This document shows, piece by piece, positions 1-64,000 of a stretch of 64,000 nt of DNA (positions are counted from its first letter, which is position 1; every line of letters begins with the position of its first letter). The position numbers and the translations under genes are program-made. Source of the DNA: an uncultured Methanomicrobiaceae archaeon (lineage in GTDB: Archaea; Halobacteriota; Methanomicrobia; Methanomicrobiales; Methanoculleaceae); contig CAWGXH010000003.1 of the NCBI GenBank assembly GCA_963826525.1, positions 480,001-544,000 of the forward strand, read 5' to 3'. The notes under the pieces are model-generated. The model had not been told where the DNA came from. It searched no databases and was given only the letters and a program-made list of their open reading frames with translations.

Positions 1-126
1 GATGGCGGCCGGTCGTTCACCGAAGGCCGTGAGGAGATGGGCAAGGACGTGCTTGAGAACCCGGAGCTCGTGCGGAAGCTGCTGAACGAGCTGATCGAGG
101 AGGAGAAGCGGAAGGGGGAGATCTGA
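1..126 (+). CDS. 3' end of an unidentified protein (partial)
   Basis: Frame 1 is open from the window edge (DGGRSFTEGREEMGKDVLENPELVRKLLNELIEEEKRKGEI) to TGA at 124-126, with host-like codon usage. Confidence 0.55.
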   Translation, partial: DGGRSFTEGREEMGKDVLENPELVRKLLNELIEEEKRKGEI

Positions 127-234
127 TGCTCACGAATAGACCGGAGGGACGGGTTTGCTCCTCGCGGATCCGATCCGGGGAGAGACGGTACGATCGCACG
201 TCTGCGGTGTAACGGCGAACGCGATCACCCTCAG

Positions 235-272
235 GTACACCGAAATTAATAATTATGTTAATGTTGGTGTAC
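235..272. promoter_or_regulatory. Imperfect inverted repeat over the AT-rich abiE promoter (putative AbiEi operator)
   Basis: GTACACCGAAATTAATA...TGTTAATGTTGGTGTAC, arms about 17 bp, 27 bp upstream of the GTG at 299. AbiEi antitoxins autoregulate through promoter inverted repeats. Confidence 0.55.
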
Positions 273-298
273 TAAAAAGAGGATGTGAGAGATAGCCC

Positions 299-1058
299 GT
301 GACGATCGAGATCCTGAAGGCCATCGCCCGCGACGGACAGGTGTTCACGCTCGAGCAGCCTGCACCGGAAGACCCGGATCCCGAAAAACATACTCTCAGT
401 GATGCTTTCCCGGTGGGAAGATCGGGGTTTCGTCGAGCGGATCGAGCGGGGAAAATACCTGATCATCCCGCTGGAGAGCGAGAAGGGCAGGTACACGCTC
501 CACGAGTTTGTGATTGCATCGCACCTCGTCCGGCCGTCCGCTATTGCGTACTGGAGCGCCCTCCACTATCACGGCCTGACCGAACAGATCCCGATAACGG
601 TCTTTGTCCAGACGACGGCGCGGAAGAAGAACAACCAGATCGAGGTGTTCGGCGTGAACTACCGGATCGTGCGGGTAAAGCCGGAGAAGTTCTTCGGGTT
701 CAAGAAGGAATGGATTGAGGAGACACCGGTCACCGTCACCGACAGGGAGAAGACGGTGATCGACTGCCTCGACAGACCCGAATACGCAGGAGGGATCATC
801 GAGGTCGCAAAGGCGCTGGAGAACACATCGCTGGATCGCGAGAACCTGAGCCGGTACGCCTGGAAGATCGGGAACAATGCTGTTGTCCGGAGGCTCGGGT
901 ACCTGAGCGAACGCATGGGAATTCCACTCGATCTGCCTCCCCCAACATCCAGAAAGTACCTCCTCCTCGATCCCACGATGCCGCACGAGGGAGAGACTGA
1001 TCCGAGGTGGCGGCTGGTCGTCAACGTCGAGAACGCGCTTCCGGAGAGCTCCGAATGA
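299..1058 (+). CDS. abiEi: Type IV TA antitoxin, AbiEi family (one frameshift near 360)
   Basis: MTIEILKAIARDGQVFTLEQ joins LHRKTRIPKNILSVMLSRWEDRGFVERIERGKY (wHTH). Downstream SAIAYWSALHYHGLTEQIP and TDREKTVIDCLDRPEYAGG motifs. Confidence 0.85.
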
Positions 1059-1843
1059 TACCGATCCGCGAGATTAAAGAGGCCGCCCGTGCCTTCGGGG
1101 TTCCGCCCTCGACGATCGAACGGGACTATGCACAGAACTGGCTCCTCGCTCATATGAGTGCTCTCCCTATGGCGCTGAAAGGGGAAACCGGAATCCGGAA
1201 AGTTTTCATCGAGAACTACCGTTTCTCGGACGATCTCGACTTCACTCTGTTGGAACCGTGTGATAAGGAGGCCTTGCAGGAGGCGGTGAGAGATGCAGTA
1301 GCCCGCACACGAGAGGTAAGCGGCATCAGGTTCGAGGAGGATATTGGCATTATCGAGACGGCGACCGGATTCCGGGCGACGGCCATGTTCAGGATCATCC
1401 CCATGAACGCATCCACTTCCACGAGGATCGTCATCGACCTCACGACCATGAGTAACGAAAGCGTCATGCTTCCTATTGAGACGAAACGGATCTACCACCC
1501 GTATTCGGACAACCTCAACGCCGGGGTACCCAGTTACTGCCTGGAGGAGATCATGGCCGAGAAGATCCGCTCTCTTTTCCAGCGGATACGCCCCCGGGAT
1601 ATCTACGATATCCAGAGCCTTGCCGACCGCGTGAACCCGGACGCCGTGAGGAGCATTCTCGGCCGGAAATGCGAATGCAAAGAGGTCGTCCCGGATAACT
1701 CCGCGCTCGCGGGAAGGCGCGAACGGTTCTCAGCATCATGGAACGCATCGCTCCGGCACCAGATGAAGGCCGTTCCGGATTTCGAGGAGGCATTTGAACG
1801 GGCGTTGGGGTGTGTCGAACAGTATACTCAGGCGACCGGGTGA
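1055..1843 (+). CDS. abiEii: Type IV TA nucleotidyltransferase toxin, AbiEii/AbiGii family
   Basis: ATGA overlap with abiEi. IERDY, LKG(E)T, RFSDDLDF, EIMAEK and RPRDIYD motifs. Confidence 0.88.
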   Translation: MIPIREIKEAARAFGVPPSTIERDYAQNWLLAHMSALPMALKGETGIRKVFIENYRFSDDLDFTLLEPCDKEALQEAVRDAVARTREVSGIRFEEDIGIIETATGFRATAMFRIIPMNASTSTRIVIDLTTMSNESVMLPIETKRIYHPYSDNLNAGVPSYCLEEIMAEKIRSLFQRIRPRDIYDIQSLADRVNPDAVRSILGRKCECKEVVPDNSALAGRRERFSASWNASLRHQMKAVPDFEEAFERALGCVEQYTQATG

Positions 1844-1873
1844 TGTTCCAGCATAGGTATCGGAGCGATCGGG

Positions 1874-2152
1874 ATGCCGCATACCTACGCAATCGAGATC
1901 TTCTACAGCGACGAGGATGAGGGGTTCATCGCCGTCGTTCCGGAGCTTGCCGGGTGTTCCGCATTCGGTGAGACCGACGGGGAGGCGCTCTCTGAAGTGG
2001 AGGTGGCTATCGACCTCTGGCTCGAGACTGCCCGGGAAGAGGGGCGGGAGATCCCGGAGCCGAGCAGCAATGAACGAACCGGGGACGCTCGCCTACGGCC
2101 TCGGCGGCACACCCGCCCTACCGGGAGAACCGTACCCCGCTATGGTCGATGA
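1874..2152 (+). CDS. hicB: HicB-like antitoxin (orphan, no adjacent HicA)
   Basis: YAIEIFYSDEDEGFIAVVPELAGCSAFGET..EAL..V..AIDLWLETAREEGREIPEP is the HicB partial RNase H fold. Confidence 0.8.
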   Translation: MPHTYAIEIFYSDEDEGFIAVVPELAGCSAFGETDGEALSEVEVAIDLWLETAREEGREIPEPSSNERTGDARLRPRRHTRPTGRTVPRYGR

Positions 2153-4562
2153 TCTCGTACGTCCTGACCTTGACAAAATCCAGGACCAAAAAGCCGATGA
2201 TCGCATAGAGCCAGACGAACCCTGCCAGGTACCAGCCGATCGGCGTGACGAAGATCCCGTATACCACGATGATGGTAGCAATGACCTTGGTAATGATGGC
2301 CGACCAGAGCAGAGCCGATCCCGGCCTGACCGACCAGAAGGGACCCCTCGTTCGGGTGACGAAGATGGTGAGGTGCCCCGCCACCGCCAGTTTCAGGAAG
2401 ATGAGCGACTGAATGACCGGAAGGCTCAGGTGCAGCGGTCCCTGTGCGATGTACAGGAGGGTGAATGAAAAGACGACTCCCACAAAGCCGAGGACCGTCG
2501 AGAGGGTGAGGATCTCCTGCATCTTCCACTTTTCAGGGGATTTTGAGTAGATGACGTTGTCGTAGGCGATGGTCATGATCGGAATATCGTTCAGGAGCGC
2601 CAGCAGCACGATCATGAGAGCGGTGATCGGAAAGAAGTTGAAGAACAGAATGGAGAAGGTGACGAAGAAGAGCACGCGGATGGTCTCGGTAATACGGTAG
2701 ATCACGTAGTGATTCATCCGCTGAAAGATCTTCCGGCTCTCTTTTATCGCATCGATGATAACCGAGAGCCCGGGCTTTGTGAACACGATCGATGCCGCCG
2801 ATTTCGCCGCATCCGTGGCGCCGGCAACTGCGATACCGACGTCCGCCTTTTTGAGGGCGGGCGCATCATTCACGCCGTCGCCGGTCATGCCGACGATGTG
2901 TCCCCGCCCCTCCAGGAGCGAGACGATACGGTACTTATGTTCGGGAAACACTTCGGCAAAACCGTCCGCCTTTTCCACGATCTCTCCCGCCTCGGTGTCG
3001 TGCTCGTTCAGGAAGGCATCGGCAGTGACGATATCGGACTTTAAGTTCACTTCCCGTGCAATCTCCCTGGCGATTGCCACGTGGTCGCCGGTGACCATCT
3101 TGATCTCAAGCCCCATCTCCTGCGCCGTCTTGATGGTTGCCGCCGAATCGGCACGGGGCGGATCATGGAGACCGAGCACCCCGGTATAGACCCAGACATC
3201 GTTGTCGCTGCTCCTCGCCACGCCGAGCATACGGAACCCTTTTTTCGCAAAGTCATTCGAGAGCTCGTCGATGCGCTCTTCGAGGTCCTTGCTCCCGCCT
3301 GTGAGCTGCAGGATCACCTGCGGCGCACCCTTTGCCACGCTGAACCGAGCGCCGTCCGCACCCTCTATGGTGGCCTGTGTGCGCTTAACGACGGGATCGA
3401 AGGGTTTGAAATTCAGAACCTTGTATGCGGCGGCTTTTTCCTGCCGACCTTTAGCCTGTTCCGACGTGATGATCGCCATGTCGATGGGGTCCTGATCCTC
3501 CTCCCTCGATGCGAGTATGGCGTCCAGCAGCACGTCCTCCTTCGTGACCGCTTCGAACGGCACGATATCGGAGAGGGTGAGGCTGTTCTCCGTTATCGTT
3601 CCGGTTTTATCGCAGCAGAGCACGTCGACCCCGGCCATCTCTTCGATGGCAACGAGCTTGCTGACGATGGCTTCTTTCCTGGCGAGCGCCACCGCCCCGA
3701 CTGCCATGGTGATGGACAGGACAGCCGGCATTGCCGCAGGAATCGCCGCCACGATCAGGACGAGTGCGAACTGGAGCGTGTCGAGCAGGTTTTCCTGCCG
3801 GAAGATCGAGACGATGAAGGTGACGGCAACCATGGCGATTGCCATGATGATGAGATAATCCCCTATTTTGACAACGGCTCTCTGGAAGTGGCTGACGGTT
3901 ACCGCCTCTTCGGCGAGCCGGGCGGTTTTGCCGAAGAAGGTATCCACTCCTGTGGATACCACCAGTCCGGTCATTTCACCCTGCTTCACAATGGAGCCGG
4001 CATAGCCGACGTCCGAGATCTGTTTGTCGACCGGCATCGACTCCCCGGTCAGTGCGGATTCGTCTGCCGAGAGGTACTCCCCCTCGATGAGCTTGATGTC
4101 CGCGGGGACGACATCCCCGAGCCGGATACGGACGATGTCGCCGGGCACGAGCTCGCGTGCGGGCAGTTTCTGCCATCTGCCGTCGCGCAGCACCCGTGCC
4201 TCGAGCGCAAGCCGTTCTCTCAGCATCTCGATGGCGTTTCCTGCCTGCCGCTCCTGCCAGAAACCGACAATCGCGTTGATGAGGAGCAGTGAGGAGATGA
4301 TCGCGAAGTCCTCCCAGCGCTGAATGACGGCAGAGATGACCAGGGCCGCTTCGATCATCAACGGGATAGGGCCCCAGAAATACTTCAGGAACTTGAGAAT
4401 CGGGTTCTCTTTCTTCTCCGGAATCTCGTTGTACCCATATGTCTGAACGCGGTTTTGAGCCTCGGACCCGGTCAGCCCTTCCCGTTGCGATGAGAGGGTC
4501 TCGAAGAGATCATCTATGGTTTTGCCTTTGGCCTCCTCCGTAGTGATCAGCTGTCCCGCCAT
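2118..4562 (-). CDS. Plasma-membrane proton-efflux P-type ATPase (P3A)
   Basis: DKTGT phosphorylation motif, TGES, KGAP, TGDGVNDAPALK, FKPFDPV and ALLND (TM6 Asp typical of H+-ATPases). Start taken at ATG 4562. Confidence 0.93.
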   Translation of the reverse strand: MAGQLITTEEAKGKTIDDLFETLSSQREGLTGSEAQNRVQTYGYNEIPEKKENPILKFLKYFWGPIPLMIEAALVISAVIQRWEDFAIISSLLLINAIVGFWQERQAGNAIEMLRERLALEARVLRDGRWQKLPARELVPGDIVRIRLGDVVPADIKLIEGEYLSADESALTGESMPVDKQISDVGYAGSIVKQGEMTGLVVSTGVDTFFGKTARLAEEAVTVSHFQRAVVKIGDYLIIMAIAMVAVTFIVSIFRQENLLDTLQFALVLIVAAIPAAMPAVLSITMAVGAVALARKEAIVSKLVAIEEMAGVDVLCCDKTGTITENSLTLSDIVPFEAVTKEDVLLDAILASREEDQDPIDMAIITSEQAKGRQEKAAAYKVLNFKPFDPVVKRTQATIEGADGARFSVAKGAPQVILQLTGGSKDLEERIDELSNDFAKKGFRMLGVARSSDNDVWVYTGVLGLHDPPRADSAATIKTAQEMGLEIKMVTGDHVAIAREIAREVNLKSDIVTADAFLNEHDTEAGEIVEKADGFAEVFPEHKYRIVSLLEGRGHIVGMTGDGVNDAPALKKADVGIAVAGATDAAKSAASIVFTKPGLSVIIDAIKESRKIFQRMNHYVIYRITETIRVLFFVTFSILFFNFFPITALMIVLLALLNDIPIMTIAYDNVIYSKSPEKWKMQEILTLSTVLGFVGVVFSFTLLYIAQGPLHLSLPVIQSLIFLKLAVAGHLTIFVTRTRGPFWSVRPGSALLWSAIITKVIATIIVVYGIFVTPIGWYLAGFVWLYAIIGFLVLDFVKVRTYEIIDHSGVRFSR

Positions 4563-4986
4563 GGCGCCCCGCGGCACTCTTTTCAAACCATACTATATAA
4601 ACTGCAATGATTCGCCGGGGGGATGCAGGCGGATGCATTGCACGGATGTCGGCATCCGCCCCCCCCTCAGGCCCGATGGTGCCGGGCAAATCCATGGGGA
4701 TCAGAGTGCCGGCACCGCGACATCAGACAATTCCGTACACATCCCGTGGAAACCCTGGCGCCGGGTACGGGGCAAATCGTTAGCGTGGACCTCCAGGCCG
4801 TTCCGATCGCTTTTCGACCGCTACCCGGGAAGGGCGGCCGGTGCCCGAAGCGCTTGAAGTGGAGGCTTATGGGGATCAGAACCGGGGTTCGGAGTAGCCT
4901 TTCCTACATGGCTGCCTGACCGGAGCAACGCTACGGATGGGCCCCCAACGCAATGATTATATATAGTGTGTGTACTGGGTCTCCCT

Positions 4987-5490
4987 ATGAGACCAATAGG
5001 AGTTCTTCTCATGGCACTTCTTGTGGTGAGCGCATGCGTTCTCATCGCAGGGTGCACATCGCCCAGCGGGAACGCCACCACCCAGGCGACGACTCCGCCA
5101 ACCACGGCGGCAACGAATGCAACGAATACCACGGCGTATACCGTGATGACCGCCTCGAGCAGCCAGCTGGGGACATACCTGGTCGACGGGAAGGGAGTGA
5201 CCCTGTACAATTTCACGATTGACTCCAAGGATCAGAGTGCCTGCAGCGGAGCATGCGTGAATGTGTGGCCGGTCTTCTATGCCTCGTCAATAACCGTCCC
5301 GTCCGATCTGAATGCGTCCGACTTCACCTCGTTTACCAGGAGTGATGGGGCGATGCAGACCGCATACAAGGGAATGCCCCTGTACTACTATGCCGCGGAT
5401 ACATCGCCGGGTCAGACCACCGGGCAGGGACTGAATCAGTTCGGCGGCCTCTGGTACGTCATTCCCCCGGATTCCCCCGGGTATGCGTAA
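4987..5490 (+). CDS. Secreted lipoprotein with Lipoprotein_15/COG4315-type repeats
   Basis: Signal peptide with IAGC lipobox and Thr-rich linker. YLVDGKGVTLY..SACSGACVNVWP and QTAYKGMPLYYYAAD motifs. Confidence 0.85.
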   Translation: MRPIGVLLMALLVVSACVLIAGCTSPSGNATTQATTPPTTAATNATNTTAYTVMTASSSQLGTYLVDGKGVTLYNFTIDSKDQSACSGACVNVWPVFYASSITVPSDLNASDFTSFTRSDGAMQTAYKGMPLYYYAADTSPGQTTGQGLNQFGGLWYVIPPDSPGYA

Positions 5491-5829
5491 CTCAATTATC
5501 CTTTTTTCAACTGTCCTGTTCCCGCACAGCTTCGCGGTCCGATGTCCCATGCGCAGACCATCACCGGCCCTGCAACCACGACCTACACCTTGACCGCACC
5601 GAGCCCCAGCCCGGACACCGATGCTTTCCGGTGCTATTGCACACTTGCAGCAGCCTCAAAGGGAGGGGGGATGGCCTCCCTTGCCGGGATCGGCAGCGTC
5701 TTGCCGTTCGGGTCCCTGTATGGGGCGCTGCCGGGCACCGGCAGTCCTGCACCGCTCACGGTGATACTTGCCCCGCTGACTGCTCTTCTCCTCTGTGGGA
5801 TTTCGCCGTCTCCCCGCGCCTGTTTCGTG

Positions 5830-6095
5830 GCCTGTAAGGTGGGATGACCTCCTATTCATAGTTCGTCCATAGTCTTCAAATCCCTCAGGGAACCCTTTCA
5901 ACGACCCAAGTATATTACCATATCTTCGCGACCCGGTGTGCAAAATCTCTAGGGAAACGCCCTCGCTCTTCTCGATATAATTAAAGTGTAAAAACAGCGT
6001 ATTTTCCACGTTTTCGTATGAAAAATTTATTGAGCGATTTGATTGTGCCAACACCCGAACTCGTAATACGTTAGCGTCTTTCAGAGAATTATGAG
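5830..6095 (-). pseudogene. AT-rich internal fragment of an unknown gene
   Basis: Open frame (..LFLHFNYIEKSEGVSLEILHTGS..GSLKGFPEGFEDYG) in an abruptly AT-rich patch, with no proper start or end. Confidence 0.4.
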
Positions 6096-6099
6096 AAAT

Positions 6100-7146
6100 T
6101 CACCTCCCTGGCGCAACCATTGATTTGGATTGAGGCATCTTTGCACTGAAGGTCCTTCGGATGTGCGGTGCACCAAGGTATGGGAACTCGTAGAGCATGT
6201 CAGCGTGTGGTCCTGTCTTGTCACTGGTCACTTTGCCGTTGAACACCGTCAGAAAGAGGCCTTTCCCATCGTCCGTGGGCTTCCTCCCGTTTGCGGGATA
6301 CGCTGCTTCCTTCTTGGGATCATAGGGCAATACATCAGGCAACAGGCTTCTCGCTGCCGCTTCCGCCCCTTTCTGGGTATACCCACCGGTCTGCTCCAGA
6401 ACATGTGCGAACATAGGCACAAATCGCTCGTCTTGCGCCGGCTCGCCATCCAGGTATGCCTCTCTCTGGGCTTCCGCCATAAAGGGGGTCTGGGAGGGTC
6501 TCGCACCGCGGTCCGCCTGCACCCAAGCACCGTCAACCTGCAAGAACGTCCGAACCCATAAGTTCAACCTTACTCCACCGCCAAATTCACTGACGGGCAA
6601 CTCTAAGGCTATGCTGCAGACATCCTTGTCGGCAAACCAGTCCGTCCCGGTGAACTGCATATTGTTCAAAACACCACCGACATCGAAGAAGAACGGATCG
6701 CTGCGCCAGCCAGCGAACAAGCGATAAGCACCAGACTCCGCCACCTTTGCCTCGGGACCCATTGAAACGGGCGATCCCTGGAAGATAACCTTTCCGTCTT
6801 CACCCCTTTTGGCAACCTCTGCTCCCTCCGCTCGACGTACAGTCGCCGTCATCATACCATTTTCGTTATAGGAGAAGCGCATTCGATAAGCAATGTCAGC
6901 GACCATATCCCCGTTTGTGTCTACCCTTAGTTCATAGAGACCCTCCGGCGCGTAGGGTTCGTTGGTTGTCGGTTCCTGCTGGTTGAACGGTTTCTCTGGA
7001 TTGAACCCATGAGAAGGATGCGTATTTATGATAATGATGGACTTGCTGGCGTCGCCGGGTTTGGGAAAGGCAAAAAGATCGGTGAAATCCACACGAGCGT
7101 CTCCACGAGGGAAGCCAAAATTTGGTCCTGAATAATGGTGTGTCAT
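6100..7146 (-). CDS. DUF4331 family protein
   Basis: N-terminal HH..GP....P.GDARVDFTDLFAF, FAGWRSDPFFFD, DRGARP and LLPDVL.Y....YP.NGRKPTDD motifs. Confidence 0.8.
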   Translation of the reverse strand: MTHHYSGPNFGFPRGDARVDFTDLFAFPKPGDASKSIIIINTHPSHGFNPEKPFNQQEPTTNEPYAPEGLYELRVDTNGDMVADIAYRMRFSYNENGMMTATVRRAEGAEVAKRGEDGKVIFQGSPVSMGPEAKVAESGAYRLFAGWRSDPFFFDVGGVLNNMQFTGTDWFADKDVCSIALELPVSEFGGGVRLNLWVRTFLQVDGAWVQADRGARPSQTPFMAEAQREAYLDGEPAQDERFVPMFAHVLEQTGGYTQKGAEAAARSLLPDVLPYDPKKEAAYPANGRKPTDDGKGLFLTVFNGKVTSDKTGPHADMLYEFPYLGAPHIRRTFSAKMPQSKSMVAPGR

Positions 7147-7213
7147 GAAAGCACCAGCGGGTTAGGGTCACCTTACTTATTTAAACATTTGTGTCCGTAT
7201 AGCGCAATCACCC

Positions 7214-7240
7214 ATTGTAACTGCACCGTGCAATTACAAT
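7214..7240. promoter_or_regulatory. 27-bp near-perfect palindrome upstream of the DUF4331 promoter
   Basis: ATTGTAACTGCAC-C-GTGCAATTACAAT (12 of 13 pairs). A TATA-like TTTAAATA lies on the - strand at 7178-7185. Confidence 0.5.
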
Positions 7241-7459
7241 TGAATCAATCAAACGAAAGGTCACATCTAGTCCAAATGCAATTTGTTAAAACGAAAGATG
7301 TCTGTGCTATCTAAACCAGAACAGCGCGTAATAGGCTTCGGACATCCACACCGATTCCGAAATGATGGCTGATTAGCCAGTCGGGGGTCTCCGTGGATCT
7401 CTTCGTAGACCCTCATCAGCGTGCCTTCGGGGATCACCTCGATCAGATATTGGATCGCC

Positions 7460-7546
7460 CTTTCCGCTCTTCGCATTCTGCTTCATGTAGTGCAGCGTCC
7501 CCTTCGAGAACCCCATCTTCTTCATTCCGTATACGACATAGTCGAG
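7460..7546 (-). pseudogene. cas1: Remnant of casposon-type Cas1 (casposase) C-terminal HTH, copy 1
   Basis: Restoring one G reads MSYTE[W]KKMGFSKGTLHYMKQNAKSGK. This matches the C-terminal tail of Methanosarcinales casposases as recalled (SYVDWKKLGFSKGTLHYMKQNAKSDKPF). Confidence 0.7.
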
Positions 7547-7588
7547 AGGGGAAGGCTTTTTTTCCGCCAACCATCACAAGGACACACC

Positions 7589-8028
7589 ATGCACCAGGTA
7601 ATCTATGACTCACGAGGCGGCAACACCAAAAAGGTGGCGGATGCGATCGCCGAGGAGTGGGTGTTGCGGCGGAGGATGTCAGGACCGCTTCCCTCGGACC
7701 GGCCGACGGCATCCTGTTCCTCGGCTCGGGCTGCTACGGTGGCAGGCCCGGAGAATATATGGCGGAGTTTATCGAGAAGAACGATTTCAAGGGCAGGCGG
7801 GTCGCCCTGTTCGGTACCACCGAGGGAGGCACGGGCATTGAAGTGAAAACTATGGAGGAGGCCTTGGAAGAGGAGGGTGCCGAGGTGCTGGGGAGTTATT
7901 TCTGCAAGATTCAGGCAATCGGGCTCTTCAGCCGTGACCACCCGGATTCCGACGAGATCGACGCCGCCAGGACGTTCGCCAGGGAAACGGCCGGTCTCCC
8001 ATCACTTCGCCACCCTGTATCGCGATGA
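7589..8028 (+). CDS. Flavodoxin family protein, copy 1 (frameshift near 7657)
   Basis: MHQVIYDSRGGNTKKVADAIAEE joins GVAAEDV...FLGSGCYGG...VALFGT. FMN-binding S-x-x-GNT loop. Confidence 0.85.
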
Positions 8029-8213
8029 TGTCCGTGCCAGCTTCCCGCATGTACCCCGGATGATTCCCCGTTGTGCCGAAGTCACGAGCACCCGGCTCAT
8101 CGTATGAGATGAAACGTCTATTCCCTGTGCCGTTACGTGCTGTACTTCGGGTAAGGGTAGACTTATATTATCAACTCTGTATTCGGAGTGCATACTTAAC
8201 GAGGAGAATTGAA

Positions 8214-8615
8214 ATGTCTTCATCATCTGATAGAAAGGCGTCTTTTGGGAATTCGGAGCGGATACTGGCAGTTTTGTTTGGAGTGGGAATCATCGTGGGC
8301 TTCCTGTTGACTCCGTTGGGATTCGAGACTCGTATGAATGAACTGCGGACCCCGGCGTTCGCAGCGTTTTTTGTGATCGTGGGGTTGTTGCTTCCGATAG
8401 CCGGACTGGTTTTGCTGTTCCGAAGACCAAAACTCGCCGGTGTTCTGGCGGTAATCGACGCTTCGCTCCTCTTCCTCACCGCACCCGCCGACCAGGCATT
8501 GTTTTTCTTCACGGTTCCCCCTCCGCCTGCCGTTACGGCCGGTGAGTACATTCTCATCTTCGTGGGAATCGGCTATATGCTGTACGGACCGCGAGTCTAT
8601 GACAGGTGCACGTAA
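8214..8615 (+). CDS. Hypothetical membrane protein (about 4 TM)
   Basis: GAGGAG RBS and ATG 8214; four hydrophobic segments. Confidence 0.7.
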   Translation: MSSSSDRKASFGNSERILAVLFGVGIIVGFLLTPLGFETRMNELRTPAFAAFFVIVGLLLPIAGLVLLFRRPKLAGVLAVIDASLLFLTAPADQALFFFTVPPPPAVTAGEYILIFVGIGYMLYGPRVYDRCT

Positions 8616-8942
8616 GGCAACGTGAACTCATTCACTGGCAGAAGAATCGAGACCACCCAGAACCCCCTAGGATTTATACTGCCCCTGATGCCCCTTTTTT
8701 TGTTGAATGATCCGATAGGAGTGCTTCGATTCGGATCGATCTTTCCATCCGCGGCCATTTCTGGGACGTGCTCCACGTCAGGGATAGGTTGGATATGTTG
8801 GAAAAGGGGCAATGAGCAAAGAAAGTATAATTCATTGATTGTTTTTTGTGGTATGATGGGGATTATTACGATGAGAACAGGGCGCAAAATATCGGTTTAT
8901 TTTAATAGTTGAAACTGGCTATTTTAAAAAATAGGGATATCT

Positions 8943-10370
8943 GTGATCAAATATTTTAAGCGTAACAAGTCCGATGTAAAAAAGAATCTGCCTTTTTTTA
9001 TAGATCTGGCAAAGAAAACCAAAAAAGAAGATTTTTTCTGTGATTCGCTTCTTTATGCAATCTCTGCCAATCCGAATCTCACAAAAGAACAGTTTTTGGA
9101 CATCTTTTCGGGTATTCCACACGGTCAGATCCCGGATTTCTATAGGTACAACTTCTTCAAACACTTAATTAGGTCCTCCCCGGAGAAAGAGAAGCTGGAA
9201 TGGATGTGGGAAATTGCAAAACAAGTGGAACTTTCAAAAAGTACGTATCCTCTACTGACAGTTGGAAGGTATATCTTGCAGCATCTTGACGAAAACGATA
9301 GTCTGCGAATTGATGTCACCGAACGTTTCACACGATTGAAAGGTAAAACCGTTTTCAATGAAACTCAGCAACAGGTATGGCCTGTTGGTGCCAATTTGAC
9401 CCTTGTAGAAACGTTAATGAAATCTGAGCAGGACATGGGTAACTTTGATGAGTATGCCGATATGTACGATAACGCCCGTTTTCGATACGGAGATAGTGAC
9501 TGTGAATGGCTGCTATACATGAATTTAGCAAAAAATCCACATCTTGACGATAAGAGAACGAGCAAGATATTCAATGAAGTAAAAAAAATTCCGGATGAAC
9601 TGGAACGAGCAATCGTCATGCAGGAATTGCTCAGTCAATCACATATTTCCGGGGAATTATTTGATGAAATGTTTGCATACCGGAAAGAGATCAAATTTGT
9701 GACACTCTGGAATAAATTCTATATCGGAGCTGCCAATAATACTACCCACGTTGGACGCGTGTCTAAATTTTTACATAAATACGTGAAGAACCTTATCAGC
9801 GCCGCTAGTGAAAGATATCTGGTTTTTTCCGGCATGGCGCGAAATCCATCCGTACCCCTTGACCAGATCGATAAGTTGATCGCGATTCTGGAAAAACAGG
9901 TGCGAGAAAATTTCTTCCTTAAAAACGGTCTCATGGCTCGCGAGATGTTCCAGGTGTTTTCCGGTTTACTTGCACGAAAAGGTTTGGGACATGAAAGAAT
10001 AGAGAAAATACTCACGATCTTTTTTGACTATCTGGATACACATAACAACTCGCAGAGAAGACATGAAGATGTCCACCAATGGATGAGCAGGAGACTAAAT
10101 TTGTCTGAATTCGAGATGGATGATGAACTATTTTCTTTTTACATACGAAGAGCGCGTGAAAATGTTCATAAATATTTTCTGTTAGCGCAAATACTGCCGA
10201 ATGTGAATCTTACAGAGAGACAATTCGGTGAAGTTGTCAGGATGCTTGATCGTGCTTACTTCAAAAAAGATACTTTTGTAGGAATCGGAACTTCTTCCTA
10301 TCGGTATGCAGAAAGATGTTTATTATATTTCTGGGTTTCAAACAAATACGTTGACAACAAAGTAACATAA
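8943..10370 (+). CDS. AT-rich hypothetical protein with helical (LRV-like) repeats
   Basis: Uninterrupted 475-aa ORF in a markedly AT-rich block. Recurring A.NP.(L/V) units: SANPNLT, AKNPHLD, ARNPSVP, LPNVNLT. Confidence 0.75.
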   Translation: MIKYFKRNKSDVKKNLPFFIDLAKKTKKEDFFCDSLLYAISANPNLTKEQFLDIFSGIPHGQIPDFYRYNFFKHLIRSSPEKEKLEWMWEIAKQVELSKSTYPLLTVGRYILQHLDENDSLRIDVTERFTRLKGKTVFNETQQQVWPVGANLTLVETLMKSEQDMGNFDEYADMYDNARFRYGDSDCEWLLYMNLAKNPHLDDKRTSKIFNEVKKIPDELERAIVMQELLSQSHISGELFDEMFAYRKEIKFVTLWNKFYIGAANNTTHVGRVSKFLHKYVKNLISAASERYLVFSGMARNPSVPLDQIDKLIAILEKQVRENFFLKNGLMAREMFQVFSGLLARKGLGHERIEKILTIFFDYLDTHNNSQRRHEDVHQWMSRRLNLSEFEMDDELFSFYIRRARENVHKYFLLAQILPNVNLTERQFGEVVRMLDRAYFKKDTFVGIGTSSYRYAERCLLYFWVSNKYVDNKVT

Positions 10371-10451
10371 CCGGAAAATCTGGGCTTATCTGCTGGTATG
10401 AAAACCATCCTCGCTTTTCATTCTTATCTATGAGCCAAAGGCTCATAGCGC

Positions 10452-10623
10452 GCTGTGTTGCATAAATATTGAAAACCATTGCTGCTTCCCTCTATTGTCC
10501 ATTCCAGGCCAGTGAGCCCATATTGAATAACTCTGTAAAGAAGCAGGGACTATGCTTCTTTTGGACATTGAGTTGCTATACTTCCTTTTTCACTATCCTC
10601 ATGTAGGAATTATGCAACACGGC
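10452..10623. mobile_element. MITE-like remnant with IS5/IS903-like terminal inverted repeats
   Basis: GCTGTGTTGCATAAAT at 10452-10467 versus reverse-complement GCCGTGTTGCATAATT at 10608-10623 (14 of 16). Non-coding interior; no TSD seen. Confidence 0.55.
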
Positions 10624-10800
10624 ACCTGACGTGAAACGTTCAAATAGCAATAGGAATATCAAATCTCACCAGGGTGTATCCTCAGTCGAGCAGAGGTTGA
10701 AAATGATGATGCAGAGAGCATGGTTTTCCAGGAGGGGCAGATCGATCATGAATATGAATACAGGCTCAATGAAGCGTTCCTGGGCAAGAGCTGAGCATGT

Positions 10801-11685
10801 ATGACGCAATTTGATCCTTTCTTTATTGCCATAGGCACGCTGGGCGTGTTGATATTTGTCATTACCAGCATGCTTGGCATGGGGTTTAGCCTGACCATTC
10901 CCCAGATCGTGACCCCGCTGAAGAACAGAAAGCTGATCATCATGTCCCTTGTAGCAAACTTCGTTCTCGTGCCTATCCTGGCATTAGTGATCGTGGGTTT
11001 CATCCCGATCTCTGAGGGACTGAAGATCGGCCTGATTCTGGGGGGTTTCGCTGCAGGGGCGCCGTTCCTGCCCAAGCTGGTACAGGTGGCCAAAGGCGAC
11101 ATGGCGTTCACCGCCGGGCTGATGGTCCTCTTGATGGTGGTAACTATCGCCTATCTGCCCATAGTTCTGCCATTTGTATTGACTGGCGTGCAGGTTAATC
11201 CCTGGGAGATCGCCAGGAGCCTTATCGTATTGATGCTCATTCCGCTCGCGATTGCCCTTTTCATTCGAGCCAGGTATGAAGAAGCGGCCAAGGGCCTCAT
11301 CCATCTGATGACCATGGCTGCCAACCTGTCTCTGGCGGCAATGTTCATCGGATATTTTGTGGGTTATGCCGATGTAACCTATGGAGTTCTTGGAACCGGC
11401 GGAATTCTGGTGGCCATCCTCCTGGTTGTTGGCGCCGTTATCATAGGCTATCTCCTGGGCGGGACAGATAAGGGCGATAAAAAGGTTCTTGCACTCGGAA
11501 CGGGTCAACGAAATTTAGCCGCCGCGTTTGCCGTTGCCTCCAGCAATTTTGCCACCAATCCAGAAGTCTTGATAGAGGTTATGGACGTGGCAGTGATAGG
11601 ATTTATTATCTTGTTGTTCGTTGCCGGGGAACTTGGCAGGCGCAGTGCACCAGGAGCTGAGAAGAGCGTGAAGGCAGCGACATGA
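10801..11685 (+). CDS. Bile acid:sodium symporter (BASS/SBF) family transporter
   Basis: SML.MG..LT, ANFVLVP, AGAPFLPKL.Q.AKGD and GTGQRNLAAA motifs; about 9 TM. Confidence 0.85.
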   Translation: MTQFDPFFIAIGTLGVLIFVITSMLGMGFSLTIPQIVTPLKNRKLIIMSLVANFVLVPILALVIVGFIPISEGLKIGLILGGFAAGAPFLPKLVQVAKGDMAFTAGLMVLLMVVTIAYLPIVLPFVLTGVQVNPWEIARSLIVLMLIPLAIALFIRARYEEAAKGLIHLMTMAANLSLAAMFIGYFVGYADVTYGVLGTGGILVAILLVVGAVIIGYLLGGTDKGDKKVLALGTGQRNLAAAFAVASSNFATNPEVLIEVMDVAVIGFIILLFVAGELGRRSAPGAEKSVKAAT

Positions 11686-12049
11686 AGGGTATCTGCCCTC
11701 GTTTCGATGGTTATCCGGTCGTTCGAAAGAGACATGGCGGGTTCATTGAGAAGCTATGCGGGTTATATCTCCAAAAACACCCCCACCTATGGTCGTTGTC
11801 ATGGTCACGGCGGTTCGAATTTGCCCCTCGCACCGCTTTTCAGATAGCTATCTCAGAAAATGGCCCCCTATGCCGCTTGTGATGCCACTTCGCCGCCGTT
11901 ATCGTGATGGAACCAAAAAAGAGCCCGAACGCCCGGGTCAACCGTCTCCAGGCCTCGGAAATAAAATTTAAAATCATTCTCTGCACCCCTGAAGAGAATC
12001 CTCACACGCGGTCTATCCCGGATCGTGATGGTGGTCTTCTACGGATCTG

Positions 12050-12185
12050 CTCTTTTACATTACGATATTCTGTATCCGTTACGGGCTCCAGCCATATGGC
12101 ATCTCCTTTCTGGGCATTCGGCGTTATCGAGGGGTGAATCAGCCAGCTATCCGGTGCAGCACCGTGCCAGTGCTTCACGTTTCTC
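12050..12185 (-). pseudogene. 3' fragment of a cupin-domain gene
   Basis: NVKHWHGAAPDSWLIHPSITPNAQKGDAIWLEPVTDTEY is the second cupin motif plus the WLEPVTD tail. The 5' half is absent. Confidence 0.7.
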
Positions 12186-12484
12186 GCATTTCACTTCCGG
12201 GATGTTGCTATTACAAAAATGCCCCCCCCGCATTCGGGCTCAATGTCCTGGTAGCGGGGCTCCTCAGCCTTCTACTGGCGAATACGGCTCCGGCAACTCC
12301 AAGCAGCCCGATACCAAGAATACCGATCAACGCAGCGACTCCGGACTCAATGATATGCAAAAACAGAAGGGCGGCCGCCGCCAATGCGATACACAATCCA
12401 ACAATAAACAGGGATAGCCCGAGTACGGTTTTGTTCATGTGTAAGCTTCTCAAATTCGTTATACGTCTTTTATTATTAAATGGC
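12181..12484. repeat. About 300-bp dispersed repeat (partner 19103-19406)
   Basis: TTCTCGCATTTCACTTCCGGGATGTTGCTATTACAAAAA... is shared almost base for base through the gene and its upstream region. Confidence 0.9.
12211..12438 (-). CDS. Small 2-TM membrane protein, copy 1
   Basis: MNKTVLGLSLFIVGLCIALAAAALLFLHIIESGVAALIGILGIGLLG. Duplicated with its promoter at 19103-19406. Confidence 0.7.
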   Translation of the reverse strand: MNKTVLGLSLFIVGLCIALAAAALLFLHIIESGVAALIGILGIGLLGVAGAVFASRRLRSPATRTLSPNAGGAFL

Positions 12485-12693
12485 CTCCTATGACGAGCCC
12501 CGCATGGCCTCGCCAGTTCCCCGATTAGAAAAGAAAGGGGAGGTATCAGCCAACGAGGCTTGAAAACCTCATGCGTCGATTGCGTGATAGATGGGCGAGC
12601 CCTTCCCGCCGATCACATCCCGGTGGGACCGGTGCTCGATCGCCTGCCGGCCATCGGTACCGAGGGATAAAAGCCGGGACGGGTTTGACGGGA

Positions 12694-12952
12694 TTATCCC
12701 AGGAGTTTCTTCTTCGCGGCCGCGTACTCCTCGTCGGACAGGGCGCCTGACTGGTGCAGCTCGGACAGTTTCTCGATCTGTGCAACGAGGTCCTCCGTGG
12801 GCGGCGGTGCCGCCGGCGGTGCCGCTGGAGCCGCCACTGGCGCAGCAGGCGCAGGCCTGCTGACTGTATGCCTCTGGTTGTGCCGTCTGTTCCTCCGCCC
12901 GCCGCTGCCCCATCCTATACCCTGCAGCGAGCGCCAACCCTCTTCCTCTCAT
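12694..12952 (-). CDS. SHOCT domain protein (frameshift near 12855)
   Basis: MRGRGLALAAGYRMGQRRAEEQ joins a Pro/Ala linker and EDLVAQIEKLSELHQSGALSDEEYAAAKKKLLG*. Confidence 0.85.
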
Positions 12953-12954
12953 CC

Positions 12955-13407
12955 TCAGGCCCCCGGTGCTGCTATCATTGATACTTTGACTTTCTCAATC
13001 GTCTCCGGCGGAATCCTTCCCATCTCGACCAGTTCGGCATCCGCGCCCATCAGCGCCTCCTTGAACCGGATGGCCCAGAGGTTCTCGATGAGCAGGAGCA
13101 GGCCCGAGCTGTTCTTTGGGAGATTCTCCGTGAAGGCCTCGATATCGCCCTCGGTGAACCATTCGTCCGTGCGACGGGCCACCTCGCGGTAGGCGGCGCC
13201 CGCCTCTCCTTTCAGATCCTCGGCCTCGACATTCACCAGCTTCCCCGTCTCGTCCTTCATGACGAAGACGAGGTCCATCACGCGAATGATACCGTTCTGT
13301 TCCAGGCGGGCGAGCTCCGGTGCAATCTTCCCGGTGAATTTGTTCCCGGGAAACTTCACGATCAGGAAGTCCACGGGACCCATGACTCTGCCAACACTTT
13401 CTGCCAT
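12955..13407 (-). CDS. DUF6325 (DUF1269-related) family protein
   Basis: GPVDFLIVKFPGNKFTGKIAPEL, IRVMDLVFVMKDETG and LLLIENLWA...GRIP motifs. Adjacent to the SHOCT gene. Confidence 0.8.
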   Translation of the reverse strand: MAESVGRVMGPVDFLIVKFPGNKFTGKIAPELARLEQNGIIRVMDLVFVMKDETGKLVNVEAEDLKGEAGAAYREVARRTDEWFTEGDIEAFTENLPKNSSGLLLLIENLWAIRFKEALMGADAELVEMGRIPPETIEKVKVSMIAAPGA

Positions 13408-13557
13408 ACTCATCACCTTTGTCGGGGTATGGAGGACACCATCCTCATGGAGATATATAAAGGCTTGGAACTCACGTTCCGATCGCCGGATGGATGTATC
13501 CTGACCCGGAAGGTATGACGGCCAAAGCCTCAAAGGTGCTCATGCCTCCGGCTGGCG

Positions 13558-13655
13558 GAGGATGCCCGATCGGCGCGAGTGCGATGGAAGGTCGCTGCTT
13601 TTGACCTCCGGAGAGGCGTCTCGATGGGACGGTCCCTTTTTCGCTAAGTCCCGGC
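13558..13655 (-). pseudogene. Fragment of an ABC ATPase gene (signature motif only)
   Basis: GLSEKG....RRLSGGQKQRPSIALAPIGHP; no Walker A or Walker B. Confidence 0.6.
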
Positions 13656-13753
13656 CGACCCCAGAGGGTCCGGATAGAGCGACGCCAGGAGATCAAGCGC
13701 AGCTGTGCCGAGACGACCACAAACTAAATGCAATCCTAAAATTAAGATGACAT

Positions 13754-14506
13754 ATGGAAACCAATCCAATTTTTAAGATTTTTGAATCGTTTCCCAGGCA
13801 GGGGGCGGGGGATGATGAGCACACGGGAAAGGCATTTTCACTCATCGCAGAACCACCAAAAGGAGGTGGTGAGATCCTTGATGTTGGTTGCGGGAAGGGT
13901 GTACAGACGATGGCCCTTGCCCGCCTGTGCCCGTCCTGCAGGATAATAGCGACAGATATACACCAGCCTTTCCTCGATGCGGTGGATGAAAAAATTGCAG
14001 CCGAAGGTTTTTCCGGGAGAATCAAAACGGTCTGTGCATCTATGGACGATCTTCCCTTTGGAGAGGAGTCTTTCGACATTATATGGGCTGAAGGATGTTC
14101 ATCCATCATAGGCATCGAAAATGCCGTCAGGTACTGGAAAAAACTCCTGAAACAGGGGGGATACATGATGATCTCGGATATATTCTGGTTTACGGAGACC
14201 CCCTCTGATGAGGCACGGGAATTCTTCGCCGAATTCCATCCCGCAATGATGATCGAAGATAAAGGATTTGAGATCATCCGGAATGCCGGGCTTGAGCTGG
14301 TTGGATCCTTCAGGCTTCCTTCACGAGTATGGGAAGAAAGTTTCTACGGTAGATTGAGGGAGAAGTTTGGAGAACTCGAAGAGGAATATGCAGATGATGA
14401 GGGCGCTCTGATGGTCATTGAGGGGTTGAAAAGGCAGACCAAAATCTTTGAGAAATACTCGGATGAGTTTGGGAATACATATTATGTAATGAGAAAACCA
14501 TTGTGA
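13754..14506 (+). CDS. Class I SAM-dependent methyltransferase
   Basis: PRQGAG, ILDVGCGKG and SMDDLPFGEESFDIIWAEG motifs. Confidence 0.9.
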   Translation: METNPIFKIFESFPRQGAGDDEHTGKAFSLIAEPPKGGGEILDVGCGKGVQTMALARLCPSCRIIATDIHQPFLDAVDEKIAAEGFSGRIKTVCASMDDLPFGEESFDIIWAEGCSSIIGIENAVRYWKKLLKQGGYMMISDIFWFTETPSDEAREFFAEFHPAMMIEDKGFEIIRNAGLELVGSFRLPSRVWEESFYGRLREKFGELEEEYADDEGALMVIEGLKRQTKIFEKYSDEFGNTYYVMRKPL

Positions 14507-14639
14507 AGAATAGTAGATGAAAGCACTTCTCATTTTTCACGTTTAATAAACATAGAATACGTCAATATTTTCAATTCTTCTAAATCCGGCCTTTATTCAA
14601 TGATTTTCCAGGCCATTACGATATGATTCTTGGGCTCCG

Positions 14640-14890
14640 GTCGGGATGGCCGCGATGAGCCAGTCGGTTCACTCGATCACCGGGCTTGTGGAGCAGGTAC
14701 CCTGTGAGACGTCCTCCCGCTACCATCTCAAGAAACTGGATATGGGCGAGTTGGAACGGAAGAGCGCTGCTATCCTCGCTCACTTCGTGCATCACGTCCT
14801 GAAACCCGGGACCGCGTATCAGTTCGCGATCGACTCCACCGACGATCCCTGCTACGGGGCGGCCACCGGCGAGAACGAACCCTTTTATAT
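14640..14890 (+). mobile_element. ISH3-family transposase internal remnant
   Basis: SVHSI...VPCETSSRYHLKKLDM...LKPGTAYQFAIDSTDDPCYG resembles the N-terminal half of methanogen ISH3 (IS4-like) transposases. Truncated on both sides. Confidence 0.7.
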
Positions 14891-14913
14891 ACTTCGATGC
14901 GGGAAGGAAGAGC

Positions 14914-15546
14914 ATGGTAGTACCGGTCGATGCAATACGGTCGATCCACAATGCATTCAGGAAGGACATGGCGCAGATCGACGCCGCAGCCGTGGATCTG
15001 GCTCGAGGAGATTCAAGTGCTTCAGTCATCCTCGAACGGTTCCGGTTTCTTAACGAAGCGCTCGATTGGCATGCCAAAGGGGAGGAGGCCGGGGTCTTTC
15101 CTGCACTTGAGAAGGTCGCACCCGATGTCGCCTGGCCGTATGAACGGGATCACCGCGGTCTGGATGAAGCGTATGGCACCCTGAACCGGGCGTATACCGA
15201 TATGGACCGCCTGCAGATCGCCCGCGCCAGCGCCGCTCTCCGTTTCCACCTCAAAATCCATCTGGCGAAAGAAGATGCCCATCTCTACCGTATTTTCGAG
15301 GAGCGAATCCCTATCCCGGAACAGAAGAAGGCGCTGGGGATCATGGCGGCCAGCGTCCCGCAGGAACGGTTCCTTGAACTGGCGGAGTGGTGGATTTCCA
15401 TGGTCGGGCAGGGGGATCGAGAGAATATTATCCGGATCTGGCAGATGGTGCTGCCTCCTCCCGCCTTTGCCGAAGTACGGGAAGTCATTCAAAAGGTCAC
15501 CGGCAGCGATTGGATTGAACTTACGCGGCGGATACCGGGTCTCTGA
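14914..15546 (+). CDS. Hemerythrin (HHE cation-binding) domain protein
   Basis: H.AFRKD, WHAKGEE...FPAL, DHRGL and HLAKEDAHL motifs. TTTTATATA box at 14883-14891. Confidence 0.85.
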   Translation: MVVPVDAIRSIHNAFRKDMAQIDAAAVDLARGDSSASVILERFRFLNEALDWHAKGEEAGVFPALEKVAPDVAWPYERDHRGLDEAYGTLNRAYTDMDRLQIARASAALRFHLKIHLAKEDAHLYRIFEERIPIPEQKKALGIMAASVPQERFLELAEWWISMVGQGDRENIIRIWQMVLPPPAFAEVREVIQKVTGSDWIELTRRIPGL

Positions 15547-15551
15547 CCCTG

Positions 15552-15620
15552 GCCGGGTCGAAGGCGCCGGGGTAAGGGTGTCTCGCTGGAGTTCGCCGGC
15601 TTGGGCCCGTCTTCTCGCAT
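15552..15620. repeat. About 68-bp dispersed repeat (partner 19045-19111)
   Basis: GCCGGGTCGAAGGCG...GGAGTTCGCCGG...CCGTCTTCTCGCAT versus GCCAGGTCGAAGGCG...GGAGTTCACCGG...CCGTCTTCTCGCAT. Confidence 0.75.
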
Positions 15621-15864
15621 GTTCGTATTGGGTAATAGGTATCTCGAAAAATGCCTCCCTTATGGCGGCTGTGATATCACCTATTCCTGATATCCCTGCG
15701 TCATCTGCACGCTCGTACTATTCAGGTTACCGCAGTGCGGGGACGTGATGCCTACGGACCAATTACCCATCCCGTTGCCCAAAAGCTATTTCAATCCGGG
15801 AGGGAACAACGGGGGTCGATTCCTCGATACAAAAATTGTGGGAAGGGATGAAAGAGGGGTGTAA

Positions 15865-16476
15865 ATGGAGAAACCATTGTATCGAATCGGTTTCTGGTCG
15901 GCGTCTGTAGCATCTGTTGCAGTATTAGGATTCGATATCGCTCAAATTCTGCAGATTATAGGCACGCTTGGGCATCCATGGGATGAGATTCTGATCTACG
16001 GATTTTCCCTTTTTATTGCAACGCCATTTATGCTCTCTTTGCTTGCACTGCACTACATCACACCGGAAGTGAAGAGATTTTGGAGCCATGCGGCGGTTCT
16101 CTTTGCCCTGGCGTATGCCATATATGTCAGTTTTAATTACGTTGTTCAACTGACGGCTGTCATTCCGTATGCCGCCCCCGAACCGGTTCTTGTACAGACA
16201 CCGCACTCCCTCTTCTGGACTGCCGATGCATTGGGATACATCGCATTGGGTTTTGCTACGTTATTTGCGGTCCCGATATTCGCGAAACAGGGGCTACAGA
16301 AGTGGGTCCGGTGGTTTTTCCTGGCCAATGCCCTGATCACGCCGTTGATTGCCTTCGTCTATTTTTATCCGAATTTTTCCACGGCATTGCTGCTGCTGGG
16401 TTCGCCGTGGATCGTGACCACGACAGGCTCGATAGTAGTATTAGCGCTCTTTTTTCGGAGCGGAGCGGAACTATGA
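15865..16476 (+). CDS. Hypothetical integral membrane protein (about 6 TM)
   Basis: GAGGGG RBS; intact hydrophobic ORF with NYVVQL and DALGY motifs. Confidence 0.75.
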   Translation: MEKPLYRIGFWSASVASVAVLGFDIAQILQIIGTLGHPWDEILIYGFSLFIATPFMLSLLALHYITPEVKRFWSHAAVLFALAYAIYVSFNYVVQLTAVIPYAAPEPVLVQTPHSLFWTADALGYIALGFATLFAVPIFAKQGLQKWVRWFFLANALITPLIAFVYFYPNFSTALLLLGSPWIVTTTGSIVVLALFFRSGAEL

Positions 16477-16656
16477 AGCAAGAATATAGATTTCAAAAAT
16501 GTCCCTGAAAGCGTGTTATGACGGTTCGTGACCGGACACTATGCGGACGATTGGGATCTGGAACCAACGGCATGACGAGCCGGATGTCCAGAAAACCATG
16601 GTCGGAAATTCTCATCTCCGAGCAGAAGCGAAGGTAAGATTGTATGGCCATTGAAT

Positions 16657-16770
16657 CTAATAGACGCAAGGAATGAGCTTCTTGATCTTGCGAGCATACT
16701 CTTCGCATTCTTGCCCGAACTTGGCGGACAGAACCTTCTCTTCAACTCTGATCCTGTGAAGCGGCCCGTA
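16657..16770 (-). pseudogene. 3' fragment of an isoprenylcysteine carboxyl methyltransferase-family gene
   Basis: HRIRVEEKVLSAKFGQECEEYARKIKKLIPCVY* matches the R..EE..L..FG.EY..Y....LIP tail of the family. Confidence 0.7.
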
Positions 16771-16786
16771 TGCAGCAGACGTGTGT

Positions 16787-17898
16787 TCACCAGTACATCT
16801 TCAATAACGGGATTTTGCGGAAGACAAAGTGTGTCGCTGCAAAGCATAACGGAACGCAGATGACGCAGAGCATGAGCCATGTAGCAACCGGGTACAACAC
16901 GACCGGGCTGAGCAGTAGAGCGACTGCGACGATGATCGGAGGATGGAACATATAGACTGCAAACGAATTGTCCGACAGTTTTTTGACCAACGTACCCTGG
17001 CGGTTGAATTTCTCCCTGAAGACGGCGATCAGTCCGATGCTCATGGCAACCGCTACAAAAGATTCCCATACCGAAAATCCTGCGCTCTGCCAGGTCAGCC
17101 CTCCCTGCAGGGCGGCCACATCTCCACTTACCGTGGCTGCTATCACCAGCGCCAGCCATGCGAGGAAGCCCAGAGCGATACCGCTGATAAGCCACCTTTT
17201 TCCGGTTCGATAGCTGATCCCGGCGAACAGGTTGTTTCTGTACGCCAGGATACCCACGACGAAAAGGGCGATGTACAAAGCGAAGTAGCAGAGCTGCATG
17301 TTCAGGACGCTTGTCCCGATCGGCTGGACGATCCGGATCAGAAAGGCGGAGACGGCGATGATCAGGATAAGGATGACTGCCCTGGCAAACGAGGGCTCAA
17401 GCTGCTTTTGGTCAGGTGCAGGAGCGGACCTGCGGGGAATCAGACGCACCAGCCCGTACATCAGCGAAAAGCCAAAGAGCGCCACCGCGAACCACATCAC
17501 CCCGGTGCTCGAGAGAAAGCCGATAATGTCAAAGCCGGTCCACGGATTGCCGAGTTCTACGTATTCGATGAACGGCGTTATTGCTACCATATAGATCAGC
17601 GTAGGGATGATCAGGCGCCGGAACCTCTCTTTGCCGAACCGGCCGAAGCCTTTCCGGTCGTACTCCCTGCGGCAAAATAGCCGGCGATCAGAAACAAGAG
17701 CCCCAGGAAGTATGCCTGTTGAAACGATAGGTAGAATGCAAACCAAATGGTGGATAGCGTGTCCAGTTGCGTGTTTGCAATATGGTACCAACTGCCAAAG
17801 CCGCTGTATGTCACTGCCAGGTGATGCATGACGACAAACGCGATTACCGTCAGTCTCAGATTGTCGATGTAATGGAGCCTTTCCTTGACGTTCCCCAC
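16787..17898 (-). CDS. Acyltransferase family 3 (OpgC/MdoC-like), frameshift near 17670
   Basis: RLHYIDNLR...HHLAVTY, FLIAGYF, RFRRLIIP, GVMWF and SFAVYMFHPP motifs. Confidence 0.85.
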
Positions 17899-17932
17899 TT
17901 CATTTCGGATTGAGACGGCTGTCAATCGAGAC

Positions 17933-18129
17933 TCACTTCCACTTCGTGAGTATCTCTTCTCGTCGGAACATAAATGTACTCAAGAAGAATAGAGCCGCAC
18001 CGGCGATCACGAGAATGAGCGAAATGATCGGAAGGGTATTGATGTCGAATATTATAACTCCTGTCGCTCCTGCAACGAAGACGGCCCTAAACGGGATAAA
18101 CACGAGCTCTCCCTCACGTGCCTGTTCAT
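17933..18129 (-). CDS. Small 2-TM membrane protein (frameshifted)
   Basis: ATG 18129 joins VFVAGATGVIIFDINTLPIISLILVIAGAALFFLSTFMFRREEILTKWK*; AT-rich promoter upstream. Confidence 0.45.
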
Positions 18130-18409
18130 AGTGAACGGTTTATTTATTCACCTAATTATATTACTGTAATTAAATAATATTGCATCCGATACGAGAATTA
18201 TAGTTATCAGGCGTGCAGGGTGTTTACCGGAATAATTGCAGTTCCTGCAGGGAATCTCCGGGGCTGTCACGCTGTTTCCGGGATCTACTGCCTCCCGGGA
18301 GAGATCTGTGATGCACTTCTCCGGCACTCATGTACCGGCGGATGACCGTTCGTTCCTGTTTGCGAGCAGTTTGCAGTGCAGGAGGTGGAGATGCGCGGTC
18401 CATTCAATC

Positions 18410-18490
18410 CCTTCAGCATTCTTCTTCAGATAACGGAGCGTCCCATTCGAGAACCCCGTTTTTTCATTCCGTGTACGACATATTCAGGAG
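18410..18490 (-). pseudogene. cas1: Remnant of casposase C-terminal HTH, copy 2
   Basis: LLNMSYTE*KK.GFSNGTLRYLKKNAEG after indel correction. Homologous to 7460-7546. Confidence 0.6.
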
Positions 18491-18530
18491 GAAAGGATTT
18501 TCTTTACCGGCAAACATTACGGAATACATC

Positions 18531-18944
18531 ATGCACCAGGTAATCTACTACTCGAGGGGTGGCAACACCAAAAAGGTGGCGGACGCGATCGCGGGGGAAC
18601 TGAGCGTAACAGCGGTAGACGTTCAGGCCGCTTCTCTTGAGGCGGGCGACGGCGTCGTGTTCCTCGGCTCCGGCTGCTACGGCGGCAGGCCCGGGGAACA
18701 CATGCTGAAATTTATCGAGGCGGGCGACTTCCGGGCTAGAAGGGTCGCCCTGTTCGGGACGTCCGGGGGAGGCGCGGGCAACGAAGTAAAGGGCATGGAG
18801 GCGGCCGTGAAAGAGAAGGGTGCCGAGGTGCTGGGGAGCTACTTCTGCAAAGGTCAAACCGCCCTGCTCGTCAACCGCGGCCACCCGGATTCCGCCGACC
18901 TCGAGGCTGCCAGGACGTTCGCCAGGGAGATGGCCGGCCTGTAG
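18531..18944 (+). CDS. Flavodoxin family protein, copy 2 (intact)
   Basis: MHQVIYYSRGGNTKKVADAIAGEL...FLGSGCYGG...VALFGTSGGG. Confidence 0.9.
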   Translation: MHQVIYYSRGGNTKKVADAIAGELSVTAVDVQAASLEAGDGVVFLGSGCYGGRPGEHMLKFIEAGDFRARRVALFGTSGGGAGNEVKGMEAAVKEKGAEVLGSYFCKGQTALLVNRGHPDSADLEAARTFAREMAGL

Positions 18945-19131
18945 GTGCCGTCGATAAGGCCGACTGATCATCGTTCGGATCGCTTGGGCCAGCCCTACCT
19001 GCGCTGCCCTCGGCGGCCCCGATACTGATGATCGGTTCGTCGTAGCCAGGTCGAAGGCGACAGGAAAGGCGTTTCGCGGGAGTTCACCGGTTTAAATCCG
19101 TCTTCTCGCATTTCACTTCCGGGATGTTGCT

Positions 19132-19359
19132 ATTACAAAAAATGCCCCCCGCATTCGGGCTCAGTGTCCTGGTAGCGGGGCTCCTCAGTTCCTACTGGCA
19201 AATACGGCTCCGGCAGTCTCCAATCAGCCCGATACCCAGGATACCGATCATCGCGGCGACTCCGGACTCAATGATATGTAAAAACAGAAGGGCAGCCGCC
19301 GCCAATGCGATACACAACCCAACAATAAACAGGAATAGTCCAAGTACAGTTTTGTTCAT
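19132..19359 (-). CDS. Small 2-TM membrane protein, copy 2 (3' indels)
   Basis: MNKTVLGLFLFIVGLCIALAAAALLFLHIIESGVAAMIGILGIGLIG, a paralogue of 12211-12438. Confidence 0.6.
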
Positions 19360-19513
19360 GTGTGTAACTTCTCAAATTCATTAAACGTCTTTTATCATTT
19401 AAAGGCAACTGATTCCGCCTAAACAGTGAACATGTTTACGCCGGCCGGGATTTTCTCGTTCGACTATGTTTTTTAAAAAATTGCACCGTTCTCCAGGAAA
19501 GAGGCGGGGTTAT

Positions 19514-19653
19514 AGGGTAGTGCCCTAGAATGTAACTGAAAATATATTTCAGAGAATCTGGCCGAATCGCGTTGAGCAATAACCTGCGTTCATAATAAAA
19601 ACTCGCACAGTGAGAGTGTTTCCATTATCAGTTGTTTCTTGGGGTACTACCCT
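19514..19653. mobile_element. MITE-like remnant with IS1-like terminal inverted repeats
   Basis: AGGGTAGTGCCCTAGAATGTAACTGA versus reverse-complement AGGGTAGTACCCCAAGAAACAACTGA. About 140 bp, non-coding, no TSD seen. Confidence 0.55.
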
Positions 19654-19659
19654 GAGTTC

Positions 19660-20337
19660 TCACTGCTCTTCCTTCTTCAATGGACGTTTGAGGGTTCGTC
19701 CATAGAGCAGGGGTTGGAGGATGAAGTAGATCGCTACGGCAATGTAAATCGCGATTGCCACCTGGGGTAGGATCAGCGCGAGCAGCACGCCGATTCCGTC
19801 GAGAAAGATGCCGTATCGCCGCTGGTGCTCCAGGACCCGGAGATCCTCTTCTGCAAGACGGTCGATGAGCAATGTCGGGCGCCGGGCAAGGTAGCGCATG
19901 ATCCGATCCAGCATGAATGACGCGAGAAACAGATCCAGTCCGTAAATGACCACCGACAGCCGGGAACCAGGTCCGACGAGATGCGTGGCCATCAGGCTCG
20001 TAGAGAACGGGAGCAGGGAGACGAAGAAGAGCATCACGAGCGTCATCCGGAACGTGACATGGTCTTCCTGTTCCGTCAGTCGGGTGATAGACGAGTGCGT
20101 GATCCAGAACCCGCCGATAAATACGAAACTGACGACGTAGGCGAGGAAGTAGGGCCACTCTCCCAGGAGTGCCAACAGCAGGTCTTCGGTAGCTTCCGGC
20201 ACGGGGAGTTCGAGGACAAGCAGCGTGATGACGATCGCGAAGACGCCGTCGGCGAATGCGCTCAGCCGATCGGCGGGGAGAAAATCGAACAGGTGGTTTC
20301 GACCGGATCTCTTCGGGCTATCATCAGGGGCAGCCAT
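19660..20337 (-). CDS. TMEM175 family (DUF1211) K+ channel
   Basis: RLSAFADGVFAIVITLLVLEL signature, SFVFIGGFWITH and LLPFSTS motifs. Confidence 0.88.
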   Translation of the reverse strand: MAAPDDSPKRSGRNHLFDFLPADRLSAFADGVFAIVITLLVLELPVPEATEDLLLALLGEWPYFLAYVVSFVFIGGFWITHSSITRLTEQEDHVTFRMTLVMLFFVSLLPFSTSLMATHLVGPGSRLSVVIYGLDLFLASFMLDRIMRYLARRPTLLIDRLAEEDLRVLEHQRRYGIFLDGIGVLLALILPQVAIAIYIAVAIYFILQPLLYGRTLKRPLKKEEQ

Positions 20338-20762
20338 TATCTCTCACCTCCACTTCGGCATGATGCGAAGAAGAGATAAAAAAGGGTTTGGGTGGTCGCC
20401 CCTCGAGAAAGTCGATCTGGAAGAGAGCGGTGAAGCCCTGACGCCCGACTTCTCGGCTGCTCTGCTCCTGCTCCAAGACAACCTCCGCCGGGAATGTCGT
20501 CACCAGCATGAGCGGCAACCATGCCACGATGGTAACGTTCGCACTGGGCGATGGTAGTTGGGATTCGTGACGGTCTTTGCCTGACTCTGTCGATTATGCG
20601 CTATATTTACGCTCTGATGAACCGTTTTGAGGAGGAGTCGTCTTGTTTTGAAGTAGCTATTTATAGCCCTGAGAGTATTACCACGCATCGTCAAAGTTCC
20701 GCACCATTGCCGCCAGTTGTTTCGGAAATGCGGAGAAGATCGGGAATTGACAGGAGCCGGAT

Positions 20763-22001
20763 ATGCTTCCGCTAGAGAAACTGTGGTATCGAAAACTTCT
20801 CCTTCTTGCACTCGCGCTCGGTGCGGCTGGCGGTCTGTGGGCTCTCCTCTTCATGGGAACTATCAATACGGGTACCGGCTTTTTCTTCGGCGACTCCGGC
20901 ACCGGCTGGTGGACCGGCAGGTGGTGGTGGATACCCTTAACAGCCCTTGGGGGGCTTATGGTTGCCGTGCTCCGCAAAATCTGGAAGATCTCCCCAGAGG
21001 TTCCGGGAGCAACAGCACTCGCTCAGCAGGCGTGGATCGATACGGGAACGGCACCGTACTGGGTTGCCGTATCGGTAGTTTCGCTCATTACCGGCGCAAG
21101 TCTGGGTCCGTCGTTCGGCCTCGTCGTGATGGCCGGCGGTTTTGGCTCATGGCTTGTGACCCGTCTCCGGATACCGGATGAAGAAGCAAAACAGGAGTAT
21201 ACGTTAACCGGTATGGCGAGTGGACTCGGGGGTGCCTTTGCCGCTCCCCTGCTTGCGACAGTTCTGGCCTCTGAACTCTCACCGACTCCGAAGCGGAACT
21301 ATCTGGCCGCATTCGTCCCCGAACTTTTTGGAGCAACCATCGGATTTATCATTTTCTTTGGCGTGACAGGGAGTGCGATACTGGGTTCCTATCCCCTTCC
21401 GGTTTTCGAGTTCCAGTATGTTCATCTGCTGACAGGAGTGCTGCTCGGCGTTCTGTCCGCATTCGTAATGATGGTATTCGTCCTCATCAGCAAGCTGGTC
21501 TCTGCCGCAGTCGAACGGATCTCCAACCCTCTTGTGCGTGGCAGCATCGGCGGTGCATTCGTCGGCCTCATCGCATATGCGCTCCCCCTCACGGCGACCG
21601 GCGGCAGCAGCCAGCTTGCCACGGAACTTCAGATCTCTGCCGCACTCGGGGCCGGTTTTATTGCCGCCGTCCTGATCGCCAAGATGTTCGCAGTTGCGCT
21701 GAGTCAGTCGAGCGGTTTTCTGGGTGGTTTGGTCTTCCCCATGATCTTTATGGGGGGAACAGCGGGGCTCCTGGTACACACCGTATTCCCTGATATCCCG
21801 GTTGCACTGTCTGTTGGAGCTATGCTGGCGGCAGTGCCCGGTGCTTACTTAACCGCACCGGTTGCCATGATCCTGATAGCGTTCGGTACGGTTGGCATAA
21901 GTCCGGAGGCGATGGTTCCGGTTGGCATTGCCGTTGTTACGGCACAGATCACGGCATCTCTCTTTCGGGCCTTTGTGATACAAGAGCAGAAGCCCGAATA
22001 G
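20763..22001 (+). CDS. ClC (voltage-gated chloride channel family) protein
   Basis: GASLGPSFG, GLGGAFAAP, AKMFA and GFLGGLVFP motifs; about 11 TM. Confidence 0.8.
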   Translation: MLPLEKLWYRKLLLLALALGAAGGLWALLFMGTINTGTGFFFGDSGTGWWTGRWWWIPLTALGGLMVAVLRKIWKISPEVPGATALAQQAWIDTGTAPYWVAVSVVSLITGASLGPSFGLVVMAGGFGSWLVTRLRIPDEEAKQEYTLTGMASGLGGAFAAPLLATVLASELSPTPKRNYLAAFVPELFGATIGFIIFFGVTGSAILGSYPLPVFEFQYVHLLTGVLLGVLSAFVMMVFVLISKLVSAAVERISNPLVRGSIGGAFVGLIAYALPLTATGGSSQLATELQISAALGAGFIAAVLIAKMFAVALSQSSGFLGGLVFPMIFMGGTAGLLVHTVFPDIPVALSVGAMLAAVPGAYLTAPVAMILIAFGTVGISPEAMVPVGIAVVTAQITASLFRAFVIQEQKPE

Positions 22002-22033
22002 CAGGCTCAATAATTGTCTGGAGCGATCCCCGG

Positions 22034-22225
22034 TCATCGGAAACCGGGTACGTTTTTGCCGTGGCCACGGGCAGACTCTCGCTGCCGTCTCCCGAGCTCC
22101 CCGCCGACGAAGATCGGCGGCACGAGACCAATCAGCGCTGCGACGAGGATCATCACCATGCCGTCCTGGCCGGTGAAGGTAAGGGCGGTAATCGCCAGCA
22201 CCGCCGAGATAGATCCCGCGTTTGA
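22034..22225 (-). pseudogene. 3' fragment of a BASS transporter gene
   Basis: SISAVLAITALTFTGQDGMVMILVAALIGLVPPIFVGGELGRR aligns with the C-terminus of 10801-11685 (..LLFVAGELGRR). Confidence 0.65.
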
Positions 22226-22667
22226 GCATGCAGAGCAGGATGCAGAAGCCGTTGACGATCCTGACGCCCTGCTCGGAGAGGACTCCTTTGAGGAAGATGG
22301 CGGCCGTATGCCCGGCGGCCAGTGTCAGGAGGCCGAGACACGATATAGAGAAGCCGGAATAGGTGCTCTGCATCTTCCAGTACGCAGCAAGCGGTATCGC
22401 AAGGAACACCTCCACGACATTCCAGCACCGGTCCGTCATATCGAGAGCCTTTCGCAGTGAACGGAATCCGTGGCCGGATCATGTCTGTACAGGACACCAT
22501 AGAGGAGACGCATCCCGGTCTAACCCCCTGGAGTGAACTGTCTGATCCAGAGAGGGAAGAAGATCGAAACGAGTCCTGACCATCCCCTGGATGGACCTGA
22601 AGATTATTCAGTCATACTATCTATCGGTGTATTCGTCCTCTTTGCCGCGGATTGCCGTATTTCGGCA

Positions 22668-22895
22668 TTATCTCCTGAAGATGCGGCAGTTGTAGTACAG
22701 GTGTAGCACCAGCACGATCAGGAATGGGCCCCAGAGAAGAAAGTGGATCTGCTGGGAGAGCGCCTTATCGAGGAGCCCAAACGTCAGGGGCCGCACCAGC
22801 CCCGGCTGCGTGATCCCGAAGCCGCTGATCAGGAAGAGGAGCGTAAGTCCGAGGAGGGTCCAGGAGACCAGTTTTCGATAGGTGAACCGCACCAT
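22668..22895 (-). CDS. Small 2-TM membrane partner of the molybdo-oxidoreductase
   Basis: 75 aa, directly downstream of the oxidoreductase, with IH..L......LVLH histidines. Confidence 0.7.
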   Translation of the reverse strand: MVRFTYRKLVSWTLLGLTLLFLISGFGITQPGLVRPLTFGLLDKALSQQIHFLLWGPFLIVLVLHLYYNCRIFRR

Positions 22896-22907
22896 CCTTC
22901 TTCCTCC

Positions 22908-23595
22908 CTATCCCCGGTCGAAGAAGGATCGGTCAATGCTCCCGTTGTTCGCATACCCCCGGCTCTCCCAGTAGCCGCGGTAGTTCTCATCGTCGGATAC
23001 CTCGATCCGGGTCACCCATTTCACCCACTTATAGCCCCAGCGATCCTCGGCCACCAGCTGGAAGGGGAATCCCCGCTCAGCCGGCAGGGTGACGTTGTTT
23101 ATGGCATAGGCCAGCAGGATGTCCCGGTCCTCGATGTAGGCAAGGGGAAGTGAGGAGGAGTAGCCGTCCGCCGCGTAGAAGATGACCGTACTTGCTCCCG
23201 GCTTCACCCCCGCCTCCTGCAGGAGATCCTTAACTCTCAGTCCCTCCCAGAGGATGGTGACATCCCAGCCTTCCACGCAGTAGAGGGTAACAACCTTGCG
23301 GTAGTGAGGGAACCGCTCCAGGAGCGCATCGTAGGAGTATACCTTTCTGCTCGCCACCTGTCCGTCGATGGTGAGCGTGTAGGTGCTCGCATTCACGTAC
23401 TGCGGGCCATGGATCGAGTTCTCACGAAAATCCGCAATCGAGGAGAGCTGCTCCCCCTGGTCACTCCCGCACCTCTGCAGGTGCAAGCTCCGTCACTTCC
23501 GATCTGCTCTCCACCAGGTCGAGGGCGTAGAGAACGGTGATGGCGCCGATCAGCACTATGACTATGATCAGGCCCGTGCGGCGTCCAATGCGCAT
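22908..23595 (-). CDS. Molybdopterin-dependent oxidoreductase, sulfite oxidase family (frameshift near 23460)
   Basis: N-terminal TM (MRIGRRTGLIIVIVLIG). LYCVEGW, DGYSSSLPL, GFPFQLV and GYKWVKW...GYWE.RGY motifs. Confidence 0.85.
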
Positions 23596-23689
23596 GAAGG
23601 TTCCTCCATCTGATTCCTATAACCGCTGAAGTGTGGCACCCGGTCCATATAAATACACTGCAGCTCCCCCGGGGAGGAGATCCGCAGGC

Positions 23690-24081
23690 CGATCGCGCAG
23701 CGGCAGGACGATCGGCACGTATGCGATTGTCACCACCATCAGGAGCACCATCAGCCCTACGGCAAAGGCGATGTCCCCCTTCGCCACCTGCGCGAGTTTC
23801 GGCAGGAACGGGGCTCCTGCGGCAGTCCCGAGGATGAACAGGCCGATGGAGAGCCCTTCGGAGAGCGGGAAGATCAGCAGGAGAACGAGCGTAAGCAGCG
23901 GTACCAGGACAAAGTTTGCTGCCAGGGAGAGGATCACCAGCCGTATATTCTTCAGCGGTTCGATGATCTGCTGCACGGTCAGGGCGAATCCCATACCGAG
24001 CATGCTCGAGAGCACGAAGATCACTGCCGCAAGAACGCCGATCGTCTCGAGGAAGTCCAGAAACGATACGGTTGTTACCAT
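23690..24081 (-). pseudogene. 5' half of a BASS transporter gene (truncated after about 130 codons)
   Basis: Close paralogue of 10801-11685 up to IAYVPIVLPL, then unrelated sequence. Confidence 0.8.
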
Positions 24082-24204
24082 ACCGTCACTCTATCCGCCG
24101 GATCGGCATACGCCAGTCAACTGCTGAACTGATCTCATGCTCCCCGATCTTACCGTTCATTCAAACATTTTCCCCGGGATCTCTCTTGCGGATGGTAGGC
24201 CCGA

Positions 24205-24874
24205 TCACCAGGGGTCAAAGTTGCAGACGTTGTCGATACAGCCCTGGTACATGTTCGCCAGGTCGTCGGCGACGATGTGGGCGAGACCGGTTGTATCGAT
24301 GACCAGGTTCCGCTCGAGGGTCTTCGACTTGAACTCCCACCCCTCGCCCGGCTTCAGCCGCTGGTCGAGGTTCGGGAGATCCGCCTCGGTCAGGGTGCGG
24401 TCGACGTGGTTCGTATACGTCTGCATGACAAAGGTATGCCCGTCCGGTGAGCGGAGCATGAAGACCGGCCTGCCCGCCAGGGTACTCGTATGTGGTGACG
24501 CGGCGGATCTGCGTCGGCTTGTAGGCGATCGCGGCCTGCCCCACCTCCGGGGTGAAGGCGGGAGGCATCTGCATCCTGGCCACGAAGTTGAACACGAGGC
24601 CTTTGAAATCACGGGGTTCGCCGGCCAGGAGAAACGTCAGATGGTCCATCATCCAGAAGCGCCGTGGATTCTTCCAGACGAGATCCACCTGCGCCTCCTT
24701 CGCCAGCTCTTCAGCGTCCATGGGGTCGTACTTCTCGGGCGGGCAGGTGTTCAGTCCCGTCGTGTTGTAGACCAGCGCTTCCCACTTTCCCAGTTCGCCT
24801 TTCAGCAGGAATAATTCGCACTGGGGAGAGTTGCGGGCATCCTCGATGTAAAGAGTCTTTCCAGTCTCGATCAT
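24205..24874 (-). CDS. Uncharacterised protein, paralogue A (frameshift near 24480)
   Basis: CE...NTTGLNTCP...NPRRFWMMD...PVFMLRSPDG..VMQ.Y...LT.ADLPNLDQRLK..GW....L motifs, shared with 26765-27557. Confidence 0.75.
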
Positions 24875-25299
24875 AGTCTTCCTCCTTGGGTAGCCAGGGT
24901 GGTTTAAGATCAGGCCACTCCAGAGATATCACCGGTAATAAACCTTCCCTGCCTTCAGCGCGGTCGCGTCTCATCCGTCGCCTTCGTTCTGCACTACGGA
25001 CGAAAGGCCGTCAGGAACGACGTCTTCGGCGCGGGCAGCCTGAAACAGTTGCACGTGAATGTATTACATTCCTGAGAAAAGTGAACGATTACATTGGTCC
25101 CCTTTTGGTCTGAGAGCCCTGCATTTTCCCCTTCATCCTGCTGGCGGGCTTCCGGAGCGTGGGTAATGGTTTCGCACATCACTACCCCCATCGCGTCCAT
25201 AAAGCCCTTCGTGGGTGCGACCGCGAAGCAGTTACTTTTTTGTGGCATACTTGTCCATGAGGACGATCATCTAATACAAACCTGAAGGGGTGCTTGCTC

Positions 25300-26499
25300 A
25301 TGGAAACCAGAGATGGTAAAGGTATGAAATCGATCGATCCCGGGTCCAGGTCCCTGCCGGTGCCGGCATTTGCGGGCGGAACGAAGGCGATCACCATGAC
25401 TCCGGTTGTGGGCACGCCGCGACGGGAGTACGCCGGGATGTTCATCCCCGGTGACGAGCAGCTGGAGGACGGCGAGATGCGAGTGACGGTGCTCGGTAGC
25501 GGCAACCCCTGGGTGACGCGTGGCCAGGCCTCGGCCGGCATCCTCGTCGAAGTCGGGAACGCCGAGCGCGACCTCCTGGTCTTCGACCTCGGCAGCGGCT
25601 CCCTCGCGAACTTTGCGAGTCTGAAGCTGCCGGTCAACAAGCTCAACAAGGTGTTCCTGACTCATCTGCACGCCGACCACATGGGCGACCTCATCACGCT
25701 CTCCGGGAGCTTCTCAAAGATAGGCCGGGCGGACGGACCGATCTACGTATGGGGGCCCAGCGGGACCGAGCCTCGCCTGGGCACGCGGCACTTCGTCGAA
25801 TCGATCGAGGAAGCGCTTGCGTGGGACACCGAAGCCGGGCGCGGCGCCATAAATCCGGACAGCATGAGGATCGTGGTGTCCGAGTTCGACTTCAGCCGGA
25901 CCCAGGTGGTCTACGAGGAGAACGGCGTGAAGGTGACGTCGTTTCCCGTCGTCCACGCGCTCAACGGCGCTGTCGGCTATCGCATCGATTTCGCCGACCT
26001 GTCGCTCGTTTATTCGGGAGATACTCGAGCGTGCTGGCCACTCGTGCGTGCATGCAACGGCGGCGTCGACCTGCTCATTCACGAGTGCTTCCCACCGGCG
26101 GCGGCACTCGCTGCCGCTTCGGGCCTCTCCATTGAGCGGGCGACGATGGCGCTCAATGCCGCCCACACCTCGCCGCAGGCCGCCGGCAAGGTGTTCGGAC
26201 TCGTGAGGCCGCGCATGGCCGGCCTCTGGCATACGCTCCTCCTGCCCCGGGTCATCCCCCTGGTCTTCTCGGAGCTTGGTGCGGCGTATGACGGCCCCGT
26301 TGTCCAGACCCAGGATCTGACGGTATTCAACGTGACGAAAGAAGCTGTGGTCGCTCGCCAGGCAAAGGTGGTGGATCAGTTGCCGCCGATCCCGGGTGAG
26401 CAGCGTGTCGCCTACACGCCCTTCGAGCCGACGCCACCCGCCTGGTGGGCGGAGGCACTCATCCCGCTCGACGACGTTCCAGCATCCCGCCGTACGTGA
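25300..26499 (+). CDS. Metallo-beta-lactamase fold hydrolase (RNase Z/AtsA arylsulfatase-like)
   Basis: VLGSG.P, FDLGSG, THLHADH, YSGDT, LIHEC and AHT motifs. Confidence 0.85.
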   Translation: METRDGKGMKSIDPGSRSLPVPAFAGGTKAITMTPVVGTPRREYAGMFIPGDEQLEDGEMRVTVLGSGNPWVTRGQASAGILVEVGNAERDLLVFDLGSGSLANFASLKLPVNKLNKVFLTHLHADHMGDLITLSGSFSKIGRADGPIYVWGPSGTEPRLGTRHFVESIEEALAWDTEAGRGAINPDSMRIVVSEFDFSRTQVVYEENGVKVTSFPVVHALNGAVGYRIDFADLSLVYSGDTRACWPLVRACNGGVDLLIHECFPPAAALAAASGLSIERATMALNAAHTSPQAAGKVFGLVRPRMAGLWHTLLLPRVIPLVFSELGAAYDGPVVQTQDLTVFNVTKEAVVARQAKVVDQLPPIPGEQRVAYTPFEPTPPAWWAEALIPLDDVPASRRT

Positions 26500-26764
26500 C
26501 GCATGAGGAGATCCCTGGGGGAAGATCCGAAGGTACGGTAGAATCGGTACACTACAAACACGATGAATTCCGCGGCCGTCAGGGAGAAGATCCCGGGCTA
26601 ATCCCACCATGTTTCTGTAAGATGCTGCCAATCCATCAAATTACCGGAGGGCTCGAAGGTGTTCCTTCGACGCCTGCCGATTCGCCGTGGTCTGCCGGTT
26701 CTTCGTGGGATCCGGAAAAGAGAGAAATGTCCCGGGGAACCTCTCTTTCGGATGAAGATCCCGT

Positions 26765-27557
26765 CTACGGCATGTAATTGACCGTGCCGGGATCCAGCGC
26801 GTCCCAGGAACCGCCCAGTTCGTCCCACATGATCCGCGCCGATCCGCCGACGGGCGTCAGGGTAAGATCCCGATCCAGGGTCTCTGGTTCGGAGTTTCCA
26901 GCCTGCAGGCAGACTCTTGAGCCGCTTGTCCAGGTTCGGGAGATCCGCATAGGTCAGGGTCGGGTCCATGGCGGTTGTGTAGTTCTTATAGACCCAGGTT
27001 GTCCCCTCGGCGTCCTCCAGCAGAAAGACGGGCTTGTCTTTCTCAAAGGTGATGATTGAACTGCGCTTAAAAAACTTCGACGTGTACTGGACCTTCGTGG
27101 GATCGAGGACCTGGGGCTTGCCCGTGGGTAATGGCTCCAGTTCACCCCAGTAATGCGCCTTGAGGCCGTTGAAATCGCGCATGGTTGTCGACGCAGGTAT
27201 TTCGAGTCTGTCTATCAGCCAGTATCTGCGTCCTATGGGGGGGTTTAAGGAAGCGCTCTCCACCTGGTACTGTTTCGCCAGCGCCTCTTTATCGAGGCCC
27301 TTGTAGAGGGTTTCGGGGCATGAGTCTCCCGGGTCGTTCAGCCCGGTCGTGCCGTACGTCCCGCCCGGACCGCACCATAGTATCACTTCGCAGAGGCTCA
27401 CGTTCCGCAGGTTCGAAAATGTCTGCATGACCATTGTGGCCTTGTCCTGCACGTTCATCTCGCAGCCGGAGATCGGGCTTGTGGCCGCAGGGGTGACCAT
27501 AAAGGTCTGCGCTGCGCCCGTCCGACCTGGTGTGGGTTCATCGGTTGTTTTCTTCAT
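26765..27557 (-). CDS. Uncharacterised protein, paralogue B (frameshift near 26885)
   Basis: LCEV...GTTGLND..CP...NPP.GRRYWLID...PVFLLED.EG...DPTLTYADLPNLDKRLK.LPAGW. Confidence 0.75.
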
Positions 27558-27701
27558 CAAATAACCTCCGTTAACGGTTGCGGGAAATATATGAAAGACG
27601 ATAATAACGTATCCCTCTCCACCCTGACCTGCACGTGTCGTGGTTATGCCATCTGTACGGGTAAGAAGGGTTGGACGTGAAATGTACAGCGACATACATC
27701 G

Positions 27702-29585
27702 TCAATCGACCCTCCGTATCGGCGGACACTCCCACGTCGCATCCACGACTTCCTGGTGCGGGACATACAGGCGCAGAATGGGGAACCATGCGCCGCTGCC
27801 GGTCGGCAGCCAGTTCGACTCTTTATCCGCTCCGGGTGATTCGTCCTGGAAGTAGAAGGTCGTCCCGCCATCCGCATTCTTCCTGACGCCCGGCACCCGG
27901 TCACCGATGGAGTAGCGGTTGATCGGGTTTTTGATCAGGTTCATGTCGGTGCCATAGGCGGTCATCGACCAGAATGCATCGACGGGCGGTTCCGAGCCCC
28001 TGAGGAAAGTCACCTCGTACTTATGAGCGCCCGTGAGCGGTTCGCCCCTATCGTCCGTGAAGTTGATCAGGTAGACCGCTTCGGCCGGGTCGTTGGCGGC
28101 TATGCCGGCCAGAGACTGGCAGGCGGCCCGCAGGAGAAACTCATCGCCGAACCGGCCTTCGCTGGGTGGAGGGTAGCGCCAGCCGTTGACGACCGTCGCC
28201 CAGGACCCGGCCGCGAAATACTGCCGCAGCAGCAGCATGCCTGCGCCCGCCGCGCGCTGCAGCGCCTTCTTCACCGCATCCGGCTGCTGATCTACGTCCC
28301 GGTCAGGTCCGATGCCGATCGTCGCGAACTGCTTGAGCAGGATCTCGTGGTGCGCCGGGGCCGGGTTCTCGGCCAGCATGGCGTTGAGCGCTTTCCACGG
28401 GCCCATCGGATCCTCGGCCGCTGCTGCGGGCCTGTAGACGTCACGGCGTTCGGGCCGGGGAGCGTCGGACTGGCCCCAGAGGCTCAGCGGTGTCAGCCTG
28501 TACTGCGCCTGGAGGGCGTGAACGGCGGGCAGGTCATCGGCTCCGTTCACCAGGGTGCGGCCCAGGATCAACATCCAGGGCGTCGGGCAGGACGGCGTCA
28601 CCGCGGTCACGCCCTCGGGGAGATCGCCGCGCCAGTCGGGGCCGATGAGCGCATAGTGGCCTGCCGGTGGATCCGACGCGCTGGCCGACATAGGCGAAGT
28701 TGTCCGAGGTATACCCCACGAGCTGAAACGTCCAGTAGCGTTCCGGCGAGATCTCGGGAACGGTGAGGATCATCGGCTCCGCGCTCGAGCTCCACCCAGG
28801 CGATTGAGTACAGAGTATCGTTGTTCGGGCAGCCGCCGTCGCGGTAGGTGGCGTCGATCACCTCGGTGGCATGCCAGAACGTGTTGACCGGTGCATACGG
28901 AACATGCTTCGGGTCCTGGGATATATTCGTCCACTTGTAGCGGGTCTGCGCATTATAGACGTACGGGAAACCGTAGATGAACGCCTGCAATGCCAGTGAG
29001 TAGGCGTTCTCCGCTTGCCAGTCGAAGACCGCGGCCGCAACAGGCGCCGATGCCCGCGGAGCCGCACCTGCCTTCGCTTCGAGGTCGTTCGTACCCTCTG
29101 CCGCGCCGAGACCCGCGCCGATACGCTTCAGATCGTCGGCGGTCAGAATCCGGGCGCCTGCTCTCCGGATGCTGTCCTCGATCTCTCCGGCGGACTGCGG
29201 GTTGATGAAGAGGCCGACGGCCACCGCACCGGGGTTCAAAGCATGACCCAGGTGGGTCGCCCGGACATTCAGCTCCGCGGGGCTGCCAACCGGTTTGCCG
29301 GCGACGGCGGTCAGGTTCGCCGCAACACGTTCAGCTCAGCGCCGCGACGTCCACGCCCGAGGTCGAACCGATCTCGATGACGCTGACGCCAACCTCCCCC
29401 TGATCGTTCTTCGCGAGGACCAGGATATTGCTGACGTTGACCATCCGGAGCCGGGAACGAAGCCGCTCGATCGTCTCCAGTGCAGCGTCGGCCGCTGCCC
29501 TGCTCGCAAAGACCCCGGCCACCAGGTGCTGCTTTTCCGGGAGCGGCTCCGGTTTCGACACTCGCTTTTCCTGTTGTAATTCCAT
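27702..29585 (-). CDS. DUF1254-DUF1214 protein with N-terminal DUF1269-like domain (three frameshifts)
   Basis: AFIYGFP, PNNDTLYS.AW, GHYALIGPDW.G, ILGRTLV, ANDPAEAVY, PPVDAFWSMT.Y, NPINRYSI, NWLP and LRLYVP motifs. Frames join at about 29335, 28790 and 28670. Confidence 0.8.
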
Positions 29586-29786
29586 TGATCTCACCTCATA
29601 TGGCGTTACATAATGCCTGGATTGGGCTGCTTCAGTTGACGTGCCGCGCCTCTGGCTCTCTCCAGCTAGAGGTTGCCCGGGCCGACTTGGAGTACCGCCG
29701 GAAGCATACCCGCCAGTCAGGCATAGTATGGATGGAGACAGGATTCCCTGAATAAAAAATGAAAGCGGGCCAGTCTCGGCACCGAC

Positions 29787-30350
29787 TCATCGTGCCGGGG
29801 CAGCCATCGGCTTCTTCTGCTCCTGTGCATCGGCCGCTTCGACCGCGTCCCGAAGCGCCGCTCCGGCCATCACGAGGGCTTCCGGCGTGACCATGCCCTG
29901 GGCGATAAGGAACCCGTTTGCATCTCGGAGCGCCTGTTTGAGGTCCTTCGCCCAGAGGTGCTCGATGAGCATGATGCCGGCGGCGGTGTCGTTCGGGATT
30001 TCGTCCGCGATCCTCTTGACGTTCTCCTCGGTCATCCCGAAGCTCCTCTCGGCAGCCGCCATGGTGCCGGCCTCGGCACCGGTCTGTGCTCCCTCCTCCC
30101 CGCCGGCCCCGAAGCCGATGAGCGCGCCGACGACGGAGCCGAAGCGCTCACGCTCCTCATCGCTCAGCTGGGTAGCCTCCACGCCGCTGACCTTGCCGTC
30201 TGCGTCTTTGTACACGAACCGGAGGTCGATCATCCTGACGACACCCTTCTCCATCGCCGACCCGAGCGCTTTTCGGATCTGGCCGTGGAAGTCCGGGTTC
30301 TCGAATCCGATGACCAGGAGCTGCATCGGTCCATACATAACTTCAGCCAT
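29787..30350 (-). CDS. DUF1269/DUF6325-related protein
   Basis: GPMQLLVIGF, VRMIDLRFVYKDADG, Gly/Ala-rich hairpin and AAGIMLIEHLWA motifs. Confidence 0.8.
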   Translation of the reverse strand: MAEVMYGPMQLLVIGFENPDFHGQIRKALGSAMEKGVVRMIDLRFVYKDADGKVSGVEATQLSDEERERFGSVVGALIGFGAGGEEGAQTGAEAGTMAAAERSFGMTEENVKRIADEIPNDTAAGIMLIEHLWAKDLKQALRDANGFLIAQGMVTPEALVMAGAALRDAVEAADAQEQKKPMAAPAR

Positions 30351-31058
30351 GTTGTGTTCCCCCTTGACTAAATACATAGGTTGCCCGCCCGCACGCCATG
30401 ATCCGGTGCCCCATGCTGACGAATCAAAGAGCAGAGTGTTTCTCCCTGCAATCTTCACGCCTCTCTGGCAGCGTGCAGACCGGCGGCGGGTTCGAACCAT
30501 GATGGGGTGTCAAATATAAAATAGTATTTATACAATTCAGGTACGCCCGAATATCCGGATACTTTCCGTTTTCAGAGCCATTTCTCCCCAATCAGGCTCC
30601 GTGCCCTCCGGCATTCCTGTCCTGCCGTCTCGACGGACTCGTTGATTGCTCATCTCTCAGTTTTTCTTCTTTCTTTGCTGCGATACAGAGCAATCCGGCA
30701 TCACCCCGGCGGGGCAGAACCGCTCTCTGCCGTTCGTTCCTGAGTCCGGAATCCCACAAAATCCGGTGCAACCGCCGCAGGTATCTATATATACTCTCTC
30801 CTCTATCCTGCCGCGACGTGGGATCAGTGATACCGTGGACGTTTTCACCCTACACCGCCTGCAAGTAGTTCTTCCCTTTTCAGAACGGTTAACAAGACAT
30901 ACGCACGTCCGGCGCAGCGGAGATACCCGGGAAACGGGGAGAACACCATCCACCTGTCTGCACAGGACCAACGCACGCGGGATCGTGATCGCATGCACAC
31001 GAGCTCTCCCGCCTCTCAAGAGACGGAGAACTTGCAACAGTCGAGGAAGGTGAAACAT

Positions 31059-32435
31059 ATGAGAAGTATATCTTTCAAGGCGATGACCGTCGCGATTCTC
31101 GTCATCGTCGTCATCTGTGCGACGGGACTCGTTTCGGCACTGCCACCTATCGGGCAGCCTACGGGACCGCCGGTAGTAGTCGCACCTCCGACTACGGTAC
31201 CGCCGACACCGACGCGAACCCCAATCGTCGGACCGACAATAGTAGTCGAACCGCCAATAGCCGTACTTCCGACGGATACACCCCGGATACTGCCGACGGT
31301 CACACTGACGCCGACGCCGACAATGACACCGTCGGTCACGCCTACGCCAACGCAAACACCGACCGTGACACCGACGCCAACGGTCACGCCGACGGCTACC
31401 CCTACAGCCACACCTACGCAGTCGCAACCATCGACGGTCACCCCTCTGCGGCCGTCACCGCCGGCGGTCGCACCTCCGCAATTGCCGCCGCCGTCCCAGC
31501 AGAACGTCTCGGCAGGTGCCGGGATACAGGTATCGAGCGGCCCGGCGGATACTATGTATCCTGCAATATCCGGAGAGAGTATCATCTGGGTGAAGAACGA
31601 TTCATCGAACGATTCGGTCTCGGTGCAGCTCTACAATACGTCCTCGGGAAACACCTCGACCATATCCAATGCCACGTCGGTCCCTCTCGTTATGCCGTAC
31701 CAACTTGCCATCGCTCAAAATAACGCTGTCTGGTCGGGAACAGACCCGCAGACGGGAGGCATCAACATCTACCTCTACGACACCGCTTCGGCCGGGCTCC
31801 GGCAGGTGACGGAAGACGGCCCCGGGGCGCAGCTGGACCCGGGTGTTTCGGAAGGCTACATCATCTGGACGAACCTTACGAACGAGTCGAGCGATGTATA
31901 CCTCTACGAGATTGCAGGCGGAAACATCACACCCCTGGTCACCGATCCCTACTACCAGATGGAGACGGCCATCGGTGGAAATACGACGGCCTGGGTGGAT
32001 AATAAAACCGAGGGCGGAGACTTCGAGATCGTAGTAGCGCCCCTCGGGAGATCGGAAGGAACGATCCTCGGCACTTCAGGTGACGATCAGTATCCCGATG
32101 TCTCGAGTGACGGCAGTCGCGTCGCCTGGATCAGCTTCCTCGAGAACCGGAGCGCCGTCTACCTCTATGACGTGGCGACGAATAACGCAACCCAGATAAC
32201 CGGAGCATCCGCACTCCCGGATTCTGTTGCGGTCGATGGCAACCTCGTGGTCTACTCGGATCTGCGGAGCGGAAACCACGACATCTATCTGTATAATATC
32301 ACCACCGGCATGGAGACGCCGGTCACGCAGGACCTGTACGATCAGTCCTACCCGGACGTCTCCAACGGCGAGATCGTCTGGATGGGCAACAATACCGGTC
32401 ACTGGGAGATCTACCGTGCCTCTGCCGGCGGGTAG
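31059..32435 (+). CDS. Secreted Pro/Thr-rich protein with methanogen beta-propeller (TolB-like) repeats
   Basis: Signal peptide and (TP)n linker. Repeated P.(I/V)SG..I(I/V)W...D(I/V)YLY(D/N) units. Confidence 0.85.
   Translation: MRSISFKAMTVAILVIVVICATGLVSALPPIGQPTGPPVVVAPPTTVPPTPTRTPIVGPTIVVEPPIAVLPTDTPRILPTVTLTPTPTMTPSVTPTPTQTPTVTPTPTVTPTATPTATPTQSQPSTVTPLRPSPPAVAPPQLPPPSQQNVSAGAGIQVSSGPADTMYPAISGESIIWVKNDSSNDSVSVQLYNTSSGNTSTISNATSVPLVMPYQLAIAQNNAVWSGTDPQTGGINIYLYDTASAGLRQVTEDGPGAQLDPGVSEGYIIWTNLTNESSDVYLYEIAGGNITPLVTDPYYQMETAIGGNTTAWVDNKTEGGDFEIVVAPLGRSEGTILGTSGDDQYPDVSSDGSRVAWISFLENRSAVYLYDVATNNATQITGASALPDSVAVDGNLVVYSDLRSGNHDIYLYNITTGMETPVTQDLYDQSYPDVSNGEIVWMGNNTGHWEIYRASAGG
31295..31420 (+). 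repeat. Degenerate Thr-Pro codon repeat
   Basis: ACGCCGACGCCGACAATGACACCG... encodes TPTPTMTPSVTPTPTQTPTVTPTPTVTPTATPTATPT. Confidence 0.8.
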
Positions 32436-32505
32436 CGGGAGGAGAGTTGGATAACTGACGAGTCCGACACGTAACTCCGATACGGACATTCACGAGCTAG
32501 TGTTC

Positions 32506-32544
32506 TGTGGTGGTTCCCCACCACAACGCATTCCACCTTTTTTG
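32506..32544 (+). terminator. Hairpin followed by a T-tract between convergent genes
   Basis: TGTGGTGG-TTCC-CCACCACA, then CCTTTTTT. Confidence 0.4.
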
Positions 32545-32705
32545 CTGGAGCGGGGGTAGCGAGCAACCGAAAGAGGCGATGGAGAGCCTCCCGGTGGATA
32601 GGGCACCAGGTATCCTTCCCGAAGGTACAACTCGAGAGATTGCGCACGGAATCGTGACGGGTTTGCGTGTATCGGCGAAGGAGCCGGGCTGGTCTTCCCC
32701 GTAGC

Positions 32706-35700
32706 TCACGCTTTTCGAAGCGTGAACCGGAACGCCGCGCCTTCCTCGGGGTGGCCGGCCGCCCGGTCGTCGATCCGGACTCTCCCGCCGTAGCGCTCGA
32801 CGAGCGTCCGGACGATGAAGAGCCCGAGTCCCTGACCGCTCCCCCTGGCCATGCCCCGTTCGAACCGGGTGAAGAGTTTTCCTTTCACCTCGTCCGGCAC
32901 GCCCGGGCCCGTGTCCTCGACCGAGACCAGCACCTCGCCGTTCCGCTCCTCGGCCCGGATGGCGATCTCGACATCCGCTCCACCGAACTTGACGGCGTTG
33001 CCGATGAGGTTCGTGAAGACGGTCGGGAGGAGGCCGTCCGCCAGCACCTCGACCGGCGAGCCGTCGTACCGGATCGATGCACCGGGGAATCGTGCGATCT
33101 CATCCCTGATGACCGCATCGAGGTTCACCGGCACCAGGTTGCCGGATTCCTCGGAAGCCCGCCGGATGGTGGCGACGTTCCGGAGTATCTCGCTGCTCCG
33201 GTCGATGCTGTCGTGCAGTTTCTCGGCATAGGTCTTCAGGTCTCCTTCCGCAAGGTCTGCGAGGAGGTCGGCGTACATGCTCGAGACGTTGTTCGCGTTC
33301 CGGACATCGTGGGTCATGATATCGAGGTACATGTTCGCCTCGTCGCGTGCCGCTTCCACCTCCCCGCTCTTCCGGACAAGATCCTCGGTGCGGCGCCGGA
33401 GCGCTTCTTCCGCCCGTTTGCGCTCGGTGATATCCATCACCATGCCGACGATAAAGCGGCGGCCGTCGGTAAGCGTGCCCGGCGAGGACGCGAAGAAACT
33501 CCAGTGCCGGGTCAGGCCGTCGCGGGTGTGGATAGGGAATTCGATCCCGATCGTGTGCCGGTCGCCCCTGAACAGTGCCTGTACGTGATCGCGCACGGCA
33601 TCCGCGCCCTCGCCGTAGGCACGGGTGAGCCAGGCGTCGAACGTTGGCACGTCCTCGAGCGTATACCCGGTCAACTCGGTCCAGGTGCGGCTGATCTGGA
33701 GCACTTCGCCGTCCTCGGCGTGCATGATGATCGGGATCGGTGCATCCTCGATGGCCAGCCGGAACCGCTCCTCGCTCTCCTTCAGGGCTTCCTCTGCCCG
33801 TTTGCGGTCGGTGATGTCGCGTGCGTTCACCAGGAAACCCCGGACGGCCGGCTCTTCCAGGAGATTGGCGCCGATTATATCCAGATACAGCCACTCTCCA
33901 GAGATGTGCCGAATCCTGACTTCGAGGGTGATCCGCTCTCTCGGATGGGCGGCAGCAGTACGGAGGGCGTCCACCACAAGCTGCAGATCGTCCGGGTGCG
34001 TCAGTTCGAGGACGCTTCTCCCGATGAGGTCTTCGGGTGCATACCCGCCGATCGGTTTCACCGACGGGCTCGCATACTGGATGCGGCCGCCCGGATCGAG
34101 GACGACGACGATGTCCGAGGCATTCTCGGTGAGCAGCCGGAACCGTTCCTCGCTCTGACGCAGGGCTTCTTCGGCCTGCTTCCGCTCGGTGATGTCCCGA
34201 ACGATCATCGTCGTCCTGACAACACCCTCCCTGTCCGTGAAGAGCGCGGACGATACCTCGCCGGGGAAGGTGGTCCCGTCTTTTCGCCGGAGCCTGAGTT
34301 CTCCTTTGAACCTCCCGGTCCTGGCCCTCTCCTCGAGAGCGGGCTTGAGGCGCGGATCCGAGAGATCCGCGACACCGTTCCTGCCTGCGCGGATCAGCTC
34401 CTCCTCGGTCATTCCGAAGATCCGGCGGGCCTCGGCATTGGCAGCGTAGATCGAGCCGTCGGGATCCGTGAGAAGAACCGCGTCGATGCTGTTCTCGACG
34501 AGGTTCCGGTACCGATCCTCGCTCTCCCGCAATGCCTCTTCGGCCCGTTTCCGGTCGGTGATATCGGTGAAGCTCTCGAGAGCCTGCGTCGACTTGGCCG
34601 GATGCATCCTTAATCGGCTGGGCAATAATGCGTGTACCAGCGCCCACGTTCCGGGTTGTACTTCTCAACTTTCGCAACTTCGCCCGTTGCAAAGACGCGC
34701 TGTGCCGCACACACTTCGCACGGCTCGCTCCTGCCTCCGTAGAATCGATAGCATCTCCGGCCGACGGGCTCCTGTTCGGGAAACAGGTCGCGGGTCTTCT
34801 GGTTTACCCAGACGATTGTCATATCCGGGTCGATGAGTGACTGTGCCGTATCAAGCGCGGACAGGATGGAACCTGCCCGTTCCTTCTCCCGGCACAGGGC
34901 CTCCTCCACTCGCTTGCGTTCTTCGATCTCGATCCGGAGCCGGTTATTGGCACGCTCGAGTTCGGCAGTCCGTTCCCTGACCCGGTCGTCGAGCTCGGCA
35001 TAGGCCATCTGTAACGCTTCTTCGGCTTGCTTTCGCTCGGTGATGTCAATCGCAACACCAATCTTTTGCTTGAGCGAACCGTCTGCGTTTCTCAGAAATG
35101 GACGTTCGTACGTATGCAGGATGCGCCATGAGCCGTCTTGATCTCTTGTGCGATGTTCATTTTCCAGAATCTCATTGTCTGCGGCAGATAGAACCTTTGA
35201 CTGGAAGGCGATCACTCTTTGCAGATCGTCGGGATGGATCATGTTGGCAAACAGTTCCGCACCCATGGCTCGAACGTGCCCGGTCGAATACCCCAGAATT
35301 CGCTGGATGCCATTGTTGGAGTACACGTTGCTCTGCGTCTCCAGATCATAGATATAGATAATAGCAGGAGAGGTATTCACGACCGATGAGAGAAAATGTT
35401 CCTGTTCCAGCAATGCCTCCTCCAGCCTCTTGCGCTCTTCAACTTCGGCTTTAAGTTTGGTATTGGACAGTTGAGCTCCGCCGTTCTCTCCCGGACACGG
35501 CACTCCAGTTCATCCCGTGCCTCCCGCAGTGCCTTCTCCGCCTGCTTTCGCTCGGTGATGTCCAGCACCCCCGCGATAGCGCCGGAATACTTCCCCTTAC
35601 TGCTGTAGAGTGGAGAGGTGACCAGCAGGGTATCGATACGGCTCCCGTCCTTGCGGATGAACGTATATTCCATCTGCTCGCTCACCCCCGCCCTTCGGCG

Positions 35701-36357
35701 CTCCTTCTCTTCATCCAGACGGCCCCTGTCCTCTTCGGGAAGGAACTGCGCAAAGGGTTTTCCCACCACCTCTTTGACGGTGTAGCCGAGCATCTCCGCC
35801 ATCCGCTCGTTGACGAAGGTGATACGTGCACCGGTATCGATCGCCCCGATGCCCTCGCTCAGGCTCTCCGGAAGTGCCTGGAGTTCTTCGGTCAGGGCAT
35901 GCAGCTCCTCGTTTGCAGTCGCAGGATCTTCGGCCTGCTGCTCGCCATGCCGAACCGCCGGTATCCGAGCCTCAGCCGGATGGAGGCTGATGAGCTGCAC
36001 GCCCCGGAGCGGTTCGTCCTGCATGACGCTGCTTGAGACGAGAACCGGGTGCTCCTGACCGTCGGAGGAACGGATGGTGCAGGTGAGATCGGTGACCTCG
36101 TGCCGCCCGGAGAGCAATGCCGTTATCTTCGCCGCGCACGTTTCGTCTGCGATCTGCGGTGTCAGGTGCAGGCGCACGAACCGGTCTGCGTCGCTGCCGT
36201 GGAGGGCGTCCCGATCGATGCCGAGGAGGCGCTCGAGCGGGCGGTTGATCCAGGCCACACGGGTGTCGCGATCGATCAGGAGCGCCCCCTCGGTGAGCGT
36301 ATCAAGTATGACTGCTGCCGACTGCAATTCGGCTGAGAAATAGCGGGGTGAACTCAT
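32706..36357 (-). CDS. Multi-PAS (about 7) histidine kinase, about 1200 aa (frameshifts near 35470, 34630, 34590)
   Basis: Three consecutive ORFs join in mid-domain. Repeated DITERK motifs; H-box MTHDVRN, NLIGNAVK, DTGPG and GLGL. Confidence 0.85.
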
Positions 36358-36676
36358 TGCGTAAGTACTCCTGCAGGCTCGATTTCAAGTTTTTATAAAT
36401 GATAGTGCATAAAGCCTTTCAACGACGAATAAACGAAATGAAGAAATGCCTCCAGTCTCTCCGGAATTGCAATCGTTCAGACCGGCACGAACGGATCATC
36501 TGTTCATGGAGGCAAAAAGGGTTTGCATCGATACCGTCCTCCTCGCTTGCGGCGGTCCGGCTGCATGAGCGAACGGGATGCTGCGTTATCCTCTCGATCC
36601 CGCCTCCGCCCTCCTCCCGGGAAGACGGGTAACGGCAGCAGGCGGCCATCCGAACGGAAAAAGGGTGCATCCGCCC

Positions 36677-38342
36677 TCACGCCATCTCGTTGCGCTGCAG
36701 AAACGCCCGTATCGCCCGGGACTCCACCCATCCCCGGTCGAGCTGCCCGACGATATCGTTGATCCGCTGCACCTGCTCCCGGATACTCACGGCGGCCGTT
36801 GCGTCCTCGAGCAGATCCGCCCGGGCCAGGATAACCTGCAGGGGGTGGCGGATATGGTCGCCGAGGATAGCGAACTGCTCCATGTTCTGTTCGATCTGGG
36901 CATACGCCTGCCGCCGGATCGCTTCGTGATGTTTCCGGTCGGTGATGTCGTACATGATGCCGTGGCTTGCTACGGCGCGGCCGGCAGCATCGTAGGCGAA
37001 CCTGCGGGCAGCATGGATCCAGCGCTCCTTGCCGCCGGGCAGGCAGACGCGGTAGTCCATCACGAAATCCTTCCGGTCACGGATACTCCGCTCGAGCTCC
37101 GCGATGACGTGCTCGCGGTCATCGGGGTGCAGTCGGTCGACAAGGGCGGCGATGCCCGGTTCGACGCTCCCGGGTGCATACCCGAGCAGCTCGCACTGCC
37201 GGGGATTCCACTCTGTTCTGCCGCTCTCGAGATCCCAGAACGATATCCCGGCCGAGATGGCATCCAGTGCCAGTCCCAGCCTGTCGCGGCTCGTGCGCAG
37301 TTCGTCTTCGATCCGTTTCCGCCCGGTGATATCCTGCACCACCGAGAGAAGGTACCGCTCTCCGCCTACCGTCACCACGTCCTGGTTGCTCGAGATGATA
37401 CGCATCTCGCCGGATTTCGTGAACAGCGATTTCTCCAGATCGCGCACCGAACCTTTCCGCAGAAGCTCGGCCATGAGGCGTGAGCGTCCCTCGGGGTCGG
37501 GGTCGATGCCCAGCTCGAAACGGTTTTTGCCGAGCGCCTCCTGCCTGGTGTAGCCGAATGTCTTCACCCACTGCTCGTTAACATTCACGTACGCACCGCC
37601 GTCCCGCCGGGCCAGCGAGATCGGGAAGGGCGCCCGCTCGAAGATGAGGAAGAATCTCCGCTCGCTCTCCTGCAGGGCACGCTTCGAGATGAGGCGGTGC
37701 ATGGCGATGGCGATGTAGTCGGCGACGGCCTTCATCACCGCGAGGTCTCTCTCCGGGAAACGGGTGCGTGAACGGGTTCCGAAGGAGAGCGTACCGAGGA
37801 CGGCACCTTCTACGATGAGCGGATGGCATGCATACGCCTGCACGCCATAGGATCTGACCAGCTCCGTTCGGGGGTCGGGTGTGGTGGGGATCTCTTCCGC
37901 CACAATCCGGCAGGCATCCCGGGCTGCACACCCGCAGACGGCGGTGCCGTAGTCCAGCCACTCGATCTTCCGCGCCTCCTCCTCCGGAATACCGCCCACT
38001 GGCATTCAGGTGCATGCAGCCTTTCTCCGGGTCAGCGAGGTAGTTGAAGAAGACGTCGCACTCCAGAAACGCCATGGTCTTCCGGCAGAGATCATTGGCG
38101 ATCGCCTGGGGATTCTCGGCCGTAAGGAGCCGGCTTGCCACATCCGCCAGGAGCTCCTCGCGGCGTTTACTCCAGAGAAGGCTTTCCTCCGCCTGCCTGA
38201 GTTCTGCGTTCTCCCGGCGAAGAGCCTCGATCTCTGCCTGCAGCCGGGTGACGAGTCCGGCATCCGGGCAGTCCCCTGCCGGCTCTCCTTCCTCCTGTTC
38301 GCGAACCGTGTTCTTTCCTGGGGAGTGAGGTGGTGCGGTCAT
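36677..38342 (-). CDS. GAF-PAS-PAS sensor ending in a HisKA/DHp-like helix pair, without ATPase domain (frameshift near 38000)
   Basis: GAF (YACHPL..LGTLSFG), two PAS domains and C-terminal LGDHIRHPLQVI...LDRGWVES..IRAFL. Confidence 0.8.
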
Positions 38343-38532
38343 ATGCGTATCCGTATGCTGTCCGGGTAAAATGGAGGAGAAAGCTCTACTCGCATTTACA
38401 TAGCAGTAACGATCCGTCTCCCACGATAGCGATCGTTACCGGGGGGCAGGGAAGTCGTCGGCCTGCGTGTTCGCCGAAAATGTTCAGTTAAAAACTGCTC
38501 CGGGATCCCCGGCGGCCGGGTCTCTCCGTAGC

Positions 38533-40284
38533 TCACGCTTTTCGAAGCGTGAACCGGAACGCCGCCCCTTTCTCAGGGTGGCCCGGCACCCGGTCGTCGA
38601 CCCGGATATGGCCGCCGTAGCGCTCGACGAGGATCTGCACGAGGTAGAGCCCGAGCCCTTCGCCGACGCCCCGCTTCTGCTGCTCGTACCGGTGGAAGAT
38701 CGCATCCTTCTCATCGTCCGGAACGCCCGGGCCGGTGTCCTCGACCGTTACCCGGATGAACTCGTCCATGTCTTCCACCCGGACGGTGATCTCGACATCG
38801 AGACCGCCGTGCTTCACGGCGTTGCCGATGAGATTGTTGAAGATCACGGAGAGCAGATCGTTTGCCAGGACCTGCGAGTGGCCCCCTTCGTAGCGGAGGG
38901 TGCTGCCCGGGAAGTTCTCGATCACCTCACGGGCGACCGCGTCGAGATCCACCGGTCTGAGCTCGGACGATGCCCGGTGAATCTGGCGGATGGTTGAGAC
39001 GGTCTTTAAGATCTCGATGCTCTTCTGGACGCTCTGCTGCAGTCTCTTCGCGTAGTCGGCCGCCTCTCCCTCCAGGGAGTCGATTAAGAGGTCGGCGTAG
39101 AGGTTCGAGACGTTCTCGGTGTTGCCGATGTCGTGGGTGAGGATGTCCAGGTACAGATTCGCCTCCCGGTGAGCGGACTCGAGATCCCGGCTCTGCCGGA
39201 CGAGGTCGTCGGTGCGGCGCCGGAGCCCCTCTTCCGCCTGCTTCCGCTCGGTAACATCCATCAGGTTCTGCACGACCGCCGGTTTGCCGTGGTAGACCGT
39301 CGGGCACCCATATGCCTCGATGGCGATAATCCGGCGGTCTTTTCTCACTCCCCGGAACTCGTAGTGTGCATAGGGCTGTGCAGAGGCGGCCATCCGGCCG
39401 ATCGTCTCCTCCACGCCGGCCCGGTCTTCGGGAGCCACCAGATCCCAAAACTCCTTCCCTGCACGGAGTTCGTCATGGGTGTAGCCGAACATCTCGGAGA
39501 ACCGTGCATTGGCGTAGCGGATCACGCCGTCCTGAACCAGGTGAATCCCCACGAGCGACCGCTCGACGGGATTTCGGAACATCTCCTCGGATTCACGCAG
39601 CGCCTGCTCGATCTGCCTCCTCATGGCGATCTCATCGCGGTACGCAGCGGTACGCTCCTCGACCAGCACCTCGAGGGTATCGTTCAACACCCGCAGTTCC
39701 TCCGATGCCTGCTCTGCCTCGGCGTGCTTCTGGATAGCAGCCTGGTATGCGGAGAGGAAGAATTTGATCAGCTTCTGCTGCGAACCGCAGACCTGATACT
39801 GTTCATCATCGCACCGGATCTCGATCGGCGGACAGAACTCCTCGTCGTGTGCCCTGCTTACCCGGCTTGACAGGAACCCTTCGATCTGCGAGAGGAGAAA
39901 CTGCTGATCGGAGGATTTGATGATGAAGTTGTCAGCCCCGCACTCCAGCGCCTGAAGCACGTCGCGGGGATGGGAGAGATTTGTGACCAGGATCAGGGGA
40001 ATGTCCTTGAGACCAGGAGCGGTCTTCATCCTGCGGCAGAGCTCGAAACCGTCCATCTCCGGCATGAGGATATCGCTGATCACGATATCGGGCCTCTCTT
40101 TCTCTATCGCTGCAAGAGCGGCGTTCCCGTTCTCTGCAACCGTGACGGCATATCCGTTCTGCTCGAAGACGTGCCTTAAGTATGCCGCCTGGGTGGAACT
40201 ATCCTCAGCGAGCAGTATCCTCCGCTGCCCCCACCGGGCACCTGACCCGCGCGTCTCACCGGAAATCTTGCTCACGTGTTTCAC
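38533..40284 (-). CDS. REC-PAS histidine kinase (output of the chemosensory operon)
   Basis: LLAEDS..SDILMPEMDG..K receiver domain, PAS, THDIGN H-box and HATPase motifs. Confidence 0.9.
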   Translation of the reverse strand: MKHVSKISGETRGSGARWGQRRILLAEDSSTQAAYLRHVFEQNGYAVTVAENGNAALAAIEKERPDIVISDILMPEMDGFELCRRMKTAPGLKDIPLILVTNLSHPRDVLQALECGADNFIIKSSDQQFLLSQIEGFLSSRVSRAHDEEFCPPIEIRCDDEQYQVCGSQQKLIKFFLSAYQAAIQKHAEAEQASEELRVLNDTLEVLVEERTAAYRDEIAMRRQIEQALRESEEMFRNPVERSLVGIHLVQDGVIRYANARFSEMFGYTHDELRAGKEFWDLVAPEDRAGVEETIGRMAASAQPYAHYEFRGVRKDRRIIAIEAYGCPTVYHGKPAVVQNLMDVTERKQAEEGLRRRTDDLVRQSRDLESAHREANLYLDILTHDIGNTENVSNLYADLLIDSLEGEAADYAKRLQQSVQKSIEILKTVSTIRQIHRASSELRPVDLDAVAREVIENFPGSTLRYEGGHSQVLANDLLSVIFNNLIGNAVKHGGLDVEITVRVEDMDEFIRVTVEDTGPGVPDDEKDAIFHRYEQQKRGVGEGLGLYLVQILVERYGGHIRVDDRVPGHPEKGAAFRFTLRKA

Positions 40285-41398
40285 CTGGATCTGGAGAGTC
40301 GTGCGATCTCTGCTTTTGAATGCTGGCTGTTCGATCGGCTTCCTGGAGCGTCAGAGGAGCCGTGAGGTCCGTGATGAGGGCGGCGATCGCCTCCGGAGGA
40401 AGGATATACTCGGCAGCCCCGATCCGAATGGCTTCGGCGGGCATGCCGAATACGGTGGAACTCTCCTCATCCTGAACAAATGTCACCGCATGGTGGTCCC
40501 TCATCAACTTTAACTCTGCCGCTCCATCCCGCCCCATGCCCGAGAGCAGTACCCCCACGGCATCCCTGCCGAACACCCGGCATACCGACCGGAGCAGATA
40601 CGACGCAGAGGGGCGAAGGCTGTGCTCGGGAGAACCATCGGCGAGTGCGATCCGTCCCTCCCGATCCACGCCCATATGCATCCCCTCGGGGGCGAGGTAT
40701 GCCCGACCGGGCAGGAGCGGTTCGCCGTCCACGGCCGCATGGACGGGAAACTGCGTTGTTGCCTCGAGCCACCTGGCAAACCCTTCCGTAAACCCGGAGG
40801 AGATGTGCTGGACGATCAGTACGGGCACCGGAAGGTCTCCGGGGAGCCGGGAGAGGAGTTTCTGCAGGGCGGCCGGCCCGCCCGTGGAGGCTCCGATGGC
40901 GATTACCTTGATATTTCTCGGGAGATCTTCTTTTGGAGCGGGCGCGACCTGCACCTTCCTGCAACGGGGGTACCGCCGCACGACCCGGACATCGGCGAGT
41001 GCCTTCACCGCTTCTACGAGTTCCCGTGCAGCAAGATCGTCGCTCTGCCCCTCCCCTCCCCGGGGCTTCTGGATACAGGTGAGTGCTCCGGCATCGAGGG
41101 CCTGGAATGAGACTTCGACCTCGTGGGGATCCCGGTTTGCCGTCATGGCGATGATCGGGGTCGGCACCGTCTCCATGATCCGCCGGCAGGCCTCAAAACC
41201 GCTCATCCGCGGCATCACAATATCCATCGTGACGATCCTGGGGCGCAGTTCACGTACCTTCGCGATCGCCTCTTCCCCACTCGCCGCCGTCCCGATGACC
41301 CGGATCCCGGGTTCCGCACCGAGAATATGGGTGAGCAGCTCGCGTGCCACGGGTGAGTCGTCCACGACCAGAACCGTGATCTGCGGGGCTGCCGGATC
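40256..41398 (-). CDS. cheB: Chemotaxis methylesterase CheB (REC + esterase; WspF-like), start uncertain
   Basis: VLVVDDS..MDIVMP receiver; GASTGG, QH and SGMGRDGA catalytic motifs. Confidence 0.9.
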   Translation of the reverse strand, partial: DPAAPQITVLVVDDSPVARELLTHILGAEPGIRVIGTAASGEEAIAKVRELRPRIVTMDIVMPRMSGFEACRRIMETVPTPIIAMTANRDPHEVEVSFQALDAGALTCIQKPRGGEGQSDDLAARELVEAVKALADVRVVRRYPRCRKVQVAPAPKEDLPRNIKVIAIGASTGGPAALQKLLSRLPGDLPVPVLIVQHISSGFTEGFARWLEATTQFPVHAAVDGEPLLPGRAYLAPEGMHMGVDREGRIALADGSPEHSLRPSASYLLRSVCRVFGRDAVGVLLSGMGRDGAAELKLMRDHHAVTFVQDEESSTVFGMPAEAIRIGAAEYILPPEAIAALITDLTAPLTLQEADRTASIQKQRSHDSPDPGETREQDFR

Positions 41399-43605
41399 TA
41401 CAGGAGCCGTGCAACCGCCTCCAGAAGATCGGTCTGGTCGAAAGCGCTCTTCACGATGTAGGCATTGGCACCGGCATCGATGCCCCGCTCGCGGTCTTCA
41501 CGGGAGTCGAGGGCGGTCACCAGGACCACCGGTAGATCGGCAAGGGCCTCATCGCCCCGGATGCGCCTGACCAGCTCAAAGCCGTTCATCCGGGGCATAT
41601 CGATGTCGGAGACGACCAGGTGGAATCTCTCGGTCTTCAGGGCCATCCAGGCATCGAACCCGTCGACGGCGGTCTTTACCGAGTACCCGGCCGCTTCGAG
41701 GATGTTCCGGAGCAGGGACCGTGCGGTGATCGAGTCCTCGACCACCAGGATGCGATAGCGCTTCGGTACCGGTACGGGATGTTCTATCGCCACCCTCCCC
41801 TGTCCTTCTGACCGCAGGGCAGAGCGTACGAGATCCGGTGCATGGAGGACCGGCAGCGGGACACCGCTGCCGAGGATCGCGGCACCGGCTACATTCCGCA
41901 CGCGGGAGAGCTGATGGCCAAGATTTTTTACCAGGAACTCCTGAGCCCCGAGGACCGCGTCGACGGCAAGCGCGATCCGTTGACCCCCGGCAACGACGAT
42001 GAGGAGCGTGCGTGCGGTCCGCAGGTCTGCGGGCTGCGGTTCCGCCGGGAGTTCCAGCAGCGTTGCGAGGGGAATGACGGGGAGTATGCGACCGTCGTAG
42101 GAGATCGTCTCGCGGTTCTCCATCCGGATGACCGGATCTCCCCGCAGCCGGAGAACCCGCTCGATCGAAAAGCTCGGGACGCCGAAGGTCTGGCCGCCGC
42201 TCTGGACCAGCACTCCGCGGAAGGTCGCCCGCGTCAGGGGGAGCTGCAGGTACACACGGGTTCCCGCTCCGGCTGCGGACTCCACCCAGAGCGTTCCCCC
42301 GAGATCCTCCACCTTCTCCTGCACGATAGCAAGGCCGAGGCCTCTTCCCGAGAGTTCCGTCTCCCGGGGCTGTGTGCTGATGCCGGATTGGAAGACGAGC
42401 GAGAGCGCCTCCTGTCTGCCGAGCGCGGCCACCTCCTCCTCCGACAGGATGCCCGAGCGCACGGCTGCAGAGAGAACGCCGGGCAGATCGATTCCGGCAC
42501 CGTCGTCCTCGACGACCACCTCGACCCGGTCTCCTTCCACGGGGCTGATCGAGAGGGCGATCCGCCCGCGGCGCGGTTTTTTGCGCTCCTCCCGCACCTC
42601 CGGCGGTTCAATCCCGTGACCGATGCTGTTTCGCACCAGGTGCATCAGCGGGTCTTTCATCTCTTCCAGGATTCTCCGGTCGATCTCGACGTCTCCCCCG
42701 GCAATCTCGAGCGCGATCTCCTTCCCCTGGCTCCGGGCAAGTTCCCGCACCATCAGGGGGAACCCCTCGAGGAGGGACGAGAACGGAACCATCACCAGCC
42801 GGCGCGTATCGCTCTGCAGCTGGCCTATCGCGAATACCGCCGACCTCCGGCGCTGATCGGAGTTCCGGATGGAGCGGTCGAGCCTGCGTTCCAGGGCAAC
42901 GAGCAAGTCCCGGTTTCCCGTCTGCATACCGGAGGACGGCTCCGCATCGGCACCATGGCTGCCCAGCACCTCCTCCCACTCCTGCACCATTCCCCGGAGT
43001 TCGAGCAGGTCCTGGTGGTGCTGGTCTGCAGCATGTTTCAGCCCGATCAACTCCTCGGCCTCCAGGACGAGAGCATCCAGTTTCTCCACCGAAACCCGTA
43101 TGGTCTCGGTCGGGGCCGGTGCAGGAGATATCGTCTCTTCGGAGAGAATCTGCTCCTCCACGGGTCTTTGGGGTGGGGGTGGGGAAGGCTCTCTCCCCGA
43201 CAGGATCCGCTCGAGGAGACCCGTGATTGCCCGGAGCTGCTCCCGCCCTTTCGAGGAATGCTCAAGCTCGGGCGCGGCAACCCTTCTTTCGATCTCTTTT
43301 ACCGTCCCATGGAGGGCGTCGAAGATATCGCCGGATACGGAGAGTTCGCGGCGCTTCATCGCGGCAAAGATACTCTCCATCCGCTGGCAGAGCAGTTCGA
43401 TATCCCTCCGGTCGACCGCCCGTGCCGCACCCTTCAGGCTGTGAGCCTCCCGGAAGAGCTGTTCGATGCATGCGGCCTCTTCGGCCCCCGCAAGACCCTG
43501 TTCCAGTGCGAGCAGGCGGGAGGAGAGCGCCTGCATATGCTCTTTCGCCTCCTCGGCAAATGTCGCCATCAGGCGTTTGAGGAACTCCGGGTCTTTGCCA
43601 GCCAT
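41398..43605 (-). CDS. cheA: Hybrid CheA with C-terminal receiver (WspE-like)
   Basis: Hpt FREAHSLKGAA, HLVRNSIGHG, DDGAG, SGRGLGL, CheW domain and C-terminal VVEDS..SDIDMP. Confidence 0.93.
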   Translation of the reverse strand: MAGKDPEFLKRLMATFAEEAKEHMQALSSRLLALEQGLAGAEEAACIEQLFREAHSLKGAARAVDRRDIELLCQRMESIFAAMKRRELSVSGDIFDALHGTVKEIERRVAAPELEHSSKGREQLRAITGLLERILSGREPSPPPPQRPVEEQILSEETISPAPAPTETIRVSVEKLDALVLEAEELIGLKHAADQHHQDLLELRGMVQEWEEVLGSHGADAEPSSGMQTGNRDLLVALERRLDRSIRNSDQRRRSAVFAIGQLQSDTRRLVMVPFSSLLEGFPLMVRELARSQGKEIALEIAGGDVEIDRRILEEMKDPLMHLVRNSIGHGIEPPEVREERKKPRRGRIALSISPVEGDRVEVVVEDDGAGIDLPGVLSAAVRSGILSEEEVAALGRQEALSLVFQSGISTQPRETELSGRGLGLAIVQEKVEDLGGTLWVESAAGAGTRVYLQLPLTRATFRGVLVQSGGQTFGVPSFSIERVLRLRGDPVIRMENRETISYDGRILPVIPLATLLELPAEPQPADLRTARTLLIVVAGGQRIALAVDAVLGAQEFLVKNLGHQLSRVRNVAGAAILGSGVPLPVLHAPDLVRSALRSEGQGRVAIEHPVPVPKRYRILVVEDSITARSLLRNILEAAGYSVKTAVDGFDAWMALKTERFHLVVSDIDMPRMNGFELVRRIRGDEALADLPVVLVTALDSREDRERGIDAGANAYIVKSAFDQTDLLEAVARLL

Positions 43606-43620
43606 GACGCTTCAGTGTAT

Positions 43621-45258
43621 TCAGGTGTGTTTGTACCGGTCCATCAGTGCGCGGAGTTTCAGGCCGAGCTCCTGCAGGTTCCGGGCGATCGTCTCCCCTT
43701 CTCTCGCCGCCTGGACATTCTGGGTGCTGGCGATCTTGATGCTCTCCATCGCCGATGCCACCTGCTCCATGCCGACGAGCTGTTCCTGGCTGGACGCGGC
43801 AATATGGCTCGCGGCCCGGGCGGAATCCGTATTTGTATCCTCAAGCGAGCGGATCGACTGGCCGGTCAGCCGGGACTGCTGAACGCCTGCCTCTACCACC
43901 CGGTTGCCCTGGTCCACGGCCATCACTGCAGCGCTCACGGATCGCTGGACGTCTTTCAGGATCCGCTGGATCTGGGTGGTGGCCTGTTTTGTCTGCTCCG
44001 CGAGGCTCCGGATCTCCTGGGCAACCACGGCAAACCCTTTTCCTTCCGCACCGGCCCGGGCTGCTTCGATCGCCGCGTTGACCGAGAGGATGTTCACCTG
44101 TTCGGTAATGTCGTCCACCACATCGATGATCTCGCCGATTGCCTGGTTCTGTTCGTTGAGGCGTGCTATGCTCTCGCCGATGGCATTCATCTGGGCCTGG
44201 ATGCGGTTCATCCCCTGGATCGTCTCATCGACCGATGCCCGCCCTTTCTGCGCCATCTCCGAAGCATGCCGGGTCAGGTCCGAGACGTCTTTTGCCTTCT
44301 GGCTGACCGTCTGGGTCGTCTGCCTGACCTCCTCCGCCGTCGTGGTGGTCTGGGAGATCGCCGTTGCGGTCTCCTGTGCTCCCGAGGATATCTGCGCCAT
44401 CGAACTCGTTATCTCGTTCACCGAGGTGGCGAGGACGTTGATCCCCTCCTGGATCTGCTGGTTCATCGTCCGCAGGCTCTCGACCATCTGCCTCGTCGAC
44501 TGGTTCAGCATCCCCACCTCGTCGCTCCGGTCATCCTCCGGGACCTGAACGCTCAGGTCTCCGGCGGCGACCTGCTCGGCGACCATCGATATCCGGCGGA
44601 GGGGATGCGCGATACTGGCGGTCAGGGTCATAACGAGGACGATCCCTGCGATCACGGCAACGAGACCCATGATGCCCATGATCAGCTGCGTCTGCGCGAT
44701 CTGCCGGAGGGCTGCGTCTTCCTGCGTATGGACGTTCTGCTGCGATACGTTGATGAGATCGAGCGCCTGTGACCGCAGCGATTCGATCCGCCCTGCCTGG
44801 ACGGTCAGGGAAAGGTTCTGCGCCGCGCTCGCGTTGCCGGCATTGATCAGATTGATCTGCTCCTCGCGGGTCTCCCGGTATGCAGCGAGGTCGGCCATGA
44901 TCGTATCTAACTGCTCCACAAACGCCGGATCATCCTGCCCGAGCGCCGAGAGAGTGGCCAGGTTGGTATCGATCTGGTCGGAGTACTGCCGGAGTTCCTG
45001 TTCCAGCGCTGCCCGCTTTGCGGGGTCCTCGGTCAATGTCAGCTGCAGAAACTGGCTATGCTGCCGGTTCAGGTCTCCCCGGAACGTTTCGAGACCGAGC
45101 GCGAGGGGTATCTCCCTGTCCGTGAGATTCTGCTGCTGGGCCGCGATACCGGCAATGGAATAACTCGCGATGAGTATCGTGGCCGCGAGGATGACGATGA
45201 GCAGCCCGAACCCGAGGACGAGCTTATTCCGGGTCGACAGATTATCCAACCATTTCAT
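43621..45258 (-). CDS. Methyl-accepting chemotaxis protein (TM-4HB-TM-HAMP-MCP; WspA-like)
   Basis: [28 protein letters not shown] and [33 protein letters not shown] motifs. Confidence 0.93.
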
Positions 45259-45367
45259 CTTGTATCTCCCTCTGCCTGCGAAAGTTCCTCTTGTACCAGG
45301 TGATTTTGGAAACACGACAGCAAAAGGATTACCCTCTGACGATTCCCTCTCTCCGGGACGCTTCCTA

Positions 45368-45918
45368 TCATGGATTGACCTCCTCCCGCACCTGTAAGCG
45401 TGTATCCGAGAGGATTCTGCCGCCGTCGAGCAGAATAATGCCGTCGGCGGTAACCCCTCGTATGAACTCGGATCCGCCGCCACCCTGCGAAGAAGGGGGC
45501 GGAAGGATCGCATCGCCATCGGCACGGAGCGGGTGGCGTGGACAGCATCTGCAAGGACTCCGAACTCCATCGCCGGGTTCCTGAGGATGATCACCGTCGT
45601 CTGCGGGGCGACGATAGTCCCCGGGAGGTTGAAGAACTGCCGGAGATCCACCAGAGAGACGATCCTCCCCCGCACGTTCATGATCCCGAAGACGAACGCA
45701 GGGGTGCACGGGACGTGCGCATACTGCTGCAGCGGGACCACGCCGTGCACCGTCGCGACCTCGATGGCGTACCGTTCCGAGGCCATGCGGAACTCCAGCA
45801 CCTCGATGTATTCCCGGGCTTCCTCTCTGGGCTCCGGGCGTCGGGCGAGTTGTTCGGCTCGCTCTTTTAAGATCCTCTTCTTCTCGCTCATCGTTTCTTT
45901 CCCTTGATTCTGCCTCAT
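45368..45918 (-). CDS. cheW: CheW adaptor (WspD-like), frameshift near 45515
   Basis: [24 protein letters not shown] and [23 protein letters not shown] join [15 protein letters not shown]. Confidence 0.85.
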
Positions 45919-45937
45919 ACGCATCCCATACCTGCGT

Positions 45938-47386
45938 CTAGCCCACGACACCCCGGTTCCGGACTGAGACGATCAGGTGCGCCAGGGTACCGGCGCTGAT
46001 GCCCTCGGAGAAGGGCAGGGCCTCGTCCTGTTCATACGACTCCAGGAGAGCGAGAGCATGCGTGAAATGCCGCTCCGCCTCGTCTCGCCGATTGCAGCGG
46101 ACTGCAATAACGCCGAGCAGATAGTGGGCGAGCACCACTCCCGGATCCAGGTAGAGTACCTGACGCAGCGATGCAACTGCCGGGGCGAGTTCTCCTTTTT
46201 CCTGCAGGATCGCTGCACGCAGGTAGTAGGGCTCGGGGTTCAGTTTGTCGGCGGCGATGGCCTTCTCGCACCAGGCGAGCGCGGTGTTCAGATCCCCCTG
46301 GTTCGCAGAGACCCGTGCAACCAGCAGGATGGCCGGAAGGTTCCCGGGTTCCCGGCGCAGTACCTCCTGGAGGAGCGGAGTCGCATCCCCGTAGCATCCC
46401 TGTTCATAGAGGCGTGCCGCCCGGATGTACAGATCCCGGGGAAGTATCTGGACCGTCGCAACCGGTTCTGTGACGGCTCTGCCGGGGTGCATCTCCACGG
46501 ATTCCGGGGGGAGGGGTGCCTCGGGAGGCGTGGGCGCTGCGCCGGAGATCTTCCGGTACAGCGTTCCTTTCGGGAACCTGACCGGGGTAAAGGGGCCGAA
46601 GGGATCGGCTGCCGTCTCCGTTACCCCGATGACCAGCCACCCGCCCTCCGAGAGGGATCGGTGCAGTTTCTGCACGACCGAGGCTGCATGCTCCGGGCAG
46701 AAGTACATCAGGGTATTTCGGCAGAGGATGAGATCCATGCCGGATGTATTGTTCAGGAACGAGGGATAGGTCTCCTCCATGAGATTGAGATAGGAGAACG
46801 TGACCATGCTCCGGATCCGGGGGTCAAGGAGATAGGTTCCGTCGTCGAGCCGGGTGAAGTAGCGATCCCTCACCCATGCCGGCGTGTTCCGGAACGACCA
46901 CCCGGTGTAGATCCCTGCGGATGCTTTTCGCAGTGCATTCGCACTGATGTCCGTTCCGAGGATGGTGATAGTCCAGTCCTCCGGGGTTCGCAGGAGTTCG
47001 GTGAGCATCATTGCAAGGGAGTAGGGTTCTTCCCCGGTGGAGCAGCCGGCACTCCAGATGCGTATATGCCGATCTGCCGGAGAGCGTTCCCGTATCAGCT
47101 CCGGCAGGACCGTGTCCCGGAGCAGATCGAAGATCTTCTCCTCCCGGAAAAAGTACGTCTCGCCGACCACGAGGCGCTCGGCGAGGGCGTCGAGCACCTG
47201 CCGATGCTGCGGAGATGCCGTAAGGTCTGCGATGAACTGGTGGAGGTGTGTGTAGCCGAGGTCGGATGCGGCGGTGCGGAGGCCCTGCTCGAGAGAGGAA
47301 TAGCGGTCTTTCCGGTAGCAGAGGCCGAAGGTATCCGCAACGAGACGGCTCACCTGGGCGAGCTGCAGGTCCGGAAGAGTGCTCAT
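45938..47386 (-). CDS. cheR: CheR methyltransferase with C-terminal TPR (WspC-like)
   Basis: [28 protein letters not shown] and DLILCRN motifs; TPRs ending LYLDP..LAHY.LG. Confidence 0.92.
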
Positions 47387-47902
47387 GGTACGGACTCTCC
47401 TCCCGCAGCCTCCAGCGCCGTGTCGAGAGCTCGTCTCCTCGTCGAGGGAGAGGAACCGTTCCGCGTCCTCGATAAGGATCAGGCCGTCGTCAAGCTGGAG
47501 AATTCCCCGGACATGGGGTAGGTTCGGGAGGATCGACTCCGCACCGGTGATCGCCTCGTCCGAACAGGAGACGACATCGGCAACGCGGTCGACGAGGAGT
47601 GCGATCGTCCGCCGGGCCGTCCTGATGAGAACGAGCTGGTCGTGTATGTCGAGTTCCCGCCCGGGCAGGCGGAAACGCTTGCGGGTATGGAATACCGGAA
47701 GGATCCGTCCCTGCAGGCTGATGATGCCGAGTATCACATCGGGTGCGCCGGGGAGCGGGGTTACCTCTACTGCGCGAAGGACGCGCATAACGCAGGGAAG
47801 GGGGAGGGCATAGCGCCGGTCATCCAGAGTAAATACGAGCAACTGGTGGATGCCGCTCATCCGTTCTCTGTCTGCCGCGATCTCGGGCGTTCTGTCGTTC
47901 AT
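47383..47902 (-). CDS. cheW: CheW adaptor (WspB-like), frameshift near 47432
   Basis: LLVFTLDDRRYALP and PGAPDVILGIISLQGRILPV motifs. The shifted frame ends [15 protein letters not shown] with an ATGA overlap into cheR. Confidence 0.85.
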
Positions 47903-48658
47903 ATGCTGTAACATCGATATTCTTACGGTCTTCTCTTCGGGCTGTCCCGGGAGGAGGTATCTCCCCCGAAGCCCGTAACCACCGATTGCATAAATGCCGA
48001 TAGAGAGGTGGGATTCTGACCACATAAGTTTTGAGCATCACGGGGGTGGGTGCGGACCGCTCTGTTTTGCCGCTCTCGTATGCCCCCGGCACTGCAAAAG
48101 AGAGCGATGACCGTCTTCCTCTCTCCGAGTCCGGGTTACACCGAGACACCCCCATCGATAATCTCCGCCTCCCCTCGGGACACCTGTCATGCTCCGGCGG
48201 AGCGTTCGGAGCGATCCCGGCCGCCCTCTCCTCGTGCACCAATGTCACTCCGACGACACCTTTGCCCTCGTGGGGGAGGGGCATCCGCCGGAGAACGTCT
48301 ACATTCCAGAGGGGCGCCGTTGGGCAGATCCGACCTGTTTCCACGGCTGAAGCACGTGGGAGTCCGACATTACCGGCATCCGTAACCGCTCTTTCCGGTG
48401 TACGGAACTTCGAAATGAATTAATATGATCTCCCGCTGTAACCACGCTGCATCGGAATCGCGCATCGCGACTCCTGCAGACGATCGAGCATGAGCCCTTT
48501 CTGCAGGGCTCGTGGACGCTCCGGCGGCGACGGTTCCCGGGGATTTCGCTATGGGGTTCCGACACCAGCGAGAATGGTTTCGCCGTTCGTGCCACGGCAT
48601 TCGGACGTTGCCTCCCGCTCTTCCCCGGTCGCTGTCTGCTCCGGAGTGGTGGACTGTC

Positions 48659-50436
48659 ATGGGCTCGTATCGAACGTCACTGATCGTCGGCTCGGTCCTC
48701 CTGATCGTGATATGCCTGCTCGGTGCTCCCTCCGCAGCGCGGACCGGGTGAAAGCTTCAGCCGGCGATACCATATACGTCGGCGAAGAGAGCCTGAACCT
48801 GACGGGGCTCGACCCGGCGGTCGTCCGCCTTGTCCACTACAGCGACGGTGCGGCGGGGCCGGCCGAGAACAGCATCGCTGTGCCGAACCCGGACGACTTC
48901 GATCTCCGTGCGGCGGATGCCGGCACCGCCACCGGCACCTACTACGCGTGGGACGCGACCGGTCCGGTCGCCGGCAATCCGTTCGTCGTTGTCGACGTTC
49001 CGTCCGTGACCCTCGATGCCGTCCTGAACGGGACAAACCGCTCCGTGAACGGCAGAACCGTCACCCGTGACCGCCTTCTCGCATTCAGACTCGAAAATAA
49101 CCTGGAAGGGCCGTATGCCGTGCCGCCGCTCGTCTCTCTGGCCATCGAGACCACCCTGCCGAACGGCACGAAGGTGCTCGCCTTCGGCGGCGTCGATCTC
49201 TCTTCGGTTGCCGTCTCTACGCCCACCCTCTCGATACCCGGTATCGCCCTCGCCGGCGCCGAACCGGGCACCTACACGGTTCAGGCGAAGTGGACGGACA
49301 GAGCCGGCCTCGAGGGCAAGGGGTATGACTCGAACACCGTCGTATTCGAGATTCTCGACCCTGCTTCGGCCAACGTCACGATGAACGTGCCGGGTTCCGG
49401 CACCTATACCCTCGGTGACAAGATCGGGCTCAACGGGACCTGTGACGGCAGCACTACCGTGTACCTCTTTCTGACCGGCCAGAACCTCGGGAATGGCGAG
49501 AGGCTTGATATGGGCGGTCCGGTGATGAACGGCAATGCAACGACCTTCACTGCGGTTGCCGTCGAAGCCAACGGTACCTGGCAGTACCGGTGGGATACCT
49601 CCGCGCTCCATGCGGTGATCGATTCCGGCATCTATACGATCTCTGCAGCACCGGTACCCAGGGACTATGCGAGCCTTGCAAATCACACAGAGGCGGGTAT
49701 CGTCTTTGCGATGCCGACACTGACCGCGGAAGCGCACCCTGCGTCGGTCGTCCCGGGCGATCCGGTCGTCATCTCCGGCAACGCCACGGGAGATCCGGGG
49801 AACGTCTATGTCTGGATCTTCGGGCAGAACCTCCGCGTCCTCAGCGAACCCGCGGGTGTTGCGTCGAACGGCACCTTTGTCTACACGCTCGATCCTGTCG
49901 ATACCGCCTATCTGGCTCCCGGTCAGTACGACGTCGTCATCCAGCACCCGATGATGGACGGAGAGCAGAGTGTCGGTTTCGTGCCGCCGGGCTCCATCCG
50001 CGTGCCCGGCACGGCGCCGGTCAATCTTGATGGCCTGACATCGTCCGCCGCCAGGGCTGCATTCATGGATGCTTTCACCGCACCCGGAGTCGACGACGTC
50101 TACGTGGAGGTCACGTTCCGGATCGGCAAACCCTGGATTGCGATAAACCCGATCGGCGACCGGATCGTCGACACCCCGTTCCGGATCGACGGCACGACCA
50201 ATCTGGCCGTCGATGAGAGGCTGAGGGTGACGGTCACGAACGTATCCGGCCTCACTGCGGTGTCGCGAGACGTGCGGGTCGGGGAAGGAATACCGAATAA
50301 TACGTGGTCGTTCGAGGTCGGTGCTTCGACGCTGGAGGCCGGCGAGTATACCGTGACGGTGCGATCGGCATCGACCGAAGCTTCCCGGAGGGCCGCCTTT
50401 CGGGTTGTCGAGAGTACCGTCCCGACTCCGCCATGA
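48659..50436 (+). CDS. DUF3821-domain S-layer-like cell-surface glycoprotein (frameshift near 48748)
   Basis: Signal peptide MGSYRTSLIVGSVLLIVICLL joins GDTIYVGEESLNLT. VYVWIFGQN, YDVVIQHPM and I.GTTNLAVD motifs; many N-x-S/T sites. Confidence 0.8.
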
Positions 50437-50474
50437 CCACCCGCGGCCTCTCGCCCGGCTGCCCTGCTCCGCCG

Positions 50475-51421
50475 TCAGGATACCGGAAGGTCGTCTCGTT
50501 CGGTTTTGTAATTCGTAATTATCAGTTCGGTGATCTCGCCCCGCCGCTCGCCGTTGCAGTTGATCCTGCGGCTGGCGGGAACCCGTTCGATGCAATAACC
50601 CGAATACAGGTCTTCAAAGAAATGGTCTTCCGGATCTTCGTTCTTCGGGTCGGAGTTGCTCAGGCATCAGCCGTGCTCCTTCTGCATCCAGAGTGCGGAA
50701 GAACCCGGCAAGGCGTCTCTGGTCGTCGTCCCCGAAGCCGTCCCTGGAGTACGAGGTGAAACTCGACGTCCGGTTCAGCGGCCGGTACGGCGGGTCGAAG
50801 TAAACGAACGTGCTTGCATCGACGTACCGGGCAGAGTCCGAGAAGTCACCGAGATGGATGCTCGTATTTTCGAGGAGCGTCGAGTCGCTCCGGAGTACTT
50901 CCGGGTTCACTATCCGGGGGTTTTTGTACCGGCCGAAAGGTACGTTGAACTCGCCCTGTGAATTGACCCGGAATAAGCCGTTGAAGCAGGTCCGATTCAG
51001 GAATATGAGATCTGCCGTTCTCTGGATCCACGCCGTGCCGTACTGTTTCCACTGCATCGAGGCCTTTGACGCATTGTACCTGCTCCGGATCTCGTAGAAG
51101 AACTCCTGCCGCTTTTCGGTATCCAACCGTAGGTATGAAGTTTCCAGATCTTTCAGAATCCCGATCGAGCTCCTCGACATCGTTCCTGACAACGGTATAC
51201 GCGAGCACGAGCTCTTCGTTGACGTCGAAGATATGGCATTCGTCGAAGGCATATCTGTTATTTATAAAGAAGTAGACAGCCCCGCCGCCTGCGAACGGCT
51301 CGACATAGGTATCGACAAGGCCTTCTTTCACCTCGTGCGGAAGCCGACTATCGAATTCCTCCAGTAGTTGGCCTTTGCCGCCGGCCCACTTCAAAAATGG
51401 CCTGGCATTTTGAACTTTCAT
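50475..51421 (-). CDS. dam: DNA adenine methyltransferase, Dam/D12 family (frameshifts near 51167, 50665)
   Basis: PFLKWAGGK, YVEPFAGGGAV, FLNRTCFNGLFRVN..G.FNVPFG, DPPY and LSNS motifs. Confidence 0.9.
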
Positions 51422-52047
51422 CCTGGTGAACCTCGTCAAGAACCCCGCGATCAGCACTGAGGAGAATCGATTGGGCCTCGGTGAATGTACTGTACGCGGC
51501 CTGCAACAAAAAAGAATGCGAAGATCCCGCGGTGAAATTATCCCTTCCGGGGAGCTCGCGATCCTATAAGAGATCGTATGGTCGCCGGGCAAAAACCCAG
51601 TCGTATCGCCCGCCCCCGCAAGCGATCTTCTGTGCCTGCTCGCCTGCTCTGGAACATGCTCCAAAAGTGTGCCGGTATCTGAAGGTTGATCGGATCGAAG
51701 CATGCTCACGCAATCAATCCGTGGAAAAAACTCACTCTAGACCGGATCGCGAGCACGGCCAATCCCCGGCTATCGCGTTGGGGGGGAGGGTGCGGGAGGG
51801 GGCTGGCCCCTCCTGCAAAAGAGTATTGGGACATGCTCATACATACCCGGTGCTATCATCGGGCAACGGCTTGAGAACGGTCACCAACCTCCCGAATCTC
51901 TCGTTCCGACCGGGCGAATCCCTCAAACTCGTCTCCGTTTCCCCTGCCGTGCCATCAGCATGTACGTATACCCGCCGTAGAGTCTATCGTTATTACCGCC
52001 TATGGGAAACCTACTGGTGCTGCGTTTATAAGGAGTCCCTGATTCAG

Positions 52048-54549
52048 ATGTCCGCACCTCCAGGAACTACACGGAAGAAGCCTCATTCCTCCGGACAGGA
52101 TGAGGAGGCACAGGCTATCTCCGCCGAAGGAGAACGGCTCGTTCACGAGCGGACGCAAGAGCTCAGGAAAGAAAATGAGGCGCTCCGGCGCGAAATAGAT
52201 ACGATCAAACGCACGGGAGAGTGGTTCGAGAAAGCGTTTTACGAAAGTCCGGTTGCGTTACTCATGGCGACTCTGCATGATGGGCGTTTCGTTGCTGTCA
52301 ATGAATGTTTTTTACAGACGTTCGGGTATAGCCGTGAGGAGGTGATCGGCCGCACGTCGACCGAACTCAATCTGTATGCCGATGCCGATGCCGATGCGTA
52401 TGCCCGCATCGTCCGGGTAGCCCGTGAACAAGGCAACGCTCGCAACTACGACCTGACCTCGCGAACCCGGACGGGCGGACTCATCCATGTGCTCCTTTCC
52501 ACCGATATCATTCACGCTCACGGTCAGGAATACGCGCTTTCCACACTCATCGAGATCGCCGGGCGCAGGCGGATAGAACCGGAACGAGAGGATCTCCTCC
52601 GGAAGGTGCAGGCATCGGCCGGAAAGCTGGAAGCCGCAAATGAAGAACTCCGGGCGACCACAGAAGAACTTGCGGCCTCGAACGAGGTACTCCGGCGGCA
52701 AAGAGAGGAACTGGTCACCGTGAACCGGGTTCTGCGAGAAAGCGAGCGTAATGCTTCCGAGATCCTCGAAAGTATCCGTGACGGGTTCTTCTCCCTCGAT
52801 CGGAACTGGACGTTCACCTACATCAATCAGCGGGCGGCAGAAAATGTAGGGCGCACCCGGGAGTACCTGGCCCTGAAGAACATCTGGAAGGAGTTTCCGG
52901 AAATCCAGAACACGGAGATGGGATCGGTCTTCCGGCAGGTCATGCTGGATCGGAGACCTCGGCGGTTCGAGCAGTGGGGCGTGCTGACCGACAAGTTGTA
53001 TGAAATCAGGGTATACCCCGGCAGCGAGGGCGGCATATCGGTCTACTGGCTTGATATTACCGCACGCAAACAGGCGGAAGAGGCGCTCAGAGAACTGAAC
53101 GGAAATACCGGGAACTCGTCCGCTATGCGCCGGCGGGGATCTACGAGATTGATTTCAGGAACCAGAGATTTACCGCGGTAAATGAGGCCATGTGCCGGAT
53201 GCTCGGGTACAGCCGGGAAGAGTTGCTCGCGATGAATTCGTTCGATATTCTGGATGAGGAGAGCAAGGCTCGTTTCCAGGCCAGAATCGTCAGGTGGCTC
53301 CGCGGGGAAGAACCGGATAGAAATGTCGAATACAAAGTAAGAACGAAAGAAGGCCATACACTCGACGTGGTTTTGGACGTGACCTTCACCGCCGACGAGA
53401 ACGGAAAGCCGCTTGGTGCGACGGTCATCGGCCACGATATCACCGAACGCAAGCGGGCGGACGAGGCGCTGCAGGAGAGCCGGAAGGACCTTGACCGGGC
53501 ACAGACTGTCGGCAAGATCGGAAGCTGGCGGCTGGACATCGACCGGAACGTCCTGACCTGGTCGGACGAGAATCACCGCATCTTCGGGGTGCCCAGAGGG
53601 ACACCGCTGACCTACGAGACGTTCCTGAGTTTAGTCCACCCCGATGACCGGGAGTACGTGGACACCCGATGGAAGGCGGGACTCTCTGGCGAGCCCTACG
53701 ACATCGAGCACCGCATTCTGGTGGACGGGCGTGTAAAATGGGTGCGGGAGAAGGCCTACCTGGAGTTCGACGATGCCGGCGGGCTGCTCGGAGGTTTCGG
53801 GATAACCCAGGATATCACCGAACGCAAGCGTGCCGAAGAAGCGCTTGTGCGCCACACCGAAGAGCTCACCCGGCTTCACCGCGAACTGCAGATCGCAAAC
53901 CGGGAGGCGAACCTCTATCTCGACATTCTCACCCACGACATCGGCAATACCGAGAACGTCTCGAACCTCTACGCCGACCTGCTTAATCGACCTCGCCGAA
54001 GGAGACCTGAAGACCTACGCGGAGAAACTGCAGCAGAGCGTCCGGAAGAGCATCGAGATCTTAAAGACGGTCTCCACCATCCGCCGGATTCACCGGGTGT
54101 CGTCCGAGCTCAAACCGATGGATCTCGACGCGGTCGTCCGGGGAGTGATCGAGGACTTCCCGGGCAGCACTATTCTCTACGAAGGGGCGCACTATCAGGT
54201 CTGGGGTGACGACCTGCTCTCCATGATCTTCGACAATCTCATCGGCAATGCCGTGAAGTTCGGCGGTCCCGGCGTCAAGATCGCCGTCCGGGTGGAAGAA
54301 GAGGACGGGTTCGTCCGGGTAACGGTCGAGGACACCGGTCCCGGCGTCCCGGACGATGAGAAGGATGCGATCTTCCACCGGTACGAGCAGCAGAAGCGGG
54401 GCGTCGGCGAAGGGCTCGGGCTGTACCTCGTGCAGATCCTCGTCGAGCGCTACGGCGGGCAGATCTGGGTCGACGACCGGGCGGCCGGCCACCCGGAGGA
54501 AGGGGCGGCGTTCACATTTACGCTTCGAAAAGCTATGCAAAATCGCTGA
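52048..54549 (+). CDS. Multi-PAS (4) histidine kinase (frameshifts near 53095, 53985)
   Basis: Three ORFs join. DITERK motifs, THDIGN H-box, NLIGNAVK, DTGPG and GEGLGL. Confidence 0.85.
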
Positions 54550-54646
54550 ACAGGCTGCCGGCCGGAACGACTGTCCGGCAGCGGAGATCGAATACCGGAA
54601 GCACCTGCACCGCTGCAAGATGGGTAGCGGAGGGAAGGTGAACCTG

Positions 54647-55135
54647 CTACGTCGATTCTTTCGCCGCTCCGCTCGCATGCGGCGGTTTCCAGACGATCGC
54701 CAGGATCCCGCCGACAATGCCGAGGATCATGCCGATGACGAACCCCCCTCCTGCAAAAATGCTCACCAGAGAGAAGATGAGGATGATGACGCCCCACGCC
54801 ACATGGGATGCCGGCCGGGAGCGCAGCATGTACGACCCCACGAGAACGACGATCCCGCATACGATGCCCCAGATCCCGATGCCTGCCGCCACGAACGGAA
54901 TAAATCCGGTTTGATCCTGGTACCCGCCCATCGGCCCCTCGTATCCACCCATCGGTCCTTCATGTCCGTCCATCATACCGGGATATTCACCCGTCATGCC
55001 GGGGTAGTATCCGCCCATCATGCCGCTCATGAAGGCGGTCCCCAGCACGAGGATCACGATCCCGGAGAGGAGGATGAGAATACCGCCGATCAGCGAGAGG
55101 GCAAAAGCAATTGTTGGAGCTCCCTGTTCTGCCAT
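54647..55135 (-). CDS. Membrane protein with a Met/Gly-rich loop (DUF6114-like)
   Basis: Four hydrophobic segments, loop MMGGYYPGMTGEYPGMMDGHEGPMGGYEGPMGGY and GGF.IGMILGIVGGILA tail. Confidence 0.7.
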   Translation of the reverse strand: MAEQGAPTIAFALSLIGGILILLSGIVILVLGTAFMSGMMGGYYPGMTGEYPGMMDGHEGPMGGYEGPMGGYQDQTGFIPFVAAGIGIWGIVCGIVVLVGSYMLRSRPASHVAWGVIILIFSLVSIFAGGGFVIGMILGIVGGILAIVWKPPHASGAAKEST

Positions 55136-55310
55136 GGTTCAAATGGGCTGCATGGGGCTTTTTGGTGAAAAACCTATCCGCCATCGCCGCACGGGTGCCG
55201 CGAACCGAGCGACGGAGCAGCCATGCTCCCCGGGACATCTCTGTTTCTGTGCGGCGTTCGGCCGGCCGTGCCGGGAATGCTGGGCCTTCCGGTGCTCCTG
55301 CCACTGCTCT

Positions 55311-56600
55311 TCACCCTTTCGCCGCTCTCCTCTGCTTGATCCCCTCTCCCAGGATCATCGCGGTGACGGCGGATATGGTGAGGAGCAGGAGCATGGTGGT
55401 ATCGGCCGTGCCCACGACCGCGACCAGGAGAATGGCGGTCAGGGGTGCACCCATGGCGAGGGCGAGGGCGGCTGTCTCGATGCAGAGGACGCCGATCGAG
55501 ACCGGCAGGGACGGAAAGAGCAGGTTGAGGGCGAGCCCGATCATGGTGGAGGCGAAGAGGATGGGGAAGAGGGGGCCGCCGATAAACCCGCTCCGGAACG
55601 CGAGCGCGAGCAGGAGGATCTTTCAGACCGCCATGGCAATGAGCATCGCAGCCCCGAATGCCGCCGGGTCGGCGATGATCGCGTGGATCTGCTTCTCGCC
55701 CGAGAAGAGGAGGTTCGGGACGAAATAGCCGACGATCGAGGTGATGGCCGCTGCTACGAGGAGGGGCAGGATGATCCGGTCGTTAAAGACCCGCTCCATG
55801 ACCCTTGCCATCCCCTGCATGGAGAGGCCGGTAAAGACCGCGAGCAGCGACCCGACGATGCCGAGGACGACCGCGTATACGACGTATATCGGATGCAGTT
55901 CGCCGAGCGGGGCGAACGGAATGCTCCGGGCGAACGAGGGCAGGCCGAGGGCCAGGTAGAAGAGATAGCCGATGGTGCCTGCGAGCAGGTTCCAGGTCAG
56001 GAACTTCAGGGCGTTCCTGTTGCCGCCCACCTGGAACTCCGTCGCGAAGATCCCGGTGAAGAGCGGGTTGCCGATGATGCCGTTGAAGGCCGAGGCGAGG
56101 GCGGCGATGTTGACCCCGAACGAGGCATCGGCGGATTCGTGTGCGATCCGGAATTTCTTCTGTACGTAGGCGGTGATGTCGCCGACCAGGATGACAATGC
56201 CACCCTCCGGGCCGACGCTCACCCCGGAGAGGAGCGAAAAGAGCGAGGAGAGCAGTGCGCCGGGAAAAGTCCGGTAGTCGGTCTTATGCCCGCCGCCCTT
56301 CATCGAATCGATGAACCCGCCTTCCATCACCGTCGGCGCATGCAGGTACTTCCGGGAAAGGCCGACGAGCAGCGAAAAGAAGAGCGCTCCTACCGGGATC
56401 ATCCAGCGGTTGACTCCCGAAAAGTCGTTGTCGAACCAGATGGCGTTGATCAAAACTCCGTAGAGGACGATGTACCCGGCAGTAAAAACGATGGCGACGA
56501 GTGCGATGAAGATGATCTCCCGAAGTTTCGGCTCTGCCCCGCCGATCGGGCATTCGGCCGGCTCTGCCTGACCATATTCTGCCCCGGTCGTCTCCGTCAT
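55311..56600 (-). CDS. ClC family chloride channel protein (frameshift near 55623)
   Basis: SGVSVGPEGG, ASAFNGIIGNP, LFSGE and SGFIGGPLFP motifs. Confidence 0.85.
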
Positions 56601-56718
56601 GTCATCGGGCCTTCCTCGGGAGATCGCTTCCCCATGAGATGTCTGGAGGTGGTTTTGATATAAATAGGCACCGTACCACCGGGCAGGAGGAGAACGGACG
56701 GGGTAGTCGCCCCGGCCA

Positions 56719-57174
56719 TCATCCCCAGGGATAGTGCGCCTTCCGCTGCTCCGGCCACTCCTCCTCGCCCTGCTCCCGGATGATCTCGAGGTGCCCGGCG
56801 AGGTTCGGGTGGAACGCGAGAAGCGGCGCAAGCGTCCTGCAGGAGGTACTCTCCCCGCACGCCCAGCACCCTGCGAGGTGCCGCTCCGCCACGCACTCCC
56901 GCACCCTGCAGACGGGTTTCCCCCCGCCCTCCCGGCAGGGCGACGGGCACTCCAGGGCGATGAGAGCGCGTAAGACCTCCGCAAAGACGTCGTAGCGGCG
57001 AAGGGCCGGCACCGTCTCCGCCTTCAGCGCGGCATACTCCTCTATATGATTGTGCGCCAGCACGGCGTCCAGGCTCCGTGCGAGATCGAAGAACTCCCGC
57101 CGGGACGGGATGCAGTCGGCGCAATAGAGCCCGCAGGGGGCGGTCGGCCGCGTTTGCTCACCCGAACTTCTCAT
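56719..57174 (-). CDS. DUF3795 Cys-rich protein
   Basis: APCGLYCADC...C..PCR....C.VRECV......CWAC.....C pattern. Confidence 0.85.
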   Translation of the reverse strand: MRSSGEQTRPTAPCGLYCADCIPSRREFFDLARSLDAVLAHNHIEEYAALKAETVPALRRYDVFAEVLRALIALECPSPCREGGGKPVCRVRECVAERHLAGCWACGESTSCRTLAPLLAFHPNLAGHLEIIREQGEEEWPEQRKAHYPWG

Positions 57175-57269
57175 GCGGGGAGGGTATGGCGATGCCCGGT
57201 ATAATGCTGCCGATACGAAAGCGGTATCCCGCACGGTTCACCGGAGACGCGGGGGGAGATTTCCTCCCC

Positions 57270-58356
57270 TCACTCCAGCGTCCGGCGGTAGGTCATGATC
57301 CCGAGGGTGATGGCGATCCCGGAGAAGATGATGAGCGCCAGAAGGTCGAGGCCGATGAGGCTCGCCTGTCCCCGCAGGATCAGGCTGCGGAGCGCGTGAA
57401 TTGCATAGTACTCGGGATTGATCGTGGCGATCCAGCGGAGCCAGGCGGGCATGCCGAGCACCGGGTAGAACGCTCCGCTGGTCATGAAGAGGAGGAGGTT
57501 TAAGAACGCCACGATCGAGGTATACTCCTGCTGGGCGGAGAACCGTGGAGCTGAACGAGACTACGAAGCTCGTGATCCCGATGCTGATGATGAAGAGGAC
57601 GACGAGGACCATCATGAAGGTCTCCATGCTGTCGACCAGGACGCCTGCAACGAAGATATCGACGAGGAATATGACGAACCCCGCCATGAACGCCTTGACC
57701 GTCCCGCTCGCGATGATCCCGAAGATGATGCTCGAGCGCTTCACCGGCGTGACGAGGTAGCCCTCGATGATCCCGTTTTCCCGGTCGCGGATCAGGCCGA
57801 TCCCGCCGCCCATCATGGTTGTCATGAAGATGGCCATGACGATGACCCCGACCCCGAAGAACTGGATGTACTTGATGTCACCGTAGATCTTCGAGACCTG
57901 CAGCGGGTTCTCTGCCCCCGCCTGCACCATCATGCCGCTCACCCCTGACTGGATCAGGCCGGGGATCAGATACTCGGAGCCGTCGACGTAGAGGCGGACG
58001 GCGTGATCGTTCGAGACCTCGGAGGGGAAGATCGCCACCGCCATGACTTTTCCGGCGGCAAACGCCTGCTTCGCCGTCGCTTCTCCGGAGAAGACCGTGA
58101 CATCGAACATCCGCGGATTGTCCTCTGTGTGGAAGTGAGTAAGTCCGTCGACGGCCGAGAGATAGAGGGACGTCGTGTTCCCGTGCGGGTCCTCCTGCGC
58201 CACCCCGATGGGGATGTGGGTGATCGTCCCTCCCATGGCGTTCCCGAAGATGATGAGGTACATGATGGGCATGAACAGGGTCATCACGATGATGATGGGG
58301 TTCCCTGTGAACTTCTTGAAGTCCCGCTTGAAGATCGCTATGGCACCCCGCATCAC
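57270..58356 (-). CDS. ABC-2 type exporter permease (frameshift near 57545)
   Basis: DRENGIIEGYLVTPVKRSSII, SGAFYPV..MP.WL and NPEYYAIHALR motifs. Confidence 0.88.
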
Positions 58357-59393
58357 GGCCGACCCCTCCTCTGCCGACCCTGGCCGGCAGGTTCTCCGCC
58401 GCCGGCATCCAGCCGCGTTCCGGTGAGGTAGATGAAGACATCCTCGATCGAGGGGGAGCGAATGGTGATCGATGTCATGGGGAGAGCGTGCTGCTCGAAT
58501 ATCTCGAGGATCGATGGCAGGACTCGGCTCCCGTTCTCGGCGGATATGAGGAGCTTGTTCTCCTGCACCTCCACGGAGGCGAGGCGGCTGTCCGCCCGCA
58601 GCGCCGCGACGACCTCCTCGTCCACCGCCTCGACCCCGATCTCGATGAGGTCTCCCGAGGGGAGGGAGTGCTTGAGGTTCTCGATGGTGTCGAGGCGGAC
58701 GAGCCGCCCTTTATCCACAAAGGCGATGCGGTCGCAGAGTTTCTCCGCCTCGTCCATGTAGTGCGTGGTCAGGATGATCGTCGTCTCCTCCTCGTTCAGG
58801 GCCGCTACCTGCTGCCAGACCTCCCGTCGGGACTCGGGGTCGAGGCCGATTGTCGGCTCGTCCAGGAAGAGGATGAGGGGTTTGTGGATGAAGGCCCGCA
58901 CGATCTCGAGCTTCCGCTTCATTCCCCCCGAGAACGTCCGCACCGGCACATGGGCGCGGTCGGTCAGGTCGACCATCTCCAGGAGTTCCCGGATTCTCGC
59001 GTCGAGCGTGCGGGGATCGATGTCCAGCAGATTGCCGTAGAACTCCAGGTTGTCGTAGGCGGTGAGTTCGAGATCGAGCGTGCTGTTCTGGGGGCAGACG
59101 CCGATCACCCTCCGGATCTCCTCAGGCTGGAGGGCAACGTCGTAGGGGCCGATGAACGCCCTCCCCAACGTGGGCTGGAGGAGGGTGGTGAGGATGCGGA
59201 TGAGCGTGCTTTTTCCCGCCCCGTTCTGGCCGAGGAGACCGAAGATCTCCCCTTTCCGCACTTCGAAGGATATGTCGTCCACTGCCTTCACCGTGCGGTT
59301 CCTGTCCCGGAAGATCTTGGAGAGGTGCTCGATCCGGATGATGTTCTCCGGGGGGTTGCTGCCTCGCTCGTCACCGGAGATGCGTGAATCCAC
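58353..59393 (-). CDS. ABC exporter ATP-binding protein (DrrA-like)
   Basis: GQNGAGKS, FSGGMKRK, FLDEPT and TTHYM motifs; GGAGGT RBS before GTG 59393. Confidence 0.92.
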   Translation of the reverse strand: MDSRISGDERGSNPPENIIRIEHLSKIFRDRNRTVKAVDDISFEVRKGEIFGLLGQNGAGKSTLIRILTTLLQPTLGRAFIGPYDVALQPEEIRRVIGVCPQNSTLDLELTAYDNLEFYGNLLDIDPRTLDARIRELLEMVDLTDRAHVPVRTFSGGMKRKLEIVRAFIHKPLILFLDEPTIGLDPESRREVWQQVAALNEEETTIILTTHYMDEAEKLCDRIAFVDKGRLVRLDTIENLKHSLPSGDLIEIGVEAVDEEVVAALRADSRLASVEVQENKLLISAENGSRVLPSILEIFEQHALPMTSITIRSPSIEDVFIYLTGTRLDAGGGEPAGQGRQRRGRP

Positions 59394-59666
59394 GCGAATA
59401 CCTCCTATGGGACTCTGCCGATCTGCAGGGGAAGGCCGGCACGGAGCCGAACGTATCTGCAGGCAGGAGTTCAAGCAGCAGTTCGGCTGCGCGATCGCAG
59501 TTCATCTCGGCCATTCGGATCCTCGCCGTATTGATTTAGAAGACAAATGATTCGTATTTTGGACTGTTTGTGTATTAAACGATATGATCCGGCTTCGAAT
59601 GGTTTCTCCGGCGCTGGGGATCGGATTCCTCCCGGAACCACGAGGGAGGCGGGCAGCCCCTTGCCG

Positions 59667-60103
59667 TCACTCCGAAAAGAGGCGGTCACGGAGGATCGCC
59701 CGGACCAGGTCCCTGAACCGATGCATGGCCGGAAGGTCATCCTGCAGCACCCCATACACCTCGTCAAGGTTCAGCCTCCAGTACACATGGACCAGAACAT
59801 TTCTGAATCCTGCAAGGTCCGAGAGGCTGATCGGCGAGGTCTTCCGGGATAAGTCCCTCATCGCAGAGGATTGCAAAACTCTCCCGGTAGGTTTCAGGTC
59901 GGCGAGTGCTCCGGGCCGCGACCAGATGGTTGGCGATATCGATCGATGCCTGGATACTGACGAGAAGCGCATGCAGCACCATATTCCGCTTGTCCCGGTC
60001 GGCCTTCAACTCTGCGAGCGTGATGGATCGGTACCGCTCCCAGTCTCCGGTGGCCTCATTGAGTTCCCTCAGATGACCGGTGATCCCGTCGGTACTGCGT
60101 CAT
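59667..60103 (-). CDS. hepT: Type VII TA toxin HepT (DUF86/HEPN), two frameshifts
   Basis: IQASIDIANH, PETYRESF.IL and GFRNVLVHVY (RX4HXY) motifs. Confidence 0.85.
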
Positions 60104-60104
60104 A

Positions 60105-60556
60105 TCAGGCCTTCGTCAGCAGGATTCTGTCGAACCATTCGAGCGTGTCCTTATAGTCGAGATATCGGGAGAGGACGTCCGCCTCATATTCGACCGTCCT
60201 GCCCCGATCGCGGGAGAATACAGTTCTGCCGCTCCTGATGACCTCGTGCTGGAATGAGATGGGGGCGGTGTTGAGGACCTTCACATCGGCCTCAAAGCGG
60301 TGGCAAAGCGCTCGTTCAAGGTGCCGCTCGACCAGCCTCGCAAACCGCATCGCCTGGTATGGGGAGGGCTCTCCGGTTATCAGGACCGCGACATCCACGT
60401 CTGCAAAATCCCCTCTGCAGAACGAACCGAAGACATATCCGGTCTCTACCCCGGGAAGACCCGCAAGAACCGTACGGATGGTATCGAGGAGTTCCTCTCT
60501 CTCTCAGATTCCAGTACGTGGCGCCGCCTCATCTCTCCCCGTGTCCCTTCCGGCAT
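60105..60556 (-). CDS. mntA: Type VII TA antitoxin MntA (minimal nucleotidyltransferase), frameshift in a GA tract
   Basis: GYVFGSFCRGDFADVDVAV, DVKVLNTAP and YLDY motifs; AGGAG RBS before ATG 60556. Confidence 0.85.
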
Positions 60557-60619
60557 CGTCTTCTCCTGGTCTTAACTCTTCCCGCATCGCATATGATTCT
60601 TTCTCGGTCAGCCCGTTGG

Positions 60620-61568
60620 TCATATTGTTTTCTCCAGCACCCACTCAACCAGTCCCACACTCACGACCATCTCGGAGAGTTGCCGGGGAGGAACCAACAC
60701 CACCCGGGAATCCGGAGGCTCGGCGTGGGCTGTCAGGGCGCTATCGGGCGAATGGACAACGTAGAAGAGCTTCCTGAAATCGTTCCGCTCGTTCCGCTTG
60801 AAAGGATCTGCATATTTGCAAAACTCGTCCAGCGTTGAACGCGATTTTACCTGAACTTGATACAATTCTTTGTTGATCTTGTCTTCGAATTCGATATCTG
60901 AAAATTTCACTGTTTTTCCGACAGCACTTCTGCGTTCCCATCCCGCTCTTTCAAAGACCAGATCGACAAGCACTTCAAAGTCTTTCCAGTGCAGGTGTTT
61001 GATCAATGCTTCTGTTCGGTGAACCAGCTGCATCTCGTGCATTGATGGCTGCGGTATATTCGGGCGTATGTTCATCGTTGATCAGACGTCTGAGTGTGTC
61101 GTATCTGAGAGTTTCTGGCGAATTGACGTTGCATGAGGTTGCCCGATAGGCCTGTAGTTGTGCAATTTCACCAGGTATCGCGTTGACCAGCAGTAACTTC
61201 CCGTGCAAGCTCTTGTCATGCCATCCATCAGCGGTCAAGCGGTATTTGGATATTTCGTCTTCGAGAATCTGACCCTCTTGCAACCGGCACCACCAGAGTT
61301 TCGAGTTGTAGAACGTGATCCATATATCGTCGTGATTCGAGTCGTGAATCTTTTTCAGCGAGTTGAAGTCATGGGTGGCGCTACCCTTATTCTGGATCTC
61401 TGTCCTGATCACTCCCTCGATTCTATCCCATTTTTTCTGATGGATATCGTCGAGATCGATGTTTGTCCAGCCGATCCGCATTATCCCTTTTTCGATGCTC
61501 GACTGTTCCCATATTCCGGCCTCTCCTAACTTGATGTAATAGGCGTTTTTGAAGTCAATCCTCTCCAC
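60620..61568 (-). CDS. Mrr-like (PD-(D/E)xK) restriction endonuclease with N-terminal accessory domain (frameshift near 61040)
   Basis: N-terminal YYIKLG..G.WE...RIGW. C-terminal LHWKDFEVLVDLVF...G......DI.........QVQVKS. Lower GC than flanks. Confidence 0.7.
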
Positions 61569-61610
61569 TGTTCCCCTCCACAGAATATAAGACGGTACTG
61601 AATTCAAATG

Positions 61611-61665
61611 CTTAAAAGTGGCGTAAGTTCGGTTTTAAGAAAATGGATACTTTAATCAATTGATT
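61611..61665. promoter_or_regulatory. Back-to-back TATA-like boxes and a 12-bp palindrome between the nuclease and RNase III genes
   Basis: CTTAAAA (61611-61617) and TTTTAAG (61633-61639) are inverted; AATCAATTGATT at 61654-61665. Confidence 0.5.
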
Positions 61666-61682
61666 GGTTCATATAGCCGTCT

Positions 61683-62165
61683 ATGGTTACCGACCTCGAA
61701 GAGAAGATCAATTACTGTTTTCAAGATCAAGGCCTGCTGAAACGCGCCTTACTCCATCCGTCACGTACGAATGAAGAGAGACAGAAGCATACAGTCTGTG
61801 AAGATCAGGACGCTCTCCGGACGTTGGGCGACGCAGCGCTGAAAGTAATATTGTGCGATCTTCTCATGCGTTCAGGATATGCAACAAAAGGTGAAATCAC
61901 CATTAAGAAGAGCACTATCGAAAGCCGGCGGTTTCTTGCTGATTTAGGAAGGAAGTTTAATCTCCAGAATGCGATCCAGGTCGGAGAGGGAGCCAGAATG
62001 CAGAAGCATAACGAGGAATCGACCGTCATTGCCGAGACACTCGAAGCAATTATCGGGGCGATGTACCTGGATGGCGGATTCGATGCAACAATGAGTGTCG
62101 TCTCCGGATGGTACGAACCCAATTGGAATGAGATGCTGAAAGACGAGATTGCTTCGCAAGAATGA
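61683..62165 (+). CDS. RNase III catalytic-domain protein lacking dsRBD
   Basis: LEEKINY.F.D..LL.RAL.HPS, degenerate signature DALRTLGDA and AETLEAIIGAMYLDGG; 160 aa. Confidence 0.85.
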   Translation: MVTDLEEKINYCFQDQGLLKRALLHPSRTNEERQKHTVCEDQDALRTLGDAALKVILCDLLMRSGYATKGEITIKKSTIESRRFLADLGRKFNLQNAIQVGEGARMQKHNEESTVIAETLEAIIGAMYLDGGFDATMSVVSGWYEPNWNEMLKDEIASQE

Positions 62166-62345
62166 GAAACGCAAATGAATGCGCAGGCAAAACGCGTGCT
62201 CAGGCCTTCGCCCTCGCCACAGTAGTGAGGTGTGACTGCCACAGGACGGCACCCCGGCTCCGCAGGAAGTCGTGATTCCGGGGACGACTGTCGAAATCAG
62301 AACGCTATCGAGGTAATGGCTTGAACGAAGTATTGGCTTATCGCG

Positions 62346-63206
62346 TTACTCCTGCTCCCTCTCCCCGCGCCCCGGGAAAAAGCCTCGCGGCCTGGTTGCC
62401 GGATTCGTGAGGTACTCGAGGATGCGGTCGATCACTTCCGGGTTCCCCGGCAGGCGGAGGTGGCAGTAGGTCTCCGGCTCCCGGTGCAGCATCGCGGGGT
62501 CGAGCGGGAGAATGTCGTAGCCCGCCCCCGGCAGGTACGAGTCGGCGTGGGGAATGATGCCGTCGCCGGCATACGTCGTTTGCCAGGTCCCGTCCGGTTC
62601 GAAGACCCAGGTCTTCCCCTCGAACAGCGGGAAGAAGCCGGGCATCTCCGTGCGGTTGGCGCTCATGATCACCCGGTAGCGGATATCGTCACGGGTTCCG
62701 GCGGCGCGGAGAGCGGTCACGACCCGGCTCCCGGGGCGGAGGTCCTGGACGATGGCGTCGTCCGCCGGACGATACCTGTTTGGCACGAACGTTCCGGCGA
62801 GCAGCCGGATGACATCGGGGCCGTGGACGGGATCGTTGAAGAGCTCGGCCATCGATGACCCGTTGTTCGGCGGCCCGATGCCGATCAGGTTCCGGACGTG
62901 CTCTTCGCGGGTATCCCCGTCCAGCACCTCGAGTAGATAGCGGGTGGCGAGCGTTCCCATCGAATGGCAGATGACGTCGATCGCTCCCGCGTAGCCGCTC
63001 TCCTCCCGCATCCTGCAGATGTAGCCGTGCAGTGCGGCGGCTACGGCCGGCGCCGACTCGTCCCGCATCCCGGAATGGTCGAATTTCCAGGCAGGGATTC
63101 CCCGCTCCTCGAGTCGGATGCCCAGGCGTTTCCAGATCCCGGGGTGGCTCTTCCACCCGTGCACACATACGACCGGACAGTTCTCCTGGCTCACGGAAAC
63201 CCTCAC
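62346..63206 (-). CDS. Alpha/beta hydrolase (PGAP1-like esterase/lipase)
   Basis: VCVHGW, ICHSMG nucleophile elbow, GPPNNGS, GDGIIP and terminal His. Confidence 0.85.
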   Translation of the reverse strand: MRVSVSQENCPVVCVHGWKSHPGIWKRLGIRLEERGIPAWKFDHSGMRDESAPAVAAALHGYICRMREESGYAGAIDVICHSMGTLATRYLLEVLDGDTREEHVRNLIGIGPPNNGSSMAELFNDPVHGPDVIRLLAGTFVPNRYRPADDAIVQDLRPGSRVVTALRAAGTRDDIRYRVIMSANRTEMPGFFPLFEGKTWVFEPDGTWQTTYAGDGIIPHADSYLPGAGYDILPLDPAMLHREPETYCHLRLPGNPEVIDRILEYLTNPATRPRGFFPGRGEREQE

Positions 63207-63367
63207 GCTGCTGTAGAAGTGTATTCAGATTTGCTCCCCTGGCAGATGTAGCTTTTTGAGAGCGAGCGGCGGAGCGTCCCGGCCGGCACCGGGTATCCGG
63301 CTCCTTTGGGCGAGGCATCCGCCGTGTTCGAACCCTGCAGGAGCGCAGGCGGTGAAGCTCGCGGAGG

Positions 63368-63690
63368 TTACCTGAGGATGTCTTCAATCTTTTGTATCAG
63401 AACCTCAGCCTCGGTCCTCGAAATTGCCCCGGCGGTATCATAGACCGAGCTATGCCGCTTGCGACGCATCCGGTCGAATACGAGGGCATCACTCTCGTCG
63501 AGGAAATGTTCGGCAAACTTCACCACGGAGAGGTGCTGGTTCGCACCGCCCGGAGAATTGCATTATAGGCGATACTCTACGTCCAATCGCAATCGATTGG
63601 GAGGGGCGTGCGGGCAGTCTCGATGTCCCGGGTTCCTTCGGATCTTCTCGACGGGCCGCTGTTTAAGGGTGAGGAGTTGTCCGAGATTGA
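63368..63690 (-). pseudogene. Decayed HEPN-domain gene
   Basis: RDIETA..DCDWT*SIAYNAIL / NQHLSVVKFAEHFL...FDRMRRKRHSSVYDTAGAIS..EAE, with an internal stop and deletions. Confidence 0.7.
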
Positions 63691-63857
63691 GGATGGCCGC
63701 TCTCCCGGCCGGGTACCGCATCTTCAGCCGGCTTCTCCGCAGGGGATCCGTACATTTCTCCCGACGGGAGGGGTGCCCGGTGCCGACCACCGAATGGGAT
63801 ATCACTACGTCCGCCGATACCGGGGGCTGAGGCTATGGATCCCGGGGAGACGAGCAG

Positions 63858-64000
63858 ATGAGCAGAGGAAGATTTTCGGCGACGTTGGATCGGATAGAGG
63901 ACGGCCTGGCGGTACTCCTGCTCGAGGACGACGAATCGGTCGGCATCGCCGTGCCGGCACGCCTTCTGCCGGAGGGGACGAAGGAGGGAGAAACTCTCAT
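63858..64000 (+). CDS. DUF3006 family protein (partial)
   Basis: ATLDRIEDGLAVLLLE......VPARLLPEGTKEGETL; runs off the window end. Confidence 0.8.
   Translation, partial: MSRGRFSATLDRIEDGLAVLLLEDDESVGIAVPARLLPEGTKEGETL

Follow-up and report, generated by a model that had tools for sequence, protein, structure and literature searches.

A short casposase pseudogene fragment, most likely a co-duplicated scar, upstream of two flavodoxin genes in an uncultured archaeon

Two flavodoxin genes of an uncultured Methanomicrobiaceae archaeon are each preceded by a short piece of DNA (~80 nt) that, read on the opposite strand, resembles the C-terminal end of a casposase, the Cas1 integrase of casposons. 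The locus raises the question of how casposase-coding DNA came to stand in front of a flavodoxin gene twice, and whether it has been kept there because it serves the gene or has been copied along with it as a passenger. A sequence-only reading of the window (the whole stretch of DNA that was analysed, 64,000 nucleotides) had proposed that the surrounding island passed through or derives from a casposon, and that the fragment may have been kept as an upstream regulatory element. We followed these proposals in the window, in the remainder of the genome (G000) and in the genomes of relatives; the features on which the argument turns are collected in Table 1.

Table 1. Positions of the casposase remnants, the adjoining flavodoxin genes and the reference casposon (window coordinates unless a locus is named).
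Feature	Location	Strand	Description	Evidence
Fragment A	7461-7543	-	decayed casposase 3' coding DNA, ~aa 359-388 of 415-aa relative	nhmmer, tblastn, PDB search
Fragment B	18413-18489	-	decayed copy of the same casposase fragment, end at ...KKNAEG	nhmmer, PDB search
Casposase tail continuation, copy B	18106-18142	-	NKPFTMNRHVRE, aa 387-398 of relative	tblastn, 10/12 identical; nhmmer E 1.4e-5
Insertion (264 nt) splitting the copy B casposase remnant	18145-18408	.	95% identical to G000:C3:605862-606125 (L075 1501-1764), sharp ends	
Block of 2,019 bp	16484-18502	.	not in L055; holds acyltransferase gene, 56-aa membrane ORF, casposase tail, 264-nt copy and fragment B (right end)	
Flavodoxin A	7589-8028	+	frameshifted by 1-nt deletion at 7657/7658 vs B and G001	
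Flavodoxin B	18531-18944	+	intact, 137 aa	Flavodoxin_3 E 2.7e-13
Spacer, fragment A to flavodoxin A start	7544-7588	+	proximal 28-36 nt common to L055, which lacks the fragment	
Complete casposon in G009	L156 5320-14666 (G009:C14)		~9.35 kb; PolB, Cas1-HTH, C5 cytosine methylase, Vsr, beside tRNA-Leu(taa)	

Kinship of the fragments with casposases

A DNA profile built from the casposase 3' ends of six relatives was run with nhmmer against the 64-kb window and recovered fragment A (7543-7461, E 1.8e-19) together with fragment B (18489-18413, E 6.3e-13), the latter being the diverged copy that had earlier been placed at 18410-18490. The sole other significant match (18142-18106) belongs to the continuation of copy B, and the profile found no further casposase-like DNA in the window. 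When the legible 22-aa piece of A was compared with 177,635 PDB sequences a single match was returned, 6opm_A (19/21 identical, residues 379-399, E 1.6e-7), which was also the single match for the 20-aa piece of B (E 0.1). This entry is the casposase-DNA complex of Methanosarcina mazei (Hickman et al. 2020, PMC6977970), and the alignments hold 16 consecutive residues that are identical between the peptide of the fragment and the M. mazei protein. Among 61 related genomes the 22-aa piece had matches in 12 at E <= 1 (the own genome and its sister species G001 included), with a best per-genome E of 8.5e-9 among the casposase tails of relatives. The relative G009 encodes a casposase of 415 aa from a GTG start (L018:400-1644; PF01867, aa 21-300, E 1.5e-67) whose alignment with 6OPM (E 1.3e-174) extends as far as the C-terminus (...ISYVDWKKLGFSKGTLHYMKQNAKSDKPFTLNAHVLERV...); the 22-aa reading is 76% identical to aa 368-388 of this protein by tblastn (the match lies at residue 372 of the 417-codon open frame), and tblastn and nhmmer place the fragment at about aa 359-390.

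The proposal that the peptide is the C-terminal HTH of a family-2 casposon Cas1 was thus confirmed. We read both fragments as homologous to the C-terminal extension (HTH) of a Cas1-family casposase, and their source gene as a close relative of the M. mazei family-2 casposase. As set out in the structural account (PMC6977970), the C-terminus of family-2 casposases is extended by 60-70 residues with a predicted HTH (residues 342-406), an essential domain whose deletion (residues 342-406) abolishes integration. Fragment A, with MSYTE(W), covers ~27 residues and the tail of copy B a further 12, all of them within this ~65-residue domain. Unlike the M. mazei enzyme, the fragments are without the Cas1 catalytic domain and without a start, are frameshifted and lie antisense to the flavodoxin gene, so that no casposase can be made from them. 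Chance resemblance, or membership of some other HTH family, might be entertained for a piece of only ~27 aa for which Pfam gave nothing (A) or a spurious sub-threshold Big_12 match (B), but with the profile E-value, the lone match in the whole PDB, the 16-residue identity and a tail in copy B that goes on in register, its probability is next to nil and it may be taken as refuted for practical purposes.

Decay is evident in the reading frames, which are interrupted by frameshifts and stops in both copies. On the minus strand, 7546-7532 gives MSYTE and then TGA in one frame; past the TGA, KKMGFSKGTLHYMKQNAKSGK is legible in the frame gained by adding one base inside TG(G), and 7525-7460 translates as MKKMGFSKGTLHYMKQNAKSGK. 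Fragment B reads NMSYTE, TGA and then (N)EKTGFSNGTLRYLKKNAEG at 18468-18409. The loss of one nucleotide in the Trp codon (TGG to TGA) is common to both in the alignment, and since the sister species has an intact TGG at the same place, it is A and B that lost one G. The restoration of one G that had been proposed for copy A is therefore justified. Both copies are indeed broken at the Trp codon, as had been stated, but B carries a second 1-nt deletion two codons past it and needs two frame corrections, not one. Fragment A has no start codon and is cut off after ...NAKSGK. Accordingly, neither fragment offers an ORF with a start and a stop (TGA for TGG in both; the second frameshift and the 264-nt insertion in B; the cut after SGK in A), and no Cas1-domain DNA (PF01867) was found adjoining either of them, the flavodoxin gene sitting where the Cas1 domain would be. 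We regard the fragment as non-coding and as doing nothing as a gene.

Copy B keeps more of the casposase than fragment B alone would indicate. The NKPFTMNRHVRE codons, at 18144-18109, resume in register at the codon where fragment B stops (...NAEG, ending at 18409), and they occupy profile positions 303-339, after positions 218-296 for fragment B; past HVRE, the remnant runs into the 56-aa membrane ORF and the acyltransferase gene. The 264-nt sequence that splits this remnant exists in two copies in the own genome, in one copy in G001 and as a fragment in G002. At its other site it is native DNA that directly precedes a 207-aa PAS-domain gene, and that site is single-copy in G001. This low copy number and the native upstream site of the PAS-domain gene mark it as a templated insertion and rule out a MITE. 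The stretch contains an AGGTGA Shine-Dalgarno-like motif and, as placed in the window, faces the acyltransferase gene and the 56-aa ORF, for which it could be a promoter that was captured.

The flavodoxin junction, its distance and its distribution

The likeness between the two loci spans from ~7472/18412 to ~20 nt beyond the flavodoxin stop, that is, a unit of ~530 bp with 79% identity, outside which nothing aligns on either side. Searches by DNA and by the 22-aa piece found these two copies only in the own genome, with no further or intact ones. To the left of A, the flank 7147-7465 has no second copy in the genome, and Pfam assigns no family to the 69-aa ORF in it. The two flavodoxin genes are in unequal condition: in A the Pfam match is confined to aa 4-23 of the first frame, the frame past the deletion continues to 8028, and tblastn splits the gene into 7589-7657 and 7663-7998, which suggests that flavodoxin A is probably a pseudogene or, alternatively, carries an assembly error.

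The constant spacing that first drew attention to the pair was measured in both copies, with CGACATA at 7534-7540 and 18476-18482, ATG at 7589 and 18531, and an offset of 49 in each. The exactness of this figure is partly coincidence, since the spacer alignment of A and B contains two compensating 1-nt indels and the offset in G001 is 48. The 'fixed distance' to the flavodoxin start goes back to a single ancestral junction, which was duplicated as part of the unit. In A, the joint between casposase and flavodoxin DNA lies at ~7537-7560 (the nhmmer envelope reaches 7564). On the flavodoxin side, the homology of the related contig L055 to copy B begins 28 nt before the ATG, and because the proximal 28-36 nt of the spacer are common with this contig, in which the fragment is missing, they represent the native flavodoxin leader. 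Whether casposase homology runs on into the spacer (read as 'KILAI' in G001) was considered as well; this likeness is inseparable from chance, as it falls in the low-confidence edge of the nhmmer match and a similar string occurs in L055.

The sister species G001 carries the same junction, with the fragment on the opposite strand 48 nt before the ATG (nhmmer E 5.8e-11). There a single frame can be read through the fragment (..KILAILNMSDMEWKKMGFSKG.., also given as ..KILAILNMSDMEWKKMGFSKGMHNSMKQ..) with TGG intact, and the fragment has suffered compensated 3-nt indels; the flavodoxin protein is 82% identical to B. As A, B and the G001 copy share one joint, the junction arose once, before the copies diverged, which bears out the earlier view that the fragment was joined to the flavodoxin promoter region ahead of that divergence. 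The coding sequences of the three units are 77-84% identical, to be set against 96.3% between the mcr loci of G000 and G001 and 94-96% between the genes beside the G001 unit and their counterparts in the window (where the order is different). Considering this disparity, the units are old paralogues or exchanged cassettes and not orthologues. A flavodoxin tree gave a poorly resolved star and was set aside as a basis for polarising events.

Beyond the sister species the junction was sought at other flavodoxin loci: the fragment was not found upstream of the homologues in G043, G060, L055, L056, L057 and L076 (in G043, 76% identical at the amino acid level, and in L076 another gene ends 20-25 nt upstream of flavodoxin), and neither nhmmer nor tblastn matched casposase sequence at any of 80 metagenome flavodoxin loci. 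Conversely, where other relatives have casposase tails no flavodoxin adjoins them, save for a weak match in L013 (28% identity, E 8e-4). As far as these searches went, the junction is confined to this genus, with two copies in G000 and the one in G001.

The related contig L055 offers a view of the locus without the fragment. Its positions 2105-2971 match window 15630-16483 (89% identical) and 2972-3402 match window 18503-18932 (blastn), so that window DNA up to 16483 is joined directly to window DNA from 18503 onwards; flavodoxin stands there 36 nt after a 203-aa membrane-protein gene, with no fragment between the two. The 2,019-bp block of the window is hence read as an indel relative to L055, either an insertion in the window or a deletion in the contig. 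GCAAGA/GAAAGGA-like strings are seen at both of its borders and might be a short direct repeat. Within the block, the acyltransferase region (16785-17949) is 86% identical to G021 and G024, which belong to another genus, and was not found in the two genomes of the same genus; in the window it is divided between two ORFs that overlap (16787-17791 and 17611-17925), perhaps through a frameshift. The idea that the acyltransferase gene and the 56-aa ORF are casposon cargo has no support, for they were not found in the casposase loci of relatives, and no casposase DNA accompanies the acyltransferase homologues of G021 and G024.

Casposons in relatives and their traces in this genome

A complete casposon, of the kind that had been proposed as a thing to look for in relatives, is present in G009. 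Its terminal inverted repeats (TIRs) are 128 nt long, 93% complementary and 9.1 kb apart, a flanking direct repeat of ~18 nt (by eye) marks the target duplication, PolB has 882 aa (PF03175, E 3.7e-9) and the tRNA-Leu gene lies beside the right end. The tail of its casposase resembles fragment A to the degree given above, making it the kind of element from which the fragment came. Of this casposon, with its PolB, methylase, Vsr, TIRs and tRNA-Leu, the own genome matches only Cas1 DNA at the DNA level; as protein queries, PolB and three of its neighbours (methylase and Vsr not among them) gave nothing. When the casposase, PolB, the three neighbours, the TIRs and the whole element were searched against the own genome, the only matches besides the two fragments came from decayed casposase DNA on contig C14 and, at 32% identity, from a distant Cas1-like sequence on contig C4; PolB, TIR and intact casposase were not found by tblastn or blastn with the G009 casposon, a single query with which a very different type of casposon would be missed. 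The C14 pieces (354-625, L054) form a second, heavily decayed casposase fragment, which is broken into three stretches, with a gap inside, and corresponds to aa 139-303 of the G009 protein. This contig of G000 is 8.1 kb long and the neighbours of the fragment are ordinary (DUF998, a hydrolase and a GPR1/FUN34/YaaH protein).

Scans of the window found no CRISPR-like closely spaced direct repeats, no tRNA and no Rfam family at gathering threshold, and only five tandem repeats, all short. With these scans and the search based on G009, the earlier statement that the window has no other casposon gene (PolB, TIRs) and no CRISPR array proved correct. The notion that the island derives from a casposon is overstated, as only ~120 nt of casposase DNA are present, and the search of the whole genome with the G009 element gave no PolB, TIR or intact casposase. 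We also considered whether the fragment is a casposon terminus or a copy of a long TIR, and this is ruled out, because the 3' end of the casposase gene is internal in the G009 element (~2.9 kb from the nearer TIR) and the G009 TIR finds nothing in the own genome. The fragments show none of the company that defines casposon membership (PolB, TIRs and a target-site duplication around the casposase); apart from descent, they have no property by which a casposase gene or a casposon would be recognised.

The 22-aa piece led to 12 casposase loci in relatives, one of them cut by a contig end, and among the 11 others a single one holds a full-length casposase (tblastn); this set, having been found through a 3' piece, says nothing on which part of the casposase survives best. 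Decayed casposase genes are common in the order. Casposon remnants have already been described, the solo-TIRs of M. mazei strains being one instance (Krupovic et al. 2016, PMC4779613). Like them, the fragment is a small casposon leftover in a genome without a complete element; unlike them, being TIRs at an integration site, it is an internal coding fragment, with no TIR, target duplication or tRNA nearby. It is a fresh example of an already known kind of thing, the casposon remnant. New here are the further casposase codons of copy B, the frameshift of flavodoxin A and the related contig with a flavodoxin gene that lacks the fragment.

Passenger or retained element

We reason that the fragment is most likely a real casposase pseudogene piece and a neutral scar that was duplicated together with its neighbour, and assign this reading a probability of about 0.78. 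In an ancestor of the genus, a rearrangement would have joined a truncated casposase gene (from ~codon 355 onward) head-to-head with a flavodoxin gene that kept 28-50 nt of its leader. The resulting unit of fragment plus flavodoxin (~530 bp) would then have been copied, giving the old paralogues A and B and the one in G001. Afterwards, the fragment would have decayed at about the neutral rate, with the Trp-codon loss common to A and B, the second frameshift and the 264-nt templated insertion in B, the compensated 3-nt indels in G001 and the truncation after SGK in A.

The comparison of the three copies shows no excess conservation of the fragment. Its identity is 61/77 between A and B (third codon positions of the adjacent flavodoxin 95/137, Fisher p 0.15), 54/77 between A and G001 (92/137, p 0.76) and 54/78 between B and G001 (96/137, p 1.0). 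The range is thus 0.69-0.79 for the fragment against 0.67-0.70 at third positions (p >= 0.15 throughout), the A-B value of 0.79 being nominally above its 0.69 and not significant; we stress that a test on three copies has low power for a short constrained motif and that third positions are themselves only an approximate neutral standard. The slower divergence of a cis-regulatory element was therefore not seen (in three copies, at that low power), nor was the fragment found upstream of flavodoxin homologues in other lineages. Indels lie inside it in every copy. The suggestion that it was kept as an upstream regulatory element is left unsupported by these results (no excess over third positions, and absence from flavodoxin homologues elsewhere).

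The foremost alternative holds that the casposase stretch now acts as exapted regulatory DNA (promoter, BRE, upstream activator site or 5' leader) of flavodoxin genes severed from their former operon, and has been retained for that reason. It draws on the arrangement in L055, where flavodoxin is probably co-transcribed with the 203-aa gene: the copies that bear the fragment are without such a partner and need a new promoter, which must be in the junction, the fragment or the copy-specific flanks. Furthermore, fragment and junction are the only upstream DNA common to A, B and G001, and a T-rich box with a purine-rich stretch can be made out at the joint (by eye, in the alignment). As the units share upstream nothing beyond the fragment and ~45 nt, of which 28-36 nt are native leader, the promoter, if the genes are expressed, may sit in the casposase DNA or at its edge. 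Yet the conservation figures and the indels in every copy speak against retention, the T-rich box is partly common with L055 and so native rather than casposase-derived, the frameshift in flavodoxin A means that at least one of the 'regulated' genes is probably dead, and the fragment is missing from the 80 metagenome loci as well as from G043, G060, L055, L056 and L057. On balance we consider this exaptation improbable.

A bolder version, to which we give slightly less credence still, would have the antisense casposase-coding DNA become the promoter or control region of flavodoxin after loss of the operon partner, and the 530-bp unit spread as a self-sufficient expression cassette in the hypervariable island of the genus. 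If true, this would be an archaeal case in which DNA that coded for a transposase was domesticated to act as a promoter. The likeness to mobile-element fragments recruited for host functions (PMC8987985) exists only if the fragment is a promoter or regulatory element; no sign of purifying selection or function was found in it.

Much less probable is that fragment and flavodoxin make up a discrete cassette with defined ends that moved repeatedly and site-specifically, the fragment being part of its recognition end. Such a cassette would account for three paralogous units in three contexts with right boundaries within a few nt of each other (~20 nt past the stop codon), for a left homology that ends inside the casposase tail, and for surroundings that are highly rearranged between G000 and G001. 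The left ends, however, are unlike: A stops after SGK, B goes on beyond the insertion and G001 appears, by eye, to run through the decayed tail. Terminal repeats or target duplications were not seen at the unit ends (judged by eye only), the own genome has just two copies, and Pfam revealed no recombinase gene nearby among the 20 ORFs scanned (6.1-22 kb).

Read as a neutral, co-duplicated scar, the fragment is an otherwise ordinary pseudogene remnant that would matter more only if it carried the promoter of the flavodoxin cassettes. It nonetheless shows that casposons once visited a lineage in whose genome, as assembled (87.6% complete), neither a complete casposon nor an intact casposase is left, and that casposase genes decay to small fragments ignored by gene callers. 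Such fragments are of use in tracing how a variable island was duplicated and rearranged, as here, where three old flavodoxin paralogues share one junction.

The region itself appears to be a strongly rearranged variable island. Blocks with SBF-transporter and methyltransferase genes (window 10625-11890 and 13685-14594) are 94-96% identical to G001 (L053), where they stand in another order near the single flavodoxin unit of that genome, and the rest of the 20 kb beyond these blocks does not align to G001. Further along, several stretches in window 32700-39260 and ~48300-49000 each have counterparts (65-85% identity) at dozens of sites in the genomes G001 and G002, as members of a large multi-copy gene family.
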